Positions 1-64,000 of a stretch of 64,000 bases of DNA are shown in pieces. The stretch is from assembly GCA_963422375.2 (NCBI GenBank), contig OY729428.2:1696001-1760000 (forward strand), read 5' to 3'. The notes under the pieces were generated by a model that made no database searches, was not told where the DNA came from, and saw only the letters and a list, made by a program, of their open reading frames with translations. Every line of letters begins with the position of its first letter. Position 1 is the first letter of the stretch. The translations under genes and the position numbers were made by a program. The stretch comes from Bryobacterales bacterium. Its GTDB lineage: Bacteria; Acidobacteriota; Terriglobia; Bryobacterales; UBA6623.

Positions 1-445
1 GACGAGCTGCAGGCGGATCTGGCACGGGAGGCCCCGGCGCTGCGCAGCGCCGGGCGGGCGGAGCCCGCCAAGCTGCGCTACCGCGAGCGCTCGACGGTGG
101 AGCGTGTCAACGGCCGCCTGAAGGACGATTTCGGCGGGCGCCACGTGCGCGTCCGCGGCCGCGGCAAGGTGCTGTGCCACCTCCTGTTCGGCGTGCTCGC
201 GCTGACGGTCGAGCAGCTCCTGCGCCTGGCGCTCCGAGAGCCCGGGCCGCCGGGACAGCCGGGCAGAGCGCCCGCCCGCAGGGCCGGGCCGGGAGAGCTG
301 CGCCTGCACGGGGCCGCTCCCCGCAGGAGCGCCCCGCAGCCGAGCAAGCCCAGCTGAAGGGAGTCTTTTTCGGCGAGAATAACAGCCCGGAAACTAGTCG
401 TTCATGGGGCGGTCAGCCCTCTTTTCTGAATCTTGCAAAAGGCTC
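1..445 (+). mobile_element. 3' part and right end of an IS5/IS1182-like insertion sequence; transposase C-terminus ends at 357; runs off the window start
   Basis: YRERSTVERVNGRLKDDFGGRHVRVRG C-terminus is near-identical to the 14963-16219 transposase; terminal TTGCAAAAGGCTC (to 445) matches the TIR at 14875. Confidence 0.9.
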
Positions 446-539
446 GAATTATATGGGAATTATATATCTGAGTGCCGAGGGAATCAAGTCGGCAAATTAT
501 CAAGCCATTATAAGATTTCATATTTCTTCCGAATTTCCG

Positions 540-569
540 TTGACATTCTGTGGTGTTTCTTGGTAGAAT
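540..569 (+). promoter_or_regulatory. Sigma70-type promoter of the IS1595 transposase
   Basis: TTGACA (540-545), 18-nt spacer, TAGAAT (564-569) upstream of ATG 593. Confidence 0.6.
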
Positions 570-592
570 AGTTCCAGCAGGGGATGCCGTAA

Positions 593-1549
593 ATGAAGAA
601 ACCAGGTCCCGGAAAGTGGTTCCGTAAAGGCATCACATTGATCGAAGTGATCGCCATGTTCCGCGATGACGAATCCGCGGAAAAGTGGTTCGCCTCCATG
701 CGCTGGCCGGACGGTCCCGCGTGCCCCCACTGCCGCGGCTCCAGCGTGCAGTCCGACGCGGCCCACCCTTCGATGCCGTACCGTTGCCGCGGCTGCGGCA
801 AGCGCTTTTCGGTGCGCACCGGCAGCGTGATGGCCGACACCAAGCTCGGCTACCGCACCCGGGCCGTCGCCCTGTTCCTGCTGACCACCGGCCTCAAGGG
901 CGTCTCGAGCATGAAGCTGCACCGCGACCTAGGCGTCAGCCGGAAGTCGGCCCGGCGCCTGGCGCACCGCATCCGCGCGTGCCGGGAGCGGGATCGGGGC
1001 CTGTTCGCCGGCCCGGTGGAGGTGGACGAGACCTGCGTCGGCGGCAAGGAACGCAACCAGCACGAGAGCAAGAAGGCCCGCGCCGGGCGCGGGCCCGTCG
1101 GCAAGACCCCGGTGGCGGGGGCGCGGGACCGCGCCACGAACGCAGCGGCCGCGCGGCCGCTGCCGGGCACCGCCAAGGGCGACCTGCAGGGCTTCGCGCG
1201 CGGCCGCGTCGCGCCGGGGGCGCAGCTCCGCTCCGACGAGGCGGCGGCCTGCGCCGGCATGGCGGAGTTCCCGCACGAAGCCGTCAGGCACTCCGGCGGC
1301 GAGTACGTGCGCGGGGCAGCGCATACGAACGGCATCGAATCGTTCCGGTCCCTGTTCAAGCGCGGCCTGTACGGAACCTATCACCGGATGAGCGTCCGTC
1401 ATCTCGGCCGCTACCTCACGGAGTTCGCGGGACGGCGCAACGACCGCGACTGCGACACGGCGGAACGGATGCGGCGCATGGCGCGGGGCTTGGTCGGCCG
1501 GACGCTGACCTGCCGGCAGCTGACCGGCAAGGCCGCGGTCGCGGCCTGA
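593..1549 (+). CDS. IS1595-family transposase (Zn ribbon + DDE), possibly degenerate
   Basis: RWPDGPACPHC...YRCRGC Zn ribbon; VEVDET, SDE and HTNGIESF catalytic motifs. Confidence 0.92.
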   Translation: MKKPGPGKWFRKGITLIEVIAMFRDDESAEKWFASMRWPDGPACPHCRGSSVQSDAAHPSMPYRCRGCGKRFSVRTGSVMADTKLGYRTRAVALFLLTTGLKGVSSMKLHRDLGVSRKSARRLAHRIRACRERDRGLFAGPVEVDETCVGGKERNQHESKKARAGRGPVGKTPVAGARDRATNAAAARPLPGTAKGDLQGFARGRVAPGAQLRSDEAAACAGMAEFPHEAVRHSGGEYVRGAAHTNGIESFRSLFKRGLYGTYHRMSVRHLGRYLTEFAGRRNDRDCDTAERMRRMARGLVGRTLTCRQLTGKAAVAA

Positions 1550-1953
1550 GCGGCGCCCGCCGCGCTGGGCGCGGCAGCCCGCTGCGGGCGCGCGCTTCAC
1601 GCTCGGTACGAGGGGCGCAGCGGATCCGGAATGCCCCGGTGCGACCCCGGTCCGGCCCGGACCGTCCATGCAGGCCGTCGAGCGCCGGGGATCCGCTGTC
1701 TTCGGCCCTCGCAGGGCCTGCAAGGGGTGCCCTGCCACCGCCAACCGGGTTACACCGGGGCAACCGGGGCATGCGAGGCGGCTTCTCTAGTCCCTTCCTC
1801 GTCCAATCCGCTGGCAGGCTCGATTCAGATACGATCCCACCCCTCCGTGCCTGCCGCGGCCGCACTCGCATGACCCGAGCTCGACACCGACCTCCCTGCT
1901 CACAGCAGTTCTAGTCGGACATGGCGTTGTCGGCACTCAGATATATAATTCCC

Positions 1954-3154
1954 TAAAGTTGCGGTCGTGCCGCGCCAGGCAGTTGAAGCCCTCGTTCTCG
2001 ATCTTGCAGTGCGGCCGGCCGGCCGGCGCAATCCGCTCCGCGTTGTCCGTGGTGACCGCCCAACTGGTGAATAAGCAGTTGGTGCAGGTGCGTTTACCGC
2101 AGCGCTCGATGGCGTACTCGATCTAGGTGCCCTGCAGGGCGTCGCGGCCCTTGCGCAAGGGCACCGCGTCCGTTCAGCGGAGGCGGTGCCCCTCGGACCG
2201 CTTGCCCGGCCCGGGCCGCGGCAGCCAGCCGGTCGATCGCACTGCGCCGCTCGCCCGCTGGCTCTCCAGCACCTCGTACAAGCGCTGGTGGGATCCGGGC
2301 TTGCATTCCAGGATGTAGTCCATGCCGGCGGCCTCGCAGACCGGCTGGCAGCAGTACAGGTCGTCGCCCGGCAGGACGGGGTGGCAGGCCTGCAGCCAGG
2401 CGCCCTGAGCGGCGGTCCAGCGCTTGGCAGCGTTGCGCTCGCAGTCCTGCTTGCGCTCGTCCTCGCTCAGGTCGGCGCGGGTCGCGGCCGCGTCCTGCTA
2501 CGGGCGCACGAACTCGGGCATCGGCGGCAGAACGGTACCGTGGCCGTCGGCCACCGCGGCGGCCGCGACCATCGTCCGGAAGTACTGCTGCCGACGCTCG
2601 CTGCCGACGCGCCGCACCTAGCACTGCGGGCAATGCACCGTGCCGGAGCGGTGGAACGAGACGCGGTCCAGAGCCGCCGGCAGGCGTTCGTCGAGGCGCT
2701 GGAAGGGCTCGAGCGCGCCCTGCGCGGCCACGCTTTCTAGGCACAGCCGGAGCAGCGGGTTGAACGCGGCCGGGTCGAGGCGGTCGAGCAAGTTGCGGCT
2801 CCGGCTGTCGCAGGGGATGCGGCCCACGCCGACATGGGTCCGGCAGTTGGAGCGGGGGACGTCCCGCTCCATGCGCCGCTGGAACGCGAGGAACGACTCG
2901 CACTGGGTGAAGAAGCAGGCCGGGGCGCAACCGGCGGCGTCGCTGACCGCGTAGCGCGTGTTGCGGCCTGTGCCCCGGTCGGGCAGGCCGGCCGCCGTCC
3001 CGCGGAAGGCGCTCAGCAGCGGGTCCAAGACTTGCGGCATTCATCCTGACTGGCGATTTGCTAGGAAAAGTCAAGTGCCTGCCTGCGCTAACCTGCCTTC
3101 GACACCTTCTCAGACACTCTGGAAATCCCGAAATGTCCAAATCTAGAATCGCTG
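1954..3154 (-). pseudogene. ISNCY-type transposase pseudogene with left IS end; frameshifted and truncated by IS1595
   Basis: PDRGTGRNTRYAVSDAA..FFTQCESFLAFQRRME..IPCDSRSRNLLD (2618-3040); KIENEGFN near 1985-2005; left end CAGCGATTCTAGATTT ending at 3154. Confidence 0.75.
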
Positions 3155-3919
3155 CCGCCAAGGGGGACCGGCCCGCGCTGCGGGACACCCTGGCGGCTTG
3201 CGATCGGAGGCGCTTGGCGGAGCACGCGGAGGAGCGCCGGAGGCAAGGGCGTGAAGAGACCCGCCGCATCCGAGTGACGGAGTTGCTCGACGCGGAGGGC
3301 CGGTCGGCGGAGGGGCTGCCCGAGCGCGACCGCGAGGGGGTCGCCGGCCTGGACTTCTCCGGCCTGCGCGTTGCGGCGCAAGTGATCCGTGAGGTCACGG
3401 ACAGCAAGACCGGCTAGGCGGGCGAGCCGGTCACGGCCTGCCTGTTCACCGACATGGACCCGGCCGAGGCGAGCGGACCGCGCCTGACGGGGGCGGTTGA
3501 GAACGGGATTAACCGAGTCCGCGACGGTGCCGAGTACGCCGAGGACAGCTGCCGGGCGCGCAAGGGCACGCTCGCGACGGAGTCGGTGGCCAGTCGCAAC
3601 ACGGCGGTGTCGATGCTGCGCGACCTCGGGTTGGAGAACATCTCCAGAAAGGTGCGCGAGCTTGCGGCGAACGCCGGCCAAGGCCTTGGCATCATCCTGC
3701 CCCGAGCCCCGCTGCGACCGCTCGCGGACGCAGGCACTCTTGCGCCTGCCCGGTCACGCGGGGCATTTCGAGCCCTTCAAGCGCGCCCGCAAGACGTGTC
3801 GAATCCGTCTAGCACCCCGCGTCGCCTCCGTTCGACGCCTCTAGACCAACCGTTGTAACCGCGCACCCATTCTGCTCCGCATCTCGGGTCCCTCGGCGAC
3901 TCACTTCGGCGCACCCCTG
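3155..3919 (+). pseudogene. ISAs1-family transposase remnant (C-terminal half) with right end
   Basis: AKGDRPAL, GREETRRIRV, ENGINRVRD..YAEDSCRARKG..RNTAVSML; in-frame TAG at 3415-3417; end ...GGCGCACCCCTG is shared with 7668. Confidence 0.8.
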
Positions 3920-4024
3920 ACTGCACTCTTGGGAAGAACAAAGGCCTCCGTGATCATCTGAACCTAGTATCCGCGATCGGGTGCTTCGACGGACGCAGCC
4001 CCGTTGTTGTGCTACATTGTGGCG

Positions 4025-5209
4025 ATGGCATTAGGAGACAGCATTCGCAGGCTAGCTCGGGTGGTCGCAGCAGCGCAATTGCTCATTCTGCTGGGCGGTT
4101 CGGATATGCTTGCCGAAACACCGAACCACAAGGGCGATGTGATGAACGTCAGGGTCTTGCGTCGTGTCGAGCAGCACCCCCACGCTTGGCGTGTTTGGCA
4201 GCCGTTCATCATTCAAGGTGACCGTGAGCGTCATCTCATCGTGGCGTACGGTGCGATGGTCAACCGCAAGAAAGACATGGGTGACATTCTCGCCACGATT
4301 TCGCGGGACGACGGTGAAACTTGGTCGGAACCTGTCCCGATATTTAGTCACCGAGAGCGACAGGGTGCCGTCCAATTTGCGTACGCCAATCCTGTGCTTT
4401 ACCGCGCACCCGGACAGGATGTCATCTGGTGTTTTGCCATGCGCTGTCCCATTTCCTTTGAGAATAGCGAGGAATCCCAGCTTGTGGGTGCCTTTACAGC
4501 TGACGGTGGATGGAGCTGGACACAGGTCGAGCTGAACATGCGATACACCGGACCACTCATCACTAACGCGGGACTCGTGCAGACCGAGATCGACGGGCGG
4601 AAAGTGTTTCTGTTGCCAGCTCATCGCAACACGTTGCGGAACGATCCGCGGGGATCGCGCGACCACTTCATTCTCTCGAGTACAAGCCTGCTCGAGTGGA
4701 AACTCGAAGCGTATATCCCTCAGCCAACAACGGCTCGCGTCTTTCTCCATGAAGGCAACTTGGCCCCGAGCGATAAGCCTAGCGAACTCAAGATCGTGAT
4801 GCGCACCGCGGACTATGACAACTCCGCCCTGACCACGGATCCTCCGCGCGCCTATTCAAGTGTCAGCGCCGACGGCGGCCATACTTGGAGCGTTGCCAGT
4901 GAGGAGCCGGACTTGCACAACGCTAAGTCCAAGGCCTATTTCGGCCGGGCAACTGACGGGACGCACATCTACGTCTACAACGACGGTCCGGCCCAAAGTG
5001 AAGGTGGCCGCATGGCGCTGCGCTACAAGACAAAGGCTCCCGGCGGCACTTGGAGCGAACAAAAGACCTTCTACGACGCGGGCATCAAGAACTCATACCC
5101 GACACTGGTCGAGGTCACGTCAGGCGACTTCCGGGCGGTCTGGGACAGCGGAACTGCAACTAGGGCCCGTACGCACATCCACTTCGGCAAGCTCCGGCTA
5201 CAACCGTGA
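4025..5209 (+). CDS. Sialidase-family / BNR (Asp-box) repeat glycoside hydrolase, probably exported
   Basis: Asp-boxes SRDDGETWS, TADGGWSWT, SADGGHTWS; C-terminal SYPTLV; hydrophobic N-terminus; start uncertain (4004/4025/4106). Confidence 0.8.
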   Translation: MALGDSIRRLARVVAAAQLLILLGGSDMLAETPNHKGDVMNVRVLRRVEQHPHAWRVWQPFIIQGDRERHLIVAYGAMVNRKKDMGDILATISRDDGETWSEPVPIFSHRERQGAVQFAYANPVLYRAPGQDVIWCFAMRCPISFENSEESQLVGAFTADGGWSWTQVELNMRYTGPLITNAGLVQTEIDGRKVFLLPAHRNTLRNDPRGSRDHFILSSTSLLEWKLEAYIPQPTTARVFLHEGNLAPSDKPSELKIVMRTADYDNSALTTDPPRAYSSVSADGGHTWSVASEEPDLHNAKSKAYFGRATDGTHIYVYNDGPAQSEGGRMALRYKTKAPGGTWSEQKTFYDAGIKNSYPTLVEVTSGDFRAVWDSGTATRARTHIHFGKLRLQP

Positions 5210-5263
5210 CCCCGTCGAGCCGTCGTACTCTTGGGTCCTCGGGCCTCCGAGAGGACACTGACA

Positions 5264-5826
5264 CTAGTGTCCTGAATCAGAAACTCGCTGCCAGTAGATC
5301 CTGAGTGTTTCGAGGATTTTGTCGGCAGTCTTGGTCCACACGAACAGCTTCGGATTCTCGCTCCATGCCGCGAGGTACTCCTAGATTGCCTTCTCGAGGG
5401 CCCGCGTGCCGAGGCGGTTGCCACGGCGGATCTGCTGCTCCGTGACTTCGGCGAACCAGCGCTCGAGCAACTTGAGCCGCGAGGCGCTCGTCGGAGTTCA
5501 TTGGAAGTGGGGGCGCGGTCGGCGCGCCAGCCGGTTGCGGATCATCGTGTCTCGCGCGTGCTGCAGTTGCCCGGTACCGGATGGATGTCCAAGTCCGGCG
5601 GGACCGCCTTGTCGATCACGGCGAGGCACTTCTTGATCTCGACGACTCGATGCCTGCGGAAACGCTTGCCGATGACTTCGCCCGCGGCGATGTTCATGGC
5701 GGCGAATAGGGTCGCGACGCCGTTCCCTATGCAGTCGTCGGTCCGTCTCTCGGGCGTCCCCGGCCGGGTGCGGTCAAGCCCAAGGAGGGCATCTACTGGT
5801 CAAGAACATATGATTCAGGATACTGG
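5264..5826 (-). mobile_element. Internally deleted IS630-family element (transposase C-terminal fragment between inverted ends)
   Basis: Minus strand reads GVATLFAAMNIAAGEVIGKRFRRHR..., ERWFAEVT..IRRG and PKLFVWTKTADKILE; ends CTAGTGTCCTGAATC (5264) and GATTCAGGATACTGG (5812-5826) are imperfect inverted repeats. Confidence 0.8.
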
Positions 5827-5941
5827 CTGCTAAGGTCCTTGCCGTTACCTAAATCCAATCTGATGGCATTCCCGAAGCGATGGAATCCCCGACCATGGCA
5901 GATTTCCCTGGTCAATTGCGCGTCCGTCCATCTGCTGTACG

Positions 5942-7668
5942 TAGGGCGATTCCAAGGTCGTGGGCGCGTGGTGATTCGCGACTACTTGCCGCTAGGACTG
6001 GACATGTCGGCCTGATTCTGCGACAACCCGAGTAGTGCTCGCGAGCCCGGTGCAGCTAAGCAAGGTCTGGGTGCGCCCGTTGCGTCGAGACGAAGCGGAG
6101 CGTTGAGCCGCGTTGATGCGGACGCATCATTATCTCGCGTATCGCAAGATGTGCGGGGCCCAGCTGAAGCAGGTGGCCGGGCAGGGCGAGTGCTGGCCGG
6201 CCTTTCTCGGCTGGCCGGCCGCGGCTCCGCATTGCGGTCCCCGGGACCGCTGGATCGGCTCGAGCGCTCTGCGGCGGCTCGCGCGGCCGTGGCCGGTGGT
6301 GTCGAACACGCGCTTCCCGCCGCTCCCGGCGGCCGGGCGCACGCGCTGCCCGGCCTCGTGCATGCCGGGCCTGGCCCAGTGCCGCCCGGTCGACGACTGG
6401 CAGGCCGGCAACGGCTATCGCCCGCCGCTGGCGGAGACCTTCGTCGACGCCGCACGCTTCGCCGGCACCCGCTAGCGTGCGGCCAGCTGGACCGAGCTCG
6501 GAGCCACCCGGGGCGCGCGAGCAGTTCGCCGCGGAGCAACGGCGGGCGGAATAGCAGGGCCGGAGGAATCGCATGACTGTGGAAGCGTCGCAGATCGAGT
6601 CGCTGTGGGACCACTTGCGGCAAGACCCGGACTTCCGCCGCCGGCGCGGGGTGCGGTCACCGAGATCGCCGAGTTCGCCCCGCGTATGGAGCAGGACAAG
6701 CTGCGCACCGCGGGCGTGCGACGGATCAAGGAGGGGTACCGCCATCCGTCACGCAACACCGTCCGACGGGTGTTGCCGGGCGTGGAGGAGAGCCAACAGG
6801 AGTAGCAGCTGAATGCCTGGCTGAGCGCCCAGGGCGGCGCGGCTCATCGGGGCGAGGCGCTGGCTCTGGACGGCAAGCACCGGCTCGGCTCCTACGACCA
6901 CGACTGCGGGCCGGACGGCCAAGTGGGCTCGGAACCGGCGCGGCAGCAGCTGGCCGCGGTGGGCTTCGAGTCGAGGCAGGTCCATGCACAGCAAGGCTTT
7001 AACGGCAACAAGGACGACGCCGAGGGGCGCGCGCTCCGCGAGGTGCTCGTCAGGATGTACATCACAGGGCGCTGCATCGCGGCCGACGCGCTGCACGCCT
7101 ATGCCGGCACGGCGCTGCTGATTATCCGTCGCGGGGCCTTCTATCTCTTCACCGCGAAGGGGAATCAGCCCGCGCTGCTGGATAGCCTGGCAGGCTGTGA
7201 TCGGGGGTGCCAGGCGGAGCACGTGGAGGGGGAACGGGCGCGACGAAACCCGCCGCATCCGCGTGATGGAGTCGCTCGACGCGCAGGGCCGGCCGGCCGC
7301 GGGCCTGCCCGGCCGCGAGGCGGCCGCGGGCCTGGACTTCCTCGGCCTGCGCCTTGCGGCGCAAGTGATCCGCGAGGTCACGGACGGCACCACCGGCGAG
7401 GCGCGCGAGCTGGTCGCGAACGCCGACCGAGGCTTGGACATCATGCTGCCCCGAGCCCCGCTGCAATCGCTCGCGGACGCAGCCACTCTTGCGCCTGCCC
7501 GGTCACGCGGGGCGTTTCGGGACCTCCAAGCGTGGCCGCAAGATACGTCGAACCCGTCCACCACCCCGCGTCGCCTCCATTCGACGCCTCTAGACCGACC
7601 GTTGTCATCGGACACCCATTCTGCTCCGCATCTCGGTTCCTTCGGCGACCGACTTTGGCGCACCCCTG
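5942..7668 (+). mobile_element. Decayed ISAs1-family element whose transposase carries an N-terminal DUF4338-like domain; multiple frameshifts and stops
   Basis: HHYLAYRKMCGAQLKQVA...RDRWIG...VVSNTRF and ETFVD (6113-6475); IAADALHA, YLFTAKGNQPAL, ETRRIRV; imperfect ends TAGGGCGATTCCAAGGTCG / CGACTTTGGCGCACCCCTG. Confidence 0.78.
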
Positions 7669-8381
7669 GGCAGTGCCCGGCAGCGGCCGGGCCGCCACTT
7701 CGTTAGCGGCGCGATCCAGCGCGCCTGCCACGGGCGTCTTGCCGACGGGCCCGCGCCCGGCACGGGCCCCTCGTGCTTGTTGCGCTCCTTGCCGCCGACG
7801 CAGGTCTCGTCCACCTCCACCGGGCCGGCGAACAGGCCCCGATCCCGCTCCCGGCACGCGCGGATGCGGTGCGCCAGGTGCCGGGCCGACTTCCGGCTGA
7901 TGCCCGGGTCGCGGTGCAGCTTCATGCTCGAGACGCCCTTGATGCCGGTGGTCAGCAGGAACAGGGCGACGGCCCGGGTGCGGTAGCCGAGCTTGGTGTC
8001 GGCCATCACGCTGCCGGTGCGCACGGAAAAGCGCTTGCCGCAGCCGCGGCAACGGTACGGCATCGAAGGGTGGGCCGCGTCGGACTGCACGCTGGAGCCG
8101 CGGCAGCGGGGGCACGCGGGACCGTCCGGCCAGCGCATGGAGGCGAACCACTTTTCCGCGGATTTGTCATCGGGGAACATGGCGATCACTTCGATCAATG
8201 TGATGCCTTTACGGAACCACTTTCCGGGACCTGATTTCTTCATTTACGGTATCCCCTACTGGAACTATTCTACCAAGAAACACCACAGAATGTCAACGGA
8301 AATTCGGAAGAAATATGAAATCTTATAATGGCTTGATAATTTGCCGAAGTGATTCCCTCAGAACTCCGATATATAATTCCC
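7669..8381 (-). mobile_element. Truncated second IS1595 copy (left TIR plus 5' part of transposase), cut by the ISAs1 element
   Basis: ORF from 8243 is near-identical to 593..; degenerate TIR at 8358-8381; homology stops at 7669. Confidence 0.9.
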
Positions 8382-8399
8382 TTTCGAAGCCACTTCCCG

Positions 8400-8555
8400 G
8401 GGGATGTCTTCTTTATTGACAGCCTATATTAATGAATCTATTCCGCATATAATCTATTCCGACTGTCAACAGAACGTGGAAATGTATATGAAATCATTAG
8501 ATGGATTGATAAGTCGACCGAATCGCTTGCCTCGGCACTTCGATATATGATTCCC
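8400..8555 (-). mobile_element. Left-end remnant of a diverged IS1595-related element
   Basis: TCGGCACTTCGATATATGATTCCC (8532-8555) resembles the IS1595 TIR; adjacent TGTCAAC..TATGAAATC..TTGATAA aligns with 8290-8340. Confidence 0.65.
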
Positions 8556-8915
8556 TTCCGGATCGGGCCCGGATCCCCAGAGCCGCAGTCAAGAAAGTTG
8601 CTGGCGTGAGCCCGCTGGCCTGAGCCGTGCGGTGTCCCATGCCAGTGACCCAGCCAAGGTCCCTTCCTGGTCGAGCATGACAGGGGCGAACCGCGCACTG
8701 GTGGGAGTCGGCAGCGCCGGTCCATGATGCCGCCGGGGAAGACTGAGTCTGGCGTGCCGTGTGATCGAATCTTCCCGGGCCGGGCAATGCAGGGGTTGTG
8801 CCTTGGAGATGCGCGCTCGCAGCCGTTCCCGCGAACACCCGCTCGAAGCTACTCCGGACGAGGCGCTTGGAGGGTGGCCGTCCCCGCATCGCCCAGAGGG
8901 TCGGGCACCGGTTGG

Positions 8916-9818
8916 TCAAGACGGCGATATAGCTGCAAGCGAGGAGTCGACAGTAGTGTGCAGGAATTCGAAGCCGGCCCTCATGGCAGCCTTTGGTAGG
9001 ACGCGCTGCGAGGCTAGCAGCACCCCTGCAAACTCGCCCAGCGCAAGTCGCAGAGCGAACGCCGGCGCGGGGAAGACGGCCGGCCGCCTGACCGCTCGCC
9101 CTAGCGCGCGCGTGAATTCCCGGTTGCGGACCGGATTGGGTGCGGTGCCGTTGACCGGGCCGCTCAGATCCTCGTGCTCCGCGGCGAAGACGAACAGGCG
9201 GGCGAGATCATCAACGTCGATCCACGGCATCCACTGCTGCCCGTTGCCGAGCCGCCCGCCCGCCCCCAGCTTGAATAGCGGCCGCATCTTGGCAAGTGCG
9301 CCACCGTTGACTCCTAGGACGAGACCGATGCGGATCGTAACGACGCGAATGCCGAGTTCCTCGGCCGTCCGGGCCTCTGCTTCCCAGGCCCGGCATACGT
9401 CGGCGAGGAATCCGGTTGCAGGCGGGGCACTCTCGTCGAGCTCTTCATCCCCCTGCGAGCCGTACAAGCCCACTGCCGACGCGGAAACAAGCACCGGCGG
9501 GGGGGAGTCCAAGGGCCGCAAGGCAGCCACGAGATTCCTGGTGCCCAGCACGCGGCTGTCGCGGATGCGCGCCTTTTTGGCGGATGTCCAGCGGCCGTCC
9601 GCGACGGGCTCCCCGGCTAGGTGGAAAACCGCGTCGCAACCGTCGAACGCCTCGGGCGGGGGCTGCTCTTGGTCCGGAATCCACCGGAAGCATGCCGCCC
9701 CCGAGAGATACGCGGGAACCGCCTCTGGCCGGCGTGTCAGGACGTTCTGTGGCGGCACCCGGGCGCACAGGCGCTGGCCCACGAAGCCGGTGGCTCCCGT
9801 GACGAGCGGTTTGTTCAT
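8916..9818 (-). CDS. TIGR01777-family (YfcH/SDR39U1-like) NAD-dependent epimerase/oxidoreductase
   Basis: LVTGATGFVG, HLAGEPV..RWT, SASAVGLYG, GGRLGNGQQWMPWI, LLASQRVLP. Confidence 0.92.
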   Translation of the reverse strand: MNKPLVTGATGFVGQRLCARVPPQNVLTRRPEAVPAYLSGAACFRWIPDQEQPPPEAFDGCDAVFHLAGEPVADGRWTSAKKARIRDSRVLGTRNLVAALRPLDSPPPVLVSASAVGLYGSQGDEELDESAPPATGFLADVCRAWEAEARTAEELGIRVVTIRIGLVLGVNGGALAKMRPLFKLGAGGRLGNGQQWMPWIDVDDLARLFVFAAEHEDLSGPVNGTAPNPVRNREFTRALGRAVRRPAVFPAPAFALRLALGEFAGVLLASQRVLPKAAMRAGFEFLHTTVDSSLAAISPS

Positions 9819-9898
9819 GTGGCTCATGATAATGGGAGACGGGAGCAACCCGTCGCCGTCGCGGACTTGTTCTGGCTAGGCCGCGTTCCCTTTGTATC

Positions 9899-11188
9899 AT
9901 GATGCCGATGCCGAGCTCAGCCTCCGCGGGAATCGCGCTACTCCTCGCCCTAGCCGTGCCAGCCCTCGCTGTCGACAAACCGAATATCGTGTTGGTCATG
10001 GCCGACGACGTCGGCGACCAGGCGATCGGCTGCTACGGCGGGACGTCCTACTCGACTCCTCGCATCGATGCGCTTGCCGCCGGCGGGATGCGGTTCCGTC
10101 ACTGCTACTCGATGCCCGTATGCCATCCGACGCGCATCGCTCTCATGACCGGCCAGTATCCGTTCCGGGCGGGGCACCCGCCGTGGGGCACCTTCCCGAA
10201 GGGCCTTGAGGGGGCGACCATCGCCAGTCGCCTGCGCGATCTGGGTTACGCGACGGCCGTTGCTGGAAAGTGGCAGCTCACCCTCCTGCGGGACGATCCC
10301 CGCCATCCGGGGCGGCTTGGTTTTGATCGCTGGTCGCTCTTCGGCTGGCACGAGGGGCCGCGGTACTACCGGCCACTCATCTACGAGGACGGGACGGTCC
10401 GGTCGGACGTCATCGACCGTTACGGGCCGGATGTATACGTCGAATCTCTTGTCGAATTCATGCGCGAGAACACCGACAATCCGTTCTTCGCCTACTACCC
10501 GATGGCATTGGCGCATGACGTGACCGACGACGTCGGCACGCCGCCGCCGGTCGGGCCGCAGGGTCAATACGACAGCTACAAGCGCATGGTCGAGAACATG
10601 GACGAGTGCGTGGGCAGGCTGGTCGCCGCGCTGGAGGAGCTTGGGATCCGCGACCGGACATTGTTCCTGTTCACCGCCGACAACGGGACTCCCGGGTCGT
10701 ACTACTCCACCGCCCAAGGCAGCCGGATGTTCAAGCAGCCCATCGAGTTCACATGGAATGGAACCGCTTCCAAGGGAGGGAAGGGCGAACTCACCGATGC
10801 CGGCACGCGCGTGCCGCTGGTGGCCAGTTGGCCGGGCACGCTCCCCGCCGGTGCTGTCGTCGACGACCTAGTCGACTTTACGGACTGGCTGCCTACGCTA
10901 GTCGACCTTGCCGGCGGGGAGATGCCGGAAGGGCTGGACGGCGTGAGCCACGCCCGGCGGCTGCGCGGAGGTCCGGGCGGCGCGCGTCGCTGGGCGTTCG
11001 CCTCGCGGCGAGGCCAGAGCTGGGTGCGCACGCAGCGCTGGAAGCTCTACGACGACGGGAGGCTCTTCGACTTGGACGGTCGTCGCGACGAGGGGGCGGC
11101 GGTCGGCATCCGCGACCAGTCCAGCCCGGCTAGCGAAGCGCGGGCGGAGCTTTCTGCGGCCCTCCGCAGCCTTGCTTCCGCCGACTGA
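9899..11188 (+). CDS. Formylglycine-dependent sulfatase (arylsulfatase A-like), signal peptide
   Basis: KPNIVLVMADD, CHPTRIALMTG (CxPxR), GKWQL, FTADNG; start may be 9908. Confidence 0.93.
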   Translation: MMPMPSSASAGIALLLALAVPALAVDKPNIVLVMADDVGDQAIGCYGGTSYSTPRIDALAAGGMRFRHCYSMPVCHPTRIALMTGQYPFRAGHPPWGTFPKGLEGATIASRLRDLGYATAVAGKWQLTLLRDDPRHPGRLGFDRWSLFGWHEGPRYYRPLIYEDGTVRSDVIDRYGPDVYVESLVEFMRENTDNPFFAYYPMALAHDVTDDVGTPPPVGPQGQYDSYKRMVENMDECVGRLVAALEELGIRDRTLFLFTADNGTPGSYYSTAQGSRMFKQPIEFTWNGTASKGGKGELTDAGTRVPLVASWPGTLPAGAVVDDLVDFTDWLPTLVDLAGGEMPEGLDGVSHARRLRGGPGGARRWAFASRRGQSWVRTQRWKLYDDGRLFDLDGRRDEGAAVGIRDQSSPASEARAELSAALRSLASAD

Positions 11189-11200
11189 TCGGCTGCTGCC

Positions 11201-12103
11201 TTGCGGGCCGTCCTCTTCGGTGCGAGCGGACAGCTCGGCCGGGATCTCGCGAGAGAGTGTCGCGCTCGCGGCCACGCGCTGGCGGCCTTGCAGCGGTGCG
11301 ACTGCGACATCGGCGAAGAGCAGGCCGTCCGGCGCGAGATCGTCAAGCACCGGCCAGACTGGGTCATTAACGCCGCCGCTTTTAACTTGGTCGACCAAGC
11401 TGAGTCGGAACCAAGGGCGGCTCTGCGCGACAACGCCTTGGCGGTGCGCAGCCTCGCCCAGGCGTGCCGGGATGCCGGAGCAACGCTCCTGCAATTTTCG
11501 ACGGACTACGTGTTTGACGGCGGCAAGTCGATCCCCTATACCGAGCGGGATCTCCCGGGACCGCGGTCGGTCTACGGGGTGTCCAAGCTTGCAGGAGAGC
11601 TGTTCGCCCGTTCCTTGTGCCCGAAGCACTACGTCCTGAGGGTGGCCGGGATCTACGGCCCCTGGGGCCGGCACACTCGCCGGGGCAATTTTCCGGAATT
11701 CGTCCTGCGGCTGGCTGCGGAGGGTCGGACGCTCCAAATCGTCCGGGACCGCCTGGCGACCCCGACGTTTGGCACGGCCTTGGCCAAGCGCTCGCTGGAC
11801 GTGCTGGAACTGGGAATCCCGTTCGGTCTCTACCATCTCGCGGGAGGCGAGACGGTGTCTTGGTACGCATTCGCGCGTGAGGTCGTTAGGGCCGCGCGCT
11901 GCTCGGCAGAGATCGTGCCCGTCAGCTCGGCGGAGCATGCCGCGCAAGCCCTCCGCCCACGGTACTCGGCGCTGTCGAACGCTAGGATTCAAGCGGCCGG
12001 GATCGCCCGCATGCCCGCGATCGAAGACTGCCTGCGGGAGTACATGCTCCTTCGGCGCCGCGACCCGGCGGGCCGAGGGCGGGGCCGCCCGCAGTCGGCC
12101 TAG
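11201..12103 (+). CDS. rfbD: dTDP-4-dehydrorhamnose reductase
   Basis: GASGQLG, INAAAFNLVDQAE, STDYVFDG, YGVSKLAGE, RPRYSAL. Confidence 0.92.
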   Translation: MRAVLFGASGQLGRDLARECRARGHALAALQRCDCDIGEEQAVRREIVKHRPDWVINAAAFNLVDQAESEPRAALRDNALAVRSLAQACRDAGATLLQFSTDYVFDGGKSIPYTERDLPGPRSVYGVSKLAGELFARSLCPKHYVLRVAGIYGPWGRHTRRGNFPEFVLRLAAEGRTLQIVRDRLATPTFGTALAKRSLDVLELGIPFGLYHLAGGETVSWYAFAREVVRAARCSAEIVPVSSAEHAAQALRPRYSALSNARIQAAGIARMPAIEDCLREYMLLRRRDPAGRGRGRPQSA

Positions 12104-12137
12104 GGAATCCCTACTATTCCGATAGGAATTCGGTATA

Positions 12138-13259
12138 ATGAGCGTGTTGACTGCCATGGCAGAGCCCAAGCCGACAGTGCGCGGTGCGCATTCGTGTGCG
12201 CACGCCGCGACATTCCGCCAGTTGAGCGATTTCTTCCTCCTGTCGGAAGGCGGGTACGAGCCAGTCCGCGAGTTTCTCGGCGAGACGGACGTTCGCTCGG
12301 TCTGCGAGACGATGCATCTCGCCTCCGGAGAGCCTTGGAGCCTCCCGATCGTCTTCCCGATCGACACGGCCGCCAGACAGCGCCTGTTCTCCTCTGACGA
12401 GGTGCTGCTCACCGACGGGGGCGCCCCGGCCGGGTATTTGCGGATCAAGGACATCTTCCGAATCGACAAGGACCTGTACGCCCGGAGCGTATTCCGCACA
12501 TGCGACGAGGCTCATCCCGGTGTCGCTTGGCTGCGTGATGCGGGCGAGTTCTCCGTCGCCGGCAGCGTTGAGTCGCTCCCCGGCTGGACTCTCGACCTGC
12601 CCGGCGCGCTGGCGGTCTCCCCTCGAGAGATCGCGGCGCTGCTGGTGCGGAAGGGCTGGAATACCGCGGTCGGGTTCCAGACTCGCAACCCGATTCACCG
12701 GGCCCACGAGTTCTGCACCAAGATCGCCTTGGAGACGGTCGACGGGCTCGTCATCCATCCGCTGCTCGGCGAGACTAAGGCCGACGACACGCCGGTCGAG
12801 GTTCGGCTGGCCTGCTACGACGTACTGCTGCGCAACTACTATTCGCCAGAGCACACGCTGCTCGCCGGCTTTCCCGCATGGATGCGCTACGCCGGCCCGA
12901 GGGAGGCCGTCTTCCACGCCCAGGTGCGGCGCAACTACGGCATGACGCACTTCATCGTGGGTCGCGACCATGCCGGGGTCGGGGACTACTACGGGCCGTT
13001 CGACGCGCAGAATATCTTCGCGGATTTCCTGCCCGGCGAACTGGGCATCGAGCCGGTGTTCTTCGACTTTGTGCATTTCTGCCGGGCCTGCCGGGGCATG
13101 GCTTCGAAGAAGACCTGCCCTCACCCGCGCGAGCATCACGTCCATCTGGCGGGCAGGGAAGTGCGCAAGATGCTGCGCGAAGGCAGGATGCCGCCGGGCG
13201 AGTTCACGCGCCCCGAAGTGGCAGAGATCCTAATGGCCTCGGCCCGGAGGATGGCGTGA
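12138..13259 (+). CDS. sat: Sulfate adenylyltransferase (ATP sulfurylase)
   Basis: FQTRNPIHRAHE, MRYAGPREA, THFIVGRDHAGVG, FTRPEVA; true start may be 12147 or 12156. Confidence 0.95.
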   Translation: MSVLTAMAEPKPTVRGAHSCAHAATFRQLSDFFLLSEGGYEPVREFLGETDVRSVCETMHLASGEPWSLPIVFPIDTAARQRLFSSDEVLLTDGGAPAGYLRIKDIFRIDKDLYARSVFRTCDEAHPGVAWLRDAGEFSVAGSVESLPGWTLDLPGALAVSPREIAALLVRKGWNTAVGFQTRNPIHRAHEFCTKIALETVDGLVIHPLLGETKADDTPVEVRLACYDVLLRNYYSPEHTLLAGFPAWMRYAGPREAVFHAQVRRNYGMTHFIVGRDHAGVGDYYGPFDAQNIFADFLPGELGIEPVFFDFVHFCRACRGMASKKTCPHPREHHVHLAGREVRKMLREGRMPPGEFTRPEVAEILMASARRMA

Positions 13260-14041
13260 GCGAGCCCTGCCCGAAGTTCTCCTGGCCTTCCCCTCGCGCC
13301 ACCGCCGAGGAAATCCTTCGCTGGGCCATTGACGAATTCGGGCACCGCCTCGCGATTTGCACGAGCTTCCAGGCATCCGGCTCGGTCATCATCGATATGG
13401 TCGCGAAGATTGCCGGGTCGGACGTCAGCGTGTTTAGTGTCGACACGGGGCGGCTGCACGAGGAGACCTACGCGCTGATCTCGGAATTCCGAGGGCGCTA
13501 CGGTATCACCGTCCAGCTGGTCGCTCCCGACGCCGAGGAGCTGGGAGCGATGCAGACAATGCACGGTCCGAATCTGTTCTACGAGCATTCGGCCAAGCGC
13601 AAGCTGTGCTGCGAAATCCGCAAGGTGCGGCCGCTGAAGCGACGGCTGGCCACGCTCGACGCTTGGGTGACCGGCCTGCGGCGCGACCAAGACCCGGGGC
13701 GCGCCGGGATCGAGAGGCTCGCTGTAGACGAAGAGCACGGCGGAATCCTGAAGCTCGCGCCGCTGGCAGACTGGACTCGGGAGCAGGTGTTCGAGTACGC
13801 GGAGAGGCACGCGGTGCCCTTGCATCCCCTCTACGCTAAAGGGTTCGCCAGCATCGGCTGCCAGCCCTGCACGCGGGAGTCGAATCCCGGTGAGAACGGC
13901 CGGGCGGCCCGCTGGTGGTGGGAGCAGGGTGTCGACAAGGAATGCGGCATGCACGTCGCGCCCGGCGGCAGAGTGCGCCGCGAATTCGAGTTGCTACTAG
14001 ACGGCGTGTTGCCCGCGCGCCGTCCGTATCTGGTGAGATAG
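13256..14041 (+). CDS. cysH: APS/PAPS reductase, Fe-S (CC..CxxC) type
   Basis: VDTGRLHEETY, CCEIRKVRPL, WVTGLRRDQ, SIGCQPCT, KECGMH; GTG overlaps the sat stop. Confidence 0.92.
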   Translation: MSEPCPKFSWPSPRATAEEILRWAIDEFGHRLAICTSFQASGSVIIDMVAKIAGSDVSVFSVDTGRLHEETYALISEFRGRYGITVQLVAPDAEELGAMQTMHGPNLFYEHSAKRKLCCEIRKVRPLKRRLATLDAWVTGLRRDQDPGRAGIERLAVDEEHGGILKLAPLADWTREQVFEYAERHAVPLHPLYAKGFASIGCQPCTRESNPGENGRAARWWWEQGVDKECGMHVAPGGRVRREFELLLDGVLPARRPYLVR

Positions 14042-14098
14042 GCCGCTGTTGCAGTCCGCGGGCGAGCGCGGGGGGCCGCCCCGCGCGATTGGATCCGA

Positions 14099-14632
14099 AT
14101 GAAGCATCAAGGAATCACAATCTGGCTGACCGGACTCTCCGGATCCGGCAAGTCCACCGTGGCGAACCTCCTCGCGAAGCGGCTGCGCGCTGCGGGCGCG
14201 CGGGTCGAGATCCTTGACGGCGACGTCATCCGAACGAACCTTTCGAGGGGCCTCGGCTTCAGCAAGGCGGACCGTGACGCGAACATCCGTCGCATCGGCT
14301 TCGTCTGCGGCCTGCTGTCGAGGAACGGCATCATTGTGATCGCTGCGGCCATCTCCCCGTACCTCATGGTACGCAACGAGGTGCGCGCCAAGACGACGAA
14401 CTTTGTCGAAGTCTTCGCGGATTGCGCGTTCGAGAAGCTAGTCGAGAGGGACGTGAAAGGGCTATACAAGAGAGCGCTGGCGGGCGAGATCAAGAATTTC
14501 ACCGGCGTGTCCGATCCGTACGAGCCTCCGGATGCTCCGGAAGTGCGCATCGATTCTGGGGTGCAAACGCCCGACGAGTCGACGGCCGCTGTGTGGGACT
14601 ATCTTGTACGGGTTGGCCTGCTCGGGCCGTGA
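14099..14632 (+). CDS. cysC: Adenylyl-sulfate kinase
   Basis: WLTGLSGSGKST, LDGDVIR, GLGFSKADR, ISPY, KGLYKRA, FTGVSDPYE. Confidence 0.96.
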   Translation: MKHQGITIWLTGLSGSGKSTVANLLAKRLRAAGARVEILDGDVIRTNLSRGLGFSKADRDANIRRIGFVCGLLSRNGIIVIAAAISPYLMVRNEVRAKTTNFVEVFADCAFEKLVERDVKGLYKRALAGEIKNFTGVSDPYEPPDAPEVRIDSGVQTPDESTAAVWDYLVRVGLLGP

Positions 14633-14874
14633 CCGTCACCGGCGCCTGGTACGTGTTGTGGCCCCGTCCGTCCCACCGGCGCCCGAAGCATCCGACTGCT
14701 GCGAAGGGCCGCCGAGCATAACCTCGATCGCAGTGGGCACTAACGCTCCGTTCATCGGCCCGCTAGCGCACGTCAGGGGCGAAATCCGCTGGGAAGCGGG
14801 CGCGAGGCGACGTCCGCCAGCACGCCGGATGCGGCTTGGCATTCGTTTGGGAATTATATATCTGAGTGCCGAGG

Positions 14875-16418
14875 GAGCCTTTTGCAAAATTCAGAAAAGA
14901 GGGCTGACCGCCCCATGAACGACTAGTTTCCGGGCTGTTATTCTCGCCGAAAAAGACCCCCTTCAGCTGGGCTTGCTCGGCTTCGGGGCGCTCCTGCGAG
15001 GAGCGGCCCCGTGCAGGCGCAGCTCTCCCGGCCCGGCCCTGCGGGCGGGCGCTCTGCCCGGCTGTCCCGGCGGCCCGGGCTCTCGGAGCGCCAGACGCGG
15101 GAGCTGCTCCACCGTCAGCGCGAGCACGCCGAACAGGAGGTGGCACAGCACCTTGCCGCGGCCGCGGACGCGCACGTGGCGCCCGCCGCAATCGTCCTTC
15201 AGGCGGCCGTTGACACGCTCCACCGTCGAGCGCTCGCGGTAGCGCAGCTTGGCGGGATCCGCCCGCCCGGCGCTGCGCAGCGCCTTGGCCTCCCGTTCCA
15301 GATCCGCCTGCAGCTCCGTCCGGCCGCGCGGGTTGACATCGATGAGCGGCACGTGCCCGAGCCGCTTGCTGAAGGCCCGGATCCCGGCCGCGTCGTACGC
15401 GCTGTCCATCCGGTCGTACAGGTTGTCGACGCGGCCCGCGGTCCGTGTCGCCAGCGGGATCGCGGCCTGGCTGTCGTGCAGCGAAGCCGCGGTGAGCAGG
15501 CAGCTGACCGGGATCCCGCCGTCGATCGCGTCGATAGGCAGCTTGTAGCCGCGCCAGCTGACGGTACGGCCCTTGGCGTTGCGCTTGGTGCCGGTATCGC
15601 AGCCCTGCGGCAGGTCGTGCAGCATTGCTTCGAGATTCATGTCGGGCTGCCGCGCCAGTCGGCGCGGAGCGGGCGGCCGCTGCTCGCCCTTGCGAGGGCG
15701 CCCGCGCTTGCGTTTCGGCTGGGGTTCCGGCGCGGGCTTCCCGGCGGGCCGCTCGCGGCCCTCGCTGGCGGTCGAGTCGCGGGAGACGCGCCCTGCCAAG
15801 CGGCCGTCGAGCGTCCGCGCGAGCAGCGCCTCGTGCAAGCGTCCGGGCAGTTCGCCGGCGGCGAACTCGGCGAAGGCGCGCGAGAAGGCTGCCTCGCCGG
15901 GCACGGCCCCGGCCAGGTCCCGGCCGCACAGTCGGCGCAGGGTGCGATCGGTCCGCAGGCGCTCGACCGGCGAGCGCGTAGTGGGCTGGTCGAAGACGGC
16001 CTTGGCGATGCAGGCGCGCGCCATGGCGGCGCGGCTTTCGAGGGGGCGGCCGCGGCCGCCCTGCCCGACGGGCAGGCAGTCCTCGACCTGCGCCAGTTCC
16101 ACCGCTTGAACGAAGCTGCGGTAGCGCTCGCCGAGGGGGCCGAGTTCCTGCTGGAGCCAGGGGAACAGCTCCTGCTGGAACGTGAACCAGTACGCGGATA
16201 CGGTTTCTATCAAGGACATATTCGTTGAATCCTGCCAGCTGTTTACTAGGATTGCATTACAATAATAGCACGGAGATCAAGGGATTTCCAGGAAACTAAA
16301 AACGCAGACAAGCCATTAAAACTACATTTACTACAGTTCTATTTCATTTATTATATCGAATACTTAATAGACTAACTAAATGATAATGCTATTAGCGCGG
16401 GATTTTTGTAAAAGGCTC
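14875..16418 (-). mobile_element. IS5/IS1182-like insertion sequence, full length
   Basis: TIRs GAGCCTTTTGCAAAA (14875) and TTTTGTAAAAGGCTC (to 16418). Confidence 0.88.
14963..16219 (-). CDS. DDE transposase (IS5/IS1182-like), probably degenerate
   Basis: SRDST, WRGYKL, SLHDSQAAIPL, MDSAYDA, RSTVERVNGRLKD. Confidence 0.88.
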   Translation of the reverse strand: MSLIETVSAYWFTFQQELFPWLQQELGPLGERYRSFVQAVELAQVEDCLPVGQGGRGRPLESRAAMARACIAKAVFDQPTTRSPVERLRTDRTLRRLCGRDLAGAVPGEAAFSRAFAEFAAGELPGRLHEALLARTLDGRLAGRVSRDSTASEGRERPAGKPAPEPQPKRKRGRPRKGEQRPPAPRRLARQPDMNLEAMLHDLPQGCDTGTKRNAKGRTVSWRGYKLPIDAIDGGIPVSCLLTAASLHDSQAAIPLATRTAGRVDNLYDRMDSAYDAAGIRAFSKRLGHVPLIDVNPRGRTELQADLEREAKALRSAGRADPAKLRYRERSTVERVNGRLKDDCGGRHVRVRGRGKVLCHLLFGVLALTVEQLPRLALREPGPPGQPGRAPARRAGPGELRLHGAAPRRSAPKPSKPS

Positions 16419-16486
16419 AAATTATCAAGCCATAATAAGATTTCATATTTCTTCCGACTTTCCGTTGAAATTCTGTGGTGTTTCTG

Positions 16487-18304
16487 TGCTTTTCGGAGCG
16501 GCCTGGCCTGACGCCTTCCGTGGGCGTGAGCCAGTTATTCTCGGGGGGCGAGCGCGTTGCCAACACCGGGGCGTCGGACATTTATTCCTACAAGGGGAGC
16601 TACACAAAGATCGTCGGCAACCACCAGATCAAGATCGGCGGCGAATGCAGCACGAACCGCCACTTCGGTGTGACCAATGATCACAACATCGCGTTCGTTC
16701 CGGCGAACACCGCCAATCCGCAAACCGCCACCGGAGACAGCGCTCTAGCGTCATGGCTGCTCAACGTGCCCAACAACGCCGGGCGCAGGGAATTCTTCAA
16801 GCGGCTGCACCGGGGGGCGATCGGCGGATTCTACCTGCAGGACAACTGGAAGGTCACGCCCAAGCTGGCGGTCAACCTCGGCTTGCGTTACAACCGGACG
16901 TGGAGCCCCATCGTCGGATCGTACGAGGACAAGGGTATCTTCGCGGGCACGCCGGACATTGAACGCGTCCACGGCGGACTGCAGGTCGTCCAGGCGCAGC
17001 CCGGCCTTGCAGCAGTTTGGGTTCGGCGCCCTGCATTCCGACGCCAGGCGGAAGCCTGCCGGACGAGATCCGCGTGTCCCCGAACCAGCAGCTCATCAAC
17101 GACTGGACCGACAACTGGAAGGCCCGCGTCGGAATCGCCTGCCGCCTGAGCGAGCGCATCTCGCTGCGAGCGTCCGGGGCCCCTTCTACGACAGCTGGGC
17201 CGGGATGAACCGGATGATGCAGGCCCAGGGCCACACATGGCCGGATGTCGGCAGCAGCAGTCAGGGAACCTCAACACCCCCACCAGCGGCAAGCCCATTC
17301 CGGGCGTCTCCGGCAAGAATCCGTTCCCGGCGGGCCTCCTGCCAGGGCCCACGCCATTCAACCGCGTCGCCGGGCACGCCGACCCGAGCGTCAAGACCCA
17401 GTACTCGATGCAGTGGAACTTCGGGCTGCAGCACCAGCTGGCCGGCGACACCCTCGTCACGGCGAAGTACGTCGGCTCGGCCAACCGCCGGGCGCCGCTG
17501 GACCACTTCTACATCACAGCGATGACTCCCGGCCCGGGCGACCCTGCCGAGCGGAGTCCATATCCGTTCATCGTCCCGACGTTCTGCCAGCGCAGCATCG
17601 GGCGAGCCAACTACAACGCGTTCCAGTTCCAGCTGACCAAGCGCGCCCGCAAATTCACCCACATGGTGAACTACACCTGGTCCAAGACGATCAATCTCGC
17701 CTGCGACGGCTGGTACAACGTGGAAGGGTGCTCGACTCAGACGCCCTACGATCATGTGCGCGACAAGGGTGTGGCCGGACAGGACCTGACCCACATCTTC
17801 AACTTCAATTGGGTCTACCGCATCCCGGTCGGCCCGGGCATGAAGTCGACCGGAAGCACGGTTCTCGACCACCTTGTCGGAACCTGGCAGCTGAATGGAA
17901 CCGCGAATCTCTATTCCGGCCGCCCGTACCACATCAACGTCAGTGGTGACATCGCGAACACCCGCAACCGCAACGGGTACATGCGGGCCGACCAGGTCGG
18001 TGATCCGCGTCTGAACAGCCCCACGCCGGCAAGATGGTTCAACACGGACGCGTTCAGAGCGCCGGCTCCGTTCACCTTCTGCAACTCGGGTCGGCACGCC
18101 TTGCGCTCCGACGGCGTGACGAATTTCGACCTGCCGGGGCGGGAGGGGATGCGGCTGCAGTTCCGCGCGGAGGCCTTCAACGCGTTCAATCACGCCGACT
18201 TCGCCATACCCGTGCAGAATCTGAGCCCCAGCAACTTCGGAGTCGTCACGGCCACGCAGAGACAGGCGCGCCAGTTCCAACTGGGACGGAAGCTGGTCTT
18301 CTAG
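16487..18304 (+). pseudogene. 5'-truncated, frameshifted TonB-dependent receptor (Acidobacteria type)
   Basis: FYLQDNWKVTPKLAVNLGLRY, YSMQWNFGLQHQL, NYTWSKT, LQFRAEAFNAFNHADF, RQFQLG spread over 3 frames; 5' end replaced by IS DNA. Confidence 0.85.
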
Positions 18305-18352
18305 CCAGGCCTGCGGGCCGTCCGACGCGGGGCGGCCCGCGGGTCCCCGCCG

Positions 18353-19393
18353 CTACGCGCCGGGCACTCCTTCCGGGAGCAGGTAGTACCCAGCGGCAAT
18401 GTAGACGCAGTACGCGGCAAGGAGAATGTATCCGAAACCCCGGCGCAGTACGTCCCGTGACAGGATCACGCCCGTCCGGAATACGATCAGGATGAATAGC
18501 ATTGCAGGGAAGAGGACCGAGAAGAAGTTGCCTCCGGCGTGAAGGCCGCCGGGAGTCACCGCCGCCGCCGCTCCGGCCACGAACAGCACGTTCAGGATGT
18601 CGGCGCCGATGACGTTTCCGACGGCGAGTTCGCCCTGGCCGCGCCGGGCCGCCGTGACGGCGGTGACCAGTTCCGGCAGCGATGTGCCGAAGGCGACCAA
18701 CGTGGCGGCGATGACGCTGTCCGGCACGGACATTCGCCTGGCGGCCTCTGTCACGCCTGGGATCACCACGTGCGCCGAGAGGACCACGAGCGCGACTGCC
18801 GCGGCCAGCTTCAGCAGCGCGATCCAAGCTGACGCCGCCCCGTAGCTTTCGGCTGTCCCGGTCGAGTGGCGCTGCTGGCCGGCCCAGCGGACCGACAGGT
18901 ACAGGTACGCGGCAAGCAGTGCCAGCAGCAGGAATCCGCTCGCCTGGGCCAGTGTCCCGCCCGCCAGCAACGTCTGGTCCAGGCGCGTCCACGGCACGCA
19001 CAGCACGACGAGCAGAACGCCCACGCCGATCTGGATCCAGCCCTGCCTGTTGACGATCCGGGGATCGAGCTTCAGCGGAGCGATCAGGCAGGCGAGCCCT
19101 AGGATCAGCCCGGTGTCGGCGATCACCGACCCGACGGCGTTCCCCAGTGCCAGGCCCGGAGCGCCTTCGATCGCTGCCAGGACCGATACGGCCGCCTCCG
19201 GAGTGGTCGTGCCTAAGCTGACGATCGTCGCGCCCACCACCATGGGCGGGATGCGCAGGTTCTCGGATAGATCGACCGCTTGGTCCACGAGCATGTCCGC
19301 GGACTTGCCGAGGACGAGCAGCGACACCGCAACGCTGGCGAGAAGCAGCGACCAATGGATCTGCGAGAAGAAATGCGCAATTGCATCTTCCAT
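18353..19393 (-). CDS. Calcium/sodium antiporter (CaCA, YrbG-like)
   Basis: Two alpha repeats GATIVSLGTTTPE..GNAVGS and ATLVAFGTSLPE..GNVIGADILN; multiple TM helices. Confidence 0.9.
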   Translation of the reverse strand: MEDAIAHFFSQIHWSLLLASVAVSLLVLGKSADMLVDQAVDLSENLRIPPMVVGATIVSLGTTTPEAAVSVLAAIEGAPGLALGNAVGSVIADTGLILGLACLIAPLKLDPRIVNRQGWIQIGVGVLLVVLCVPWTRLDQTLLAGGTLAQASGFLLLALLAAYLYLSVRWAGQQRHSTGTAESYGAASAWIALLKLAAAVALVVLSAHVVIPGVTEAARRMSVPDSVIAATLVAFGTSLPELVTAVTAARRGQGELAVGNVIGADILNVLFVAGAAAAVTPGGLHAGGNFFSVLFPAMLFILIVFRTGVILSRDVLRRGFGYILLAAYCVYIAAGYYLLPEGVPGA

Positions 19394-19490
19394 TGCGAAT
19401 TACGAGTCTATCCGAGTTCAGACCGGCTCGGGACGCGGCTGTTCCGAGCGTGGAAGCGCATTACAATTACGGACGGGGCTGGGCAAGCGC

Positions 19491-22400
19491 ATGCATTCGA
19501 GACCGAAACTCGCAAGCCTAGCGTTCGCCGTCGCGCTGGCGGAAGCCGTCGCGCTTCCCGCGAGCGGAAGCGAGGCCGCCCTGGAGCATTTCGAGAGCAA
19601 GGTCCGGCCTGTACTCGTCGAGAACTGCTACGCCTGCCACAGCGCCGACGCGCCGAGCGTCTTCGCGAACCTGCGGCTCGACAGCCGGTCCGGGCTGCTG
19701 CGCGGGGGCGACTCCGGCCCGGCAGTCGTGCCGGGTGATCCGGCTTCCAGCCTCTTGCTTCGCGCCGTGCGCGGCGAGGCCATGACTCTCATGCCTCCGA
19801 CCGGCAGGCTGAACCCTGCACAGATCGACGATCTGGCGGCCTGGGTGGCGCACGGGGCCCCGTGGCCCGCCGATGACGCCCCGGAGCTGCCGGATCCCAG
19901 CGAGGCCTTCGACTTGGACCGCAGGCGCAGGGAGCACTGGGCATGGCGGCCGGTGAGGCCCGGGCGGCTGCCGGCGGTCAGCGACGAGCGCTGGCCTCGG
20001 TCGGGCATCGACCGTTTCATTCTGGCCCGGCTGGAAGAGGAGGGCCTCGAGCCTGCCCGTCCCGCCGACCGCTACACCCTGCTGCGACGGCTCTCGTTCG
20101 CTCTGACGGGCCTCCCGCCGACACCGAATGAGATCGCCAGCTTCCTGCGCGACGGCTCGCCCCGGGCGGTGGAGGCGGTCGTGGAGCGCCTGCTCTCCTC
20201 GCCCCACTTCGGGGAGCGCTGGGCGCGCCACTGGATGGACCTGGTCCGCTACACCGAGTCGCACGGCAGCGAGGGCGATCCCGACATACCCGACGCGTGG
20301 AGGTACCGGGACTACCTGATCCGCGCGCTCAACGCTGACGTGCCCTACGACCAGCTGGTCCGGGAGCACCTCGCCGGCGACCAGTTGCCGCAGCCGCGCT
20401 ACAACCGCGAGCTCGGGCTCAACGAGTCGCTGCTCGGTACCGGGCACTTCCGCATGATTGAGCACGGCTTCCAGCCGGTCGAGCCCTGGGAAGACCGGGT
20501 CAAGTGGACCGACAACCAGATCGACGTGCTTTCGAAGGCGTTTCAAGGCCTGACGGTCTCCTGCGCCCGGTGCCACGACCACAAGTTCGACGCGATTAGC
20601 CAGCGCGACTACTATGCCCTGTTCGGTGTGCTCGCCGGTGCCCGGCCCGTCCAGCGCGCAGTGGACGTGCCGGACGTGCTGCACAAGAACCGCGATGCCC
20701 TGCGCGGTGCAAAGGCGCGGGTCCGAGACGCGCTCGTGGACCTCTGGACCGAGGCCGCCGAGGCACTGGCCGCGAGGCTCCGGGGCGGGGACCAAGCCGT
20801 CGCGCGAGCTGTCGAGGCGGCGGCCTGCGACCCGGACAGCGCCCTGTACCCGTGGTCGGACCTGGCAGGACGGCCCGACGCGGAGGTCGAGGCCGGCTGG
20901 CGGCAGCTCCAGCGGGACTGGGAGCGTCAGCTGGAGTCGCGCCGGACCTTCAACGAGAGCAGCTTCAAGGCGATTTGGAAGCCCCATGAGGGCATGGCCT
21001 CGTGGCGAAGACTCGGCACCGGCATCGAGCAGGGGTCGTCGGAGGCGGGCCAGTTCTCGATCCTGCCCGCGGGCGACCGCGTCCTAGAGGGCGTCTACGG
21101 GCGCGGCGTCCACAGCGGGCTGCTCTCGAGGCGGCACAACGGTGTCCTCCAGACACCTAGGTTCGCCATCGACACCGACTACGTCAGCTTTCTTGTCCAA
21201 GGGTCCGGCCTCAGCGTTGTCCGCCTGATCGTCGAGAACTACGCCGTGCCGCGCGGCGGCATCTACTGGCAGCGCTACTCGCCCAAGTCGGACGAGCCGA
21301 CTTGGGCCGGGTGGGACACCAGCTACTGGAAGGGCTTTAGCGCGTACCTGGAGTTCGCCACGGTGCGCGACGCCACCAACTTTCTGCTGGACAAGGAGGA
21401 CGCGAGGAAGCAGACCAAGCCGACGCCCCCGGAGGACGGGCGTTCGCACTTCGGCGCCCTCGCGGTGGCGTTCCACGACGAGGACATCGTGCCGCGGGAC
21501 GTGGACGCGGCGGTTGCGTACCTGCTCGAGGCGCAGGCGCCCACGAGCGTCGCGGATCTGTCGGCGCTCTACGCGCGGCGCCTGCGCGAGGCCGTGGAGG
21601 ACTGGCGCCGCGGGCCGATGGCTCCCCATCAGGCCGCGTTTCTCGACGACTTTGTCCGGCAGGGACTGGTGCCCGCCTCGACCGGGTCGTCGGAGCGGCT
21701 CGACGCTCTCGTGGCGGCATACCGTGCGCTCGAGGACGATGTGCCGGTCTACCGCCGCTCACCGAGCGTGCTGGAAGAGGCCGGGCCGGACCAGCCGCTG
21801 CTGGTCCGGGGCAGCCACAAGGACCGGGGCGAGCCGGTGCCTCGCCGCTACCTGGCCGCGCTGGGCGGCGAGCCGTACGAGGATCCCGCCACCACCCGCC
21901 TGCGACTGGCCGAGGACCTGACCGACCCGAGCAACCCGCTCACCGCGAGGGTCATGGTCAACCGCGTCTGGAAGCACTTGTTCGGCAAGGGTCTCGTGGC
22001 GACCGTCGACAACTTCGGGCGGGTCGGCAGTGCCCCGTCGCATCCCGAACTGCTGGACCATCTGGCCCACGACTTTGTCAGGGACGGCTGGTCCATCAAG
22101 CGTCTCGTCCGGCGGCTCGTGCTGACGTCCACCTATGCGCAGGCGAGCGAGCAGTCCGAGCTGGGGGCCCGAGTCGACCCCGCCAACTCGCTGCTGCAGC
22201 ACATGCCGGTGCGGCGTCTGGAGGGCGAAGCCGTTCGCGACACCCTGCTGGCCGTGTCGGGCCGGCTGGATCCCAGTCTGCTCGGGCCCTCGGTGAACGT
22301 CTACTACGCCTTCGCGAAGGGCAAGACGAAGGGCGACCGGCCGAAGGGCCCGCTTGACGGGGACGGGCGCCGGAGCGTCTACCAAGAGATACGGCGCAAC

Positions 22401-22736
22401 GCGCACAATCCGTTCCTCGAGGCCTTCGACCAGCCCAAGCCGTCGTCCACGCGGGGCGAGCGGGATGCCACCAACGTTCCGGCGCAGTCCCTGACGATGC
22501 TGAACAGCCCCTTGGTGGTGGAGCAGGCGGATCTCTGGGGGCGGCAGCTGGCGGGCCGCGAGCGGTCGGCTTCCGCGACGGTCGAGGAGATGTTTCTGAG
22601 CGCCTTGGGGCGACCTCCCGAGCCGCTCGAACTGGACCGGAGCTTGGGCTTCCTCGGCGACGGAGCCGATGCTGACAGGTGGTCGGACCTCGCCCATGCG
22701 CTCTTCAACCTCAAGGAGTTCTTGTACGTCCGCTAG
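19491..22736 (+). CDS. PSD1 / planctomycete cytochrome c (DUF1549+DUF1553) protein
   Basis: Signal peptide; FESKVRPVLVENCYACH; HWAWRP; LLRRLSFALTGLPPT; FGERWARHWMD; CARCHDHKFD; NPLTARVMVNRVW; PSHPELLD. Confidence 0.92.
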   Translation: MHSRPKLASLAFAVALAEAVALPASGSEAALEHFESKVRPVLVENCYACHSADAPSVFANLRLDSRSGLLRGGDSGPAVVPGDPASSLLLRAVRGEAMTLMPPTGRLNPAQIDDLAAWVAHGAPWPADDAPELPDPSEAFDLDRRRREHWAWRPVRPGRLPAVSDERWPRSGIDRFILARLEEEGLEPARPADRYTLLRRLSFALTGLPPTPNEIASFLRDGSPRAVEAVVERLLSSPHFGERWARHWMDLVRYTESHGSEGDPDIPDAWRYRDYLIRALNADVPYDQLVREHLAGDQLPQPRYNRELGLNESLLGTGHFRMIEHGFQPVEPWEDRVKWTDNQIDVLSKAFQGLTVSCARCHDHKFDAISQRDYYALFGVLAGARPVQRAVDVPDVLHKNRDALRGAKARVRDALVDLWTEAAEALAARLRGGDQAVARAVEAAACDPDSALYPWSDLAGRPDAEVEAGWRQLQRDWERQLESRRTFNESSFKAIWKPHEGMASWRRLGTGIEQGSSEAGQFSILPAGDRVLEGVYGRGVHSGLLSRRHNGVLQTPRFAIDTDYVSFLVQGSGLSVVRLIVENYAVPRGGIYWQRYSPKSDEPTWAGWDTSYWKGFSAYLEFATVRDATNFLLDKEDARKQTKPTPPEDGRSHFGALAVAFHDEDIVPRDVDAAVAYLLEAQAPTSVADLSALYARRLREAVEDWRRGPMAPHQAAFLDDFVRQGLVPASTGSSERLDALVAAYRALEDDVPVYRRSPSVLEEAGPDQPLLVRGSHKDRGEPVPRRYLAALGGEPYEDPATTRLRLAEDLTDPSNPLTARVMVNRVWKHLFGKGLVATVDNFGRVGSAPSHPELLDHLAHDFVRDGWSIKRLVRRLVLTSTYAQASEQSELGARVDPANSLLQHMPVRRLEGEAVRDTLLAVSGRLDPSLLGPSVNVYYAFAKGKTKGDRPKGPLDGDGRRSVYQEIRRNAHNPFLEAFDQPKPSSTRGERDATNVPAQSLTMLNSPLVVEQADLWGRQLAGRERSASATVEEMFLSALGRPPEPLELDRSLGFLGDGADADRWSDLAHALFNLKEFLYVR

Positions 22737-23166
22737 GGGACCGGCGCGGCCGGCCGGGAGCCGGCCCATACTGGGAGTTGGGGGGCTACTGTTCCAAGAT
22801 GGGCGGGTGCTCCTCGTCAAGCGCGCTGCCCCCCCGGCGAAGGGCCTCTGGTCGATTCCCGGAGGGAAGCTCCGGGTCGGCGAAGCACTGGCTGACGGCG
22901 TGGCGAGAGAGGTGCGCGAGGAGACCGGCCTGTCCGTGCGGGTCGGAGCCTTGGTCGAAGTGTTCGAGCGGCTTCCGACGGCCGATTGCGACGCGCACTT
23001 TGTCGTGCTGGATTATCTCTGCGAAATGACCGGCGGGGTGCTGCGCGCGGGCGACGACGCCGACGAGGCGGCGTGGCATTCCATGGATGATCTTGGACGC
23101 TTGCACCTGACGCCTGGTGCGGTGGCGGTCATTCGCAAGGGCTGGCGAATGCAGGTCGGTCCATAG
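22669..23166 (+). CDS. Nudix hydrolase (ADP-ribose pyrophosphatase-like); start uncertain
   Basis: Nudix box GGKLRVGEALADGVAREVREETG; PILGVG; HFVVLDYLC; AGDDA. Confidence 0.88.
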   Translation: MLTGGRTSPMRSSTSRSSCTSARGPARPAGSRPILGVGGLLFQDGRVLLVKRAAPPAKGLWSIPGGKLRVGEALADGVAREVREETGLSVRVGALVEVFERLPTADCDAHFVVLDYLCEMTGGVLRAGDDADEAAWHSMDDLGRLHLTPGAVAVIRKGWRMQVGP

Positions 23167-23182
23167 GCCCCGCGAGGGCGAG

Positions 23183-25621
23183 ATGCTTCCGAAGCCGTAC
23201 GAATCGCTGGAATTCGACAGGGTAGTGGCGATCCTGCGGCGCTACGCGGTCAGCCCGCTCGGCGGTGCCAGGCTGGACCGGCTGCTCGAGCGGTTCCGCT
23301 TGGACTCGCCGTCCGACGCCGACGCGGAACTCGCCGTTGTCGCCGAGGCAGTCGGCTGGCTGCGCGCCGCCGAGCGGAACGACGAGCAAGAGATGCCCGC
23401 AGTGCCGCGGTTCGACGGTCTCAGGGACATTCGCGACCCGGTGGAGAGGCTGTCGGCGGAAGGCAGCCTGCTGGATGCCGAGGAGATCCGCGACATCCTC
23501 GACCTGCTCGGGGCCGCGCAGCGCTACCGCGAGGCCTTGCTGAAGGACAGGCGCAAGCGCCCCGGCCTGCACGACCGGGGCGAGGCCATGCCCGACCTGC
23601 GGGCGCTGGTGGCCGAGCTAGCGGGCAGGATCCTGCCCAACGGGGAGATTTCGAGCCTGGCAAGCACGGCGCTGTCCAGAATCCGGCGCCACATCGACCG
23701 GCAGAGAGTCGTCGTCGAGGCCTCGCTGGAGCGATTCGTACGGAAGTACGCGGCCTTGGGCGTGCTGCAGGACAAGTACGTCACCATGCGCAACGGACGC
23801 ACGGTGGTGCCGGTCAAGGCCCAGTGGAAGGCGCAGGTGGACGGCATCGTGCACGGCGCCAGCGGGAGCGGGCAGACGGTCTTCGTGGAGCCCCTCGACA
23901 CGATCGTGCAGAACAATCGGCTCGTGCGCCTCCGGGAGGAGGAGCAGGCGGAAATCCTGCGCATCCTCCGCGAGATGAGCAGCCGGCTCCGAGCCGAGCG
24001 GGACTCGATCGGCGAGACCGCGAATGCGGTCGCAGAACTGGAGTTCGTCTTCGCTCGCGCACGGTTCTGGCGGGAGTTCTCCTGCTGCCGACCGCGCTTC
24101 GGCACGACGCCGGAGGCGCGTATCGTGCTGGAGGACGCGAGGCATCCGATCCTGCAGGATCTGCTGGCCGGGCGCCGCCGGCGACCGGTTCCGATGAGCG
24201 TCCGGCTGGAGAGCGCCTTGCGCACGATGGTCGTGAGCGGTCCGAACGCGGGCGGCAAGACCGTCGTTCTCAAGACCGTCGGAATTCTTGCCGCCATGGC
24301 GCAAGCCGGGATCCCGGTTCCAGCCGAGAGGGCGGAGTTTCCTTGGTTCGACGGCATCTTGGCCGATATCGGTGACGCGCAGTCGATCAGCGAGAGCCTG
24401 AGCACGTTCTCGGCGCATGTGTCGAAACTGACGGCGATTCTCGAGCAGGCGACGCCCGCGAGCTTGGTCGTTCTCGACGAGCTGGGAACAGCGACGGATC
24501 CGGAGGACGGCGGGGCGCTCGCCATCGCGGTGGTGGAACGGCTCCAGGCGGTCGGGGGATTCGTGATCGTGTCGACTCACCTGCCGGAGCTCAAGATGTA
24601 CGGGGCCGGTTCAGCCGGCGTCGTGAGCGCCTCGATGGGATTCGACGACGCCACCCTGGGCGTGACCTACGAGCTGCAGACAGGCATTCCCGGCCAGTCG
24701 GCGGGTCTCGAAATGGCCGAGCGATACGGCCTGCCGGCCGACGTGATCTCGCGAGCGCGCGATCTGAGGGGGCACGCGGGAGAGCAGGCGGCCCGCTTTC
24801 TGGCGGATCTGCGCAAGCAGGCGAAGGAGTACGAGGATCTGGCGAGCGAGGCGCGGGTCCGGAGCAGGGAACTGGAAGCGCGCAAGAGGGAGCTCGAGAG
24901 GGACGCGGCGGCTCGCCTGCGGAGCCATCGCCAGAAGACCGACGAAAAGGTCGAGAAGCTGATTCGCAAGATCGAGCAGCGCTTCCAGGCGGCGCTCGAC
25001 GCGGCCGTGCGCAAGATGCAGGCATCCGTCGCCAAGGCGGACCGCTCGCTGCACCGCAAGGCGGCGCAGGCGGTCGGCGGGTTCCGCCGCGCCCTTCGCT
25101 CCGATGTGTCGGAGGCGCTGGGAGGTGCCTCGGCCCAGAAGCTCGGGGACGGCGGGGACGAATTCGCCGTGGGCGACCGAGTGCGGCTGCAATCGATGGG
25201 AGCGACTGGCGAAATCGTGCGCAGGGTGGATGCCGGCCGCTGGGAAGTCCAAGCGGGCAGGATGCGGCTGCAAGTGGCATCTTCGGAGATCATCCCGGAC
25301 GACGACCCGTCCCCGAGGCCTGCTCGGCTGCCTTCAGGCGTGCGGCTTCATACCGTGTCGGATGACGCGAATGTTCCGTCGGAGCTCAACGTGATCGGCA
25401 AAACGGCCGACGAGGCCCTCATGGACGTGGACAAGTTCCTGGACCGGGCCGTCCTCGCGAATCGGACGCGGTTGCGGGTGGTCCATGGGTTCGGCAAGAA
25501 CGTGCTGCGCCGGGAATTGTGGCGGATGTTCGCCCGGCACGTGCATGTAACGAAGTACTACCAAGCCGAGCAGCACGACGGCGGGGCGGGAGTCACCGTC
25601 GTAGAGGTCGGCGAGAAGTGA
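23183..25621 (+). CDS. mutS2: MutS2 endonuclease/ATPase with Smr domain
   Basis: GIVHGASGSGQTVFVEP, SGPNAGGKT, SLSTFSAH, LDELGTATDPEDG, STH; C-terminal Smr VVHGFG..GGAGVTVVE. Confidence 0.95.
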   Translation: MLPKPYESLEFDRVVAILRRYAVSPLGGARLDRLLERFRLDSPSDADAELAVVAEAVGWLRAAERNDEQEMPAVPRFDGLRDIRDPVERLSAEGSLLDAEEIRDILDLLGAAQRYREALLKDRRKRPGLHDRGEAMPDLRALVAELAGRILPNGEISSLASTALSRIRRHIDRQRVVVEASLERFVRKYAALGVLQDKYVTMRNGRTVVPVKAQWKAQVDGIVHGASGSGQTVFVEPLDTIVQNNRLVRLREEEQAEILRILREMSSRLRAERDSIGETANAVAELEFVFARARFWREFSCCRPRFGTTPEARIVLEDARHPILQDLLAGRRRRPVPMSVRLESALRTMVVSGPNAGGKTVVLKTVGILAAMAQAGIPVPAERAEFPWFDGILADIGDAQSISESLSTFSAHVSKLTAILEQATPASLVVLDELGTATDPEDGGALAIAVVERLQAVGGFVIVSTHLPELKMYGAGSAGVVSASMGFDDATLGVTYELQTGIPGQSAGLEMAERYGLPADVISRARDLRGHAGEQAARFLADLRKQAKEYEDLASEARVRSRELEARKRELERDAAARLRSHRQKTDEKVEKLIRKIEQRFQAALDAAVRKMQASVAKADRSLHRKAAQAVGGFRRALRSDVSEALGGASAQKLGDGGDEFAVGDRVRLQSMGATGEIVRRVDAGRWEVQAGRMRLQVASSEIIPDDDPSPRPARLPSGVRLHTVSDDANVPSELNVIGKTADEALMDVDKFLDRAVLANRTRLRVVHGFGKNVLRRELWRMFARHVHVTKYYQAEQHDGGAGVTVVEVGEK

Positions 25622-25971
25622 TTGGGCTGAACATCGGAACAGTTGGAATGGAAGTTCGGAGGGGCGATACCCTAGACATTCCGTGCTGGTCTCATTTGCG
25701 GTGGCGCAGGTAGGGCGCCTCCGACGATTCGGGAGAAGCCTTGGCTGCAAGCGGGCCCAGCATCGATCGACAAGGAAAAATATCGAGGCATGTGGATGCA
25801 GTTGCCTGTACCCGACTCGATCCCGCGACTGCGAAAGTGAGACGGTGGGCGTTCTGCCGACCCCAGAAACACCTTGTGAAATATCGGTCCACGGCGGGTC
25901 TAGGACTTCATCCTCCCCCTTGACACGGGGAACTCTGAATGCCTACTCGCGGTCTTGGTCTTGGTACGCCT

Positions 25972-26346
25972 TCAGACCGTATCCTCCCGCGAGACCCGCC
26001 CCAAACGTGCCCAGACCTTGAAGAATCTGAAAATATGTCTCGGAATGTTCGGGAAGAAGAAGCCCCATGATGGATGGGAAGTCAGAATAGAGAGAAGGAT
26101 ATAACCCAGTCTGAACCAGCGATTGCTGCTTCGCAACTGCCAGATTGCCTGATCACGCTGCTTGGAGTTGTCAAGGAACTGAGTCACATGCTCGGATTGG
26201 AACTTATCAAAGATAGGGTGGTAGCCTGGACCCGAACGAACCACGCTGGCCGCGAACTCTTGGAGCTTGACAATACCTTGGGGCTGATCTCTTTCCTGAA
26301 TGTTCGCCTGAGCGTCATCCGGCTCTTGCTTGTCGTCCTGTGCCAT
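25972..26346 (-). CDS. Hypothetical protein, possible C-terminal membrane segment (may be frameshifted)
   Basis: Lower-GC ORF with ATG preceded by a GGAAGG RBS; no recognised motif. Confidence 0.45.
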   Translation of the reverse strand: MAQDDKQEPDDAQANIQERDQPQGIVKLQEFAASVVRSGPGYHPIFDKFQSEHVTQFLDNSKQRDQAIWQLRSSNRWFRLGYILLSILTSHPSWGFFFPNIPRHIFRFFKVWARLGRVSREDTV

Positions 26347-26366
26347 CGTTGATACCTTCCCCCGGC

Positions 26367-26660
26367 CTAGCGTATGTACTGGTTGAACCCCTTGACAGAT
26401 TCTCGAATGCTATTAAGCAGCCGTTGCCCCGACTCCTCTTGCGCCTGGGCCACCTGGTCGGCCATCACGTGGAGCAGAACGGCGTATGCCAGCTGCTGCG
26501 TCTGCACATCGCCGGACCTGAGCGCCCACTCCACGGTCGCCAGCATCTCTTGAGAGACGTCACCACGGTGGACACCCCAGATCTCACGCATCTCGTCCTT
26601 GCGCAGAGGCGCTGGAGTGATCCTGTGGAAGGTATAGCGCCTGCGCGGGCATCGTGCCAA
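26367..26660 (-). CDS. Hypothetical protein
   Basis: 97-aa ORF with protein-like composition, co-directional with 25972-26346. Confidence 0.35.
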   Translation of the reverse strand: MARCPRRRYTFHRITPAPLRKDEMREIWGVHRGDVSQEMLATVEWALRSGDVQTQQLAYAVLLHVMADQVAQAQEESGQRLLNSIRESVKGFNQYIR

Positions 26661-26830
26661 GCCAACTCTTTCGCTGTCTCAGAATCTTGCAGTGGCCGCG
26701 CCGAGGGCCGCGCTCCCACGACGGCCGGCGGGTCCTTGGGACGGGGGGCGCGCCGGTCACCGGCTGGTCGTCCGATTGCGGGTCCCGCCAGTCTCGAATG
26801 CTAGAATGGGCGTTCAGCCGAATCGCCCCT

Positions 26831-27190
26831 ATGCTCCCTGGATTCCTACTACCCGAAACCACCGTGCAGGAGAGCGGCTCCGGAGAGCCCTTCGAAATCG
26901 GTTCCGGCGGCGGCACGGCGCTGCTTTCGCTAGGCATCACCGAGATTCTCGAGCAGCAGAGCTTGGACGTGAACGTCCTCGGTTCTGCCGACGGCGAGCA
27001 GTGGATGGAGAAACCCGTGCGGAGCTTCCCGCAGAAGTTCTATTCCGGCGTGTGGCAGATCCTCTGCGACCTTGACGCAATACCGGACGTCCGTTTCCTG
27101 AAAGTGGGCTACAAGGTGGCACGCTGGGGTGTCGGTTCCCCTACGCCGATGTTCAAGTTCTACGTGTTCGCCGAGCGATTCACTGCTTGA
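26831..27190 (+). CDS. Hypothetical protein (beta-rich)
   Basis: Good codon pattern; LGITEILEQQSLDVNV.GSADG, SFPQKFYSG; TGnTAGAAT-like -10 near 26800. Confidence 0.7.
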   Translation: MLPGFLLPETTVQESGSGEPFEIGSGGGTALLSLGITEILEQQSLDVNVLGSADGEQWMEKPVRSFPQKFYSGVWQILCDLDAIPDVRFLKVGYKVARWGVGSPTPMFKFYVFAERFTA

Positions 27191-27209
27191 CGCGAGCGCG
27201 CTTACCGCG

Positions 27210-27683
27210 CTACTTGCGCTGCCGGTGGCGGTGCATGGCGTCCCGGGCTTCGGCCTCCTCGATCGCCTTCCGCTTAGAGTCGCGCTTGTCGTGGACTTGC
27301 TTGCCTCGGGCCAGGGCGATCTCGCACTTGATCCGCCCGTTCTTGAGGTACACCCGGGTCGGCACCAGTGTCAGACCCTTCTGGCGCGTCTTGCCCTCGA
27401 TGCGGTCGATCTCCCTGCGATGCATGAGCAGCTTGCGGGAGCGCACCGGCTCGGCGTTCCCGATGGTGGCCTTGTCGTACGGCGAGATATGCGCGTTGTG
27501 CAGCCACAGCTCGCCGCCGCTCACCGCGGCGTAGGCGTCCGAAAGCTGGATGCTGCCGCTCCGGCAGGACTTGACCTCCGCTCCCGTGAGGACCATACCT
27601 GCCTCGAACTGCTCTAGGAACGCGTACTGCCGCCGGGCCCGGCGGTTGTCGACAAGATTGCCGCTGCCTTGCTTCTTGGCCAT
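27210..27683 (-). CDS. smpB: SsrA-binding protein
   Basis: NRRARRQY, FEAGMVLTGAEVKS, HISPY, RKLLMHRREI, ARGKQVHDKR; the longer ORF call to 29189 is an antisense extension. Confidence 0.96.
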   Translation of the reverse strand: MAKKQGSGNLVDNRRARRQYAFLEQFEAGMVLTGAEVKSCRSGSIQLSDAYAAVSGGELWLHNAHISPYDKATIGNAEPVRSRKLLMHRREIDRIEGKTRQKGLTLVPTRVYLKNGRIKCEIALARGKQVHDKRDSKRKAIEEAEARDAMHRHRQRK

Positions 27684-27767
27684 TGCACTTCCACGGTCGC
27701 GACCGTTCCTGCGTCTTTCTCGTATGGGACGGTCCGCGCGAGCAGGCGCGCACTCCCTGCATTCAGG

Positions 27768-30161
27768 ATGACAGCAATCCGGAACGCCTCGCGTCGCGCG
27801 ACCGTTCTGCTGGTCCTGGCGCTGCTGGTAGCAGCCCAGGCAGCGGGCGGGGCGCGCAAGGCGAAGAGCCTCTATCGCCAGGGCCAGGCGGCGGAGCAGG
27901 CCGGCGACTTCGACGAGGCGCTCGAGAAGTACGCCCTCGCGACCAGCGAGGCCCCCGGCGTCCACCGCTACACGCTCGCCGAGCGGCGCATGCGATTCGT
28001 CGCCGGGCAAGCGCACGTCGAGGCCGGAGTGCGGCTGCGCGGGGAGGGCCTCTACGAGGAGGCCCTGTCCGAATTCGAGCGGGCGATCGCGATCGACCCG
28101 GCCTCCAGCGTCGCGGTGCAGGAGCGTCGCATGACACTGGGGCTGATCGAAGCGAGCAGCCAGCCGGCCCCCGGGCAAGCCGAGGCACTCGAGAGCGCAC
28201 TGGAGGCCGACCGTCACGAGCGCAGCGAGCGCTTGGCGTCGATCACCGCGCCGCCGGATCTGTCCCCGCTCTCCGACCAGCCGATCAACCTCATGCTCAA
28301 CGAGCAGGCCAAGATCGTCTTCGAGACCATCGGCAAGCTTGCCGGGATCAACGTGCTCTTCGACCCGGACTTCTCTGACCGGAATCTCGAGATCGAGATT
28401 CGCAACGCGACCCTGCCCGAGGCCTTGGACTACGTCAGCCTGCTGGCGAAGGCCTTCTGGAAGCCGCTCACGCACAACACCGTGCTGGTGACCGACGACA
28501 ATCCCAACAAGCGGCGCGAGTACGAGGACGAGGTCGTCAAGACCGTCTACCTGACCAACCTGTCCACGCCGCAGGATCTCTCGGAGGTGTCCACCGCCAT
28601 CCGCGGGCTGACCGACATCCGTCGGATGTTCACCGTCAACTCGATGAGCGCGATCGTGATGCGGGGCAGCCGCGCCAAGGTCGCCATCGCCGAGAAGATC
28701 GTCCATGACATGGACAAGCCCCGGGCCGAGGTGATTGTCGACGTGCTGGTGCTCGAAACAAGCAAGTCCCGCAACCGCACTCTCGGGCTGACTCCGCTGT
28801 CGGGCAGCACCAAGGGGCTGCAGTTCCCGATCGGGTTCGCCGGCGCCGCGGGCGGCGCCGGGGCCGGGGACCTGACCCTGCCTGTGAATCGCCTTGGTGA
28901 CGTGGGTATGGGCAGCTGGACGACGTCGCTCCCGGGCTTCCTGCTGTCGGCGGTCTTCAGCAATTCGGACACGGAGCTCCTGCAGTCGCCGCGCATTCGA
29001 ACGGCGGACAACCACCAGGCCGACCTGCGGATCGGCGACCAGGTGCCGATCGCGACCGGAAGCTTCCAGCCCGGGGTGGGCGGCGTTGGCATCAATCCCT
29101 TGGTCAACACCCAGTTCACCTTCAAGGACGTGGGCGTCAACGTATCCCTGACGCCGAAGATTCACGCGAACAGGGATGTATCGATGCACGTCGAAATCGA
29201 GATCTCGAATGTACGCGACGTCGTGGAGCTAGGCGGGATCTCGCAGCCGATCATCGGGCAGAGGACGATCCAGCACGACGTTCGCATCCGCGAGGGGGAA
29301 GCCAGCATCATCGGCGGGCTCAATCAGTCGCAGGTGTTCAAGACCAAGTCCGGTGTTCCGTTCCTCGGCGAGATCCCGGTGGTGGGGAGGCTTTTCAGTG
29401 AGCTGGATGTCCAGCGCATCGAGAGCGAGGTGCTGCTCGTGCTCGTGCCGCACATCGTGCGGATGCCGGGCATCGACGCGAACAACCTGCGCACGATAGC
29501 GACGGGCACGGACCAGAAGTTCGAGGTGCGGTACGAGCAGCCGGGCAACGGCAAGCCGGCGCTGCCTCCCGCGGCGGACGACGAGAGCAGCGGCGAGGAT
29601 GCCTCCGGCGCTCCGTCGCCGCCTCGGGACGATGCGGAGCCCCGGGAGCCGCCAGAGCCGGAAGCGGCCCCGCCTGCGGTGCCGGACGAAGCCGCCGGGG
29701 CAGCGCCGGATCCATCGGCGCCGCCCGGTCAGGTCTCGCCGCAAGGGCCGCGCCTGTTTCTCGATCCACCCGCGATCACGGTTCCGGTCGGTCAGCAGAT
29801 TACCGTCTCGCTCATGGTCGGCGACGCGGTGGCGCTCGCCAGCATGCCAATGCGCATCCAATACGACCGGGACAAGCTGCGTCTCGCGGGAGTCGAGAAG
29901 GGGGACTTCCTAGCCGGTTCCGACGCGAGCGACATCATCTTCTCCAGGAGCATCCGGCACGCCAACGGGCTGGCCGCCGTGAACATCGCCCGATACAGGG
30001 GCACTGGCGGCGCGGATGGCGAGGGCGAGCTCGTCACGCTGACGTTCGAGGGGGTGGCGGCCGGGCAGGCGCAAGTGCGAGTGCTCGCGAACGCGCCGCG
30101 CGACGCGTCCGACACGGCCCTGCAAGTCGAGCCGCTCGAGGTGGAGATCTCGGTGCGGTAG
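27768..30161 (+). CDS. gspD: Type II secretion secretin with N-terminal TPR and C-terminal cohesin-like domain
   Basis: GKLAGINVLFDPD, DKPRAEVIVDV, LQSPRIR, IGDQVPIATGS, DVGVNV.LTP, GVPFLGEIPVVGRLF; C-terminal IQYD..L..GDFL..GELVTLTF. Confidence 0.88.
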   Translation: MTAIRNASRRATVLLVLALLVAAQAAGGARKAKSLYRQGQAAEQAGDFDEALEKYALATSEAPGVHRYTLAERRMRFVAGQAHVEAGVRLRGEGLYEEALSEFERAIAIDPASSVAVQERRMTLGLIEASSQPAPGQAEALESALEADRHERSERLASITAPPDLSPLSDQPINLMLNEQAKIVFETIGKLAGINVLFDPDFSDRNLEIEIRNATLPEALDYVSLLAKAFWKPLTHNTVLVTDDNPNKRREYEDEVVKTVYLTNLSTPQDLSEVSTAIRGLTDIRRMFTVNSMSAIVMRGSRAKVAIAEKIVHDMDKPRAEVIVDVLVLETSKSRNRTLGLTPLSGSTKGLQFPIGFAGAAGGAGAGDLTLPVNRLGDVGMGSWTTSLPGFLLSAVFSNSDTELLQSPRIRTADNHQADLRIGDQVPIATGSFQPGVGGVGINPLVNTQFTFKDVGVNVSLTPKIHANRDVSMHVEIEISNVRDVVELGGISQPIIGQRTIQHDVRIREGEASIIGGLNQSQVFKTKSGVPFLGEIPVVGRLFSELDVQRIESEVLLVLVPHIVRMPGIDANNLRTIATGTDQKFEVRYEQPGNGKPALPPAADDESSGEDASGAPSPPRDDAEPREPPEPEAAPPAVPDEAAGAAPDPSAPPGQVSPQGPRLFLDPPAITVPVGQQITVSLMVGDAVALASMPMRIQYDRDKLRLAGVEKGDFLAGSDASDIIFSRSIRHANGLAAVNIARYRGTGGADGEGELVTLTFEGVAAGQAQVRVLANAPRDASDTALQVEPLEVEISVR

Positions 30162-30167
30162 CTGGCG

Positions 30168-30908
30168 ATGGCGGGAAGCGCAGGATCGTCGCGCGGGACG
30201 CGCCGCGTAGCCGGGCGCATGGCACCGAATGCCAGCGAAGCCGGCCTGACGCTCATCGAGCTGATTGTCGCCTTCAGCCTGATGCTGATTCTCTCGACCA
30301 TGGCTCTGCCCGTCGCGCGGGTCCGGATTCAGCGCGAGAAGGAGCGCCGGCTGCGCGAGGCCCTGCACGAGATGCGCACCGCGATCGACCGCCACAAGGA
30401 AATGGCGGACGAGGGCAAGCTGGGGACGCTTGATCCAGACAATCATGGCTACCCGGAGAGCTTGAAGGCGTTGGTGGACGGCATCGAGCTGGATGCCCAG
30501 GCGAGATCCGCGATGGCGGGCGCGTCAGGCAGGGACATCGGTCTTGGCATGAACCAGTCGCAGGGAATGAATTACGGACGGAACCTGTCGGGAGGGTTCG
30601 GAAGCCGGCGGGACAGCCCCGTCTCCTTCGGTTCGGGACGGGGACGGTCGGGCGACGATCCGCTTGACCGCAACGATGGCGGCTTCGGAAGGAACGACGA
30701 CCCCTTCGGAGAAGAGGACGAAGGGCCCGACGCGATCCGGTTCCTCCGTTCCATTCCGACGGATCCCATGACGGGTCAGAAGGAATGGGGGCTGCTGTCG
30801 ATCTCCGACGACCCGCTTGCCCGGAGTTGGAGCGGGCGGAACGTGTTCGACGTCTACTCGCTGAGCAACGCCGCCGCGCTCGACGGAACGCGCTACAGCG
30901 AATGGTGA
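30168..30908 (+). CDS. Type II secretion pseudopilin (GspG-like) with low-complexity insert
   Basis: GLTLIEL prepilin motif, REKERRLREAL..MRTAID, YPESL..LV.G, FLRSIPTDPMTG, DVYSLS; start may be 30219. Confidence 0.87.
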   Translation: MAGSAGSSRGTRRVAGRMAPNASEAGLTLIELIVAFSLMLILSTMALPVARVRIQREKERRLREALHEMRTAIDRHKEMADEGKLGTLDPDNHGYPESLKALVDGIELDAQARSAMAGASGRDIGLGMNQSQGMNYGRNLSGGFGSRRDSPVSFGSGRGRSGDDPLDRNDGGFGRNDDPFGEEDEGPDAIRFLRSIPTDPMTGQKEWGLLSISDDPLARSWSGRNVFDVYSLSNAAALDGTRYSEW

Positions 30909-31309
30909 TGGCACGGAGGGGCGTGGTGTTGGGGGCTCGCGTAGCGGGATTCACCCTGCTGGAAATGATGGTCGTGATGACGATCATCGTGACGATCGTC
31001 TCGATCGCCGTCCCGTTCTACTCGTCGGCCATCGTTCGGGCTCGCGAGAGCGTGCTGCGCTCGAACCTGCTCACGATCCGTTCCGTGATCGACCAATATA
31101 CCTACGACAAGGAGGAGCCCCCGCAGTCCCTCCGGGATCTAGTAGACGAAGGATACCTGCGCGAGGTGCCCATGGATCCCATCACGAACTCGCGGGACAC
31201 ATGGGAGCTCATCATCGAGACCGGGCCGACCGGGGAGTCGGGCCTGTTCGACGTACGCAGCGGGTCCGACGACGATTCTCTGGCGGGCACGCCCTATAAC
31301 GAATGGTAG
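30902..31309 (+). CDS. Type II secretion pseudopilin (GspG-like)
   Basis: GFTLLEMMVV, RARESVLRSNL..IDQY..D, YLREVPMDPIT. Confidence 0.88.
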   Translation: MVMARRGVVLGARVAGFTLLEMMVVMTIIVTIVSIAVPFYSSAIVRARESVLRSNLLTIRSVIDQYTYDKEEPPQSLRDLVDEGYLREVPMDPITNSRDTWELIIETGPTGESGLFDVRSGSDDDSLAGTPYNEW

Positions 31310-32277
31310 TAGCGCAAGGCTCGGTCGAGGGCGCCATGCGGCCTTGGGCCGCGAGAGCTTGCTTGCGAAGCCGTGTCGCCGAGGGGCCGAGAATCCCCTG
31401 GATTACGGCCAAGGGGGTTCACGGCCGTATCCGGCGCGTTCCCGCACCTGTCCGTGCCAGGCGCCGGATCGTGCTAGAAGTCGCGGCGAAGCTGTCCGGT
31501 GAAGTACCGCAGCCGCTCGACTGTGCGCCCGTGGTGGACGGAGCCCGCGCCGAGACCGTCGAGGAGGTCGTCTCGGAGTGTCGCGATTGTCGAAAGCGAC
31601 GCTCCCCGAACCGCATTGGTGGGGTTCGAGGAGCTCCGGGTCATCGCGGCAGGCATGCTCGCGAGGAAGCGAGATGGCGGGGTCTCGCAGGCCTCCGTGC
31701 CGCCGCGACGGAGCGGCGACCCTTGAAGTCGAGGCCGAAGCCGAGAGGATGCACGACGCGCAGGAATCGAAACCGGTGATCGTACCGGCGCAGCGGGCGA
31801 ACAAGGCGCCGGCAGTCCCGCGGCGGAGTCTGCGAATGCAAGGCCCCCGGGCACAACGGGAGGAGGGCGCGGTATAAGCGATCTGCGGACGCAGGGCAGA
31901 GCGAACCGGACCCAAGTCCGGGGGCAACGCGATCGGAACTAGAGCCACCCGGAGCCCGGAAGGGCTGCGGTCACGGCCGCAATGAGGGGTCGGATACTCT
32001 GACGCGCCCGGCCGGATTCGTTCGGGGGGTGTCGGATAACCAGCGCTCGACGGTCCCTTCCTCACGGACGGCCTGTCCAAGAGTCGATCGCTGGGAGGGT
32101 CCTGCTCATGGGATCCCCCTCTACCATCCTCGACGATTTCGCCCTCTCCGCCCGGCCGGGGCATCGCCGAGCGTCGTGCGGCGCGCTGTTCGACCGCCGC
32201 GGCAAGCACAGTCCGTTGGCGGCAGGACCTCGGCTGGACAAGGCTTCAGATATGCCGCGCCCAGATATAATGGGAGC

Positions 32278-34053
32278 TTGAAGGACTCTACCGCCACATT
32301 CATCAAGGGAGTCGTCGCAGGAATTCTGTTGGTCGTTCTCGGCCTCGGCTTGATCGCGATGATCGTTCTCTTCGCGGGTCGCGGCGAAGATGACCTTCCT
32401 GCGGAAGCCGCCCTCGTGCTGCGGCTGCAGGGCTCCGTCCCCGAGCACGCTGACGCCGAGCTTCCCAGCTTCCTGCCGGGGCAGCCCGGCGGCCCTTCCG
32501 TTACGCTGTACGACCTGACCGAGGCAGTCCGGCGGGCTGCGGACGACGAGCGGGTCAAGGCCTTGGTTCTGCGGTGCGACGGGTCGAGTGCGGGGTGGGC
32601 CAAGGCCCAGGAGATCCGCTGGGCGATTCAGGCATTCAAGGAATCGGGCAAGCCGGTGTGGGCGTACCTCGCCCAGAGTGGCAGGGAGGGCTACTACATC
32701 GCTTCGCTTGCGGACAGGGTGTTTATGCAGCCGCAGAGCTTCCTCAATCTGAGCGGGCTCCGTGCGGAGGTGATGTTCTTTAAGGGCAGCTTGGACAAGC
32801 TTGGCGTGGAGTCGGATCTCGTTAGGAGCGGCAAGTACAAGAGTGCTGGCGAGCCGTTCTCGCGCGAGGAGATGTCTCCGGAATGGAGGGAGGCCCTCAA
32901 CTCGACGCTCGACGAGTTCTACGACCAGCTGCTGGATGGGATTGCCGAGGGGCGCGGCGAGGATGCCGCACACTGGCGGGCGATTCTTGACGAGGGTCCG
33001 TTCACCGCCGGGGGCGCTGAAGCACATGGCCTTGCAGACGAGGTGGTGTACGAGGACGTTTTCTTTGACCGCTTGGGCGAGTCCCTCGAAGTCGAGGACA
33101 TCGAGAGGGTCAGCCTTCCTCGGTACGCCGCTGACGCATCCACGCGGGGACAGCGCGGAGGCAAGACCGTCGCGATGTTCCACGCGATTGGCACGATCAG
33201 CTCGGGCGAGAGCTGGACGGATCCGTTCGGCGGCGGCAGCGAGGTCCTCGGGGCGGACACGTTCGAGTCCCAGCTCGAGCGGCTGCGCGACGACGACAGC
33301 ATCGACGGCGTGATCTTGCGCATCGACTCGCCCGGCGGCGACGCAATCGCTTCGGACAAGATGCTGCGCGCCGTGCGGCGGCTCCGAGAGGAAAAGCCTC
33401 TTGTCGTGTCGATGTCGACCTTAGCCGCTTCGGGCGGATACTACATCGCGTCCGTTCCGGACGCTCCCATCGTCGCGTACCCGGGTACCTATACCGGTTC
33501 CATCGGCGTATTCACGATCCATTTCAACCTGAAGGACCTCTACGGCAAACTCGGGATCACGAAGGAGATCCTGACACGGGGGCGCTTCGCGGCAATCGAA
33601 TCCGATTACAAGGCCCTGACCGCCGAAGAGCGCGAGAAGCTCGCGCGCTATGTCGATGACATCTACGACGCCTTCGTTGCGAACGTTTCCGAAGGGCGCG
33701 GCATCCCGCCCGAGGCGGTGCATCCGCTTGCACAGGGCCGGGTCTGGATCGGAGCGCAGGCCGCAGAGAACGGCTTGGTCGACGAGATCGGGGGCTATGC
33801 CAAGGCCATCGAGCTGGCGAAGAATGCCCTAGGCCTGGAGTCCGATGAGTCCGTGCGAATCCTGCACTACCCGCCGCCTAGGAGCGTATTCGAGATGCTG
33901 TTCTCGGGGGGGCGCTGGACGCTGCTGAGGCAGTTGCTGGAGCCACCCGCGCTGGGCGAGGCGTACAAGACCTGGTTGCGCGGCCTCGGCTGGGCCCGGC
34001 GGATCCGAAGCGGGCCCCTGTTCATGGCGCCCTACACGCTCGAGGTGGACTAA
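32278..34053 (+). CDS. sppA: Signal peptide peptidase SppA (67-kDa type)
   Basis: N-terminal TM; FKESGKPV, YYIASLAD, GKYKSAGE, LRIDSPGG, SMSTLAASGGYYIA, TGSIGV, QGRVWIG. Confidence 0.94.
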   Translation: MKDSTATFIKGVVAGILLVVLGLGLIAMIVLFAGRGEDDLPAEAALVLRLQGSVPEHADAELPSFLPGQPGGPSVTLYDLTEAVRRAADDERVKALVLRCDGSSAGWAKAQEIRWAIQAFKESGKPVWAYLAQSGREGYYIASLADRVFMQPQSFLNLSGLRAEVMFFKGSLDKLGVESDLVRSGKYKSAGEPFSREEMSPEWREALNSTLDEFYDQLLDGIAEGRGEDAAHWRAILDEGPFTAGGAEAHGLADEVVYEDVFFDRLGESLEVEDIERVSLPRYAADASTRGQRGGKTVAMFHAIGTISSGESWTDPFGGGSEVLGADTFESQLERLRDDDSIDGVILRIDSPGGDAIASDKMLRAVRRLREEKPLVVSMSTLAASGGYYIASVPDAPIVAYPGTYTGSIGVFTIHFNLKDLYGKLGITKEILTRGRFAAIESDYKALTAEEREKLARYVDDIYDAFVANVSEGRGIPPEAVHPLAQGRVWIGAQAAENGLVDEIGGYAKAIELAKNALGLESDESVRILHYPPPRSVFEMLFSGGRWTLLRQLLEPPALGEAYKTWLRGLGWARRIRSGPLFMAPYTLEVD

Positions 34054-34162
34054 CAGACGCGGCAGGATCGGGAACGGTTCTCAGCTTCCAGATCATGGGC
34101 TGGAACGATGCGGGTTGGACCCATCCTCGGATCGCGCGCCGAGTGCGGAAGGAGCCAGCGAA

Positions 34163-34378
34163 GTGGGACCTAGAACACTCGCGCTGATCGCTGTCTTGGC
34201 GCTCGTGCAGTCCTGTTCGTACGTGGAGTACTGCGAATTCGCAGGCTTGACAGGCATGGAGGATCACGGGTTTCGCGACGGGTACGCGGCCGGGTACCAC
34301 ACGACGTGCCGAACCCGAACTACACTCGTATGCGGACACAAGCATCCTTCGTACCAGCGAGGATACAAGCGCGGCTAG
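34163..34378 (+). CDS. Small putative lipoprotein
   Basis: AAGGAG RBS; hydrophobic leader ending LVQS-C; FRDGYAAGY..YQRGY repeats. Confidence 0.5.
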   Translation: MGPRTLALIAVLALVQSCSYVEYCEFAGLTGMEDHGFRDGYAAGYHTTCRTRTTLVCGHKHPSYQRGYKRG

Positions 34379-34890
34379 GATCACGGGGCGCGCGCGTGCC
34401 AATCGAAGTCCGCGCAGGACAGGAAGCAGCGGCACGACCGGCCAGCGCCGATATCCGAGGTTGCATCCGCGTCGCACGACCGGCCCGTGGCGCCTGAGCC
34501 ATGTTGGCTGAGCTAACGCATGGCCCGCGACCTGTTCGATTTTCTTGGAATTCTTAACATAAGGAAGTGGCGGCAGCGAATCCCGCCCCGCTGCATCCGC
34601 TTTTCGCTACCGTCGGGGCGGGCAGGGCGACAACGGGCGGCAACACGATCTCGAGCCGCTTTGGGTCGACCTGCCCTGGGCAGTCAGACTTGACGTGCCC
34701 CCGACTTCCCGTCGCGCAGCGGTCCGCTTTCGGTCTGCAACACGCGCTCCCGCGGGCAGGGTGACCTTCGGAGCGATTCGGGTGCCTAGCCCCCCGGGCA
34801 TTTCGGCCTGCGTCCGGAGGGCCGACCGGACGATACAATGAGGCGAGGCTCGCGGTTCGGCTCCGGAATCAGCGCAGCAGGGGTTAGGTC

Positions 34891-35451
34891 TTGAACGTAC
34901 AAGCGACGCAGCTTCGGCCAGGCATGGTCATCCGCTACAACGGCGACATCTGCACCGTTCACCGGACGGAGCATCGGACACCGGGCAACAAGCGGGGCTT
35001 CGTCCAGACCAAGATGCGCAACCATCGCTCGGGCGCGATGGTGGAGGAGAAGTTCTCCTCGGAAGACTTCGTGCCCAAAGTCACCCTGGAATCGCAGGAA
35101 ATGCAGTACCTGTACTCCGACGCTGGCGCCTACCACCTGATGAATACGGAGAATTACGAGCAGATCGAACTGACTAAGGAGCAGCTCGGCGACCAAGTGA
35201 ACTACATGATCGAGGATACGGTTGTGCGGGTGCAGTTCCTAGACGGCGTGGCATTCAATCTAGATCTTCCGTCGTCCGTCGAACTGACGGTCGTCGAAAC
35301 CGAGCCGGCGATCAAGGGGGCGACGGTTACGAACGTCAGCAAGCCCGCCAAGACCGAGACCGGCTTGGTCGTGCAGGTTCCTCCGTTTATCAAGGAAGGC
35401 GAGATGATCCGCGTCAATACATCGGACGGCAGCTACCTTGGCAGGGCCTGA
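34891..35451 (+). CDS. efp: Elongation factor P
   Basis: HRTPGNKRGFV, QYLY, YEQIEL, TEPAIKGAT, KPAKTETG, VPPFI, GSYLGRA. Confidence 0.96.
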   Translation: MNVQATQLRPGMVIRYNGDICTVHRTEHRTPGNKRGFVQTKMRNHRSGAMVEEKFSSEDFVPKVTLESQEMQYLYSDAGAYHLMNTENYEQIELTKEQLGDQVNYMIEDTVVRVQFLDGVAFNLDLPSSVELTVVETEPAIKGATVTNVSKPAKTETGLVVQVPPFIKEGEMIRVNTSDGSYLGRA

Positions 35452-35468
35452 GGTCCTGCTCGCTTGGC

Positions 35469-36881
35469 TCACTCGCCGCGAAGCGCGGCTTCCAATTCGA
35501 GCACCGCGTCGAGAACGATGTAGTCGGCGTGAGGACGGCCGACGATCTGGACGCCGATCGGCAGCCCTTCCGGAGACTTGCCCACCGGAGCGGTGGCTGC
35601 GGGGACTCCGAGCAGGTTGAAGACCTGGCTATAGACGAAGGCGTCGGGGTAGCCGACCTTCTCCCCGTCAATGCTCCAGGCCCGCTCGCCGTGACGGAAC
35701 GCCGGGATGGCCGCCACTGGGCAAAGGAGGAGCGGATACCTTTTCATTTGGTCGATGAGCCTCGCCCGCATCTGGTCCTGCAGGACCCAACCCGCGAGCA
35801 GGTCACGGAAGCCGCACGCGGCCTCCTCCTCGTCCGTCGCGAGAAGGTCGTAGGCAAGCGGATGCAGCCGGTAGCCGCTTGGAACCGAGGTCTCGATCAG
35901 GGCCTTGAGCCCGATCATGAACTGTTGGCGCCACACGCGCGGCGCCTCGTCGAGTCCCTTCAACTCGACGCGCTCCATTCTGAAGCCCCGAGTCCCCAGC
36001 GCCTTGGCGGCCTCTCGCACTGCGGCACGGGTCGCGGGGGTCACCGGCGTGCCCCACGCATGGTCGAACCATCCGATGCGCTGCTGGCGGATCATGGCTA
36101 TGTCGATCGGCTTGAACTCCTCTCGCAAGGACGGATTCAGGGACGAGATGTCGCCGTCGTCATGTTGATCCGCGCTGGAAAAGAGATCTTTGAGGTCTGC
36201 GGCGGTGCGGGTGATCGGGCCGATTGCGGCCAGCGTTGTCGAAGGGCCCGCGACGGGCGGCCAGTGCCCGGATCGCGGGATCGCGCCGGGAGTCGGCTTG
36301 AACCCGTACAAGCCGCAGAAGTGCGCCGGAACGCGCACCGAGCCGCCGGCGTCGCTTCCGAACGCGGCCGTTGCGAATCCGGCTGCCACGGCGGCAGCGT
36401 CGCCACCGCTCGACCCGCCGGGCGTGAACTCGCCATTGAGGGGCGAGATTGTCCGTCCGTAGAGCGCGTTGTCTGTCTCATAGGCCAGAAGGAACTCCGG
36501 AACATTCGTCGATCCTAGGACCGTCGCGCCACCCTCCTTGAGCCACTTGACGATGGGGGCATCGTGCAAGGCCACTCGGCCGCGGCGCAAGGGCGTCCCG
36601 CATTCGTGCCGAAATCCCTTCACCGCGATTGAACTCTTGATGGTGATCAGGATGCCCTCGCTGTAGGCTCGCGTGGAGCGTACGGCACGCTTGTCGAATG
36701 CCTCCGCTCGCTCGCGCGCCCTGTCGGCCTGAAGGTCGACGATGGCATTGATTTCCGGATTCAGCTTGGCCGTCCGACCTATGTGGGCCTCGATGACCTG
36801 GAGCGACGAGACTTCGCGCTGCTGCACTAAGCGTCTGATGTCCGTCGCTCCGAGACGGGTCAGTTCGGATTCCGCGGGCAT
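35469..36881 (-). CDS. Amidase-signature family enzyme
   Basis: TNVPEF, TPGGSSGGDAAAVAAG, GSDAGGSVRVPAHFCG, GLPIGVQIVG. Confidence 0.93.
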   Translation of the reverse strand: MPAESELTRLGATDIRRLVQQREVSSLQVIEAHIGRTAKLNPEINAIVDLQADRARERAEAFDKRAVRSTRAYSEGILITIKSSIAVKGFRHECGTPLRRGRVALHDAPIVKWLKEGGATVLGSTNVPEFLLAYETDNALYGRTISPLNGEFTPGGSSGGDAAAVAAGFATAAFGSDAGGSVRVPAHFCGLYGFKPTPGAIPRSGHWPPVAGPSTTLAAIGPITRTAADLKDLFSSADQHDDGDISSLNPSLREEFKPIDIAMIRQQRIGWFDHAWGTPVTPATRAAVREAAKALGTRGFRMERVELKGLDEAPRVWRQQFMIGLKALIETSVPSGYRLHPLAYDLLATDEEEAACGFRDLLAGWVLQDQMRARLIDQMKRYPLLLCPVAAIPAFRHGERAWSIDGEKVGYPDAFVYSQVFNLLGVPAATAPVGKSPEGLPIGVQIVGRPHADYIVLDAVLELEAALRGE

Positions 36882-37227
36882 CTTCTCAACCTAACAGTAG
36901 AGCGCTGATAGCCCGGCGTCGCGCTGCCCTGTGGGCGTTCGGGCGAGTTGCGGACAGGTGGACTCCCCGCGGCGGGATCTCTGGCGATGCACCCGCATAC
37001 TTCCGCGGTGGCCTGCCACACGTTCTGACTTGAAGCAGGGGAGAAGCCGTATACGCCAGCGCGAAGGTGCGGATTTGCGGGGCGGGAGTCCACCAGAGAG
37101 CGAAATTCTGGGACATGAATGCCGTACTAGATACATTCAGTGCGCTCTGGCCGCCATCGATAGCACTGCATGTAGATATGGGTCGCGAGGGGCGGCCAGA
37201 GCGTCGTGTCCCGGGGAGAGGACGGCC

Positions 37228-37632
37228 GTGACATCACCTACGATCCCCAGCGAGGGTGCTCTACGCCAAGAGTGGGAGCGAGCCTTGGACTGCGACGGCG
37301 TTCAGGCTGTCCCGAACCTGCCGATCGAACGCCAAGCCTCTTTGGGCATCTCAAGCAGGGACCTCGGGGTGCTACTGCACCTCACCTGCTTCTGGTGGAC
37401 GCCGGACCGAGATCCTCATCCAAGGCCCGGATTGATCGCAGACCAAATGGGTCTCCACCGGCGGACTGTCGAGCGCAGCTTGCAGCGAATTGAGCAGAAG
37501 GGTCTGGTCACTCGAAAAAGAGCGGATAAAACGGACGGGCACAGTGGTGTGTTCCCGGTCAGCTTGGCACCATTGGCCAACAGGTTGACTGCGATTGCGG
37601 ACTCCGTGCTTCAGAGGCGTCGGATTGAGTGA
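37228..37632 (+). CDS. Winged helix-turn-helix protein of a mobile-element-associated type
   Basis: VLLHL..FWW..P.P..IADQMGLHRRTVERSLQRIEQKGLV; GGAGAGG RBS before GTG. Confidence 0.7.
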   Translation: MTSPTIPSEGALRQEWERALDCDGVQAVPNLPIERQASLGISSRDLGVLLHLTCFWWTPDRDPHPRPGLIADQMGLHRRTVERSLQRIEQKGLVTRKRADKTDGHSGVFPVSLAPLANRLTAIADSVLQRRRIE

Positions 37633-37634
37633 CG

Positions 37635-37962
37635 ATGACGATACGCGGTTTCCAGTACAAGCGTCTACGACGCCTCCACACGAGATTGGTGACGTTCAAG
37701 AGATTCCGCCACAGTCCGTTGAAAAGGTCCGAGCGATCCTCGCCTCCTAGACCAAGCCGACGAACCCACCGACTTGGACGTCCAGGGCCACGGGCTGCAT
37801 CCTATCAATAGTGTTCCCAACGGGTGGAACGTCCGCGTGTCCGCCAACTGGTGTTTGATTTCTCGGTATGAAGATCGCGAGGCGCACCAAGTAGACCTAG
37901 TTGACTGCCATTACGGCGAGTGGCTCGCCTTGGCACAGCGCAAGACATCGGTACGAGTTTAG
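37635..37962 (+). pseudogene. higB: HigB-like (plasmid maintenance killer) toxin, frameshifted
   Basis: MTIRGFQYKRLRRL N-terminus in one frame; GHGLHP..WNVRVSANWCLISRYE..VDLVDCH in another. Confidence 0.75.
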
Positions 37963-38005
37963 GAAGTCTCGAGGACTACCATTGGAATGGTAGTTCGCTA
38001 GGGTG

Positions 38006-38220
38006 ATGCATGATCCGCCTCATCCGGGCCTGAACATCCGCAAAGGCTGGATGGTCGACGGGATCTCGGTCTCCGAGGCCGCCGCACGGGCCGGCGTGCG
38101 GCCGGAGACCCTACACCGGGTGATTGACGGGCGAGACGCGATCTCGCCGGACTCGGCAGGCCAGAGACGGGCACGAAAGCGCCAAGGCGGCCTTGGACTT
38201 GCCGTCAATCGGGTCGCGTC
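38006..38220 (+). pseudogene. higA: HigA-family antitoxin, truncated
   Basis: MHDPPHPG..ISVSEAAARAGVRPETLHRVIDGRDAISPD, after which homology is lost. Confidence 0.75.
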
Positions 38221-38258
38221 ACGCGCCGCGCTCGAGGCACTGTATGCTGATAGGCGCA

Positions 38259-38894
38259 ATGAGAACGACCATCCTCGCGCTGGCCGCCTTGGCGTACCTC
38301 GGGTGCGGGCCGTCCGGCCCGCCACAGGAACAGCTCTTCAACGGGTCGGATCTGACCGGCTGGCGGCATGTGGGGCCCGGCGGCTTCTCCGTCGAGGAGG
38401 GCGCACTGAAGACCTCCGGCGGGATGGGCCTGCTCGTGTACGACGGCAAGCCCATCGGGAACGCCGTCCTTAGGGTGGTTTACAAGCCCGAGTCGCCGGA
38501 CTCGAACGCCGGTGTCTTCATTCGCGTTCCCGTTCCGCCACGGGATCCTTGGTTCGCTGTTCACAAGGGATACGAGGTGCAGATTCAAGACACCGGGGAC
38601 GAGTTTCACCGCACGGGTTCCCTGTACTCCTTGGCCTCCGCCGGTACGTTCCCGCCGAGTGGCGACGGCTGGAACACGATGGAGATCTTCCTAGACGGCC
38701 AGTCCACCAAGGTCGAAGTCAACGGCACCGTGGTCAACGAGTTCGACGGCGGCCAGGAGGTCCCCGAGCGCAAGAAGTGGTTCGAGCCGCAGCGCGGTCC
38801 GCGGCCTGCCGCGGGCTACATCGGCCTTCAGAACCACGACGAAGAGTCCGTCGTGTTCTTCCGCGAGGTCAGCGTCCGCCCGCTCGCTAGATAG
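38259..38894 (+). CDS. DUF1080 (3-keto-disaccharide hydrolase-like) lipoprotein
   Basis: LGC lipobox, LFNGSDLTGW, NAGVFIR, YEVQI, TGSLY, WNTMEI, GYIGLQNH. Confidence 0.9.
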   Translation: MRTTILALAALAYLGCGPSGPPQEQLFNGSDLTGWRHVGPGGFSVEEGALKTSGGMGLLVYDGKPIGNAVLRVVYKPESPDSNAGVFIRVPVPPRDPWFAVHKGYEVQIQDTGDEFHRTGSLYSLASAGTFPPSGDGWNTMEIFLDGQSTKVEVNGTVVNEFDGGQEVPERKKWFEPQRGPRPAAGYIGLQNHDEESVVFFREVSVRPLAR

Positions 38895-38925
38895 CGTTCC
38901 GACCGGCCGGCGACGCCCGCGGCCC

Positions 38926-39783
38926 TCAGCGCGCCACCTCGCGGCGGGTTACGCAGGCATGTAGTTCGCCGACTCCCCCGATGCGAGCTTCCACCGTGTC
39001 GCCCGGGCGGATTCTGGCCCCCTTCGGGCAGCCGGTCGAGAGTACGTCGCCCGGCTCGAAGGTCATGACGCGCGTGTGGAACGCGGCCAGCTGCATCGGA
39101 CGGTGCTTCATATTCGCCACGTAGTCGTGCGAGAACAGGCGCGAGTTATGCACTGTCTGCACCTCCAGTGCGTCCACGTCCTCGATCTCGTCCGCCGTCA
39201 CGATGACCGGCCCGAAGGAGAAGAAGGTGTCGAAGCTCTTGGCCCGCTGCAGGTAGCGGGTGTTGCGCGCGAGGACATCGAGCGCCGTCATGTCGAGTGC
39301 CGTCGTGTAGCCGAACAGCACGCTCGGCACGTCTTCCAGCGGCACGTCCCGGCAGCGCCTGCCGAAGACCAGGGCCAGCTCGCCCTCGGCGTCGACATCC
39401 TGCGAGAGATCCTCGGGCGGAAGCTCGATCGCCCCTCCCGGCTCGAAGAACGAGGAGGAAGGCTTCATGAAGCTCCCCGGCTCCTCCGGCTGCACCTCGC
39501 TGAGGTCCTCGGCATGCGACTTGTAGTTGAGTCCGATGCACCAGACTTTGCCCGGCCGGGAGTACGGGAGTCGCAGACGGGCCTCCTCGAGCGGGATCTC
39601 GGCTTTGAGGCCTTGGGCCAGCGCCCGCAGGGCCTGTCCCGCCCCGGACGCGATCAGGGCGTGCATCTCGACCGGAAAATCGGCGCCGCGCCGCGCGTTG
39701 ACCTGGCTCACCGGCAGGATCCTGCCGTCTCTCAGGATGCCTGCCTCGCAGGCCCCGGCATGCTCGAAAGTGCAGAGTCTCAT
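38926..39783 (-). CDS. Fumarylacetoacetate hydrolase family protein
   Basis: CIGLNYKSH, FMKP, DAEGELALV, RAKSFDTF, PGDVLSTG. Confidence 0.92.
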   Translation of the reverse strand: MRLCTFEHAGACEAGILRDGRILPVSQVNARRGADFPVEMHALIASGAGQALRALAQGLKAEIPLEEARLRLPYSRPGKVWCIGLNYKSHAEDLSEVQPEEPGSFMKPSSSFFEPGGAIELPPEDLSQDVDAEGELALVFGRRCRDVPLEDVPSVLFGYTTALDMTALDVLARNTRYLQRAKSFDTFFSFGPVIVTADEIEDVDALEVQTVHNSRLFSHDYVANMKHRPMQLAAFHTRVMTFEPGDVLSTGCPKGARIRPGDTVEARIGGVGELHACVTRREVAR

Positions 39784-39831
39784 CGAACTTCCATCGTAGC
39801 CGGGCTGACGGTCGTCCCGGGCGGCGAGGGC

Positions 39832-42459
39832 TCAGAACGACAGGTGCAAGCTGAACCTGAACGCCCGACCGTCGTTGAGCGTGTTGGTGATCTGCCCGAA
39901 GTTGGGCGAGGTGAGCTCGCGGCCGGGCTCGGCGAACTGCGGGTGATTGAGGAGATTGAGACCCTCGGCGCGGAGCTGCAGCGACGTGTCGCTGGGTAGC
40001 GACCACTCCCTTGAGAGCGCGGCGTTGACATTGAAGATTCCGTCCTTGCGGAACGCGTTGCGGCCGAGGTTGCCCGCAGGGGCGAGCGGGTCGATAAATG
40101 CGAAGGCTGCTGTCGGCAGCATCCGCGTCGACGTGTCCGGGTCGTCCGCGGACTGCCCCAGCACGGAGGGGTCGAGCAGATTGGGCCGGTCGCCGGGGGA
40201 CCCGTCCACGTTGCCGAAGCCTTGGCCGTCCGATCCCGCGATGACGTCGAACGGCGTGCCCGACTTCGCGAGGATGACCGAGCTGAGGCGCCAGCCGCTC
40301 GTCAGGGCCCCCGTCGCGCCACGAGCTTGGGGCAAGTCCCAGGTGGCCTTGACCAGCAGGGCGTGGGGCTGGTCGAATGAGCTGACCGCGCGCATCTCGG
40401 CGTGCGAGTTGAATTCGGACTGGCTGCGTCCCAGCCGCCCGGAGCGTCCCGAGGCGGTGTTCGAGAAGTCGTTGCCCAGATCGATAGCCTTGCTCCACCA
40501 GTAGGACGACTCTAGGCTCACCCCCTTCCAGTTCGGCACGGTCAGCACCGCCTTGGCCGCGTCGAAGTAGCCTCGCGAGCCGTTCAGCACCAGGCGATTG
40601 TCGTAAAACCGCGGATCCGGTCGGCGCCGGTTCACGGTGCGCGTGGTCTGGGGTATCCCCGCGACGGGCCCCGCCCGGTTCGTGTACCACACCGTCAGCA
40701 GCTTGTGCGTCCGACTGCCGACGTACCCGAGGTCGAGCGTCCATCCGCGACCGAGGCCCCGCTGCCAGCTCAGCCCGTACTGGTGGGAATAGGGCGTCGC
40801 CAGCTCGGGATCCATGGAGAACACGGTCGAGCGCCCCTTGAGATTCAAGCCCGACGTCTCCAGTCTCGCGAGCGGACTGATCAGGTCGGGAGCCTGGAGG
40901 GTGACATTGACGTAGTGCGGGGGGCTGAAGCGCGCCTGCCCGTACGTGACGTCGAAGATCTGGCCATGCTGGAGGCCGTACGAGCCCCGCCAGACACCTA
41001 GGCCGCGACCAGGGCGGTAGGCGAAGCCGAAGCGCGGCGCGAGATTGTTGCAGTCGCAGTCGTACGGGATTCCCGTCAGCCCCTGGACTTCCCGCGGCGC
41101 GGTCACTGGCTCGTAGCGCAGGCCCAGATCCAGCGTCAGGGAATCCGAGACCCTCCACTTGTCGCCGAGGTAGTACTGCATGGCCCAGTTGCGGAAACCG
41201 CGGTGAATGTTGCCGATCGCCACACGGTACACGCTAGGAGTGCCGAGGCGGATGTTCGTGATCGCATCCCGGCCGAAATCGTTCCGGAAGAAGAATATGC
41301 CCCGGTGGCTCTCGGCTTCGGAACCGTTCACCTGCCTGCGGGTGACCTCGGTTCCGAACGTCCAAGCGTGGTCGCCCCGCCGGTGCTCGGCGCGTGCGGC
41401 GTAGGTGAAGCGGTTCAGGGCGCGGTCGATCGGAATGTTCGAGCTGGGGCCGAGAAATTCCACGACGAAGCCCGTGAGGACAAGCGGCCCCACGGACGAC
41501 TCCTCGGGAACGAGCAGGCTACCCACTCGCTCGTAGGCCGCGGAGACTTCGGTGGTTGTGGACGCGGACCAGATTCGCGTCCACCCCGCTGCTGCCACGT
41601 GGCTCTTGGTCGTGGTATCGGGATTCTGCCCGCCCACCAGCTGGAAGGCGTCGACCCTCTGCCCGGTGAATCCATACTGCATGGCGAGGTGGTCCCGCCT
41701 GCCCGCCGTCTGGCGGAGGCGCAGGGCCCCGCGGTCGTTGTTGATGCTCTGGATGTCGTTGGTGTTCAGGGCTCTCGGGTTGATGTCCGTTCGATTCGGC
41801 AGCTCGTCCGGGTAGGCGTCGAGCACCCGCTGGACATAGGCCCTCGCGGCGGGATCCGTGGCCAAAGGCGTTCGCTCGTCCGGGGCGGGCACTAAGACGT
41901 TGCCGTTCACATTGCCCCGCGAGCGGACTTGGTTCCCGTCCAGAGTGAGGGATGCGCCTTGCCACGGAGTCAGTCCTAGGGTGAATCCGAAAGTGTTGTC
42001 ATGGGCCGGGCGCACGCCTCCGGCCTGAAAGAACGACCGCGCGCTTGTCACGCTGTTCTGGTGAGTCCAGCGGAGCTCGGCATGCGGCTTTGACACCGCA
42101 GGGGCGGCCGCCTGCTTGTAGCGCTTCGGCGGTTGTCCAAACTCCGCAGCGAAGTAACGATTCTCGATCCGAAGGCCAAGTGGCACCGTCGCGGTCGTGC
42201 CCATGCGGGTCGTGAGTTCCCTTAGGACGTTGTTGTCGATCAGGGTGATCCGGACGTTTTCGTTCCGTCGCCCCTCGCCCTCGTCGGAGTCGACCTCGCC
42301 AAGCAGATTGAGCGCCGTCCTGCCCGCGTCGTCTCCGTCGGATTGCGCGGAAGCCTCCCTTTCTGCGGGAGGAGTCGCCGGAGGGGCGGCGTCTGGCGGC
42401 TCCTGCGCCGTCGCGGCCAAGGCGAGCGCCATCAGCCAGGCTGAAGCCAGTCGCCGCAC
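39832..42459 (-). CDS. TonB-dependent receptor-like outer-membrane protein
   Basis: Signal peptide; YLGDKWRV..LTLDLGLRYE, NNLAPRFGFAY, GNLGRN, LRAEGLNLLNHPQF, terminal Phe. Confidence 0.88.
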   Translation of the reverse strand: MRRLASAWLMALALAATAQEPPDAAPPATPPAEREASAQSDGDDAGRTALNLLGEVDSDEGEGRRNENVRITLIDNNVLRELTTRMGTTATVPLGLRIENRYFAAEFGQPPKRYKQAAAPAVSKPHAELRWTHQNSVTSARSFFQAGGVRPAHDNTFGFTLGLTPWQGASLTLDGNQVRSRGNVNGNVLVPAPDERTPLATDPAARAYVQRVLDAYPDELPNRTDINPRALNTNDIQSINNDRGALRLRQTAGRRDHLAMQYGFTGQRVDAFQLVGGQNPDTTTKSHVAAAGWTRIWSASTTTEVSAAYERVGSLLVPEESSVGPLVLTGFVVEFLGPSSNIPIDRALNRFTYAARAEHRRGDHAWTFGTEVTRRQVNGSEAESHRGIFFFRNDFGRDAITNIRLGTPSVYRVAIGNIHRGFRNWAMQYYLGDKWRVSDSLTLDLGLRYEPVTAPREVQGLTGIPYDCDCNNLAPRFGFAYRPGRGLGVWRGSYGLQHGQIFDVTYGQARFSPPHYVNVTLQAPDLISPLARLETSGLNLKGRSTVFSMDPELATPYSHQYGLSWQRGLGRGWTLDLGYVGSRTHKLLTVWYTNRAGPVAGIPQTTRTVNRRRPDPRFYDNRLVLNGSRGYFDAAKAVLTVPNWKGVSLESSYWWSKAIDLGNDFSNTASGRSGRLGRSQSEFNSHAEMRAVSSFDQPHALLVKATWDLPQARGATGALTSGWRLSSVILAKSGTPFDVIAGSDGQGFGNVDGSPGDRPNLLDPSVLGQSADDPDTSTRMLPTAAFAFIDPLAPAGNLGRNAFRKDGIFNVNAALSREWSLPSDTSLQLRAEGLNLLNHPQFAEPGRELTSPNFGQITNTLNDGRAFRFSLHLSF

Positions 42460-42643
42460 CCTTCGGGGATTCTCGCATACCTACTCGGGCGCGTCAGGCA
42501 GTCCGCTGACGGTTCCCGCGGGCGATTCGTTGCCTTCGCCCGGCCCTGTATGATCTACATGCGGCCGGAACACGAAGACCTGTCCCGGCGCGCGACGGCG
42601 CGGGGGCAGGCTTGCTCCGGCAAGTGCCGAACAGGGAGGCTCG

Positions 42644-43423
42644 ATGAGGAAGCTGGATGGCAAAGTGGCTCTGGTCACCGGAGCCGGGCGGGGCATCGGA
42701 CGAGCGATCGCCATCGCGCTTGCGAAGGAGGGCGCGCGCGTGGCCCTCTCCGCAAGGACAGGTGCCGAACTGAGGGGAGTCGAGGCTGTGATCGGGACCT
42801 TTGGCGAAACCGCGCGCACGTACGAGGTGGACTTGGCGGATCGCGAGTCTTCCGGCTTCCTGGCGGGCGCTGTGGCGCGGGACCTGGGCCCGGTGGAAAT
42901 TCTCGTGAACAACGCCGGCGTGGGGGGCGGTGCCAAGTTCAGGCCCGTCGAGCGATTCGACGACGACCACTGGCATCTGACGCTGGCTGTAAATCTGACC
43001 GCTCCGTACCTGCTGACCAAGGCCGTCCTGCCCGCCATGCTAGAGCGGCGCTGGGGGCGCGTCATCACGGTGGCCTCGATCAACTCCAAGAGGGCCTCGT
43101 ACCATGGCTGTGCCTACGCTGCGAGCAAGCACGGAGTGATGGGATTCATGCGCAGTTTGGCGCTGGAGTCAGCCCCGTTCGGCGTTACGGCGAACTGCAT
43201 TTGCCCCGGTCCCGTCGAGACGGCCATGCTGGCCAAGCGCATCGAGTACGACTCCGTCCGGCTGGGCCGGACCGCTGTCGAGCACGTGAAGCAGATGACT
43301 CCGATGGGCAAGATTCTGGTCCCAGAGGACATCGCTCCGATGGCTGTCTACCTTGCCTCCGACGATGCCCGCATGATTACCGGCCAGGCGTACAACGTCT
43401 GCGGCGGAATGGTGATGCATTAG
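42644..43423 (+). CDS. Short-chain dehydrogenase/reductase
   Basis: TGAGRGIG, NNAG, YAASKHG, NCICPGPVET, ITGQ. Confidence 0.94.
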   Translation: MRKLDGKVALVTGAGRGIGRAIAIALAKEGARVALSARTGAELRGVEAVIGTFGETARTYEVDLADRESSGFLAGAVARDLGPVEILVNNAGVGGGAKFRPVERFDDDHWHLTLAVNLTAPYLLTKAVLPAMLERRWGRVITVASINSKRASYHGCAYAASKHGVMGFMRSLALESAPFGVTANCICPGPVETAMLAKRIEYDSVRLGRTAVEHVKQMTPMGKILVPEDIAPMAVYLASDDARMITGQAYNVCGGMVMH

Positions 43424-43479
43424 GTCGTGGCTGGTCGTGGCAGGTGCGTGGGGATGCTCTGCCGGGAGTTGCTGGGCTG

Positions 43480-44900
43480 GACCCACAAAGCGGGGAGGAC
43501 TCGCCGTAGGGCGGGCCTCGGGTCCTGCGGCGTGGGCATATTCACCCGAGTCTTACGCATGGCGGGCTGAGAGATTCACTCGGAGAGTGCCATACCCGTT
43601 CATTGCACTGCTCGGAGAAACTCCATGGAATGCTGTCTTGACTTCCACGCTCGATCCAACATTGGTCGAATTGTTTTCGGGATAAGAGAGAGTTCCAGAA
43701 GTTATCTTGACGGACGCTAAAACGCCTCCTGGAATCCGAAGAAGAAGACGCCCTCCAATTCATTTTCTCTCTAGCCATGCAGCATTGAGAGACGCCAATG
43801 AACTCCCTACAGCAAATTGAAAACCACCGCCGAATTCAACATGTGGTTCCTCTCTCTAATCGTGTGTTGGACACAGCCACAAATCTCGGGATCATCGTTG
43901 TCGAGGGATTCAACAGCGGCAACGATCTCATGAGACTTGGAGATATACTAGAAACTCTCGAGAGTGCATCCGGTGGGCAGGTGCTTTGGTTTGGAGGAGC
44001 TCATCAAATGAATCATGAATACAAGATTGATCTCAATGCGGGGGTCGAGTCTCGACAGATCCTAATGGTTGAGGAATACCTAAGTACTATAATCGCAGAT
44101 CTCCGTGCAATCGGCAAGCTCGGAAGGGTCATTGAATCGGATTCTGAGGAAGTCGTAATCATTACACATAAGAATGGAAATCAACTCGAGACTACTCATC
44201 ATCTCCGCTTGACGGTTTGAGCAGTCGCCTCAATTGTCGACGATGCGTAGACCGCCTTTCTTCCATCCTTAGGGCCGGTGTAGAATATGATGCCGTTCGC
44301 AAATTACATGGTCAATTAAGAGGTCTTCGTGCTCTTGTTGAAGGTGTGCATCGAGAGTTTTCCATCAGGCGCGAATTAGAATGAGTCTTGTATCACCGAG
44401 AAGCTACCGGAATCTCTAGCCACTCGGCCTTGAATGATCCGATTGTTATGCACGGGAAATCTAGTACAGGAGTTACCGGTCAGGAGTCTATCGGTAGTAG
44501 GGATATATTTGAACGGCCCCGGAAGACTCCACTTCGCATGGGGCGTCGTACGCTTGTCTGCAGCCCCCTGCCTCTTGTCAGCGGTCCGACAGTGTGACAT
44601 AGGCAGTACTCGTCAGGCACGCGATAATTGCCGTGGAAGAGACTCTCACGAGATCAGATTTGAGTGGAGAATAGCCTAGCAAGATTCCGAAGCTTGCGGA
44701 GCATCGCAAGTCTTGAATTGTTCGAGGTGCAACGACCGGTCCTGAGGTACTCTATATGCCAAGAATGTATTGGATTGATGGATTTGCGTTTCGGTTCAGT
44801 TTCGAGCCCTTGCGTCTGCTTGGTCGGAAAGAATTCCGCTATTGGCCGTCCATGCGGTCGGACAGGTGGGCCTGCACTTAGGACGCTTGGAGGTGTTCTT
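43480..44900 (+). pseudogene. Decayed lower-GC gene for a large P-loop NTPase-like protein
   Basis: Co-linear fragments broken by stops and frameshifts (WNAVLTSTLDP, GIIVVEGF, VLWFGG, PIVMHGKSSTG resembling a Walker A); boundaries approximate. Confidence 0.5.
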
Positions 44901-44928
44901 CAATTGGGGCATCTTTGGCAGATTTCGG

Positions 44929-46020
44929 TCAGTCCGCGGGTTGCAGCCTGTTGATGGCCTCGTGGTCGAACTCCAGTCCTAGTCCGGGCGCTTCGGGAAG
45001 CACGACCTGTCCGTTGACGATGTTGCAGGCCTGCTTGAACAGCGGAAGCGCCCACGGCATGAACTCGACGATGAGGCCGTTAGGCGCCGCCGCGACGCAA
45101 TGCGCGAGGATTTCCGGCGCGAGGTGACTGACGACCGGCCTGTTAAAGCATTCCGCGAGGTGGGCGACCTTCATCCAGTGCGTGATGCCGCCCGCGCGCA
45201 GCAGGTCGACCATCACGATGTCGACGCTCCCTCTCTGGAGCATATGGGCGAACGGGGCGATTCCATAGTGGTACTCCCCCGTAGCGATGGGCGTGTCGAG
45301 CGCGTCGGCCACCCGCGCCATGCCGTCATAGTCCTGATGGTGGATGGGATCCTCCAGCCAGAATAGCCCGCACTCTTCCATCGAGCGTCCGACCCGAATC
45401 GCTCGATCTACGCTCCACCCTTGGTTGATGTCGACCATCAGGTCGACTTCGTCGCCCACCGCCTCGCGCAATGACCGCATGCGCTGAACTTCCTCTGCTG
45501 CCGATTCCGCGCTGCCCATGCGAAACTTCATGGCCCGAAATCCTTGGGACACGAGCTCGGATCCCTTGCGGGCAAGTCTCGTGGCGTCGTAGTCCCGCCA
45601 CAGGAAACCGCTGGCGTAGGCTTCGACGCGGTTCGACCCGCCCCCGAGCAGGCGGAAGAGCGGCTGACCGGCGGCCTTTGCCTTGATGTCCCACAAAGCC
45701 ACGTCGATAGCCGCTGCGGCAGAAGTCACCAGTCCCGCGGGCGCTCCGAAGCCGCCCAGCTCGAGCAGCGTCGCGCTGACTGACTCGACCGCATGAGGAT
45801 CCTCGCCCACTGCCCGCTCGGCGAGAGCGTTCAACATCTCGCGGAGGGGCTTGAGCATCTCGATGCTGACGAAGCCGGCGTATCCGATCCCTTCGATGCC
45901 TTGGTCGGTCCGCAGTTCGACCGTCGCGAAATTGGCGACCTTGGCGGCAATCGATTCTTGGGCGAGATCGGCCAGCTGGGACGGGCAGGCGACCCGCGTT
46001 CGGAAGGAGCAGATCTTCAT
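44929..46020 (-). CDS. Mandelate racemase / muconate-lactonizing (enolase superfamily) protein
   Basis: AAIDVALWDIKAK, MVDINQ, WLEDP, PIATGE, GGIT, PGLGLE. Confidence 0.92.
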   Translation of the reverse strand: MKICSFRTRVACPSQLADLAQESIAAKVANFATVELRTDQGIEGIGYAGFVSIEMLKPLREMLNALAERAVGEDPHAVESVSATLLELGGFGAPAGLVTSAAAAIDVALWDIKAKAAGQPLFRLLGGGSNRVEAYASGFLWRDYDATRLARKGSELVSQGFRAMKFRMGSAESAAEEVQRMRSLREAVGDEVDLMVDINQGWSVDRAIRVGRSMEECGLFWLEDPIHHQDYDGMARVADALDTPIATGEYHYGIAPFAHMLQRGSVDIVMVDLLRAGGITHWMKVAHLAECFNRPVVSHLAPEILAHCVAAAPNGLIVEFMPWALPLFKQACNIVNGQVVLPEAPGLGLEFDHEAINRLQPAD

Positions 46021-46116
46021 GATGTCGGTCCAAGGCAGCGAGCGGGGCGACGGAGATGCCGTATCGCCCGGCACCGCTAAATCAGACAGTATACGAGGGA
46101 GCCGCGAAAATCTCGG

Positions 46117-46443
46117 CTAGTTCGTCCGGCACCAGGCCAAGCGGATCCGGTACGAATGACCTCCAGGCGCCACGGGAGCCGTCTCGATCACCAACGTGTC
46201 ACCGTCCAGCCGGAAATGCCGGAGCTGTTCCGTGCCCACCCGGTTCGGATCCCGGCTGCCGAGCACGCGATGGGTGACCGAGCCTGCACCGTTGTCCGCC
46301 GCGTAGGTTCCGAAGTAGCCGAGGTATCCGAGTAACGTCGCGTGGGTCTTCTGAGGGCTCGCTCGCCGCGCGCCCCGGCTGAGCCGCCGGACATCGCGGC
46401 GTATCAGATGGCCTGACTCATAGTTGCTCGAGGCGGAGCCCAA
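46117..46443 (-). pseudogene. Lipocalin-like domain fragment
   Basis: YLGYFGTY..VTHRV..PNRVGTEQLRHFRLDGDTL; no plausible N-terminus. Confidence 0.65.
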
Positions 46444-47055
46444 AAGCCCCTCCGGGTCGGGGCGCTAGGGCAGGTTGGCTTGGCCGATTGGCCAGAGGAT
46501 CTCGCATCGGACGAGCCGGTAGGTCGCTTGGATATTCATTCCCGCTCTCGCATGTTGACGACCGCGGTCCCGTTGGCCGGCCCCTCCGCCGCGGCCGGCG
46601 GCGCGGCCATCAAGGCCCCAGCGCAACCGGGAAGCCGGAAGGCCGCGTCCACGCGATCAGCCGGGACTCGACCGCAAGCGGTCTATCTGCTCGGTCCTCG
46701 AGGGCACGGCCATGCGTGCCGACCCCGCCAGTCCGGCCAGATTCAATCTGGGCGAATGGGCAGGTTCCGAATGGGTCTCCGGCAGGATATCGTGTTCGGA
46801 ATCCGTAGCGGTCCGCGCTTCCGACATCAGACCAGCCGAATCCGATTGGCGGAATCGCGGCGAGGTGCGCCTCGGAGCCCGCGCAGCACGATGTACCTGC
46901 ACGCTGTCTTGGCGCCCGTGGGTTCTGGAACATCGCTCCGGACACCGGCTCTCGGTCCGCCCAGGCGCTGGCAACCTCCCGTAGAATGCTCGCGAGCTTG
47001 CGTGCGGAGTCCCTGCCCGGGTCTCCAGGCAGACCGGGCAGTCGAGGTGCCGCCG

Positions 47056-47082
47056 GTAACGCACCTGTAACCGAGAAGTAAT
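47056..47082 (+). promoter_or_regulatory. PHO-box-like 11-bp-periodic direct repeats
   Basis: GTAAC (47056), GTAAC (47067), GTAAT (47078) upstream of the phoX remnant. Confidence 0.55.
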
Positions 47083-47174
47083 GCGGTCGTGGTGACCCGC
47101 AATTCCGACGTGACATTTGGTTGGGACTCTCGAATTGACGCCCCTTTTCGCGGGGGCGATCACGAGAAGGGAGT

Positions 47175-48457
47175 CTAAAGACCAAGAAAACACTCTTTCC
47201 TTCCGGCGACGTCGGATTCAAAGGCAACGAGCCTCGGCGCTCTTGCAGCGACCCCCTTGACGCGGTGCTCACCCGCCGAATCAGGCGCCGTGCATTTCTC
47301 AAGGGAGGACTGCTTGCGCCCGAGTGCATCTTGGGTCCGGCCTCGAACCTGCGGGGGAGCAGCCACGAGGGCACGCTCGCATTTTCGCCCATCGCAGGCA
47401 GTCCGGCCGACCAGATCGGAGTTCCTTAGGGCCACACATGGGTTCCGCTGGCCGAGTTGGGGCAGCCTCTCACCACGGGCACGCCGGAGTTCGACTCCGG
47501 AAACCCGGGACGACGCCCGCTTAGAAGGCGTCTACGGGTGCGCCTTCGACGGGGTCCACGAGGAATGCAACCTAAGCAGCTCCTCGACAGCGGCACTCTC
47601 TACTTGGCCAATTTCAACGACAATGGCAACGGCGGGCGGATGCCGCTGGTCTACGAGAGCGGTCCGCTGAACGCTAGCATCGGGCTTAAGAGCCAAGCCG
47701 CCGCCCTGCCCATTGCCCGCCAAGCCGGCGGCCTGCTGGGAGCGACCCAGATGGACCGTCCCGAGAACACCTACACTAACCCGTCACGGGAGATGTGTAC
47801 GTGGCGCTATCCAACAACACCCGTCGCGAGGCCGGCAGGGAGACTCCGGCCAATCCCCACGCCCCCAACCCGATGGGACACATTGTCGAGATCGTCGAGG
47901 ACGGCAACGACACCGGCGCCACGCCATTGAAGCGGCAGATCTTCATGCTCTGCGGCAACCCGGCCGACGCGTCGCACGGAGCGTACTCCGCCGGATCCGA
48001 CACCAGCCGCGTGAGCGAAGTCGCGAACCTGGACAATCTGGCCTTCGACCGCCACGGCAACCTGCTGATCGCCACCGACGGCCAGCCCCGGCGGAGCGGA
48101 ATCGACGACGGCGCCTTCTTCGTTCCAGCCGAGGGCGAGGAGCGCGGCTAGAACTGCCAGATATTCAGCGGGGTTGTCGGTGCCGAGTGCGCTTCGACGA
48201 TCTTGAACTCGGCCCAGGAGCGAATGCTCGTTGCGATCCAGCATCCGGGACAGGGCGGTACGTGCGAGGACCGGGTCTGGACCTTCGGCGGACCGGATGT
48301 CAACCGTCCGACGGTCGTCGCGGTCACGAGGACGCAGGCCCCCCTATCGCATCGGCGCGTGGTCGAGGAGCGCAATCACCGGGCGGCAGGCCTCCCGCCG
48401 CCCGGGCAGCGAAGCAGGGGGGCCCTCGACCGAAGCCGGAGCGGGCGGTGGAGCTAG
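47175..48457 (+). pseudogene. phoX: PhoX (DUF839) alkaline phosphatase pseudogene
   Basis: Tat motif RRRAFLKG (~47283-47306); LDSGTLYLANF, GATQMDRPE, YVALSNN, NLDNLAFD..GNLLIATDG, IQHPG across several frames with stops. Confidence 0.82.
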
Positions 48458-49953
48458 CCCCGAGAGTTTCCGCGCCCCCGCTCGGGCTGCCAGGTCAGGA
48501 CGGGCTTCCTCGCAGCACGCGTCTCGTCGACGCGGCTGGTGCGGGTGCTGGTCGGCGCGCGCCGGATCAGTTCTGGGTCGCTCTCGGCTTCGTCCGCGAT
48601 CGCCTGCATGGCTGCCACGAACTCGTCCAGCTCCTGCTTGCTCTCGGTCTCGGTCGGCTCGATCATCAGCGCGCCCCGGACTATCAGGGGAAAGCTCACG
48701 GTGTAGGGGTGGAAGCCGTAGTCGATCAGACGCTTGGCGATCTCCCCGGTCCTCACGCCGCGCTTCGCTTGCCGTGCGTCGCTGAAGACGCACTCGTGCA
48801 TCGATGGCGCGCTGAACGGCAGGTCGTAGCGGTCCTCCAGCCCCTTGCGGACGTAGTTCGCGTTGAGCACGGCGTCCACCGTGGCGTTTCGCAAGCCGTC
48901 GCCGCCGTGGGCCAGGATGTAGGCCAGCGCCCGCACGAGGACGCCGAAATTGCCGTAGAACGCGCGCACCCGGCCGATCGACAAGCTGCGGTCCCAGTCG
49001 TAGCGCAGGCCCGCAGCAGTGTCACGGATCCGCGGAACCGGCAGGAACGGCTCTAGGTGGCGGCGCACCGCGACGGGTCCCGCGCCCGGCCCGCCCCCGC
49101 CGTGGGGGGTCGAGAACGTCTTGTGCAGGTTCAGGTGCATCACGTCGACGCCGAAGTCTCCGGGCTTGGCTATCCCGACGAGCGCGTTCATATTCGCGCC
49201 GTCCATGTACAGCTGCGCCCCGCGGGCGTGCAGCAGGCCCGCGACGCGCCCGATCTCCTGCTCGAAGATGCCCAGAGTGTTGGGATTGGTGACCATCAGA
49301 GCGGCGACGTTGTCGTCGACCGCTGCCTCGAGTGCTGCGAGGTCGATCGTGCCCCGGGAGTTGGAGCGGATCTCGACCACCTCGTAGCCCGCGATGCGGG
49401 CGGTGGCCGGGTTCGTGCCGTGAGCCGAATCCGGGATGAGGACGACGCGCCGGGCGTCGCCGAGCGAGTCGTGGTACGCGCGCACCAGCAGCAGGCCCGT
49501 CAGTTCGCCGTGGGCCCCCGCCGCCGGCTGGAGCGTGACGGCGTCCATGCCCGTGATGTCGGCAAGGTAGCGCTCCAACGTGACCTGAATCCGCTGCATC
49601 CCTTGAGAGAGGGCCTCGGGCTGGTACGGGTGCGCGTCGATGATGCCCTCGATGCGCGCCACCGCCTCGTTGAGGCGGGGGTTGTACTTCATCGTGCAGG
49701 AGCCCAGCGGGTACATCCCGAGGTCGATGGCGTAGTTCCAGGTCGATAGCCGGGTGAAGTGGCGAATGACCTCCACCTCGCTGACCTCCGGGAAGCCCTC
49801 GATGTCCCTCCGGACGCAGCCTGGCCCTAGCGCCTCGAGGGGATCGACGGCCGGCACGTCGAGCGGCGGCAGCTGGTAGCCGACCTTGCCCGGCGAGGAG
49901 CGCTCGAAGATGAGCGGCTCGTCCTGTGTCTGGTGCGGCCGGATCCTACGCAT
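48454..49953 (-). CDS. gcvPB: Glycine dehydrogenase subunit 2
   Basis: YPLGSCTMKYNP, QPAAGAHGE, SAHGTNPA, HLNLHKTFSTPHGGGGPG, IEPTETE. Confidence 0.96.
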   Translation of the reverse strand: MRRIRPHQTQDEPLIFERSSPGKVGYQLPPLDVPAVDPLEALGPGCVRRDIEGFPEVSEVEVIRHFTRLSTWNYAIDLGMYPLGSCTMKYNPRLNEAVARIEGIIDAHPYQPEALSQGMQRIQVTLERYLADITGMDAVTLQPAAGAHGELTGLLLVRAYHDSLGDARRVVLIPDSAHGTNPATARIAGYEVVEIRSNSRGTIDLAALEAAVDDNVAALMVTNPNTLGIFEQEIGRVAGLLHARGAQLYMDGANMNALVGIAKPGDFGVDVMHLNLHKTFSTPHGGGGPGAGPVAVRRHLEPFLPVPRIRDTAAGLRYDWDRSLSIGRVRAFYGNFGVLVRALAYILAHGGDGLRNATVDAVLNANYVRKGLEDRYDLPFSAPSMHECVFSDARQAKRGVRTGEIAKRLIDYGFHPYTVSFPLIVRGALMIEPTETESKQELDEFVAAMQAIADEAESDPELIRRAPTSTRTSRVDETRAARKPVLTWQPERGRGNSRG

Positions 49954-51289
49954 CGCCCTTTTTCCGGAAGCACGCCGCGTAGCGCTCCAGCGCGTCGCGG
50001 GTCGATGTCTCCGTGGCGCACACCAGCAAGGTCCCGGCCAATTCCGGGTAGAAGCGGCCGAGGTCGAGTCCGCCGATGATCCGCTCGCCGAGGGCGCGGG
50101 CGTTCACCTCGCTCGCGGGCAGCCGGGTCGGCCGAACCGCGAATTCGTTGAAGAACGACCCGGCAAATGGCAGGTCGGCACCGGCCGCCCGCAGGCGATC
50201 CGCGAGGAAGTGCGCCTTGCAGAGGTTCTGCTCGGCGAGCTCGCGCAGGCCCTTCCTGCCCATCAGCGTCATGTAGATAGTGGCCATTAGTGCGACCAGC
50301 GCCTGGTTCGTGCAGATGTTGGAGGTCGCGCGGGCGCGACGGATATGCTGCTCGCGGGTGGCCAGCGTGAGGCAGTAGGCGCGCCTGCCGCGGGAATCGA
50401 GCGTCTCCCCTACGAGCCGTCCCGGCATCTGTCGGATGTGCTTGGTCTTCGTCGCGAGGACGCCGACGTACGGGCCGCCGTAGCTGGGGGGGTGGGCGAA
50501 CGATTGCAGCTCTCCCGCCACGATGTCGGCATCCTTCGGAGGCTCGAGGAGGCCCAGCGAGACGGCCTCGGAGAACACCGCGACAAGCAGCGCCCCCCGG
50601 CGGCGGACGAGTTCGACCGCCTCGCCGATTCGCTCCACGACACCGAAGAAATTCGGCGTCTGCAATATCACCGCCGCCACGTCGTCGGACAGCTTCGCTT
50701 CGAGATCCTCGAGGTCGATCTGCCCGCTCGCCCGGTCGTACGCGAGGGTCTCGCACGGCAGGGCTTGGTGCCTGAAGTAGGTGTCGAGGACCTGACGGTA
50801 CTCGGGGTGCAGCGTGCGCGCTACCAGCAGCCGGTTGCGGCGGGTGATGCGCGCTGCCATCATGCCCGCCTCCGGGACCGCCGTCGAGCCGTCGTACATC
50901 GACGCATTTGCGACGTCCATGCCGGTGAGCTGGGCGACCATCGTCTGAAACTCGAAGATGCTGGTGAGGATTCCTTGCGAGTACTCCGCCTGGTAGGGCG
51001 TGTAGGCGGTGAGAAACTCGCCGCGAGTCGCGAGCGAGTCGACCACGACGGGCCTGTAGTGGTTGTATGCGCCCGCTCCGAGTAGGCAAGCGTAGCCCTT
51101 GCAGCTCTCGCTGGCGCGCGCTTCGAAGTAGTCCCGGATTTCGTATTCCGATCGGCCCGGCGGAATAGCGAGAGGCTCGCTCTGCCGGTGTGACGCCGGG
51201 ATGCCGCCGAACAGATCCTGGGCAGAATCGAGGCCGATCGCGGAAAGCATCTCGCCCCGCTCCGCAGGGGACTTGGGAAGGTAGCGCAA
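49946..51289 (-). CDS. gcvPA: Glycine dehydrogenase subunit 1
   Basis: EFLTAYTPYQAE, NASMYDG, YGGP, TREQHIRR..ATSNICTNQ. Confidence 0.96.
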   Translation of the reverse strand: MRYLPKSPAERGEMLSAIGLDSAQDLFGGIPASHRQSEPLAIPPGRSEYEIRDYFEARASESCKGYACLLGAGAYNHYRPVVVDSLATRGEFLTAYTPYQAEYSQGILTSIFEFQTMVAQLTGMDVANASMYDGSTAVPEAGMMAARITRRNRLLVARTLHPEYRQVLDTYFRHQALPCETLAYDRASGQIDLEDLEAKLSDDVAAVILQTPNFFGVVERIGEAVELVRRRGALLVAVFSEAVSLGLLEPPKDADIVAGELQSFAHPPSYGGPYVGVLATKTKHIRQMPGRLVGETLDSRGRRAYCLTLATREQHIRRARATSNICTNQALVALMATIYMTLMGRKGLRELAEQNLCKAHFLADRLRAAGADLPFAGSFFNEFAVRPTRLPASEVNARALGERIIGGLDLGRFYPELAGTLLVCATETSTRDALERYAACFRKKGDA

Positions 51290-51302
51290 AGGGCTTCCCC
51301 CG

Positions 51303-51695
51303 CTACGCCCCTGCTTCGGCGGCGACGTACTGCTGATACTGCTCGGCAGTGAGCAGTGCCTGCAACTCGTTGGTGTCGAAGACCGTCATCCTGACCAGCC
51401 AGCCTTCGCCGTGGGGATCGTCGTTGATTTTCTCCGGGGCGTCGATCAGGTCCGCGTTCACCGCTGTGACCTCGCCGCTGATCGGCGCGTAGATGTCTGA
51501 GACGGCCTTAACCGACTCCACCGCGCCGAAGGCTCCGTCGACTTGCAGTTTGGTGCCGGCCTCGGGCAGTTCCACGTAAACGACATCGCCGAGCTGGTCT
51601 TGGGCGTGATGCGTGATGCCGACCGTGGCGATGTCTCCATCGACCCTCACCCATTCGTGCTCGCGAGTGTAGCGGTACTCTGCCGGGTATTCCAT
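51303..51695 (-). CDS. gcvH: Glycine cleavage H protein
   Basis: HEWV, GITHHAQDQLGDVV, VESVKAVSDIYAP (lipoyl Lys), GWL. Confidence 0.97.
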   Translation of the reverse strand: MEYPAEYRYTREHEWVRVDGDIATVGITHHAQDQLGDVVYVELPEAGTKLQVDGAFGAVESVKAVSDIYAPISGEVTAVNADLIDAPEKINDDPHGEGWLVRMTVFDTNELQALLTAEQYQQYVAAEAGA

Positions 51696-51701
51696 GGACG
51701 T

Positions 51702-52838
51702 TCAGTGCCTCTTGCGGTCGTAGAACGGTGTCGGGACGATCTCGGCTGCGACCCGCCGCCGCCGGATCTCGATCTCGACCGGCTGGCCCTTGCCGCAGTA
51801 TTCGACCGGGAGCATGCACAGGCCGATGTTCCGGCCTAGGGCCGGGGAGGGCGACGCGCTGGTGACGCGGCCGACCTCCCGGCCGTCCGATAGGACGCGG
51901 TACCCGTCGCGCGCGATGCCGCGCCCCCTCATCTCGAAGCCCGCGATCTTGCGACGGACGCCCTCTCTCCTTTGGCGCGCGAGCCGCTCACGGCCGCAGA
52001 AGGCCTGCTTCCCGAGCTTGACGATCCAGCCGAGCCCCGCTTCGTACGGAGTGGTGTCGGCGTCGATCTCGTGACCGTAAAGGGACATGGCCGCCTCGAG
52101 CCGCAGCGTGTTCCGTGCGCCTAGGCCGCAAGGCCGGATCGACTCGCCTGCGCCGGCTGCCATGATGGCGTGCCACGTTCGCACCGCTTCGGTCGGGGGC
52201 AGGTAGACCTCGAAGCCGTCCTCCCCGGTGTAGCCGGTTCGGGCAATGATCGCGGGCGCGCCGGCGAATTCGCCTTGGGCGAACCAGTAGTATCTCATCC
52301 CGTCTAGGTCCAGACCGGTCAGGCGGCGGGCGACCGCTAGCGCCTGCGGACCTTGGATCGCCAGCTGCGCATAGCGCTCGCTGGCGAGCTCGACCTCGGC
52401 GTCGAAGGGGTTGTTGCCGCGTATCCATTCGAAGTCCGCTACCTGGTTGGCTGCGTTGACGCACAGGAGGAAGTGCTCGGTCGCGAGCCGGTGGACGAGC
52501 AGGTCGTCGAGGAACCCGCCGCGCGGATTGAGGAGACCGCTGTACTGCGCCTGGCCGTCGCGCAGGCTGGCCGCTCGGTTCGAGCAGAGCGAGTCGACCA
52601 GGTCTACGGCCTGCGGGCCGCGGACCTCGATCTCCCCCATGTGGCTTACGTCGAAGAGACCTACTCCGGTTCTGACTGCGTTGTGCTCCGCCACGACGCC
52701 CTCGTATTCGACGGGCATATCCCACCCGCCGAAACCGACCATGCGAGCCCCGGCAGCGCGATGCAGGCGGTTCAGGGGCGTGGGCCGCAAGGGGGGCTGG
52801 CGATCGGTGGCAGCCATCTGGCCAGGTGCCGCCGCCAT
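51702..52838 (-). CDS. gcvT: Aminomethyltransferase (glycine cleavage T)
   Basis: FGGWDMPVEY, FDVSHMGE, RTGYTGEDGFE, GLGARNTLRLEA. Confidence 0.96.
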   Translation of the reverse strand: MAAAPGQMAATDRQPPLRPTPLNRLHRAAGARMVGFGGWDMPVEYEGVVAEHNAVRTGVGLFDVSHMGEIEVRGPQAVDLVDSLCSNRAASLRDGQAQYSGLLNPRGGFLDDLLVHRLATEHFLLCVNAANQVADFEWIRGNNPFDAEVELASERYAQLAIQGPQALAVARRLTGLDLDGMRYYWFAQGEFAGAPAIIARTGYTGEDGFEVYLPPTEAVRTWHAIMAAGAGESIRPCGLGARNTLRLEAAMSLYGHEIDADTTPYEAGLGWIVKLGKQAFCGRERLARQRREGVRRKIAGFEMRGRGIARDGYRVLSDGREVGRVTSASPSPALGRNIGLCMLPVEYCGKGQPVEIEIRRRRVAAEIVPTPFYDRKRH

Positions 52839-52867
52839 CGGCTGCGACGGGAGTCAGGCGAAGACAT

Positions 52868-52896
52868 AACCTAGCAACCGCCCGCGAACCTGTCAA
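52868..52896 (-). promoter_or_regulatory. Sigma70 promoter of the gcv operon
   Basis: Minus strand TTGACA-17 nt-TAGGTT with TG extension. Confidence 0.65.
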
Positions 52897-53038
52897 ATTC
52901 CCGAGCGCCGACGGCGGGTCGCGGACAGCCAGAGAGGTCCTTCCCGATGTCCGAGAGCGACTTGAACGGTACCGTGCCCCGGCGAGGATTCGGGCGAAGC
53001 GTCGGGCACGGTTCCGGAGGCCCGCCGGGGCGATTTCA

Positions 53039-53047
53039 TGCTATAAT
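53039..53047 (+). promoter_or_regulatory. Extended -10 promoter of the DUF2791/SNF2 operon
   Basis: TGCTATAAT followed by a GGGGAG RBS and ATG 53075. Confidence 0.65.
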
Positions 53048-53074
53048 GAAAGATTAACGTTCAGGGGAGTTCGA

Positions 53075-53929
53075 ATGGCGGCCTCGGTCGCCTGTAGGCG
53101 CACGACGGAGGCAAGGCACCGAGTGGCAACGTACGAGCAAGCTCTTGCAGCGGCCGAAGCGGCCGCGCTAAAGGTCCGAGACGCAGCCGCCGCCACGAGA
53201 GTGGCGGCCGGCAGGCTGTCGAAAGCAGCCGAACTCGGCAAGATGGCGGATTTCAGAAGATTCACCGAACACCTCGACGTTTCGATCGCGACCTTGAACG
53301 AGTCGGCGGCTAGCCTGCGGGGGGCTACGGACGCGACGCTGGCGTGGCCGGGGCAGGACAGAGACTCGGGCGCGTCGTTCGAGGACTGCTACAGCGAGGA
53401 ACTTTGCCAGGTCGCGGCCTCCGAGAATGTGATAGTCGAACGGCGCGAGAGCCAGCTCGTCTCGTTTCCTTCTGTTATCCGCGTCCTTCCCGGTTCGAGG
53501 GCGCTCGAGGTCGACAAGAAGAAGGAGCACGTGACTCGGCCGTCCAAGGTCGTCGGCATCTTGCAGGCGAAGCAGAAGAGGCTGGACAAGTTCAAGCCGG
53601 AAAACTTCATCGAGGCACTCTACAAGGTCTACGCATACCTCACAGAGGATACGTCGTCCGCCAGGCTGATGGCAAACGACCGTCCGCCCGTGCTCCTGTC
53701 CAAGATCTACGGGTGCTGGAACGCGCTGCCCGGGGCTAAGTACACGAAGGCTGACTTCTCCAGGGATCTTTTCGTGCTCGATTACAAGGGAGTGCGGACG
53801 ACGAGAAAGGGGAAGTTGCTCTCGATGCAGGCAGCGACAGGTACTAGGAGGTCCGGCTTCTTCACGTTCGTCGGGCCGGACGGACAGGAAGGCAAGTACT
53901 ATTCGGTCAAGTTTTCGGAGCGAGGCTGA
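53075..53929 (+). CDS. Hypothetical protein (Ala-rich helical N-terminus, globular C-terminus); first gene of putative defence operon
   Basis: RBS plus ATG 53075 (alternative GTG 53123); TGATG coupling with the next gene. Confidence 0.8.
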   Translation: MAASVACRRTTEARHRVATYEQALAAAEAAALKVRDAAAATRVAAGRLSKAAELGKMADFRRFTEHLDVSIATLNESAASLRGATDATLAWPGQDRDSGASFEDCYSEELCQVAASENVIVERRESQLVSFPSVIRVLPGSRALEVDKKKEHVTRPSKVVGILQAKQKRLDKFKPENFIEALYKVYAYLTEDTSSARLMANDRPPVLLSKIYGCWNALPGAKYTKADFSRDLFVLDYKGVRTTRKGKLLSMQAATGTRRSGFFTFVGPDGQEGKYYSVKFSERG

Positions 53930-54873
53930 TGCCGAAAGCCTATTCGCCCGATGAATGGCTGGACGTGGTCGAGAGGGAATACCTGTCCGGCTTCATCCCC
54001 GACGGAGGGGCCACGATCAAGTTCGTCGTGTCTTCCGAAGGGTTGAGGAGGCGGCTGATCGAGGATGCGACGTATCGATGCGAGCGACTGGGCTACTTGG
54101 CCTTGGAGGTCGACGCAGCGACTACTCGATTCCACATGCCGCAGGACATTTTCCTGAACCTGTCGGCTCAGATTAGTTGGCCCAGCTTGGCGCGTCGCAT
54201 GGTGTTGCGACTTGCCGAGAAGAACGGCTTCAAGACGGAGGGAATCGATGCGGACAGCGTCGAAGCCGTTTACGAGGCGGTTGCCGATGCCAACGACGTG
54301 GAGATCCGCACCGTGCTGAGGGACTTGATGCACGGCATCGAGCAAGCCGTGGGCAAGAACCGCGACATGCTCAGGGACTTTCGCGAGGCGATGAGGCACC
54401 TCTGCCGAGCGGAGCGGGTTGATGATTCCCACCCGATCGTCGGCTGGCTTGGCGGGGCGCGCGTCAGCAGTGTCAGGGACTTCGGAATCTACACGAGGAT
54501 CGACCGGACCACGGCGCGGTACTTCATAGAGTCCACGCTGATCTGGATTCAACAGGTCGGGTTCAGCGGCACGGTATTGGTCTTGGACAACTCCAGGGTG
54601 ACCGAGGTCGACAGACCCAAGGACGGTAGCCAGTACTATACGAAGGCAAGGGCCATGGACCACTACGAAGTCCTGCGCGAATTCGTGGATGACGCGGACC
54701 GGCTGGTGTCGACGTTCATGCTTGTCGCCGCGGAGGAAGCGTTCGCCGACGACTCCGGGTCAAGGCGCTCGAAGGGCTACGGAATCTACGAGGCGCTGAA
54801 GACTCGCCTAATGCTCGACATTCGCGACAAGACACTGGCCAATCCGGTAGCTTCTCTGGTTCGACTGTCGTAG
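53929..54873 (+). CDS. DUF2791/BrxD-like P-loop protein with degenerate Walker motifs
   Basis: YLSGFIPDGGATIKFVV, then SSEGLRR in place of GxxGxGK; GFSGTVLVLDN; LREFVDD; GIYEALKTRL. Confidence 0.7.
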   Translation: MPKAYSPDEWLDVVEREYLSGFIPDGGATIKFVVSSEGLRRRLIEDATYRCERLGYLALEVDAATTRFHMPQDIFLNLSAQISWPSLARRMVLRLAEKNGFKTEGIDADSVEAVYEAVADANDVEIRTVLRDLMHGIEQAVGKNRDMLRDFREAMRHLCRAERVDDSHPIVGWLGGARVSSVRDFGIYTRIDRTTARYFIESTLIWIQQVGFSGTVLVLDNSRVTEVDRPKDGSQYYTKARAMDHYEVLREFVDDADRLVSTFMLVAAEEAFADDSGSRRSKGYGIYEALKTRLMLDIRDKTLANPVASLVRLS

Positions 54874-54884
54874 GGGGAGTCCGC

Positions 54885-56165
54885 ATGCCTGACAGCAGCA
54901 ACGACCGCCATTGCGCACGGAGAGCCATTGAGGCTCTTCGAAACGGCGTGCCGAACCGCGATGCTGTCCGGTCGCTCGGCTGCGACCAGCCTAGGGCGGA
55001 AGAGGAATTCGACCGGCTCCTTGCCGCTGCTGGGTCGGGCGGAGAGGCGGAGGGCTCCACCGGCATGGTGGTGTCCGGCGATTTCGGCGAGGGCAAGTCG
55101 CACCTGCTCGCGTACTTGCACCAGAGAGCCTTGGACGAACGATTCGTTTGCAGCAAGGTGGCGATCAGCAAGGAGACGCCGCTGTACAACTTGGACAAGG
55201 TCTTCCAGTCGGCGGTTGCGAACGCCAGCGTGCCCGACCACAACGGGCGGCTGATCGAGGAGCTGGCCCTGTCTGCGAAGCTTGATTCGACCTCGTTCGG
55301 CGAGTTCTACGGATGGGTTGCCAACGAGGTCCGGCGCGAGAGACTCAGCCCCATGTTCCAAGCCACCCTGGTGGCCTACGAATGCTCCGACAACTTGGAT
55401 CTCAAGGGGCGCATCGAGGGCTTCTGGTCCGGCGGTCGGCTGAACTCCTCCGACCTCAAGAGAGGGCTGAGAGCGGTCGGCAAGCGCGAGTTCTGCGCCT
55501 TCCGCGCGCCGAGGTTGGCCGACTTGCCGCCTCAGCGCACACGGTTCCTGCTGGAGCTCGTCAAGGGGGCCGGCTACAGTGGCTGGGTGGTGCTCTTGGA
55601 CGAGATCGAATTGATCGGATCCTACTCCCAGCTGCAACGGGGCAGGGCCTACGCCGAGTTCGCTCGCTGGTTCGGTCGCGCGCCCGGCCATCGCTACCCG
55701 GGCTTGGTGGGAGTCGGTGCCGTCACGGGCGATTTCGCTATTGCTTTCATCAGCTCCAGCGGAAGGAGGAAGGACTCGGACTACATCGGCTCGAAGCTGA
55801 GCGCCCGCCCCAGGGACCAGCACTTGGCCCAGCCGGCGGAAGCGGGGATGAGTTTGCTGCAAAATGACTGCATCCCGCTGAAAGTCCTTGACGAGGAGGC
55901 AGAGCGAGCCGCCTTGGTGCGGTTGCGCGAGCTCTACAGCGAGGCCTACGGCTGGACCGCGCCCGATCCTCAGAGGATCCGTCATCCGGTCGGAGTGCAG
56001 AATCGCATGCGTTACAAGGTTCGGTCCGCGATCAACGAATGGGACCTGACGAGGCTCGATCCAGAGTCCGCGCCGGAGACAGTTGCCGACGATTTCCGGC
56101 CTAGGTTCGATGGCGTGCCAGACGCCCTTGAAGTTGGTCCCGCCGGACTCGCTGACCTTGAGTAG
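54885..56165 (+). CDS. DUF2791/BrxD-like AAA ATPase
   Basis: RRAIEALRNGVP N-terminus, Walker A GDFGEGKS, ISKETPL, GYSGWVVLLDEIE Walker B. Confidence 0.85.
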   Translation: MPDSSNDRHCARRAIEALRNGVPNRDAVRSLGCDQPRAEEEFDRLLAAAGSGGEAEGSTGMVVSGDFGEGKSHLLAYLHQRALDERFVCSKVAISKETPLYNLDKVFQSAVANASVPDHNGRLIEELALSAKLDSTSFGEFYGWVANEVRRERLSPMFQATLVAYECSDNLDLKGRIEGFWSGGRLNSSDLKRGLRAVGKREFCAFRAPRLADLPPQRTRFLLELVKGAGYSGWVVLLDEIELIGSYSQLQRGRAYAEFARWFGRAPGHRYPGLVGVGAVTGDFAIAFISSSGRRKDSDYIGSKLSARPRDQHLAQPAEAGMSLLQNDCIPLKVLDEEAERAALVRLRELYSEAYGWTAPDPQRIRHPVGVQNRMRYKVRSAINEWDLTRLDPESAPETVADDFRPRFDGVPDALEVGPAGLADLE

Positions 56166-56219
56166 AGCAGGCCCTTCGCGTGCTGGTCCCGGGCGGCGCG
56201 ACCTGAGAGGTGATCGGGC

Positions 56220-58287
56220 TTGCCCGTCCCGTTCGACGATCCGTCGGAGGAGGCGTCCGAACCCAGTATCGGCTGGCTGCGCTGCGTTCGGGAAGGGCAC
56301 GGCGACGAACTGCGCGTGGCGCTGTTCCAAACGGACGCGCGGGCGTCCCCGCTAGGATTCTGCTGGACCCGAGCTCACACTCGGGAACGGTTCATCGAGG
56401 CCGGGCCGGCACGGCTGCAAGCCGCGCTGGAGGCCTGCGTCGGGTCGGTATTCCGGAAAGCCGATCCGTCGCCGTCCCTGGTAGTCGGGCTCGCGAGCGA
56501 CCTTCCGACGGAGAGGTGCCTCGGCGCATTGCGAGCTGCAATCCCGTTCGGGTGGATTGAAGGCCGGCCCGGTCATGGCAGATCCCGGGCGCCTGAGCCC
56601 GTGCCTCGCGTCCGTTGGCAGGGAGCGGAACCGCGCCAAGGGACGCCGGCGCAGCGTCTGTTGCTCGCCGCGATGAACCGGGCTGACCCGGTGGAGCCCT
56701 TGGAACGAGCTGCTCGGGGGTTGGACGAGGTCTGTTCCGACACTTCGGATGGTGCTTGGGCCGGCGACCCCGACCTTGCCTTGTCGCTCGGCCCTCGCGT
56801 GCTGTCATCCTCCGTTCATTCCCGGCGAAGTCCGCCGGGCCGGTTTGACGGTCCGGCCGGCGGCTCCCCGACGCTGGCCAGTCGGATGCGCTCCGTGCTG
56901 GCGCCTGCGCCGTCTCTCGCGGCTATTGCCGGCGATCTGAACCTCGCTTGGCCCGGCTACCTCAGGCCGTTCCAAGTCGATGGGGTGCGCGCCTTGCTTG
57001 ATAGGGATCGCTTGCTTCTCGCGGACGACATGGGTCTCGGCAAGACGCTTGCAAGCCGTCGTGGCGTTCCGAATCCTGCGAGCGAAGGGCGATGCTGGCA
57101 GGTGTCTGGTAATCGCGCCGGCCAGCGTGCTCGAGCACTGGCGCAGGGAATTCGGAAAGTGGGCGCCCGAGGTCCGCACGCTCCAGGTCCGCGGAGCCGC
57201 CAACGATAGGGACTGGCAGTGGCGAGCGGACATCGACGCGTTTCTCGTGAGCTACGACACGCTGCGAATCGACCTTAGGCGCTCTGAGTTCGTCCGCCGG
57301 CGTACTTGGGACGTCGTTATCGCCGACGAGGCGCAGAGAATCAAGAACCGGAACGTCACGAGCTTCGCGATCAAGGGCGTCCTCCGCTCGCGGTCATGGG
57401 CCTTGACCGGCACACCCTTGGAGAATCGGGAGGCGGAACTGGCTTCCGTAATAGAATGCGTCGACGATGATCTCCCAGGGTACCCAACCCGGCAGGTGCC
57501 TGGACCCGCGCTACGCGCCGTGCATCGCGAGCTCCAACTCCGGCGCAAGAAGGCGGACGTACTGGAGCAGCTGCCTCCCAAGCAGGTCACCAAGCTCGGA
57601 ATCGACCTGACCCCGGGCCAGCGGGAGAGCTACGAACGAGCGGAGCGCAAGGGCATTGTCTTCCTCAAGTCCCTCGGCAAAGATGTCCGCATCACTCACG
57701 TTCTCGCGCTGATAACCCGACTGAAGCAGATCTGCAACGCCGACCCAGAATCCGGCGATTCAAGCAAGCTGGACGACATCCGGGACCGCATGGAGCAGCT
57801 CGTAGCCGAGGGCCACAAGGCGCTCGTGTTTTCGCAATTCACGGACGCCACATTCGGTGTGGCGGCCGTCGAGAGGCACTTGCGCCAGTTCAATCCCCTG
57901 TGCATCACCGGCACGACTGCCCAAGAGGACCGGGCCGGGGTTGTGGACCGGTTCAAGTCGGACAGGGCGTGCCCAGTGCTCGTCCTGTCCCTGCGCGTCG
58001 GCTCGCTGGGACTGAACTTGCAGGAAGCCTCCTACGTGTTTCACCTTGACCGCTGGTGGAATCCTGCGGTGGAACGGCAGGCCGAGGACCGCAGCCATCG
58101 CCACGGTCAGACCGTCAAGGTCAACGTCGTCAAGTACTCCTGCGTCGGCACGATCGAAGACCGCATCGACGAAATCCTCGAGGAGAAGCAGTTGCTGTTC
58201 GACGAGATCGTAGACGATGTGTCGATTGATGTCAGTGCCAGGCTGAGCTTGGAGGAACTCTTGAGTCTCTTCAACTTGCAGCGCTAG
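56220..58287 (+). pseudogene. SNF2-family helicase with uncharacterised N-terminal domain; single +1 frameshift at ~57048 (real lesion or sequencing error)
   Basis: LRPFQ..LLLADDMGLGKT | LQAVVA, IAPASV..W..E, IADEAQRIKN, LTGTPLEN, KALVFSQF, GLNLQEAS..DRWWNPAVERQAEDRSHRHGQ. Confidence 0.85.
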
Positions 58288-58417
58288 ACGCCGCTCTCCG
58301 TTACGCCCGTCGACCTCTCGGGCGCTGTCAGCACGGCGGATCCGCCGAATCGCCTCAAGCCAGCCAAGCGCCGCTCGGTCGCGGCGCGGGACCGCGTCCG
58401 AGGCGCAGCACCGCCCC

Positions 58418-60553
58418 TCACTCGCGTGGCGCGCTCGCCTCCGTCCCTGGCGGCAGGGCGAACGCCCAGAATCCCATGCCCGACGCAATCGAGACAAACT
58501 GCCTCCCTCCCACCATGTAAGTCATGGGAGAGGCCTTCCATTCCTGGCTCGCCTGAAAGTGCCACAACGGCTTGCCCGTTTGCGCGTCGAGCGCCGCGAA
58601 GGCGCCGCTGTCCTCGCCGAAGAACACCAGTCCGCCAGCGGTCGAGAGCACGCCCGAGTATGTAGTCGAGTCTCCGGTTTGCGCGTAGTTCCAAACCGTA
58701 CTGCCCGTCTGCATGTCCAGGGCGCGGACGTGCCTGCGGCTCGGCGAGCCGTCCGAGAGGCGGAAGGTCCCGCCTAGCCAGGACTTGCCTCGCTGCCACG
58801 GCCGGTCGTGCTTCGTGTAGGTCATGCACGACTCGTGGACCATCAGGTAGAAGAGCTTGGTGTCCGGGCTGAAGGACGAGGCCCACCAGTTGGTGGCGCC
58901 TCGGATGCCCGGACAGACGGTGCTGCCCTCTTCGGTAGGGTCGCTGCCGGCACGCACCACGGGGCGTCCGCCCTCGTCGATCCGTTCGGCCCACGTCTGC
59001 TCGACGAACGGTTCCCCGAGCAGGAATTCGCCCGTCTCCCGGTCCAGCACGTAGAAGAAGCCGTTGCGGTTGCCTTGGAGCAGGAGCTTGCGCTGCTCCC
59101 CGCGGAACTCGGCGTTCACGAGCAGCAGGGGCTCCTGGGCGTCCCAGTCGTGAGTGTCGTGCGGGGTGAACTGGAAGTGCCATCGCAGCTCGCCTGTCGC
59201 CGGGTCGAGCGCGAGCACGGAGTTTGTGTAGAGATTGTCCCCGGGGCGGCGGTCGCCGTTGAGATCCGGGCACGGGTTCCCGGTCGGCCAGTACAGCAGG
59301 TCCAGCTCCGGGTCGTAGCTGCCTGTGAGCCACGTGGCTCCGCAGCCTTTCTCCAGAATCTCGGGGTCGCCCCAAGTCTCCGACCCCGGCTCGCCCGGGG
59401 CGGGAATGGTCCAGAATCGCCACGCGCGCTCCCCGGTCGCGGCGCGGTAGGCGTCGAGGAAGCCGCGCAGGCCCGTGTCGCCGCCAGAAATCCCGAAATA
59501 GACCAATTCTCCGACGACCAGCGGCGCGGCGATGGCGCCGTAGTGGTCGCGCGAATCCGCCATCTCCACATCCCACTCCAGCTGGCCGGTCCAGCGGTTC
59601 AGCGCGATCGCGTGCGCGTTGTCGGTGACGGTGAACAGCAGGTCGCCCAAGACGGCCACACCGCGGTTGAGGCCGATCGCGGCGTCCCCGATCAGTCCCT
59701 TGGAGCGGGGCCTGGAGTACTCCCAGATCCGCCGGCCGGTCGCGGCGTCGAGGGCGAAGACTTGATTCGTAGCCGTGACGTACATGATTCCGTCGATCAC
59801 GACGGGAGTGCCCTCGATCATGCGCTGGCCCTCGACCGGGAAGAACCAAGCGGTCGAAAGCGAGGCCGCGTTGTCGCGGCGTATCTGATCCAAGGGGCTG
59901 TGGCGGTTGCCGCTGAAGCTCCCGTGGTACGTCGGCCAGTCGGCCCGCGGTCCGCTCGCCGCCTCGCGAAACCGTTCACCCTCCCTTCGAAGCAGACGAA
60001 TACGCCCGTCGACCGTCCGGACTTGGGCGTCGAAGCCGCTCTCGTTCAGGACTACACCTCGCGCCGTGCCCCCGCCCGCTAGCTCGATGGAGACGACTCG
60101 CTCGGTATCAGCTTCGGCAGGTTCATTCGCGAGGGTATCGAGATGCGCCACGAGGCTGGCGAGATCCCGGTCGTCCAGATCGAAGGGGGGCATGCCCCGG
60201 TTGGGAACGCCCGCCCGGATCAGGGCGGCCACCTGCTCGGAATCGCTCGCGTCGAGGAACGCAAGCATGTCGGGGGCGCGGTTCGTGCCTCGACCGTCGC
60301 CGGCATGGCAGAGGACGCAATGGCGCGCGAAGAGATCCGCCCCGCGCGCCGACGGCTGCGCGACCGCCAAGCCCGGGGCTCCCACAAGGACGGCGAGTCC
60401 GGCGAGCAGGGCCCCGTGGACGGCCACGCGGCTCGCTGGCCCGCACGTTGGGTGTGCGCTGGGAGGCTGACACCCGCCTGGCGAGCCAGCCTTGGGGCTC
60501 GGACCTAGCCGCCGCGCCCCGCGCTCATGCCCGGGGCGGATGCGATCCGGCAT
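58418..60553 (-). CDS. Cytochrome c-fused PQQ-type beta-propeller dehydrogenase; start uncertain
   Basis: CVLCH heme motif; WPTYHG..GNRHSPLDQI, NRGVA, YWPTGNP, PGDNLYT, QFTPHDTHDWD, NRNGFFYVLDR, ASPMTY. Confidence 0.88.
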   Translation of the reverse strand: MPDRIRPGHERGARRLGPSPKAGSPGGCQPPSAHPTCGPASRVAVHGALLAGLAVLVGAPGLAVAQPSARGADLFARHCVLCHAGDGRGTNRAPDMLAFLDASDSEQVAALIRAGVPNRGMPPFDLDDRDLASLVAHLDTLANEPAEADTERVVSIELAGGGTARGVVLNESGFDAQVRTVDGRIRLLRREGERFREAASGPRADWPTYHGSFSGNRHSPLDQIRRDNAASLSTAWFFPVEGQRMIEGTPVVIDGIMYVTATNQVFALDAATGRRIWEYSRPRSKGLIGDAAIGLNRGVAVLGDLLFTVTDNAHAIALNRWTGQLEWDVEMADSRDHYGAIAAPLVVGELVYFGISGGDTGLRGFLDAYRAATGERAWRFWTIPAPGEPGSETWGDPEILEKGCGATWLTGSYDPELDLLYWPTGNPCPDLNGDRRPGDNLYTNSVLALDPATGELRWHFQFTPHDTHDWDAQEPLLLVNAEFRGEQRKLLLQGNRNGFFYVLDRETGEFLLGEPFVEQTWAERIDEGGRPVVRAGSDPTEEGSTVCPGIRGATNWWASSFSPDTKLFYLMVHESCMTYTKHDRPWQRGKSWLGGTFRLSDGSPSRRHVRALDMQTGSTVWNYAQTGDSTTYSGVLSTAGGLVFFGEDSGAFAALDAQTGKPLWHFQASQEWKASPMTYMVGGRQFVSIASGMGFWAFALPPGTEASAPRE

Positions 60554-60593
60554 ATTCCTGCGCGCCGCGTCGACCGGATGTCTCCGCCTTGCC

Positions 60594-61985
60594 CTATCGC
60601 CTCGCGCCCTTCAGCGCCCCCCTCGGTCTCGATCGCAGGTACGCGGCCACCAACTCGTTGTGTTTGAGGCGAAGCGCCCTCAGCGCCTCGCCGATTGCCG
60701 GCGCGTCATCCTCTCGGACGGGCATTGCCGAGAAGATGAGCGTGCCCATCTCGTCCTCGGACCCGCGTCCCCAGACGACTCGCTTGGGCGGGCTGCTGGG
60801 GTTTCTCGGATTCTCGGCTGAATTGTCGTAGCGTATCCGGGCGTGGATCGTCGCTCCCGCAGGGAGCGTGACGGGCTCCTCGTAAACGTACATGTCCTGC
60901 CAAGCGAAGTCCCAGTCCTTGATCCAAATCAGCGGGACCTCGTCCCCGGATGGCAGTTCGGCCCAAGCCTTGAATTCCTTGCCGATGTAGTGGGCGTGCG
61001 GCGTCACGCCGTACAGCTCCATGTCCGCCGGCAGGGTGAATGACTCTCCGATTTCAAACTCTGTGTCACCCGGAGCGATGTTGATGCCCGCGCCCAAGCC
61101 GAATCGCGGGGGAAGCTGGATCGAGTAGTTGGTGCGCGTCGCGGGCCGGTCCGTGAAGTACAGGGCGACGGCGGAGCGCTCCGTCTCCTCCTTGCCGGAG
61201 GGGTGGAAATGGGACTCGAACAGGAAGTCGCTGCCGGCGGGCAGCTTTCGCGGCGCATCCTCGGGGAAAACCCGGGCGATCCCCCCCAAGGCCCAGCCTC
61301 CTAGGCTGATGCGCCCCGGGATCGAGCCCGAGCCCATCCCGCCGTAGCCGGCCTCCTCGTCCCTGGCGTCCAGCTCGCGTGCCCGGCGGCCCGAAGGGTC
61401 GGCTTTGAATAGGCTGTGATGAACGACGCTTCGGGCCGCCGGGCGGAACTGGAGGGCGCGCAGCCATTTGTCCTCGGCTGTCGGCACCCTGGCGGGAAAG
61501 TTCCTGTAGATGTCCGGGCCGTCCGCCGGAACGGTGTAGGGCACCTCCATCTCCACCACGAGATCCGGTTCGCCCAGCGCCCAGCCCGTCGAGAACTCCG
61601 GCGGCTCGGGGGCTGCTCCGGGGCCCGCGGGGGCACCCTGGTCGACCCAGCGGGCAAGGAGCTCGACCTCAGAGTCGGGCATGCGCCGCTCGCCCTTGAA
61701 CTTGCCGTATCCGGGCTCAGCGTGCCAAGGCGGCATATACCTCGACTGCGTGACGGCGCGGATCAGCTGCGCCCGCTTGGCGACGTCTTCGTACGTCAGC
61801 AGCGAGAACGGCCCGGCCTGTCCCGGCCGGTGGCAGGCGGAGCAGCGCTGGTGGACGATTTGCGCGACATGCTCGTTGAAGGTGACGTCGTCGCCCGTGG
61901 CGACGCGGGCGCTCTCGGCGCCGACGGCTCCTCCGGCCGACGACGTGAGGGCGGCGAGCGCCCATCCGAATACGCGGTTTCTCAT
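60594..61985 (-). CDS. Heme-c-containing copper type II monooxygenase-like (PHM/DBH-fold) exported protein
   Basis: Signal peptide; CSACH, MPPW; VVHH, SHFHP, PHAH, WDFAWQ, EDEM. Confidence 0.75.
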   Translation of the reverse strand: MRNRVFGWALAALTSSAGGAVGAESARVATGDDVTFNEHVAQIVHQRCSACHRPGQAGPFSLLTYEDVAKRAQLIRAVTQSRYMPPWHAEPGYGKFKGERRMPDSEVELLARWVDQGAPAGPGAAPEPPEFSTGWALGEPDLVVEMEVPYTVPADGPDIYRNFPARVPTAEDKWLRALQFRPAARSVVHHSLFKADPSGRRARELDARDEEAGYGGMGSGSIPGRISLGGWALGGIARVFPEDAPRKLPAGSDFLFESHFHPSGKEETERSAVALYFTDRPATRTNYSIQLPPRFGLGAGINIAPGDTEFEIGESFTLPADMELYGVTPHAHYIGKEFKAWAELPSGDEVPLIWIKDWDFAWQDMYVYEEPVTLPAGATIHARIRYDNSAENPRNPSSPPKRVVWGRGSEDEMGTLIFSAMPVREDDAPAIGEALRALRLKHNELVAAYLRSRPRGALKGARR

Positions 61986-62551
61986 TTCGGCTCTCCTTGA
62001 CCGAGCAGGTCCAGGGAAGGAATGAAGCACCCGACCGCCTGGGTCCGAGGATTGGAGACTAGCAGTCCGGCCAGCACCTCCTCCAAGGCGGCTCGCAGGT
62101 CTTGCTCGGTCGGCTTTCTGCGGGGCGTTCCCAGCGAGGCGTAGAGGTTGTCGATGCGCCCCCGGTACGCCAGTCTACCGGAGCCGTCAAAGACGGCGGC
62201 CTCGGGGGTGACAGTGGCTCCCGCTAGATCTACGAGTTCGTGCCCGATGTCGCGGATGGCAGCCACCGATATGCCATACTCCCGGCGGTGTCGCCGGACC
62301 GTCGCCTCGTCCGCTGTCGGGTCGATGTAGGCCGTCAGGCACCGCAGCCCCTTCTCGGCATACTTCTTGCAAATCCTGCCGATCTCCGGCACATACCGGT
62401 TCGAGATGGGACAGTCATGTGTCAGGAAGTAAACTACCGTCGCCTTCGCCCCGGGCTCCGTTGGCAGCCGACGGTCGATCCCGTCGATGTCTCGCAGGGT
62501 CAGCGCGGGCGCCGAAAGCGCGACGATTAGCAGCAAGACGCTGGATCGCAT
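61982..62551 (-). CDS. Exported redoxin (AhpC/TSA-like thioredoxin fold)
   Basis: Signal peptide; THDCPISNRY, ATVTPEA, YRGRIDN, AVGC; ATGA overlap with the next gene. Confidence 0.88.
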   Translation of the reverse strand: MRSSVLLLIVALSAPALTLRDIDGIDRRLPTEPGAKATVVYFLTHDCPISNRYVPEIGRICKKYAEKGLRCLTAYIDPTADEATVRRHRREYGISVAAIRDIGHELVDLAGATVTPEAAVFDGSGRLAYRGRIDNLYASLGTPRRKPTEQDLRAALEEVLAGLLVSNPRTQAVGCFIPSLDLLGQGEPK

Positions 62552-62923
62552 AGCCTCGATCTTCGGAGATTGTACCAGTCGGACTGGTCGGGGGCCGGCC
62601 GGACCGTCCGCTGCAGCGCCAGTCGGAGGCGCGTGCCGCCCGCCCTCGCGTCGGTCGGTCGCAGATGTCCTGCTGATCGTGCATCGGCGGCGTCAATCGC
62701 GTTCCAGTCCGGCCGGGAATCGGGGGCGGCAAGGCCCGCGTCGGTTCTCGGCCGTTCGGGCTCCGACTGGCCGAGGAACTGCGGCAGGTTCCTATCATCC
62801 GGCTGATTGGCCGCTTGGCAAGTGCGATTCGCAACGCGGTATCCGCCGCGGTGATCTATAATATCAGCGAGCCCAGCCCCGCGTGGATTGGTCCGGACGG
62901 GCGGCCGACACTGGAATTGCACC

Positions 62924-64000
62924 ATGTGCCGTAGGCAAGATCGTCGAACCGTCGGGGCCTTGGTGGCCTGCTTGGTCGCGGCTCCCGCCTCGCTCGCCGG
63001 TACCCTGCCAGACGAGATCTATAGGTCCACGATTCAGCCGACGTTGAAGGATCAGTGCCTCGGCTGCCACGGGGAGGGCAACTTGCTCGGCGAACTGGAC
63101 CTTCGCACCCGCGAGTCGGCTCTCAAGGGCGGAAAGCGGGGTCCCGCGATTGTCAGCGGCGACCCGGATGCCAGCCTGCTAGTGCGCGTGATCGACCATT
63201 CCGGCGAGCTGCAGATGCCGCCGGGCGGAGCGGAAAAGCGCCTGTCCGACGAGGCGGTCGGGGCGTTTCGCGCGTGGATCGCGGGCGGCGCGCCCTTCGA
63301 GGAGGTTGCCACCGCCGCAAACTGGGAGTTCGATGAAGAGGATCTCTGGGCGTTCCGTCCCGTTGAGCGCGTCGAGCCGCCGACCGGCCTCGCCCTTGCC
63401 GAGGGGGTCAGCACGCCTGTCGACAGCTTCATGTTGGCAAAGCTTGCCGAGAACGGTCTCGATCCGGGGCCGAGGGCGGACAAGCTGACTCTGATTCGCA
63501 GGGTGACGTTTGACCTGACGGGCCTGCCCCCGACACCCCGCGAGGTGTCCGCGTTTCTCCGCGACGAGTCGGACGGAGCCTATAAAGCACTGGTCGAGCG
63601 TCTGCTCGACTCCCCCCGGTACGGCGAGAAATGGGGCCGCCACTGGCTCGACGTGACCCGCTACGCCGACACGGCAGGGTATTCCAACGATTTCGAGCAG
63701 CCCAACGCTTGGCGCTACAGGGATTACGTAATCCGCAGCTTCAACACGGACAAGCCCTACAACCGCTTCGTGCTCGAGCAGATCGCCGGGGACGAGCTGT
63801 TCCCCGGCGATCCCGAAGCGATCATCGCGACCGGATTCCTGCGAACCGGCCCTTGGGAGCACACGGGGATGTCGGTGGCAGCTGTCACGCGCCAGCTCTT
63901 CCTCGACGATGTCACCCACCATGTCGGCCAGTCATTTCTCGGACTGACGCTGGGCTGCGCCCGCTGCCACGACCACAAGTTCGATCCCATCCCCACCAAG
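62924..64000 (+). CDS. PSD1 / planctomycete cytochrome c (DUF1549) protein, runs off the window end
   Basis: Read from ATG 62924: signal peptide, CLGCH, WAFRP, LIRRVTFDLTGLPPT, YGEKWGRHWLD, CARCHDHKFDP. Confidence 0.9.
   Translation, partial: MCRRQDRRTVGALVACLVAAPASLAGTLPDEIYRSTIQPTLKDQCLGCHGEGNLLGELDLRTRESALKGGKRGPAIVSGDPDASLLVRVIDHSGELQMPPGGAEKRLSDEAVGAFRAWIAGGAPFEEVATAANWEFDEEDLWAFRPVERVEPPTGLALAEGVSTPVDSFMLAKLAENGLDPGPRADKLTLIRRVTFDLTGLPPTPREVSAFLRDESDGAYKALVERLLDSPRYGEKWGRHWLDVTRYADTAGYSNDFEQPNAWRYRDYVIRSFNTDKPYNRFVLEQIAGDELFPGDPEAIIATGFLRTGPWEHTGMSVAAVTRQLFLDDVTHHVGQSFLGLTLGCARCHDHKFDPIPTK

What the first reader, a model, noticed from the sequence alone, without database searches (positions are those of the whole stretch)
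53039..58287. Candidate undescribed defence system: hypothetical + tandem DUF2791/BrxD-like ATPases + SNF2 helicase
Seen in sequence: four co-directional, tightly spaced genes (TGATG overlap, 11-nt and 54-nt gaps) under their own TGCTATAAT promoter, sitting between gcvT and a quinoprotein gene. Established knowledge: DUF2791 ATPases occur in type 2 BREX (BrxD) and Shango (SngB, with a TerB-like SngA and a non-SNF2 helicase SngC), and SNF2 helicases recur in defence systems. No pglX, pglZ, brxC or TerB gene is present in the window, the ATPase is doubled, and the helicase is SNF2-type. Inference: a distinct BrxD-family anti-phage module.
Basis: partly seen in the sequence, partly recalled or inferred. 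Interest (0 to 1): 0.85.

Follow-up and report, generated by a model that had tools for sequence, protein, structure and literature searches.

The report
Unnamed split-ATPase trio with optional helicase
Four tightly packed genes are a real, mobile, unnamed cassette whose conserved core is an unknown protein plus a dead and a live BrxD-type ATPase; the helicase gene is an optional, swappable add-on that is broken in this genome, and anti-phage defence is the likeliest but untested role.

Summary
The operon is real: A (no family), B (BrxD-like, no Walker A), C (intact BrxD-like AAA+), and D (RNase H/endonuclease V-fold head plus SNF2). D carries a one-base frameshift that is also seen in an independent study's contigs.

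A-B-C is the conserved unit (79 of 80 close loci). D follows in 57 of 80, and 5 of those end in an Mrr nuclease. A distant clade uses an XPB-like helicase instead (25 of 42). In random genome samples 12 of 14 loci have no helicase. Helicase-less trios form whole clades under purifying selection.

B keeps BrxD's arginine-finger motif (78/78). C keeps Walker A/B and sensor 2 (121/121). This suggests one shared B:C active site (inferred).

No PADLOC, Pfam or NCBIfam system and no paper searched names it. It is neither BREX nor Shango. Distribution is patchy and horizontal. Neighbourhood support for defence is weak: 34/152 versus 18/144 control genes (p=0.03), and not significant for restriction-type genes.

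Best reading: an untested anti-phage or anti-plasmid module (about 0.55). This scan noted the cassette before on at least eight other genomes.

The parts
53039..53047 (+). Extended -10 promoter-like element TGCTATAAT (no -35); AGGGGAG ribosome-binding site at 53063-53069
   Evidence: 12 TGnTATAAT in the whole genome; not listed by the sigma-70 scan; function not tested
53075..53929 (+). Gene A, 284 aa, no known family. N-terminal helical hairpin/coiled coil (20-90), small beta domain with an RPS motif (120-170), C-terminal domain whose helix/strand order resembles a winged helix (175-281; inferred, not matched)
   Evidence: pLDDT 80.7; 967 clusters at E<=1e-3; no family, PDB or fused form found
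53929..54873 (+). Gene B, 314 aa, catalytically dead BrxD-type AAA+ core. No Walker A; Walker B reduced to D-N; no lid; invariant R293 in the BrxD arginine-finger motif
   Evidence: hhalign to BrxD/SngB-type profile: prob 99.6, E 1.2e-23; Walker A 0/78; R293 78/78
54885..56165 (+). Gene C, 426 aa, intact BrxD-type AAA+ ATPase (Walker A K71, Walker B D239/E240, sensor-2-like R376). Finger motif eroded (K304 here)
   Evidence: prob 99.9, E 1.5e-34; K, D, E and R each 121/121; finger position R77/K42/W2
56220..56783 (+). Head domain E of gene D: RNase H fold closest to endonuclease V / DUF99-like / PIWI / UvrC; a separate gene in 22 of 80 relatives; probably not a canonical nuclease
56220..58287 (+). 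Gene D, E-head plus SNF2 DNA translocase, split by a +1 frameshift at 57049-57050 just after Walker A; probably helicase-dead in this strain
   Evidence: break present in contigs of X1, X4, X5; homologues in frame

Best explanation
A, B and C form a stand-alone, ATP-switched nucleic-acid-handling complex of an unnamed counter-invader (anti-phage or anti-plasmid) module.

Shown by sequence: C can bind and hydrolyse ATP; B cannot, but keeps the trans-acting arginine finger; A always travels with them.

Inferred steps:
1. B and C make one composite active site, a BrxD oligomer split into a 'cis' and a 'trans' half.
2. A supplies in trans the coiled coil and the DNA-binding (winged-helix-like) part that BrxD-type ATPases lack.
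3. The trio clamps on foreign DNA. It either blocks its replication alone or loads an optional SF2 motor: SNF2 with or without an Mrr nuclease and the EndoV-fold head, or an XPB-like helicase in another clade.

In this genome the motor is frameshifted, so only the trio, and perhaps a truncated E protein, could still act.
For: - Conservation: A-B-C in this order in 79 of 80 loci, in every sufficiently long one of 80 distant metagenome loci, and in 14 of 14 loci from random phylum samples, one partly deleted.
- Complementary motifs in B and C.
- BrxD-family partners with known roles are defence proteins: BREX type 2 BrxD-BrxHI, proposed as a helicase loader (PMC12839542 passages), and Shango, which protects against phage (10.1101/2022.11.11.516204 passages).
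- 5 of 57 D proteins end in Mrr_cat, the ZorD arrangement (ZorD is a nuclease, PMC11946911 abstract).
- Two unrelated helicases are used in the same slot.
- Accessory-gene dynamics: 9 of 31 genomes in the genus and 1 of 46 elsewhere in the family; 5 of 300 in the phylum; never beside gcvT in the 8 congeners. Genus copies are not one clade (p-AU 3.8e-7). 3 of 8 congener copies are visibly damaged, besides this one.
- Neighbours that are defence, toxin-antitoxin or mobile genes: 34/152 vs 18/144 (p=0.03).
Against: - No experiment exists.
- Restriction-type neighbours are not significantly enriched (8/152 vs 4/144, p=0.38), and 6 of those 8 come from four related loci (classes assigned by me by hand).
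- The trio alone has no recognisable effector. Yet it is the commonest form in unbiased samples (12 of 14), often among housekeeping genes, and is kept under purifying selection without E or D anywhere in the genome (0 of 21 genomes have E; dN/dS mostly 0.08-0.30).
- C still has R or K at the finger position in 119 of 121 sequences, so it may not need B's finger.
- The winged-helix reading of A rests only on secondary-structure order; no PDB or Pfam match was found.
- No copy was found in IMG/VR or phage records, and only a weak partial BrxD-family match in plasmid records.
Confidence: 0.55

Rival explanations
1. The trio serves the host's own DNA or nucleoprotein upkeep (damage response, replication restart, complex remodelling), and the helicases are occasional partners.
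For: - Helicase-less trios persist in whole clades with dN/dS of about 0.1-0.3 and sit among housekeeping genes in the distant clade.
- The head domain has the fold of repair nucleases EndoV and UvrC.
- SNF2 and XPB-like motors act in repair (established knowledge).
- Single loci lie beside polA, RecD2, UDG, SSB or SbcC.
Against: - It is present in only about 2-3% of sampled genomes and about 30% of one genus, at changing sites.
- It moves horizontally, decays often and has Mrr fusions.
- No repair gene recurs beside it.
Confidence: 0.22
2. The cassette is machinery of a selfish mobile element (a TnsC/IstB-like ATPase pair with a DNA-binding adaptor, and E as a degenerate transposase fold) rather than defence.
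For: - ORC/Cdc6-clade ATPases serve transposons (PMC10853773 passage).
- Transposase or integrase neighbours: 10/152 vs 3/144 (p=0.09).
- Insertion sites vary.
Against: - No transposase or integrase family recurs with the cassette.
- E is missing from most lineages, and its best fold matches are EndoV and PIWI, not DDE enzymes.
- I did not test the ends for inverted repeats or target duplications.
Confidence: 0.1
3. It is a fragment or subtype of a named system (BREX type 2 or Shango) whose other genes lie elsewhere or were lost.
For: B and C are BrxD/SngB-family proteins, and a helicase follows C as in BrxD-BrxHI and SngB-SngC.
Against: - Scores are far under the BrxD cut-off (63 and 34 bits vs 350).
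- No PglZ or BrxC in the genome, and no BREX or Ter gene recurs in 80 loci.
- A has no TerB match in 131 members.
- The helicase is SNF2 or XPB-like, not Lhr-like.
Confidence: 0.05
4. Whatever the family does, this particular copy is a decaying remnant with no current function.
For: - D is frameshifted.
- The window's A-B-C lies on a long branch (0.98 vs median 0.25).
- C differs from the consensus at otherwise conserved residues.
- Damage is common in congeners.
Against: - A, B and C are full length with all catalytic motifs.
- The promoter and ribosome sites are intact.
- Helicase-less trios are viable elsewhere.
- The identical allele is held in samples of two studies.
Confidence: 0.3

Closest known systems
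BrxD-BrxHI dyad of type 2 BREX (Pgl)
   Same: BrxD-family ORC/Cdc6-type AAA+ ATPase without its own DNA-binding domain, directly upstream of an SF2 helicase; helicase loading has been proposed (PMC12839542 passage).
   Different: The ATPase is split into a dead and a live paralogue. There is a novel partner A. The helicase is SNF2 or XPB-like and optional. No PglX, PglZ, PglW or BrxC.
Shango (SngA TerB-like, SngB ATPase, SngC DEAD/DEAH helicase)
   Same: Small self-contained operon: partner protein, same-family ATPase, helicase; a validated anti-phage system.
   Different: No TerB domain, two ATPase genes, a different helicase family; SngB match only 1e-5 over 46 residues.
ZorD of Zorya type I (SNF2 helicase + Mrr-like nuclease)
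   Same: The same two-domain arrangement in 5 of 57 D homologues.
   Different: No ZorA/B/C. Most D proteins, including this one, lack the Mrr domain and have the EndoV-fold head or partner instead.
BrxB/BrxF inactive STAND (iSTAND) beside BrxC
   Same: A Walker-less, lid-less AAA+ core encoded beside an active relative (PMC12839542 section 21).
   Different: BrxB is described as fast-evolving with little conservation. B is well conserved, is derived from BrxD, and keeps an invariant arginine finger.
Endonuclease V / DUF99-like / PIWI RNase H fold
   Different: No sequence-profile similarity. By eye, the first catalytic Asp position holds Arg/Lys in 48 of 49 sequences.

Membership tests
BREX type 2 (Pgl) | PglZ and BrxC/PglY core genes in the locus or genome | tested here: not met
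   0 matches in a 96% complete genome, controls rang; none recurs in 80 loci
BREX type 2 (Pgl) | PglX methyltransferase and PglW | tested here: inconclusive
   Not among recurring neighbours or immediate neighbours; not searched genome-wide
BREX type 2 (Pgl) | BrxD above the NF033438 cut-off (350 bits) | tested here: not met
   C 63 bits, B 33.8 bits; remote homology only
BREX type 2 (Pgl) | BrxHI (Lhr-like) helicase next to BrxD | tested here: not met
   The adjacent helicase is SNF2 or ResIII/XPB-like
Shango | SngA with a TerB-like domain | tested here: not met
   No Ter or SngA match for A or for any of 131 A homologues in Pfam; the genome-wide TerB_C search had no ringing control
Shango | SngB ATPase and SngC DEAD/DEAH helicase | tested here: not met
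   SngB only 1e-5 over the P-loop; D has no SngC match among its best 25
Zorya type I | ZorA/ZorB membrane motor and ZorC beside ZorD | tested here: not met
   No such recurring neighbour; A, B, C and E have no Zor match
BrxD/SngB ATPase family (PF10923) | Pfam gathering score 22.2 and profile-profile homology | tested here: met
   C 68.5 bits, B 32.5 bits; hhalign prob 99.9 and 99.6
Active AAA+ ATPase (gene B) | Walker A GxxxxGK[ST] and Walker B DE | tested here: not met
   0 of 78 have Walker A; the position after the Asp is N, I, L, V or A rather than the catalytic Glu
Endonuclease V | RNase H-like EndoV fold | tested here: met
Endonuclease V | Sequence family PF04493 with PY.P wedge and catalytic Asp triad | tested here: not met
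   No Pfam hit for the head; hhalign to 13 EndoV sequences prob 0.3; residue mapping by eye only
Anti-phage defence system (functional class) | Protection against phage or plasmid in vivo | not testable with these tools
   Needs a plaque or transformation assay
Anti-phage defence system (functional class) | Enrichment beside known defence genes | tested here: inconclusive
   34/152 vs 18/144 (p=0.03) with TA and mobile genes; 8/152 vs 4/144 (p=0.38) for restriction-type genes

The most novel reading that the evidence does not exclude
A-B-C is a new kind of minimal AAA+ machine. An ancestral BrxD oligomer has split into an obligate nucleotide-binding subunit (C) and an arginine-finger subunit (B), armed by a new-family DNA adaptor (A). 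It stops invading DNA with no nuclease of its own and serves as a universal dock for interchangeable SF2 motors, one of which uses an EndoV-fold domain to sense modified or deaminated phage bases. It would be the simplest test bed for what BrxD and SngB do in BREX and Shango.
Probability: 0.3. Interest if true: 0.82.

Novelty: new variant of a known kind. Interest (0 to 1): 0.6.

Why it matters
The role of BrxD-type ATPases in type 2 BREX and Shango is still open; helicase loading is only proposed (PMC12839542). This family separates the ATPase module from everything else. It occurs alone, with an SNF2 or SNF2-Mrr motor, or with an XPB-like motor, so the loader idea and the split active site can be tested directly with point mutants. 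If protective, it adds a defence system found in roughly 2-3% of genomes of the two phyla sampled and missed by the catalogues tested here, with two protein families (A and E) that have no annotation.

Tried and rejected
- Gene A family or fold: no hit in Pfam, PADLOC or NCBIfam and no recurring Pfam family in 131 members. PDB profile hits were only helical bundles. Structure searches matched only the coiled coil. Atlas hits were unnamed clusters. No fused longer form was found (44, weak evidence). The C-terminal domain alone found nothing and was not folded separately, so a winged helix is neither shown nor excluded.
- Complex prediction of A against B+C gave no verdict (score 0.10, mark 0.32).
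- E versus EndoV by profile: no alignment. No PDB sequence hit and no usable Atlas hit for a stand-alone E. No EndoV gene in G000 or in five host genomes.
- Programmed frameshift in D: rejected, because no homologue printed has the shift. Assembly error: rejected.
- Empty-site comparison failed: the best matches to gcvT and to the PQQ gene are not adjacent in the congeners.
- A fifth conserved gene in the near clade: none.
- No relative in IMG/VR or phage records; in plasmids only one weak partial BrxD-family match and none for other queries.
- No RNA holder listed. No tRNA or tmRNA in the window.
- Paper searches found no description of this gene set. DefenseFinder, subscription journals and the supplements of PMC12839542 (gene-neighbourhood tables, which could list such loci) were not seen.
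Full report
OBSERVATION. A-C are somewhat lower in GC (0.60-0.64) than the genome (0.674) and in GC3 (0.79-0.81 vs 0.84-0.91 for five flanking genes). Gene D is in two frames: one extra base at 57049-57050 follows the SNF2 Walker A. Contigs of runs X1 (whole stretch; possibly the source), X4 and X5 (another sample and study) cross this place with no difference; the fourth run laid, X6, gave only short pieces. All other homologues printed are in frame there. The break is therefore real and private to this lineage.

PARTS. C is an intact BrxD-family AAA+ ATPase. B is a shorter relative. Both pass the PF10923 cut-off but fall far below the BrxD equivalog cut-off. I compared profiles of B (78 rows) and C (121 rows) with 18 canonical PF10923 proteins fetched from other genomes. 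Both are clear homologues (prob 99.6 and 99.9), though barely similar to each other. They keep complementary motifs. C has the Walker A Lys, Walker B Asp-Glu and sensor-2-like Arg in 121 of 121. B has Walker A in 0 of 78, no Walker B Glu and no lid, but keeps the ancestral G-x-x-Y-x-A-L-x-x-R motif, with R293 in 78 of 78 (R in 18 of 18 canonical proteins). [quoted passage not shown] In C the motif is eroded, but the aligned position is still R in 77 and K in 42 of 121, so a trans role for B is an inference, not a result.

CONSERVATION. Architectures: A-B-C-ED fused 29; A-B-C-E-D with E separate 21; A-B-C only 21; A-B-C-D without E 6; A-B-C-E at a contig end 2; one lacking A. No fifth gene recurs. 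Five D proteins end in an Mrr_cat nuclease, the ZorD arrangement. The 21 trio-only genomes have no E anywhere (0 of 21; 0 of 3 E-less D loci; 2 of 2 positive controls; completeness not given). Trio-only loci form whole clades: four Spirochaetia, four Bryobacterales/Terriglobia and three pairs. Pairs within them show dN/dS of 0.08-0.30 on all three genes (one value 0.53; pairs with dS over about 1.5 are unreliable).

A scan with a distant A clade gave 80 metagenome loci (best 80 of 587). B follows A in 79 of them, C follows wherever the contig allows, and none has E or SNF2. Of 42 with a complete C and room downstream, 25 have a ResIII/XPB-like helicase directly after C and 17 do not; 41 of the 80 have a further unknown gene upstream. 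Random draws found the trio in 9 of 300 genomes of one phylum (the centre genome, one unpublished genome and four short single hits left out) and 5 of 300 of the window's phylum. Of these 14 loci (two seem to repeat cassettes already held), 2 have an SNF2 gene without E, 12 have no helicase in the slot, and one is partly deleted. So the conserved unit is A-B-C, and the fourth gene is an accessory.

DYNAMICS. C is in 10 of 77 genomes of the family: 9 of 31 in the genus and 1 of 46 elsewhere. None of the 8 congeners has it beside gcvT. Of those 8, five are intact four-gene cassettes, one has a stop in D, one lacks A and D, and one has a split C; the one copy outside the genus is a trio at a contig end. 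Eight genus copies do not form one clade (p-AU 3.8e-7, quick tree, 47 rows chosen by me). Two of them nest among Pseudomonadota copies behind starred branches. The A+B+C tree of 77 loci needs 19 phylum changes against a minimum of 12.

CONTEXT TEST. I called genes with a simple script and took the first gene on each side of the cassette in the 80 loci (152 genes). The control was 144 genes from 19 fixed-coordinate regions of host genomes. All were scanned in Pfam (48, 101, 102) and classed by hand. Defence + toxin-antitoxin + mobile: 34 vs 18 (odds ratio 2.0, p=0.03). Restriction-type only: 8 vs 4 (p=0.38). TA: 11 vs 7. Mobile: 10 vs 3 (p=0.09). Loci are not independent, and these hosts are rich in such genes anyway. 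This is weak support for hotspot residence and none for defence islands specifically.

MECHANISM. Best reading (0.55): an anti-invader module in which C binds ATP, B completes the site, A recognises DNA, and an optional SF2 motor is loaded, with a nuclease in some lineages. Shown: gene order, motif patterns, folds of E and of A's coiled coil, swappable helicase, selection on the trio, horizontal spread. Inferred: complex formation, DNA binding, helicase loading, any protection. The main puzzle is that the trio, with no visible effector, is the commonest form. That keeps a host DNA-maintenance role (0.22) and a mobile-element role (0.1) open. Whether this copy still works is a separate question (remnant, 0.3).

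COMPARISON. It works most like the BrxD-BrxHI dyad and Shango, but fails membership of both and of Zorya (membership table). Papers seen: PMC12839542 (passages, abstract and outline, section 15 part 1, section 21); PMC10853773 (passages); 10.1101/2022.11.11.516204 (passages, 110); 10.1101/2025.09.30.679545 (passages, 92); PMC11946911 (abstract and outline); PMC5099237 (one passage); others as search listings only. None of nine searches returned a description of this gene set. Supplements and DefenseFinder were not seen.

VERDICT. A real, unnamed cassette; a new variant of the ATPase-helicase kind of defence module; interest 0.6. Earlier notes of this scan describe the same cassette on other genomes (8 shown of 9 windows). 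They are leads, not support.

Noticed in passing
L115:240-2009, L117:8268-9980, L125:1836-3494 and 38 further metagenome loci: An unknown ~550-590-aa gene upstream of A in the XPB-helicase clade (41 of 80 loci). No Pfam or PADLOC hit; it makes a five-gene variant.
   Followed up: partly
L021:11266-15260: The SNF2 gene is duplicated in tandem; the second copy lacks the E head.
   Followed up: no
L071:1886-4335: A second, partial copy of A's C-terminal domain lies between A and B.
   Followed up: no
L177:7824-9320 and L185:1-929: A TerB_C-domain gene lies divergently upstream of A in two distant loci (Pfam run on L177 only), a faint echo of Shango. L177 also has an AEP-TOTE primase-helicase downstream.
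   Followed up: no
L263 (G168:C1:1624000-1640000): A very divergent trio (A 4e-12, B 4e-30) flanked by a C5 methylase fragment, a NERD-UvrD gene and two large helicases on the other strand.
   Followed up: no
L019, L020, L024, L037: In these related Caldilineaceae loci the cassette sits in a clear restriction cluster (HNH, GmrSD, AspBHI-like, Eco57I-like, DNA methylase).
   Followed up: partly
L098:12660-16832 and L100:12827-16981: In two congeners a ~1,390-aa SNF2-family gene lies directly upstream of A on the same strand.
   Followed up: no
window:47457-48151: Two overlapping fragments of a PhoX phosphatase gene, apparently a pseudogene.
   Followed up: no
window:43798-44900: A low-GC stretch (0.505 at 44001-45000) with a 140-aa ORF of no family; possibly the remnant of an acquired gene.
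   Followed up: no
window:16520-18304: A TonB-type outer-membrane barrel gene in two pieces.
   Followed up: no
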